A stretch of DNA of 64,000 nt from Eledone cirrhosa. Its lineage: Eukaryota. Of this stretch, positions 1 through 64,000 are shown one piece after another. The notes beneath the pieces are model-generated. The model did not search any database. It saw nothing but the letters and a program-made list of their open reading frames with translations, and was not told the DNA's origin. The position numbers and the translations under genes are program-made. The DNA is taken from positions 309,070,001-309,134,000 of the forward strand of contig OZ024741.1 in NCBI GenBank assembly GCA_964016885.1. The letters run 5' to 3'. Position 1 is the first letter of the stretch; each line of letters opens with the position of its first letter.

Positions 1-29100: not shown

Positions 29101-31165
29101 AAACCCTCGAAACCGCTGAAACCCCCGGAACCTTTGAAACCCCCGAAACCCCCGAAACCCCATGAAACCACCGAAACCCACGAAATATCGCGAAACCGCC
29201 GAGACCCCCGAAACCCCGCGAAATCGCCGAAACCCAGGAAACTCCGCGAAATCGCCGAAACCCCCGAAAACCCCGAAACCGCCGAAACCGCCGAAACCCC
29301 GCTGAAACAGCGTAAGCCCCCGAAACCGCCTAAGCCCCCTGAACCCGCGAAAACGCCTGAAACCCCCCACCCCCCCCCGAAATCCCCGAAATCCCCCTCA
29401 AAACGCCGAAACACCCCCAAAACCCCCAGAAACCCAACAAAAAACCACCTAAACCGCCTAAACCCCCGAAACCGCCTAAAGCCCCTAAACCGCCTAACCC
29501 CACAGAAACCGCCTAAACCCCACGAAACTCCCGAAACCGCCGAAACCGCCGAAACCGCCTTGCCTCGGCAAACCCCCGAAAGCCCCCCAAACCTCCGAAA
29601 ACAAAGGAACCCCCCCAAACCACCGAAACCCCCTAAACCCCCTAAACCCCCTAAACCCCGAAACCGCCTAAACCACCTAAACCCCCGAAACCCCCGAACC
29701 CGCCTAACCGCCCGAAACCCCCGAAACCGCCTAAACCGCCTAACCTGCTCAAACCTCCGAAACCGCCTGACCTCCCCAACACCCCGAAAACGCCTAACAC
29801 CCCGAAACCGCCTAAACCACTTAAACACTCGAAACCTTCGAAACCGCCTAAACCACTTAAACACCCGAAACCCCCGAAACCCAACAAAAAACCTCCCAAA
29901 ATCCCCCCAAATCCCCGAAAGACCCCAAACCTCAAAACCCTCCCCAAAACCCCGAAACACAACAAAAAACCTCCCAAAATCCCCCGAAAGTCCCCCAAAC
30001 CCCCGAAAACCTCGGAACCCCCCCAAACCACCCAAACCCCCTAAACCTCCTAAACCCCCGAAACCGCCTAAACCAGCCTAAACCGCCTAAACCTACCTAA
30101 ACCTCCTAAATCGCCTAAACACCCGAAACCGCCTAAACCCTCTAAACCCCCTAAACCGCTTAAATCCCCAAAACCGCCTAAACCCTCGAAACCGCTGAAA
30201 CCCCCGGAACCTTTGAAACCCCCGAAACCCCCGAAACCCCATGAAACCACCGAAACCCACGAAATATCGCGAAACCGCCGAGACCCCCGAAACCCCGCGA
30301 AATCGCCGAAACCCAGGAAACTCCGCGAAATCGCCGAAACCCCCGAAAACCCCGAAACCGCCGAAACCGCCGAAACCCCGCTGAAACAGCGTAAGCCCCC
30401 GAAACCGCCTAAGCCCCCTGAACCCGCGAAAACGCCTGAAACCCCCCACCCCCCCCGAAATCCCCGAAATCCCCCTCAAAACGCCGAAACACCCCCAAAA
30501 CCCCCAGAAACCCAACAAAAAACCACCTAAACCGCCTAAACCCCCGAAACCGCCTAAAGCCCCTAAACCGCCTAACCCCACAGAAACCGCCTAACCCCCA
30601 CGAAACTCCCGAAACCGCCGAAACCGCCTTGCCTCGGCAAACCCCCGAAAGCCCCCCAAACCTCCGAAAACAAAGGAACTCCCCCCAAACCACTGAAACC
30701 CCCTAAACCCCCTAAACCGCCTAAACCCCGAAACCGCCTAAACCCTCTAAACCGCTGAAACCCCCGAAACCGCTGAAACCTCCGGAACCTTTGAAACCCC
30801 CGACCCCATGAAACCGCCGAAACCCCCGAAATATCGCGAAACCGCCGAAAACCCCGAAACCCTGCGAAATCGCCGAAACCTCAGAAAACTCTCAACCGCC
30901 TAAACCCCCTCAACCGCCGAAACCAACCACTAAACCGACTAAACCCTCAAACCCACCTAAACCGCCTAAACCGCCTAACCCCCCTAAATCGCCTAAACCG
31001 CCTAAACCGCCTAAACCATCGAAACCGCGTAAACCCCCGAAACCGCCTAAATCGCCAAAACCACCTAAACCCCCGAAACCACCTAAACCCTCTAAACCCC
31101 CGAAACCACCTAACTCTCCGAAACCGCCTAAACCCCCGAAACCGCATAAACCGCCTAAACCCCCT
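26110..31165. repeat. Strand-skewed satellite of 9-mer variants (aaaccgcct, aaacccccg, aaaccccct) with a 1079-bp tandem duplication
   Basis: Visible directly; identical ORF starts at 28952/30031 and 29134/30213 are both offset by 1079. Confidence 0.95.
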
Positions 31166-31199
31166 ACCTATGCTACACTCTACCGGATCTATTCCCTCC

Positions 31200-31530
31200 A
31201 ACACCACCTACTTAAAACATACTACCATTGGTTTCGCGCGCGCTCTCTACGGCCCACTAGGAAGGCTTATCTGTGATGTGGTCGCACATGAGCACCTCCT
31301 GGAATGGTGTGAACAGCGACGCCAACAGTTGAAATCTTGTATTGGGCGATATAGTCGGTTCTTGAGTCAACATCTGGCCATCGCAAGTATCTTCATTCAT
31401 AGACAATATCCGTGTCGAACGTTTGTGATGGTCGTGTGTATGTAGCGTCTGTTTTTGATACTGTGGTGATATGGACTGGAGCCGGCTAAACCCATCAAGG
31501 TGAACGCCGATACAAATGCGAGCACATAGC
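31200..31530. other. Unique high-complexity island, possible exon
   Basis: Lies between the satellite and a CAC block; long open stretches on both strands; GTATGT donor-like site on the minus strand near 31217-31222. Confidence 0.3.
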
Positions 31531-32365
31531 TCACCACCACCATCACCCCCACCACTACGACCACCACCACTACCTCGACATCAATCGCCGCCACCACCAC
31601 CAACACCATTACTATCACCACCATCACTACCACTACCACCACCACCACCACCACCAACACCACCGCCATCACCACCACCACTACGATCACCACCACCACC
31701 AATCCCCACAACCTTCTCACAACATCTACAAACATCACCATCGCTACCACAACCATCATAACCACCACAAACAACAACCACCACAAACCACAACCACCAC
31801 CACCACCACCATCACGACCATCACCACCACCACCACCACCACCACAACCCACACCACTAACACCACAACTACTGTCACCACCAGCACCACTACCACCACC
31901 AGTAACACCACCACTACTATCACCACCAACATCACTACCAACACCACTACTACTATCACCACCACCACCACTACCACCACCTCTAACACCACCACTACTA
32001 TCACCACCACCACCACTAACACCACCACCACCACCACCACCATAAACCCGACTACTAACACGACAACCACCACCACCACCACCACCACTACCACCACCAC
32101 TAACACCACTACTACTATCACCACCACCACCACCACTACCACCACCACTAACACCACCACTACTATCACCACCAACACCACTACCACCACCACTATCACA
32201 ACCAGCACCACTACCACCACCAATAACACCACCACTACTATCACCACCAACACCACTACCACCACCACTAACACCACCACCACCACCACTATCACGACCA
32301 TGACTATCATCAGTACAACTACCACTTCCACCACCAACATCATCACCAACACTATAACAACCACC

Positions 32366-32397
<32 letters not shown>

Positions 32398-32494
32398 CAA
32401 CACAACCATCACCACCACCACCACCATCACGATCATCAGTACAACTACCACTTCCACCACCAACATCATCACCAACACTATAACAACCACCACC

Positions 32495-32525
<31 letters not shown>

Positions 32526-33432
32526 CAACCACCACCACCACCACCATCACGATCATCAGTACAATTACCACTTCCACCACCAACATCATCAACAGCACTA
32601 TAACCACCACCACCACCACCAACACCACCACCACTACCACCACTACCACCACCACCATCATCAACAACACTATAACCACCACCAACACCACCACCACCAC
32701 CGCTATCATCATCACCACCACCACCACCATCACGATCATCAGTACAACTACCACTTCCACCACCAACATCATCAACAACACTATAACCACCACCAACACC
32801 ACCACCACCACCACCACCGCTACCACCATCACCATCAGCACCATCATCACTACAGCTACCACTTCCACCACCAACATCATCAACAACACTATAACCGCCA
32901 CCACCACCCTTACACCACCACCATCACCAGCACCATCAGCACCATCATCACTACAACTACCACTTCCACCACCAACATCACCAACAACACTATAACCGCC
33001 ACCACCACCCTTACACCACTGCTATCACCAGCACCATCAGCACCATCATCACGACAGCTACCACTTCCACCACCAACATCACCAACAACACTATAACCGC
33101 CACCACCACCCTTACACCACCGCTATCACCAGCACCATCAGCACCATCATCACTACAGCTACCACTTCCACCACCAACATCACCAACAACACTATAACCG
33201 CCACCACCACCCTTACACCACCGCTATCACCATCACCACCAGCACCATCAGCACCATAGCTACCACTTCCACCACCAACATCATCAACAACACTATAACC
33301 ACCACCAACACCACCACCACCACCCTTACACCACCGCTATCACCATCACCATCAGCACCATCATCACTACAGCTACCACTTCCACCACCAACATCACCAA
33401 CAGCACTATAACCGCCACCACCACCCTTACAC
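31531..33432. repeat. (CAC)n-rich block; the 3' part is a higher-order repeat of about 100-125 bp
   Basis: accacttccaccaccaacatc recurs about 10 times between 32320 and 33400. Confidence 0.9.
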
Positions 33433-33894
33433 CAATATTTAAACAAAACAGCCCCCACAAAAGGAATGCCATTCTGTAATTATGCGGTGATTTATATTTG
33501 CACGTGTTCTAAAAGGGAATACCCCCTCTCCCTTTCACACACATATGCACATACACATACATTATACATACATATATACCTACACCTACACGCACACATA
33601 CACACACACACATAACACACATATATTCATTTATTAAATTAATGACTCCAACAGCAATAGTTGTTTCTTTCTCTTTTAATATATACATATACATACATAC
33701 ATACATACATATATATATATATGTACAGGTGTGTGTGTGTGTGTGTGTGCGTGCGTGTGTATATATATATATATTATACTTATATGAATATACATGTATA
33801 TATATATATATATGTATATATATAAATATATATATATATATATAAATATATGTGTGTGTGTGTGTATGTGTGAGTGTGCGTATGCGCGTGTGTG

Positions 33895-33945
<51 letters not shown>

Positions 33946-33986
33946 GACAGGTCGCTCATGACACTAAAGAAGACACTAGAGAAAAT

Positions 33987-34173
33987 AATTGTTTCTACTT
34001 TAGGCACAAGGCCAGCAAATTACCCAGTACATTACTGGTACTTTATTTTATCGACCCCGTAAGGATGAAAGGCAAAGTTAACCTCGGCGGGATTTGAACT
34101 CAGACTGTAAAGGGAGGTAACTATGCTAGAAAGCATGGCGTCCAACCCTCTACCGATACTGCCAATTCACCGC
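33987..34173 (-). mobile_element. SINE family 1, well preserved
   Basis: Same motifs as 11882-12060; agagaaaataat on both flanks may be a target-site duplication. Confidence 0.85.
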
Positions 34174-34779
34174 TCTAGAGAAAATAATGCCTTTAAAACT
34201 GAGAATTATACTTAGCATCTGCAGAATAGACCATCTCCCCAATCAATCTGTATCGGAACAAACAAGTACCTGCCCACTAGTTAACGCAGTTATTTATTGG
34301 CAGTTATCGTTCATTGAACATTGTATTAGACGAAGCAAATTTTCCTGCTTGTATCATTAATCATATATGTCATATTCTTGATATATATGACATACCAATC
34401 TTGGACTCCAAAAATTAAATACATCCAAACTTATTGTCGTCATTATTGACAGAACTGATCTACTGGTTATTAAGAATTAAAAAAAACTGCAATTTCAAGT
34501 CAGTGAGAATCTAGAGAAATGTAAATTTGAACAGAAATTCAATTATAAGGTAAAAGAATTATATATAAAAAAAAATTCAAATACGATCTCTGAGTGTCTG
34601 TGTCTATTTATAGAAGATGCCAATGTACAGAATACGTGATAAGATTAACTAAAAGAATAGAAGATAATCAGATGATGGAAAAGGCGAATACCGGTCGTAC
34701 ATCGTAAAATACCTGACCTAGCCAAATACTATTTCAGTATTAAAACTAAATAGAGAGAACACTGTGCAACGTGTAATGA

Positions 34780-34886
34780 CGTGTCTTGCACAAGGACACA
34801 ACGCATCACCCGGTCCGGGAATCAAATTCGCAAGCACATGATTGCGAATTCAATTCTCTAATATCTAATCATTCAGCCACGTGCCT
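34780..34886 (-). mobile_element. SINE family 2, 5' part
   Basis: Reverse complement matches 13105-13210. Confidence 0.75.
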
Positions 34887-35042
34887 TCTACACACGCAAA
34901 CACACAACACGCCTATACATATACCATATTCAATATAGAAATGGCTCCTACAGGAATAAAACTGTTTCATTCTTATGAAATCATCAGGAATAAATATGAT
35001 TTTTATTTTCTAACTCGTGAGTTCTCTCTGTCTCTCTCTCTC

Positions 35043-35191
<149 letters not shown>

Positions 35192-35657
35192 AGAGAGAGA
35201 GGGAGAAAAAGAGAGAGATACCTGGACAACCGATCGTCCTCGAAGTTCGTGAGCCAATTATGGCCCCTCAAGGACTAAGGCGTAGATTACTCCATCCAAT
35301 GGAAAATTATTACTAAGTCTAAGCCATACGCAAATGGGAATCCGTCTTGTGGACTGTGCATTGAAGAAAGGATCAATATCCCGAGAAGGTTACGTAATAG
35401 CGCTTATCTTAATTCAAGGAATGGACTTTTTCACGTTGTCCACACGTCTGGAACACCTATTACATAATTACAAAGCTCCACATTAACTAACATGAACAAT
35501 CTATAATATTATGCATAACATGAATAATTTATCCCGAGCCTCCACAGTTATCTCCCCGATACCGATCTATTGTAGGTTTACCACCCCAGGAGAAGTGACT
35601 GTTTCGGGACATGCGTATTCATACAGTTGTTTTCCTTTTCCATACAACTTCATTTAG

Positions 35658-35700
35658 ACCGAGCTGATGATCCGAATAAGGTGAAACAATTGTTCTCTGT
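35658..35700 (+). ncRNA. Minimal type I hammerhead ribozyme candidate
   Basis: gag-CTGATGA-tccgaataaggt-GAAA-caattg-TT-ctc; palindromic stem III; GUU site. Confidence 0.6.
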
Positions 35701-35734
35701 AATGGTGAACTAACTGAAGTTGTACGGAAGTTGT

Positions 35735-35845
<111 letters not shown>

Positions 35846-35899
35846 CTGGTTGTCTGCTCAATACTAAGCTTGACCACTCTAGTATACATGATGCTCAGT

Positions 35900-36200
35900 T
35901 CTGGTATGAGATCTATGTGGCTTTATAGACCAGACATACTTTTAAAAAGCCGTCCACATAAATTGCATATAAAATTTGGTTCAGCTTGGACTGCCTGTGT
36001 ATTGTGATGAACCTTGAAATGTCTCTTTAGATCTCCTTGAGATTTTCAGATCTTGCGGCATATGTAGCATGAACTAGAATGTATATTCTATGTATAGAAT
36101 GTTATGTAGGGAGTGCCCTATTGTGTGCTCTCATGAGATGAAGCCCAGTCTCTGATGTACAGTTTGTGGCAGAATCTGCCTAAGTAGAGAAAGTTCCATT
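35900..36200 (-). pseudogene. Decayed C2H2 zinc-finger coding segment, probably LINE-derived
   Basis: Minus-strand CYICRKI*KSQGDLKRHFKVH and CNLCGRLFKSMSGL*SH with stops. Confidence 0.55.
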
Positions 36201-36223
36201 AATTTCATGTTCCCTTAGTGGCT

Positions 36224-36349
<126 letters not shown>

Positions 36350-36494
36350 GTGTAAAATCCAGACCGCCGCATCAAGCGATTTCAGCTTGTGGGTTCTGCA
36401 ACCTTTTTCAGTGTGCGTGTACATGTCTTTATATATATATGTATGTATGTATATAAGACAGAAAGAACTAGAGAGAATGTGAGTATGAGAGAGA

Positions 36495-36539
<45 letters not shown>

Positions 36540-36899
36540 GGGGTGAAATATGGATGAACGATATCAATGTGAAATTATGGTAAGGCATATATCTGCACAG
36601 TTTCCTCTAAGTGCGTTTGTTTGTTGGAGTGTGTGAGTTTGTGTGTGTTGTGTGTGTGTGAGTGTGAGTGTGTGTGTGTGTGTGTGTCCGTCCGTGTGTT
36701 TGTGCCGATGCATTTGTTAAAAGGGAAAATATATATTTACATTGGAGTAAGTTTATTAGAAGCTTATTATGTAGAGTAGGTTTGCAAATAAAGAGTTCTA
36801 TTAATATAGATTGTATGTATGTATGTATGTATGTATGTATGTATGTATGTATGTATGTATGTATTGTATATATGTATTGTATGTATTGTATGTATGTAT

Positions 36900-36931
<32 letters not shown>

Positions 36932-37243
36932 TGTATTTATTTCTGTATGTATGTATTTACCTATGTATGTATGTGTATACATTCACGCACACCCACACAA
37001 ACACACACACACATATAGACACACACATATATATATATACTCATATATGTACTTATACATATAAACACACACATGCACACATTGATATACATGTACACTA
37101 ACACATACACTCACTCATACATGCACACACACACACACACACGCATACCAACAATATATATATATATATATGTGTGCGAATATATAGAATATATATATAA
37201 TATATATATATGTATGTATTTTATATAAACGTAAAAAGGGCTA

Positions 37244-37288
37244 GCAAGGACTTGAAAGTTTCAGGCGACCTGAGCGTCGTCAGACTGC
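37244..37288 (-). ncRNA. Degenerate hammerhead candidate
   Basis: gcagt-CTGACGA-cgctcaggtcgcct-GAAA-ctttcaag-TC-cttgc. Confidence 0.45.
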
Positions 37289-37759
37289 AGAATCTGAAGA
37301 ACCTAATGACAGTCGAAACTTCGAAGTCACCAAAACGTTTCTTTGACAGATAATATGTATATCTATATCTATCCCTATATTTACTTTAATGTCAAATATA
37401 AGCAGCGATTTGATGAGAGGGAAAGAGTCGATTATACTTACCGCAGTACCTGACAGGTATTTTGTTTTATCGACCCCCAAAAAATGTGAATGGCAATCTT
37501 GACTATGGTGGAATTCGAACACATTAACATTCTCTTTATTTTGTTTGTTACATCGATTTGTAGTATGGTACAGATCTAGAAATCTGCATGGTGAGGGTGC
37601 GCATATACCCCTGCTTAAATGATCCCAGGGTGAATAATTGGTACATATTTGATCGACAATAAAGGATGAAAATTCAACTTAGCGAAGTTGGAAAAGAAAA
37701 TTGAATGGAAAATATGTTCTTATAATAATAGTGTTTAACAAAGGTACGATTCAGTATTT

Positions 37760-38930
37760 GTGGCAACCCTTATGTATGGTCATGAGGCTTGGGGGAAAAA
37801 CGTTGTTTTTTTTATTTGGCGGGAGCCGATTTTTACTGGGCGGTATCGGTTTTTCATAGGGGGCGAGGGGGGGGGCGGTTTTTGGTTTTTTGGGCCGAAC
37901 GGGGGGTCGGTCATTTATTTTGGACCCATCGGGGGGGGGGGTCCGTTTTTTTTTATGAACCCAGCCGGAATATCCATTTTTTAATTTGTGCCTAGCGGGG
38001 ATCCGTGTTTTATTCAATGCACAGCGTGGGCTTCATTTTTTAATTTCGGCCCAGCGTGGGGTCCGTTTATTATTTTTGGGGCAACAGGGGGTCCGTTTTT
38101 TTTATTTTGGGTGCAGCGGGGGGGGGGGTCCATTTTTTGTTTGAGGCCCAATGGGGGCTCGGTTTTTCATTTTGGGCGCAGCGGGGTTTCCGTTTTTTTT
38201 ATTTGGGTTCAGCGGGGCTCCATTTTTTATTTTGGACATAGCGTGGGTCCACTTTTCATTTGGGACCAGCAGGGGGGCTGTTTTTTATTTTGGTCCCAGC
38301 AGGTGGCCCGTTTCATAATTTGGGTGCAGCGAGGGGTCCTTTTTTTATTTTGAGACCAGTGAGTTTCCGTTTTTATTCTGGTCCCAGCGGGGCGTCCGTC
38401 TTTTAATTTGGGCCAAGGAGGGAGGGTGGGCAGAGGGGTGTCCATTTTTTAGTGTAACCCATCGGGGGGGGGGGGTCTTTTTATTTTGGACACCGCGGGT
38501 GGTCGCTTTTTTATTTGGGCCCAGCGGGTGAGTCCGTTTTTATTTTGGTTCCAGCTGAGAGTCCAATTATTAATTTGGAACTAGTGGGGGGACCCGGTTT
38601 TTTTTTGGGGGGGGGGTACCTGGGATGGAACGAGGGGATGTCTGTTTTTTTAAAATTTGGTCCCAGGTTGTCCATTTTTTATTTTGTCCCAACGGACTGC
38701 TTTTCTATTTAGTGCCCAGTCGGAGCCTTTTTTATTTTGCGAGCAGCGGGGATACGTTTTTTTTTTATTTTAAGCGCAGCTGGCGGTCCGTTTTTTTTTT
38801 ATTGGGCGCAGCGGGGGGGTCGGTTTTTTATTGGGCGCAGTGAAGTTCATTTTATCTATTGGGCGCAGCGGGGGATTCGTTTTTTATGCTGGGCGAAGCG
38901 GGGGAAGGGGTGACGGTTTTTTTTTATTAG
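37760..38930. repeat. Degenerate ~30-bp minisatellite (T-run + atttgggcccagcgggggtccg)
   Basis: Periodic cagcgggg/gtccg/T-run motifs. Confidence 0.9.
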
Positions 38931-38984
38931 GGGATGATATGTATATATATACATCACCAATAAACTTTCCTCCTTTGTATATAT

Positions 38985-39345
38985 ACCATACAAGCTGCCG
39001 AAATGGGGTTCCTTCGAAGGGTCTTTGGAGTAACATTACTCGATAGAGTGCATAGCTCGGCGATCAGATAGTCACTCAAGGTAGAGTCGCTACTTCTCTG
39101 AATAGAGAGATCACAGCTTCAGTACTATGGGCATGTGGTTAGAATGTCTCAGCAAAGAATTGCTGGACAGATTTTACGGACAAAACCAATGAGCAGTAGA
39201 ATGAGAGGTAAACCCAGAGCAAGAATGTTGGATAAGATCCATGAGCTATTTACCCAGTTGCATGCATAAGTCCTGGGTCATTCACATGCTATGGCAAATA
39301 AAACTGGCCGAAGATGGCACGCAGCGCAATCAAACCCCGTATCAA
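38985..39345 (+). mobile_element. Decayed RTE-group LINE 3' fragment
   Basis: IQAAEMGFLRRVFGVTLLDRV...ERSQLQYYGHVVRM...RGKPRAR. Confidence 0.8.
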
Positions 39346-39402
39346 ATATATTGTACATACGTACATAAACGCATGCCGACATACCCACACACTCACACCC
39401 TA

Positions 39403-39452
<50 letters not shown>

Positions 39453-39569
39453 GTGTGTGTGTGTATGTATAAATAAATGTATATGTGTATATATATACAT
39501 ATTAAATACGTATATAAATACATATATATATATATATACGTATATAAATACATATATATATATATATAA

Positions 39570-39644
<75 letters not shown>

Positions 39645-39669
39645 CATATATATATATATATATATATAA

Positions 39670-39706
<37 letters not shown>

Positions 39707-39733
39707 TACATATATATATATACATACATATAA

Positions 39734-39774
<41 letters not shown>

Positions 39775-39787
39775 TACATATATATAT

Positions 39788-39892
<105 letters not shown>

Positions 39893-39921
39893 AATACATA
39901 TATATATATATATATATATAA

Positions 39922-40034
<113 letters not shown>

Positions 40035-40390
40035 CACGCATACATATACATATATATACACGCATACATATACATATATATGTGTGTGTATATAAGTGTT
40101 TGTGTGAAATGATTATTACCTCGATAGATTTAATTTGATACGAGAGATTTATTATATACTTAGACCACCATACAATGAAGAAGTTTATATATAAATATAT
40201 ATATATATATAAATATACCAACATACAGCTGTGTGTGAGTGGTAGTGTGTATATGTGTGTATGGACGTGAGTGAGTGTCAATATACATATAGAGTTTTAA
40301 TAGGCATAGTTAAACCTTACTGGTGTCTATAAATTGTAATAAACATAACAAATGTTTAACACCAATTTTTATATATATTTATATATATAT

Positions 40391-40431
<41 letters not shown>

Positions 40432-40701
40432 TGTATATATATATTTATATATGTGTGTGTGCCTGTGTATGTATATGTGTATATATAGATATACATATAT
40501 ATATATATATACATATATATACTCATATATACATATAAATATATATATATACATACACACACTCACAAACATACACACACCAACATATATATATATAAGA
40601 AGGAAATATATCCCTGGCACATTTTAATATGTTTCTGAGTTTACACTGCTTCCATAATAACTTCATTTCTTTCTGTACTCATGTATTATTCCACTAGTGT
40701 A

Positions 40702-40808
<107 letters not shown>

Positions 40809-40837
40809 TTACATATATATATATACACATATAGCTA

Positions 40838-40873
<36 letters not shown>

Positions 40874-41499
40874 CACATATATGTATGTATATGTATATAA
40901 TATATATATGTATGTATGTATATGTAAATGTATATTTATATATTTATATATAAATATATATATATAAATATATATATAATTATATATATATGTGTATATA
41001 TATATGTATATATATATTAACACGCACATACACATATATACATATATATATAATTATATATATACATATATACATATATATATATATACATTATATATGT
41101 ATATATATATATTATATATTTATATCTGTTTGTGTATTGGATTTCGTGTTGATTCTGGGTTTTTTCCTTTTTAGTTTTGTGATATTTTCGGTTATTATTA
41201 AAGATCTTGTTATTTCTATTACAATTCCAATGTTATTATTTACTTCAGTTACTGTTCTTGTTTTGTTGTTATTGCTCTAACAGTCGTTATTATTATTACA
41301 TTTTACTATTTTCTGCTGTTTTTTCTGTATTTTTAAACATCTATATATTTTCTTTTTTTCATTTCTCGTTTTCATTCTCTGTTGTTCTTTGTGTGTGTAT
41401 AGGCTTGAGTGAGTGTGGTGAAGCTTGTGTATGAGAATGTATATATATATATATATTTCGTTTCTGAGTATAACAATATATATATACATATATATATAA

Positions 41500-41550
<51 letters not shown>

Positions 41551-41623
41551 AGTGTGTGTATATGTTTATATATGTATATACCTATAAACGTAAAATATAT
41601 ACGCATGCACACACACACTCACA

Positions 41624-41728
<105 letters not shown>

Positions 41729-41779
41729 ATGTCTTCTGTCTGAAAACGTGAAACAATTTCTTTTCGTCTGTTTATCTCG

Positions 41780-41837
<58 letters not shown>

Positions 41838-42177
41838 ATATGTATATATAGACGAGCACAATGCCCTCTCACCCTCTCAAATAAATCCACGCTGCAGCTA
41901 TTCGCAAAGACACACATGCACACAAACAAACAAGCATTTCTGCTTCTCATATATATACACATACCTACACACACAAATATTCGATCGCTACAAAAATTAA
42001 TGATACCTTTCGAATATCAGGTAAAATGTCCCTTGTGACAGGAAAAAAGTGGCCAGCAACCATGAAGGGTATTTTACCCGATTTTTATTGCCTGCTATTT
42101 TCTGCATTTACATTCCCACAGCTTAAATTATCAAAACGTTTCGATAGATCATGCACATATTTGTATATACGACGTGT

Positions 42178-42227
42178 TCTTGTCTGACGAGCCAGCCACA
42201 AACAGCCGAAACTCCAGAGTAACAAGA
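42178..42227 (+). ncRNA. Type I hammerhead ribozyme candidate
   Basis: tcttgt-CTGACGA-g...c-GAAA-ctccagag-TA-acaaga; perfect 6-bp stem I; GUA site; stem II poorly paired. Confidence 0.65.
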
Positions 42228-42251
42228 CTCACTATTTAGCCTTAATAATAC

Positions 42252-42383
<132 letters not shown>

Positions 42384-42469
42384 GTGTAGAAGGTGAGTAA
42401 TATTGTAGAACAATAAAACTATGCATATATCAGATAAGTAGCACTCAACAGTTGGTATAACTGGAGTAT

Positions 42470-42822
42470 ATATAATAAAGAAGAAATTAAAAGATGGTTA
42501 AAAGAGTTCCATATATTTTATTATGCGCATATCGAATAAAAAATCATCCTGGGACAAAAATTGTGTTCTCATCAGATAAAATAAGGTAACATGATATGAG
42601 GCCTAATAGCACTTGTTTACAGGAAAGTATTAACACTTATATTTCTGTCATATGTAGACTTAGCACTTTCCTGTAAACAAGTGCTATTATGCCTCATATC
42701 ATGTTACCTTATTTTATCTGATGAGAACACAATTTTTGTCCCAGGATGATTTTGTATTCGATATGCGCATAATAAAATATATGGAACCCTTTCAACCATC
42801 TTTTAATTTCTTCTTTATTATA
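42470..42822. repeat. Inverted repeat, arms about 158 bp, spacer about 36 bp
   Basis: 42470-42628 is the reverse complement of 42665-42822; same family as 54405-55050. Confidence 0.92.
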
Positions 42823-42846
42823 TCTATCTATTTATCTATCTATCAA

Positions 42847-42879
<33 letters not shown>

Positions 42880-43817
42880 GAATCTATCAATCTATATACA
42901 TATGAATCTCTCTCTATATATATGAATATATATATATATACATGTATATATTTATCTAGATATACACACATACATATGTATATTCACATAAATATGCATA
43001 TAGGTTGATAGATCTGCATACATATATACACATACATATGTATCATAAGGGTTTGCTACAGTTAAGCTTTCATCGTTTCGATAGTAGATTAAATTTAATT
43101 GATAATATCGAACCTACTGATTATCTTTCATATGTCTGATACTTCTTTATCGATCTTGCCTTTGTCAAACCGCTACTTTGCCGGTATCAAATCTATCAGG
43201 GCCCATCGATGATCCGGTTAAAACAGCCAATTGAGAAAGAAAGATATAAAATGATAAAGAAAAAGAACTAGTTGACTTCGATGGGAATTGAACTCTAGGC
43301 ACCGGCTGTCGAATTCGGAAGTAGTTATGGCCCGATGCTCTATCGACACTGCCATTTTGCCGCCTTGCGCGAAAACGTATATACATTAGCACACACACAC
43401 ACACATGTATACATATATATGCAAATATAAAAAGTTTAGTCGTCAAATTGGCACAGTCGTTAGAGCGTGAGATAGAATCCTCTACGGTAGTTTTTTTGCT
43501 CCCTGCTCTCTGAGTTCAAATCCCATCCGAGGTCAATTAAAATATGCCAGTCTAGTACTGGCGTCGATTCTTCCTTTATATCTCTTTCTCACTTTCTCTC
43601 TCTCACTATCTATTCTTCTCCAGAATAAATCTGCAGACCTGGAAAGGGATGCGCGACACGAGGTCTTAAAGTGCTCGGGAATCTCCGTATGTCAATAGAA
43701 CGCCCCAATGAATCCTTCGTGAGTTACAGGACTCTGCTTGCATGCATATAACATTTAAAATGTTATATACATATTTTATACTCTATTTGGTGAAGTTTCT
43801 TGAATCGTATTTCTGAG

Positions 43818-43849
<32 letters not shown>

Positions 43850-43879
43850 GGTGGTGGTGGTCGTCGTCGTCGTCTTCTT

Positions 43880-44290
43880 CTTCTTCTTATTATTATTATT
43901 CGTGGGGGGAAATTTCTCAAACACTCCTTTCAGCGGGTCTTGTCAGAAGCAATCGTCTCCAACTGATCCGGCTGCAGCCCCAAGCGAGACTAGCTGAGCT
44001 CATGAATGTTATCGAACCATCTTGCTCGTGGTTTCCTGTCAGTTGGTTTTCCAAGCGATTTTTTTCTGGGACATTCAGACCACATGCCCATATTATTGGA
44101 GCTGTGATCTCTCAGTTCGGACAAGTAGTGGCTCTAGCTGGAGCGATTCTGATCTTCGAGCTACACACTCTATCGAATAACATTACTCCAAAGACCATTC
44201 GGAGGGACCCCATTTCGCCCGCTTGTATTCGCGATCGTATTCTTTCGGTCATTAGCCAAGATTCATGCCGAATTGAAGATAGCGCGTTTA
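43880..44290 (-). mobile_element. RTE-group LINE 3' fragment with a trinucleotide tail
   Basis: Minus-strand HESWLMTERIRSRIQAGEMGSLRMVFGV...YGHVV; same family as 38985-39345. Confidence 0.8.
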
Positions 44291-44885
44291 GTGTTTACCC
44301 CTACCTCCCTTCTGATTACCGAATGCTGAAGCTGGCGCATTACTGCATAACTATCCTAATATATGTGGGTTTTAAAGGATAATAATATTAACAATTATCA
44401 ATAAATTTCTTTGTTCATTATCGAAATCCGTTGCCAACGTCTCCTTACATTAATGGATACAGTAGGTGTGATCACATTCTCTCAGAGAAACATTCTTTTA
44501 TCGTTTGGCGAATTTTGGAAAAAAGATCGGAACTTTGAATTCTTGTGGACACTGACATCAGCATATATTAGAGGATTTCCATCTACTAACTTGGTGAAAC
44601 ATTTCATTTATCATACAATTGTTATGGCATAACCAGAAAATTTGTCTTATGGATAATGAAAAAATTCATTTTTCCTTTCATTAAGATACAAAATGGATTA
44701 ATAATAACCACTTTCTACGAAAGACATTAAACAGATACAAAACATAACTTGTAGCTCACATGGCAATAGAATACATAAATGTGAGAGGCAGCAATTTCTC
44801 AGGATATTCTTGATTTTTCGGTGGCAAATAATCAAATCTCTATTGATTAATAACTAATCATATTTAAACGGTTACTGGATGCTTT

Positions 44886-44924
<39 letters not shown>

Positions 44925-45095
44925 TGTGGAGATATAAAAGATACAGAAGCGAAAACCAACCAAACAGTGAGTGTGTTCTGTTATTATTTCTGGCAATATT
45001 ATTCAACAATATGACGCTCCCCAAGTATAACAATATATATATATATATGTATGTTTGTATATATATATATATATATATAAAATATATATATATGT

Positions 45096-45170
<75 letters not shown>

Positions 45171-45171
45171 C

Positions 45172-45222
<51 letters not shown>

Positions 45223-45237
45223 CATATATATATACAA

Positions 45238-45304
<67 letters not shown>

Positions 45305-45308
45305 CATA

Positions 45309-45383
<75 letters not shown>

Positions 45384-45691
45384 CACCAGGTCACATACAT
45401 ACATATACATTTATGTGCAGTGATTGGAGACTGATTTTCTATAATAACCGATTTTTTATTCACTTGTTAATTTGTTTGAGATGCGTTGGTTGAGGGCTTA
45501 TGGCGAGAGAGCAACTATTAGAATTTCGCTTCCTACCGTCACGTAAATTATTGAATCGATTGACGCCATTTTGATGACGCGTATGGATTTCAGTTGCTGA
45601 TGTTTTACTGTGTTGGCCGTCGCATTCACTGTCATAGCCGACACGGAATAGAATCGAATTCTGTCGATCAATTGGTTATTGATTAGCCGAA

Positions 45692-45804
45692 ACCCGCTGA
45701 TGAAGCCACATGCACCGATTGTGCATTGTTGCATAATAAATGCAAACAGTGGATGTTGTGCACTCTATTGCTGCATTAAGCGTGGCCGAAACTCGAGTAC
45801 AAGT
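45692..45804 (+). ncRNA. Degenerate hammerhead with an extended stem II
   Basis: CTGATGA-a-gccac...gtggc-c-GAAA-ctcgag-TA; stem I partly mismatched. Confidence 0.5.
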
Positions 45805-45928
45805 AAAGTTTGAAGGTACCCATTTACGTGTTTTTGATTGAAACGAATAACTATGTCTACTCTGGGACTTTACATTACCTGAGATGCAACTGGTTCTAGC
45901 AGTGAAACCCATACGAGTCCCGTCAACC

Positions 45929-45971
<43 letters not shown>

Positions 45972-45972
45972 G

Positions 45973-46148
45973 TATCGGTAGAGGGTTGGACGTCGTGCTC
46001 TGACGCATAGAGTTACGGTCCTGGCCATTCTGAGTTCGAATCCCGCCGAGGTTAACTTTGCCTTTAATCCTTTCGGGGTCGATAAAATAAAGTACCAGTA
46101 ATACACTGGGATAATTGTTGGCCTTGTGCCAAAAAGTAGAAACAATTG
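45973..46148 (+). mobile_element. SINE family 1
   Basis: gagttcgaatccc B-box, same body. Confidence 0.85.
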
Positions 46149-46564
46149 TTATTGTTACTGGGTGTAGTAGTAGTACGTACATATATATATATATATATGT
46201 TTGCGTGTATATATAGATGTATATATATACATATATATATATATATATGTATAAATACATCTATATATACACGCAAACATATATATATATGACGTATTAT
46301 CTTCGTTTTTCCGTTCATTGCCAGAGAACGTCTCTATGCACCACCTAAGAGAACATTAGTCTACGACCTCTTTTATACCATAAACGTGGTTCTGTCTTTG
46401 AGTGTAATTGTTTTTCACCGCTCCTATTAATGACGTATTATATTCGTTTTTTCCCGTTCTTAGCCAAGGAACGTTTCCACGAACCAAAGTATCGTCTTCC
46501 TGTCTTCCTCCGGTTGCAACGTTTTTTGAAATATCCACTTCTGCGTTTACAGATTGACTTTGTT

Positions 46565-46729
46565 AGTTTCAGAAGATCCCGTTAAGGGTGAAAGCAGCGA
46601 TTCTTTGCTTAAACTTTAATCTGTTATTTTAATAAATATTTGCTCTACGGTTCTTATATATTTGATATATATTTATCCTTATCGAGCCCTCTTTGGATTT
46701 TAGTCTTCAAATTTATTATTATTACTATA
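46565..46729 (+). mobile_element. pLTR-like fragment (family C) with an HHR-like fold at 46565-46615
   Basis: Inverted copy at 47971-48131, which is itself folded back at 48131-48183. Confidence 0.7.
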
Positions 46730-46766
46730 TATATATATATATATATACATGCACACATGTATGCAT

Positions 46767-46877
<111 letters not shown>

Positions 46878-46884
46878 CAGAGTT

Positions 46885-47021
46885 CGGATCTAGCTGTCCC
46901 AACGGCCGGAGCTCAGCCGTCGGGGTCTGACTCTTTTCCTATTACCCACTCTACTACCCTAAGTATCGAGTACTCTGGTGTGTTATGGTCCACCTGGTAT
47001 CTTACCGCATCTTCTTTGTTA
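46885..47021 (+). mobile_element. Diverged terminal fragment of the Penelope family
   Basis: Matches 52225-52360. Confidence 0.85.
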
Positions 47022-47178
47022 TATATATGTATATATATATGTATAGATTATATATATTATATATATATTTTTTTAATTGTACTTATATTGTCTATATATG
47101 TATATATATATGCATACATATACACATACACAGACACATAGATACACGGACACCAAATATATAGGTGTGGGGATTGTC

Positions 47179-47246
<68 letters not shown>

Positions 47247-47364
47247 TATATACATATATATAAACATATATATAAACATATATATATATACAGACATATA
47301 TATATATATACATATATATTTATATATATATATATGTGTGTGTGTTTATAAATATGTATATATA

Positions 47365-47420
<56 letters not shown>

Positions 47421-47572
47421 CATAGTATATTTATAAATAAATAAATATATATATATGTCTGTGTGTGTGAGTTTATGCACATATATATAGATAGGAGAAA
47501 CTATTGAGACAAAGAGAAAAGAAAAAAGGGAGAAAGCAAGAAAAATAGAAGAGAGAGAGAGGGTTGAAAGTC

Positions 47573-47647
<75 letters not shown>

Positions 47648-47932
47648 GAGGGAAAGTATGTGTGTTAATCATGTATTATATTATAGCAGCAGTAGATCTG
47701 TTTGTGTGATGGCATATTGTTGCTAGATGCCAACAGCATGCAAGCATGCAACACATGCTGTTCTGTTAAATATTGGCCTTACTGCTTTGGAGAACATTCA
47801 TTCACATGTTGAATATACGAAACCTCGTCTGCGTCTCATGTTCATATATATATATTTATATATATATACATTATGAAACAAAATACCAGTAATGCACTGG
47901 GTAATTACTGGCCTTGTGTCAAAAGTAGAAAC

Positions 47933-47970
<38 letters not shown>

Positions 47971-47976
<6 letters not shown>

Positions 47977-48177
47977 ATAATAATAAAATTGAAGACTAAA
48001 ATCCAAAGAGGGCTCGATAAGGAAAATATATATCAAATATATAAGAGCCGTAGAGCAAATATTTATTAAAATAACAGATTAAAGTTTAAGCAAAGAATCG
48101 CTGCTTTCACCCTTAACGGGATCTTCTGAAAGGGTGAAAGCAGCGATTCTTTGCTTAAACTTTAATCTGTTATTTTA

Positions 48178-48183
<6 letters not shown>
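47971..48183. repeat. Family C fragment with a fold-back
   Basis: 48061-48114 pairs with 48130-48183; between TA tracts. Confidence 0.85.
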
Positions 48184-48247
<64 letters not shown>

Positions 48248-48373
48248 TGGGATTAACCGAACAGCGTTATATATATATATGTATATATATATACATATTA
48301 TATTATGAATATATATATTATATAAATATATATATATATTATACATATATATATATAGATACATATATATATA

Positions 48374-48547
48374 TATATATCAACTAGAAATAGATTGACA
48401 TATATATATATATAAAATAAACATATGAAACAATGACAGGGAATAATTTGTAAAGAATGTACATTCTTTACAAATTATTCCCTGTCATTGTTTCATATGT
48501 TTATTTTATATATATATATATGTCAATCTATTTCTAGTTGATATATA
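48374..48547. repeat. Perfect palindrome of about 174 bp with no spacer, centred at 48460/48461
   Basis: ...taaagaatgt|acattcttta... Confidence 0.95.
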
Positions 48548-48638
48548 ATGCTCGCATCTATTCATTGGAATCGTTGAGCTTATTCTACAGTGGATATGGC
48601 GCATGTCTCTCAGACATGACAACCCTTAATTTTAATTT

Positions 48639-48672
<34 letters not shown>

Positions 48673-48682
48673 AACCAGTAAG

Positions 48683-48776
48683 ACCCCGACAGCTGAGCTC
48701 AAGCCGTTTCGACGGCTAATTCTGGACTAAATGAAAATTTATCCTGGTATTTAAATAGCCGATCTTCTCAAGGGGT
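48683..48776 (-). ncRNA. Hammerhead ribozyme candidate, U3-A8 core variant (left arm)
   Basis: acccc-TTGAGAA-ga(t)cggcta...tagccgtc-GAAA-cggcttgagctcagctg-TC-ggggt. Confidence 0.75.
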
Positions 48777-49886
48777 AATTCCATATATGGTCAAAGTGAT
48801 TGTCAAAAATCAGTAGTAATTCTGTGGTTGCAAATTAGTAGGGGAGATGGTGGCTAAACCTCCCAGTAGGAGAAAGAGGGGAGGGGGTGGAGTAGACCCA
48901 ATCAAGCGTTGGTAGTGCCAGCTACAGCTGGGCATGAGGTCAAAGAAGATACAGGGGAGGGGGAGGGGGAGGAAGTCGGAACGGTAGGTAGAACAATGGG
49001 GGGTAGAAATAGGAAAGAAAAAAAAAAAATACTGAGAGTGAAGAAAGGCAAATAAGTGTAAAGAAAAGTAAAGTAAATTAAATTCTACGACCTAGGTGTC
49101 AGGCTATTGTTAGGCGAGAATAAAATAAAGAAAGAAAGAAAGAAGTAAAAAAATAAATAAATGAATAGATAAGGAAATAAGTAAGAGAACTAGGTGGGAC
49201 GGATAAGGCAAGGACCCTTTTAAGAGGTATAAGTACGTAAATGATACGGTGACGGGTCAACAAAAGGGGCCAAAATACTAAAGAGACTACCACGAAATAA
49301 ACAATAAAGGTTTCCATCCCGGGCCAGCAACGACCCAGTGCAGCAAAGTGAACTTGTACGAGATAATAATTCTGAGTCCCGAGAAAAATATATACTAATG
49401 CTAACTCTAAAAGATCTAAAACAAGCTACATGAAAGTTCGTACGAAATAAAGGTAGAATACGGAGAAATAAATTCAGAATCCACCCCGCCCAGAAGAAGA
49501 GCGAAGCAAGAAATACTGAAACGAAAAAATAAGGCATGTGCCACTAAGAAATATAGAGGGCACAGAGAATAGTGGGAGCGGTCGGAAAAAGGGGGAAAGT
49601 ATCCGGGGTCTAAGCCAGCTGCTATAAAGGGCGGAGTCCGCCAAATCTATCAAAGACTAGGGGAGGGGGGGTGGGGGTACTAAGGCTACATGGGGCCAAA
49701 GGGCAGCCTCGGGTGGGCGAGAAAAGACGCCGACAAAGGAGAAGAGCTGGGGTAGAAGGACAAAGGGGAGAGGGGGGGAAGGAAATAAAGGAAGTGATAA
49801 AAGAATACAAAGAAGATCTTACGTCTTCCTTGGCAAGCAGGGGTTACCTATTGCAAAATCGGCAACTGGGGTGTTATAGCCCTAGT

Positions 49887-50972
49887 CTACCCCCCCCCCG
49901 GGTCATTATGGGGTTTGAGGGCGAGGTAAGTCCTACGCAATCTATGTTTACATGCAGTAACCAGTTCATCTTTCTTGTTTAGGAGTTGGTCCGTCGAAAA
50001 CAGCATTTGTAAAGTTTCCTCCGAGCATAAATTGCACGGACGGCGTCCTCCCGTGTAAGAATTGGCTCTGGACAGTAATCTCCAAGTGAGATCATAGGTG
50101 ATGTTGTTGTCCTTGAGGTCCCATATGTGGCCCGAAAGTGTAGTGGCGTGACGCCGGGCCGGGTTTCGGAAGGTATGTCTATGTTGGTATAGCCGGGTCT
50201 TGAAGTCACATGCGGTAAGTCCTATATAGGCTTTGTTGGAGGTATCCGTCCTCACGTTGCACTGGTAGATCACATTACGGTCTCTGCATCTATTGTCGAG
50301 TGGGCAAATAGATCTATCCGGGCAGTTACACCTCCTGGTCGGTTCTCCACTGCTAATTAGGTTATTTCTGCCATCGGGGTTGAGTTTTTTGTTGTTAGAG
50401 GAGACGATGATTTGTGCGAAGTTTGGTGTAGTGCTGTAAGAGAGTTTGATGGTATTTTTGTTAATTATGTTGTGGTAGCGGTGTTGTAATGGGAAGTGTT
50501 TTTCAATGAGCCTAAAGAATAGTTTCCCGATGGGAGTAGTCACCTCTGCGTTGTGGGGAGGATTGAACCATGTTACATTGCGTGAGCGGCGGTGTCTCCT
50601 GCTGGTTCCGCTAATGGGAGCTGGACAGTAGGATATTTCCTCCCGGAAACCACTCCGCTTGAGGGCCTGGTTGTAATAAGGCGCATGTTCATCGAATATC
50701 CGCTCATTAGCTGACAAACGGGATATGCGGAGGGAGATGTTTTTGACCAGGTTGTTTGTGATGTTCCTAGGATGGTTTGATCGGCGGTGGATGTAGTGCA
50801 GATTGTCATTAGGTTTCCTGTATGGGTAGTACAGGTCGTTTTCGAGGTCGAGGGTTACGTCCAGGAAGTTTACTCGGGTCAGGGACGTTTGTAGGGTTAT
50901 TTTAAATCCCCAGTCGCGGAAGAATCTGATTAATTGTTTCCGGACCCGATCTGTACTACTGGGGTTGTACCT
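49887..50972 (-). CDS. Penelope-like RT C-terminus/thumb, Cys linker and GIY-YIG endonuclease (5'-truncated, about 361 codons, unbroken)
   Basis: Frame is open upstream of the listed ORF: VNFLDVTLDL, YRKPN, YIH..SNHP, WFNPP, CNC..CPL..C, VIY...YIG, FKTRLYQH, CNLCSEE, LLN. Confidence 0.92.
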   Translation of the reverse strand, partial: RYNPSSTDRVRKQLIRFFRDWGFKITLQTSLTRVNFLDVTLDLENDLYYPYRKPNDNLHYIHRRSNHPRNITNNLVKNISLRISRLSANERIFDEHAPYYNQALKRSGFREEISYCPAPISGTSRRHRRSRNVTWFNPPHNAEVTTPIGKLFFRLIEKHFPLQHRYHNIINKNTIKLSYSTTPNFAQIIVSSNNKKLNPDGRNNLISSGEPTRRCNCPDRSICPLDNRCRDRNVIYQCNVRTDTSNKAYIGLTACDFKTRLYQHRHTFRNPARRHATTLSGHIWDLKDNNITYDLTWRLLSRANSYTGGRRPCNLCSEETLQMLFSTDQLLNKKDELVTACKHRLRRTYLALKPHNDPGGG

Positions 50973-52172
50973 TTAAGAAAGATGAACTGGTTACTGCATG
51001 TAAACATAGATTGCGTAGGACTTACCTCGCCCTCAAACCCCATAATGACCCGGGGGGGTAGACTAGGGCTATAACACCCCAGTTGCCGATTTTGCAATAG
51101 GTAACCCCTGCTTGCCAAGGAAGACGTAAGATCTTCTTTGTATTCTTTTATCACTTCCTTTATTTCCTTCCCCCCCTCTCCCCTTTGTCCTTCTACCCCA
51201 GCTCTTCTCCTTTGTCGGCGTCTTTTCTCGCCCACCCGAGGCTGCCCTTTGGCCCCATGTAGCCTTAGTACCCCCACCCCCCCTCCCCTAGTCTTTGATA
51301 GATTTGGCGGACTCCGCCCTTTATAGCAGCTGGCTTAGACCCCGGATACTTTCCCCCTTTTTCCGACCGCTCCCACTATTCTCTGTGCCCTCTATATTTC
51401 TTAGTGGCACATGCCTTATTTTTTCGTTTCAGTATTTCTTGCTTCGCTCTTCTTCTGGGCGGGGTGGATTCTGAATTTATTTCTCCGTATTCTACCTTTA
51501 TTTCGTACGAACTTTCATGTAGCTTGTTTTAGATCTTTTAGAGTTAGCATTAGTATATATTTTTCTCGGGACTCAGAATTATTATCTCGTACAAGTTCAC
51601 TTTGCTGCACTGGGTCGTTGCTGGCCCGGGATGGAAACCTTTATTGTTTATTTCGTGGTAGTCTCTTTAGTATTTTGGCCCCTTTTGTTGACCCGTCACC
51701 GTATCATTTACGTACTTATACCTCTTAAAAGGGTCCTTGCCTTATCCGTCCCACCTAGTTCTCTTACTTATTTCCTTATCTATTCATTTATTTATTTTTT
51801 TACTTCTTTCTTTCTTTCTTTATTTTATTCTCGCCTAACAATAGCCTGACACCTAGGTCGTAGAATTTAATTTACTTTACTTTTCTTTACACTTATTTGC
51901 CTTTCTTCACTCTCAGTATTTTTTTTTTTTTCTTTCCTATTTCTACCCCCCATTGTTCTACCTACCGTTCCGACTTCCTCCCCCTCCCCCTCCCCTGTAT
52001 CTTCTTTGACCTCATGCCCAGCTGTAGCTGGCACTACCAACGCTTGATTGGGTCTACTCCACCCCCTCCCCTCTTTCTCCTACTGGGAGGTTTAGCCACC
52101 ATCTCCCCTACTAATTTGCAACCACAGAATTACTACTGATTTTTGACAATCACTTTGACCATATATGGAATT

Positions 52173-52266
52173 ACCCCTTGAGAAGATCGGCTATTTAAAT
52201 ACCAGGATAAATTTTCATTTAGTCCAGAATTAGCCGTCGAAACGACTTGAGCTCAGCTGTCGGGGT
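52173..52266 (+). ncRNA. Hammerhead ribozyme candidate, U3-A8 core variant (right arm)
   Basis: Same fold as the left arm with one substitution in stem III; predicted cleavage after C52261 (GUC). Confidence 0.72.
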
Positions 52267-52384
52267 CTTACTGGTTCCTATTACCCACTCTACTACCTCA
52301 AGTATTGAGTACTTTGGTGCGTTATGGTCCACCTGGTTCCTTACCACATTTCCTTCGTTATATATATATATATATATATATATA

Positions 52385-53357
52385 TAAGAAAAATGGAGTG
52401 CTGCGTTGTTGCACATGGGTTACATATGAATAAAATTAGTCCTTCATCAGTGATCTTCCAACCTTCATTGGTATTTCATCGCTTTAAAAATCATATACCT
52501 CTGGTTGGTGCGAGCAATAACTAAATAAAGTTATTGGGACAAGTAAAATAGGATGAAGCGAGCGAGACATGTAAACAAACAACGATGGTATTGCAACGGA
52601 AAGATCGCAAGAGATGAGCACATGAAATCTGTAAGCTTAAGCTTGGTGAATTCATGGGCGAGAGATACAGACCATCTGACATGGGTGAGATGTGAGCGAG
52701 AAAAGGATTTCACACAGGTCAAACGGGAGGAAGTGAGAGAGGGGGAGAAGCAGAGAGTGAGTGAGTGGAAGTGTGAGGAAGAGGCCAGCTGAGAGAGAGT
52801 GTGGCTGGCAGAGGGATAAAAAGAAGGTGAGAGATACAGAGAGAGGGGAAGCAGTAAGAAACAGACAATCGCAGCTGAGGAAAAAGTATAAATATAAGAA
52901 AAATGGAGTACGCGTGGTTGCACATGGGTTACATATGAATAAAATTAGTCCTTCATCAGTGATCTTCCAACCTTCATTGGTATTTCATCGCTTTAAAAAT
53001 CATATACCTCTGGTTGGTGCGAGCAATAACTAAATAAAGTTATTGGGACAAGTAAAATAGGGTGAAACGAGCGAGACATGTAAACAAACAACGATGGTAT
53101 TGCAACGGAAAGATCGCAAGAGACAAGTCTCGTCCATGATTTCACCAAGCTTAAGCTTATAGATATCATGTACTTGTCTCTTCCTATCTTTCCATTGCAA
53201 TACCATCTTTGTTTGTTTACATGTCTCGCTCGCTTCACCCTATTTTACTTGTCCCAATAACTTTTTTTAGTTATTGCTCGCACCAACCAGAGGTATATGA
53301 TTTTTAAAGCGATGAAATACCAATGAAGGTTGGAAGATCACTGATGAAGGACTGATT
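52385..53357. mobile_element. Non-coding element with a direct repeat plus an inverted copy (family D)
   Basis: 52385-52612 repeats at 52895-53122 (period about 510); 53128-53357 is the reverse complement of about 52433-52663; TA flanks. Confidence 0.8.
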
Positions 53358-53385
53358 TTATATATATATATATATAAAGATAGCT

Positions 53386-53481
<96 letters not shown>

Positions 53482-53502
53482 TATATATGCATATATATAT
53501 AC

Positions 53503-53557
<55 letters not shown>

Positions 53558-53587
53558 TATCAATCATATATATGCATATATATATAC

Positions 53588-53683
<96 letters not shown>

Positions 53684-53706
53684 GAGTCCAGAATATATAT
53701 ATATAT

Positions 53707-53844
53707 GGATCCAGAAATAGCCGTCGAGACGGCTTCACCTCTGGCGTCGGGGTTAAACATTTTCCTATTACCCACTCTACTACCCTAAGTATTGAGTACT
53801 CTGGTGCGTTATCGTCCATCTGGTTCCTTACCACACTTCCTTCG

Positions 53845-53847
<3 letters not shown>
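53707..53847 (+). mobile_element. Diverged terminal fragment of the Penelope family
   Basis: Matches 52222-52360. Confidence 0.85.
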
Positions 53848-53917
<70 letters not shown>

Positions 53918-53920
<3 letters not shown>

Positions 53921-54346
53921 TTTCTGAATTTGTTTAGCAAGATTCTTTATCTGAAATCGTGTGTTGAAACCCATATTGTTATACTTTGGGAGGGTCATGT
54001 TGCCAATAAGAAACACACGCACCAGTTGCTTTCACTTCAATTTATTATATATTTATAAATTTATAAATTTACAAATCTACAAACTTATAAATTTCTGGTT
54101 GGTTGGTTGGTTCCACAACCAGATAGTTGTTTATATATAGTCATAGTCCTTTCGTCACACACTCTGTGACCTCTTCAGTGACTGGGGATTCCTTTCTTTG
54201 TTTCTGTGTCTTTCCTTTCTTCTATCCTACGCCATTTTATAAGTGTGTAGATTTGTAAATTTATAAATTTATAAATATATAATAAATTGAAGTGAAAGCG
54301 ACTGGTGCGTGTGTTTCTTATTGGCAACATGACCCTCCCAAAGTAT

Positions 54347-54353
<7 letters not shown>
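53918..54353. mobile_element. Inverted pLTR-like insertion (family B)
   Basis: 53974-54080 pairs with 54246-54353; extra tail 53918-53973; TA flanks. Confidence 0.8.
54139..54183 (-). ncRNA. Minimal type I hammerhead candidate
   Basis: agtca-CTGAAGA-g-gtcaca-gagtg-tgtgac-GAAA-ggac-TA-tgact. Confidence 0.7.
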
Positions 54354-54387
<34 letters not shown>

Positions 54388-54404
54388 TATATATATATAT
54401 ATAA

Positions 54405-55050
54405 TATATAAGATCAAAAGATGGTTAAATGAGTTCCATGTATTTTATTATGCGCATTTCAAAAACAAATATCATCATGCACATTTTCTTTCAATCGCAC
54501 ATATTATTAAATTATTAAACCCTTAAATAATATTCTTAATACATATTAACAATTTCTTTTCATCGCACATATTATTAAACCCTTCAATATACAAACCTTA
54601 ACTTTACATTATTTTTCTCTTCGTTAATTTTCAAATTCTTTTAATTTATACATTATCTTCCAACGGTTTTTTCAACCTCTCTATGTAAAACAATATATTT
54701 TTCTCAGTTATAAAAGCTATCTCTCTCTCTCTATCACCCATCTCTCCTCCTATCTCATCCTTCCTCACTATACTCCTCCCCCTCCACATTTTACTCTCAT
54801 CTCCTCCTCTTTTTCATCCTTTCCACCCCCTCCCCAATTTTTTTTTTCCCCCAATATCACACATCAATCTAAAACTACTTTTCATATGTTGATTTAAAAC
54901 TGCAATATCCACAAGTGTTTTTTAACCTTCATATCATGTCCTCCTATTTTATCTGATGAAAACACAAATGTTATTGCATGATGATATTTGTTTTTGAAAT
55001 GCGCATAATAAAATACATGGAACTCATTTAACCATCTTTTGATCTTATAT
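54405..55050. mobile_element. Element with about 75-bp inverted ends, related to 42470-42822
   Basis: 54405-54481 pairs with 54975-55050. Confidence 0.75.
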
Positions 55051-55137
55051 TATGTATACTCCAGTCCTACAAACTGTAGAGTGCTTCTTATCCGATATCT
55101 GCATTGCTTTATTGTACTACAATAAAACTCACCTCCT

Positions 55138-55245
<108 letters not shown>

Positions 55246-55246
55246 G

Positions 55247-55392
<146 letters not shown>

Positions 55393-64000: not shown

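Follow-up and report, generated by a model that had tools for sequence, protein, structure and literature searches.

What does a self-cleaving RNA motif do for a retrotransposon that carries its own endonuclease? Craig et al. (2021) called the function of hammerheads in endonuclease-bearing Penelope-like elements (PLEs) 'still unclear' (PMC8557442). The question is raised again by a locus in Eledone cirrhosa, within a stretch of 64,000 nucleotides (the window; contig OZ024741.1, positions 309,070,001 to 309,134,000) where an earlier note had described a cryptic hammerhead in a Penelope pseudo-LTR. My answer is that this type I hammerhead, with a U3-A8 core and placed in the terminal repeat of a young PLE, likely cuts the element's RNA after GUC in the living cell, and that the cleaved RNA likely serves as a template. 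Judging from genomic sequence, I put the probability of this reading at about three in four.

The motif sits in a 1,310-nt inverted repeat (48668-49976 and 50975-52281), part of an insertion laid out as follows, with positions marked + counted from the start site considered below:

48668 to 50972, minus strand: sense arm, 5'-truncated, with the end of the ORF, about 1.1 kb of 3' UTR and the pLTR
49887 to 50972, minus strand: 361-aa ORF remnant with RT thumb, CxCx5C linker and GIY-YIG-like endonuclease, bearing Hydra-clade motifs
50975 to 52359, plus strand: inverted arm (99.6% identical to 48668-49976) plus tail
52282 to 52359, plus strand: 78-nt 'tail' between the element ends at +61 (52281) and +139 (52359), both joined to (TA)n

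The protein of the window's ORF has no Pfam match, and two of five relatives give weak RT and GIY-YIG matches. A longer-length search brought up 151 relatives, most of those listed being about 700 aa; a natural intact copy has 717 aa with DKT, CxCx5C, YIG, CxxC-EE and CKH, and with RWR where RWK is expected. Protein identity is at least 99% in all 113 genome matches that were scored, so the family is young. Tandem copies define a unit of 3,542-3,543 bp, in which the ribozyme lies about 1.1 kb past the stop codon and the cut about 190 nt ahead of the next ATG; downstream of the cut, at distances of 20 and 98 nt, lie the two fixed points where copies end in (TA)n. By its motifs, then, the element appears to be a young and abundant PLE with a Hydra-clade protein: it has DKT, the CxCx5C linker, CxxC and CxH flanking E and N in a C-terminal endonuclease, insertion into (TA)n, a tail and an inverted truncated arm, but neither the C3-G8 hammerhead described for that clade (A8 here) nor a size under 3 kb.

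Three side observations concern the element and its surroundings. A head-to-tail array elsewhere in the genome (L156-L157; G000:C1:91.473-91.487 Mb) holds four full units with alternating spacings of 3,542 and 3,543 bp; they differ by 2-7 substitutions, alternate units being closer, which suggests duplication of a two-unit block. In another copy (L159:3379, or +104 of the inferred mRNA) the tail contains an out-of-frame AUG ahead of the main one at +232. A perfect palindrome of about 170 nt (48374-48547) lies immediately outside the element in the window.

The ribozyme itself has these parts:

52173 to 52266, plus strand: type I hammerhead motif with U3-A8 core, on the inverted arm; a private A at 52245 breaks stem III
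48683 to 48776, minus strand: hammerhead copy typical of the family, on the sense (3') arm, with cleavage predicted to fall between 48688 and 48687
52178 to 52184, plus strand: core U3 U4 G5 A6 N7 A8 A9, where N7 is G, U, A or C according to subfamily and position 3 is U or C
52242 to 52260, plus strand: stem III, its centre the palindrome GAGCUC; predicted to allow pairing in dimers or in trans
52261 to 52262, plus strand: predicted cleavage site C17^G1.1, where genomic insert scars and symmetric arm ends fall
52167 to 52278, plus strand: extended stem I, 52167-52172 pairing with 52273-52278 around an internal loop

The earlier note had proposed a complete type I fold at 52173-52266, and the parts are where it placed them: stem I (52173-52177/52262-52266), core UUGAGAA, stem II (52185-52193/52231-52238) with a loop of 37 nt, GAA (52239-52241), A15.1 (52242) and a GUC ending at 52261; the distal extension of stem I had been overlooked. 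Present are the conserved U4 G5 A6, A9, G12 A13 A14, A15.1-U16.1, H17 and G10.1-C11.1, with N7 free. A descriptor scan gives 4 matches in the window, against a mean of 0.01 per shuffle in 100 local shuffles. The fold itself is borne out by the sense copy, whose minimum-energy structure is a type I hammerhead with three stems round the core and an open stem I (junction probability 0.47 with flanks); its folding energy is unremarkable (z = -0.96). The copy at 52173-52266 has a junction probability of 0.002 and lacks the three-stem junction, because A52245 breaks stem III. Against G48704, this A is the sole substitution between the 1,310-nt arms, which also differ by two homopolymer indels. Exact 26-mer matches across the genome number at least 34,379 for the G form and 219 for the A form (0.6%), so A52245 is private and rare, and the sense copy is the typical one.

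It follows that some details need correction. The stem III quoted in the earlier note (cggcu...) belongs to the 48704 copy, and the U at 52258, set there against a fully Watson-Crick stem in other copies, is a G.U wobble that marks the youngest subfamily and not damage. The two other copies offered for comparison (5390-5423 and 46893-46926) turn out to be mini-insertions; of the ribozyme they have the 3' half alone, with GAAA mutated. RNA editing, a candidate explanation of A/G discordance between arms at 52245 in 6 of 6 pairs, was rejected on the 26-mer counts just given; the discordance arose because the initial search was seeded on the rare word.

The expectation that standard motif searches would miss the motif agrees with the absence of an Rfam hammerhead match at E up to 10 (48670-48800). 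Covariance analysis across copies, suggested as a check, yielded no stem signal: the stems are nearly invariant, and the single double change seen (28 copies, 24 pairs) does not exceed the level in shuffles. RNAalifold on the aligned copies favours a different fold, and other subfamilies have low junction probabilities (0.004-0.08). The idea that the palindromic stem III allows dimers fares better in prediction, where pairing between molecules is energetically favoured (-26.9 vs 2 x -5.2 kcal/mol). Lunse et al. are said to have found in 2017 that PLE hammerhead variants cleave as dimers. A further folding prediction concerns 52232-52247 (plus strand), where the 3' side of stem II can pair with the 5' side of stem III over 6 bp, giving a competing hairpin that masks GAAA. 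It forms both in a C3.A8 copy and in the leader and could act as a switch.

The window holds other features of related kinds. A type I hammerhead-like motif with the canonical C3-G8 pair and a palindromic stem III lies at 54945-55015 (plus strand) in a different repeat family, with relatives at 54396-54481 and 42427-42616 (minus strand), and a second hammerhead-like motif with canonical core lies near a (TA)n run at 12475-12533 (minus strand), without a further copy in the window. An open frame of 787 aa at 59048-61411 (plus strand), with RVT_1 and a weak zf-RVT match, belongs to a non-LTR retrotransposon unrelated to the PLE, and 35219-35380 (plus strand) is a remnant resembling the C-terminal endonuclease region of a related element.

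How unusual is the core? U3-A8 was reported in Cercyon PLE hammerheads of S. mansoni, with about 1,300 matches (PMC4209133), and it also occurs as a natural covariation with reported activity in vitro (PMC3088659). One type III construct regained activity only with the G3-C8 swap (PMC9901934). A U3-A8 core by itself would thus be ordinary and already known, and novelty of the pair is not supported. I found no literature on the activity of G8A or of C3.A8.

The variation at position 3 is another matter. Among the first 100 of 4,944 genome matches, counted by eye, U4 is constant and A8 occurs in 98; at N7 there are 79 G, 13 U and 8 A; and the 3-8 pair is U3-A8 in 78, C3.A8 in 20 and U3.G8 in 2. 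Forms with G8 number 48 matches genome-wide, 9 of them C3-G8, rates that look sporadic. With A8 near fixation and C at position 3 in a fifth of these copies, U3-A8 is not a strictly compensatory pair. Nor is strict compensation supported by history: a long-lived C3.A8 lineage spread and has scars at the predicted cut too. When position 3 is masked and 46 of 97 retained rows are placed on a tree, C3.A8 forms a ladder of about 0.3 substitutions per site between older and younger U3-A8 groups, and U3 as a single clade is rejected (p-AU 8e-7, in a test that includes two rows with unrelated flanks and one sporadic row). A tree of 72 rows that includes older subfamilies likewise makes C3.A8 a grade between two U3-A8 groups. 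A single origin of C3 from U3, read from a first tree of 55 of 92 rows, was set aside; that tree was midpoint-rooted without the older subfamilies. The trees are compatible with two histories: an ancestral C3.A8 with two separate compensations, or a change of U3 to C that later reverted. Whichever holds, they indicate that a mismatched core has long been propagated. Four sequence runs (contigs, possibly the assembly's own source) show only the same steps in depth, with about 25% C at position 3. The rest of the core, positions 3 and 7 apart, is kept across subfamilies with very different 3' UTRs.

Most copies of the family have only half of this ribozyme, and the reason appears to lie within loop II. 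The features concerned are:

52192 to 52225, plus strand: predicted promoter inside the ribozyme, with +1 at A52221 (48728 on the minus arm)
5306 to 5440, no strand assigned: mini hairpin insertion of the same family, whose plus arm begins exactly at +1; 3' half of the ribozyme only
46891 to 47021, plus strand: older mini-insertion, 3' half only, GAAA degenerate
53685 to 53847, plus strand: older mini-insertion, 3' half only

A TATA-like run (52192-52201) lies 29 nt upstream of an initiator-like sequence (TTAGTC, or TT/TC-AGTC more generally), and set against general consensus sequences the two look like promoter motifs. Among 157 arms scored at loci with the tail pattern (L162-L251, with a few duplicates from overlapping loci), 108 start at 52215-52228 and about 10 run through the 5' half of the ribozyme; genome-wide, matches to the 5' half are 14% of those to the 3' half (4,944 vs 34,379). 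Matches with a purine just before A52221 number 6,310, and in the first 100 of them that purine is G 87 times; at the control position 52224 there are 1,440, with G 24 times in the first 100 (both counted by eye). In full-length copies a purine occupies the place before A52221 in just 21 matches (9 G, 12 A). A pyrimidine precedes A52221 in full copies, so the extra G is untemplated. The excess is weaker in a small unbiased set of loci, where a direct count over 47 truncated arms, duplicates included, gave 12 G, 5 A, 16 T and 14 C. An extra G of this sort marks capping in full-length L1 insertions (PMC11702581), and internal promoters have been described in PLEs (PMC2377424, PMC3846280). The untemplated G likely places a capped start inside loop II, and read this way a cap-derived G lets DNA alone reveal a start site.

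In form, most copies resemble run-off cDNAs that extend from +61 and +139 to the cap and are joined as hairpins; a start inside loop II would account for their being tiny and holding half a ribozyme. They do not have the form of non-LTR retrozymes, being inverted and starting in loop II where retrozymes are head-to-tail repeats of whole hammerheads. No carry-over of the cap G was seen in long copies, so a jump of the reverse transcriptase from the cap is not supported. At many hairpin junctions (L197, L208, L212 and L230 among them) an arm ending at +1 is joined to an arm starting at 52227 through a short self-complementary stretch, and some small insertions may owe their shape to snap-back priming.

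The evidence that carries the main argument lies at the predicted bond itself. A genome-wide gap search found 16 matches (15 loci) in which an A/T-rich insert of 3-32 nt sits exactly at 52261/52262, between GUC and G; the same search found none at 52266/52267 and none at 52255/52256, its patterns covering the younger subfamilies and these two control positions. Fourteen of the fifteen loci carry the whole ribozyme upstream, where about 2 would be expected (full-ribozyme arms are at most about 14% of arms by the counts above; binomial p 4e-11). Twelve of the fourteen are U3-A8 and two C3.A8, and at the fifteenth locus, a hairpin, both arms carry an identical insert. The inserts begin with varied letters, and GUC followed directly by AAA occurs in only 3 matches. 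Runs of A in L316 and L338, considered as tails, proved to be templated.

Junctions between arms tell a similar story, with more noise. Those beginning at 52262 number 167 matches against 29 at 52259, counts inflated by a run of G and by microhomology (11 partners end at 52268). In a survey of 71 regions, taken as the first matches in list order plus all 29 controls, the partner arm was identified in 43 of 70 junctions at 52262; 14 partners stop precisely at 52262, most of them carrying a few extra purines, and 3 end upstream of 52259. Among the 29 controls 15 partners were identified, none symmetric and 8 ending upstream of 52259, the differences being significant both for symmetric ends (Fisher p 0.012) and for partners that reach upstream (4e-4). 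At five loci an internal sense position (+107 to +983) is joined head-to-tail to +42, a class without a matched control, the 11 partnerless control junctions having been left unmapped to the unit.

The simplest reading of the inserts is that reverse transcriptase or a ligation bridged two RNA ends, a 3' end at C17 and a 5' end at G1.1. Both have precedents, in the documented template jumping of R2 proteins (PMC11371274) and in the circularisation of retrozymes by RtcB (PMC7229834). The scars thus point to cleavage in vivo and to reverse transcription across the cut, and give genomic backing to the claim that a self-cleaving U3-A8 hammerhead in the pLTR of this PLE is cut at GUC. The insert scars at GUC^G, their confinement to full-ribozyme copies and the symmetric arm ends are new here; I found no earlier report of such scars in the open-access papers that the searches brought up.

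I propose that the cut enters the element's life cycle in the following way. RNA polymerase II would start at A52221, so that the capped leader would hold only the 3' half of the ribozyme. Reverse transcriptase would start at +61 and +139, near the 5' end of the RNA, and would usually run off at the cap, giving small hairpin insertions, which number tens of thousands. The full ribozyme of the downstream repeat would cut at +41. Some RNAs would have a 5' end at +42, whether in read-through transcripts or by trans cleavage of the leader, the cleaved 3' end pairing with the leader via the palindromic stem III and then cutting it; co-folding of the two predicts a complete trans hammerhead (-50.5 vs -31.3 kcal/mol apart). 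Crossing from the 5' end at +42 to the 3' end at GUC, by jump or ligation, would produce a long copy and now and then leave an A/T-rich scar. The earlier note held that the ribozyme defines the end of the transcript, and this stands in part: cutting can supply an RNA 3' end, but the ends of inserted copies lie downstream of the cut, by 20 or 98 nt, so the templates of insertion were either uncleaved there or read across the cut.

It is tempting to go further and see ribozyme and promoter as one device, in which a start in loop II, a self-cut and then a trans cut of the capped leader give a unit-length RNA with its ends held by stem I, the crossing of the junction is the main route to long copies, the hairpins are failed run-offs and the C3.A8 core works in vivo. 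I regard this fuller scheme as tentative and rather doubtful. A caveat that touches the main reading as well is that the 3' half overlaps the predicted promoter and the RT start region, which confounds its conservation. Insert scars are found in only about 14 of some 5,000 long copies (about 0.3%) and the cap G is absent from long copies, which makes uncleaved read-through templates a strong rival for the bulk of them. By that account the ribozyme does cleave, but only as a by-reaction or to restrain the element; priming in the downstream repeat on read-through RNA that escaped cleavage would yield nearly all long copies, and the scars would record occasional salvage. I consider this a serious possibility, though somewhat short of an even bet. 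In its favour are the element ends downstream of the cut and a C3.A8 core that lasted for about 0.3 substitutions per site of lineage history; ribozyme mutants of an anole PLE left insertion in vitro unchanged (PMC11167929), and Naiad PLEs have spread without canonical hammerheads. Yet the core, positions 3 and 7 excepted, was held while 3' UTRs diverged widely, seamless ligation would leave no scar to count, and, if the anole enzyme is a guide, reverse transcriptase requires some RNA downstream of where it starts, and a downstream repeat that stops at the tail would not offer any.

A different objection is that nothing cleaves at all. The motif might be a catalytically dead relic kept as a promoter and as a structure bound by reverse transcriptase, with breakpoints at 52262 due to stalling at stem III and slippage in the G run. 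The overlap with the predicted promoter, the stems without covariation, a whole lineage with a C3.A8 mismatch and the inflation of the junction counts would all suit such a relic. Stalling does not explain inserts lying exactly between C17 and G1.1 with both sides intact (16, against 0 and 0 at the controls), nor why 14 of 15 loci have the full ribozyme or why partner arms end at the same base, and I judge the relic improbable. Less probable still is a protein nuclease, of the host or the element, that cuts RNA at the GUC^G bond, or an origin of the inserts at the DNA level: all the evidence is indeed at the DNA level and just two control positions were searched, but the bond is the one that hammerhead geometry predicts, and half-ribozyme copies are far more numerous, so DNA-level inserts should fall mostly there, where only 1 of the 15 loci is found.

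Cleavage by the ribozyme is thus the reading I retain, with the scars at the scissile bond as its probable footprint in vivo and cleaved RNA as a template. If so, element RNA is likely cut in living cells and copied, once cut, into the genome, a role that has so far been mostly hypothesised. Events this rare are visible because of the family's high copy number, and the tests on scars and cap G patterns can be applied to any PLE of high copy number. The cap-G map, the C3.A8 lineage and the cleavage scars together make the open question of the hammerhead's role a testable one.

The closest known systems are the PLE type I hammerheads of Cervera and de la Pena (2014; PMC4209133), which share with the present one the pLTR location, a long stem II, a 5-bp stem I, G10.1-C11.1, a palindromic stem III region and the U3-A8 core, and for which cutting of precursor RNA and possible circles were proposed. 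That source, in the portions available, reports low activity in vitro for minimal motifs and contains no in-vivo evidence; the ribozyme described here differs in its full stem III (5-6 bp), its 37-nt loop II with a likely start site and its scars at the cut. The natural U3-A8 hammerheads of Perreault et al. (2011; PMC3088659) have the same pair, and the available part of that paper does not describe a stable C3.A8 lineage. With the Hydra clade (PMC8557442) the element shares a GIY-YIG-type C-terminal endonuclease, DKT, CxCx5C, CxxC and CxH around E and N, (TA)n targets, an inverted 5'-truncated arm and a tail. It differs in having RWR instead of RWK, a unit of 3.54 kb instead of under 3 kb, and A8 where all 26 Hydra hammerhead rows (25 families) in File S2 of that work have C3-G8; relatives in which the motif was found (L151 and L152, 2 of 5 fetched loci) also have C3-G8.

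The anole Poseidon element PAc (Frangieh et al. 2024; PMC11167929) resembles it in having two internal RT starts that bound a tail downstream of the cut, AT-rich targets and priming on both strands. Its hammerhead is C3-G8, cleavage is protein-assisted and dispensable for insertion in vitro, and ends at the cut were not seen in RNA-seq. Finally, metazoan non-LTR retrozymes have type I hammerheads, cleavage as dimers, circularisation of doubly cleaved units by RtcB and a link to PLE pLTRs (PMC7229834; bioRxiv 10.64898/2026.07.22.740005). Retrozymes, as those sources describe them, are tandem non-coding units with whole ribozymes, whereas the family studied here has small copies in the form of inverted hairpins that hold half a ribozyme; these look like run-off products, not like a retrozyme family.
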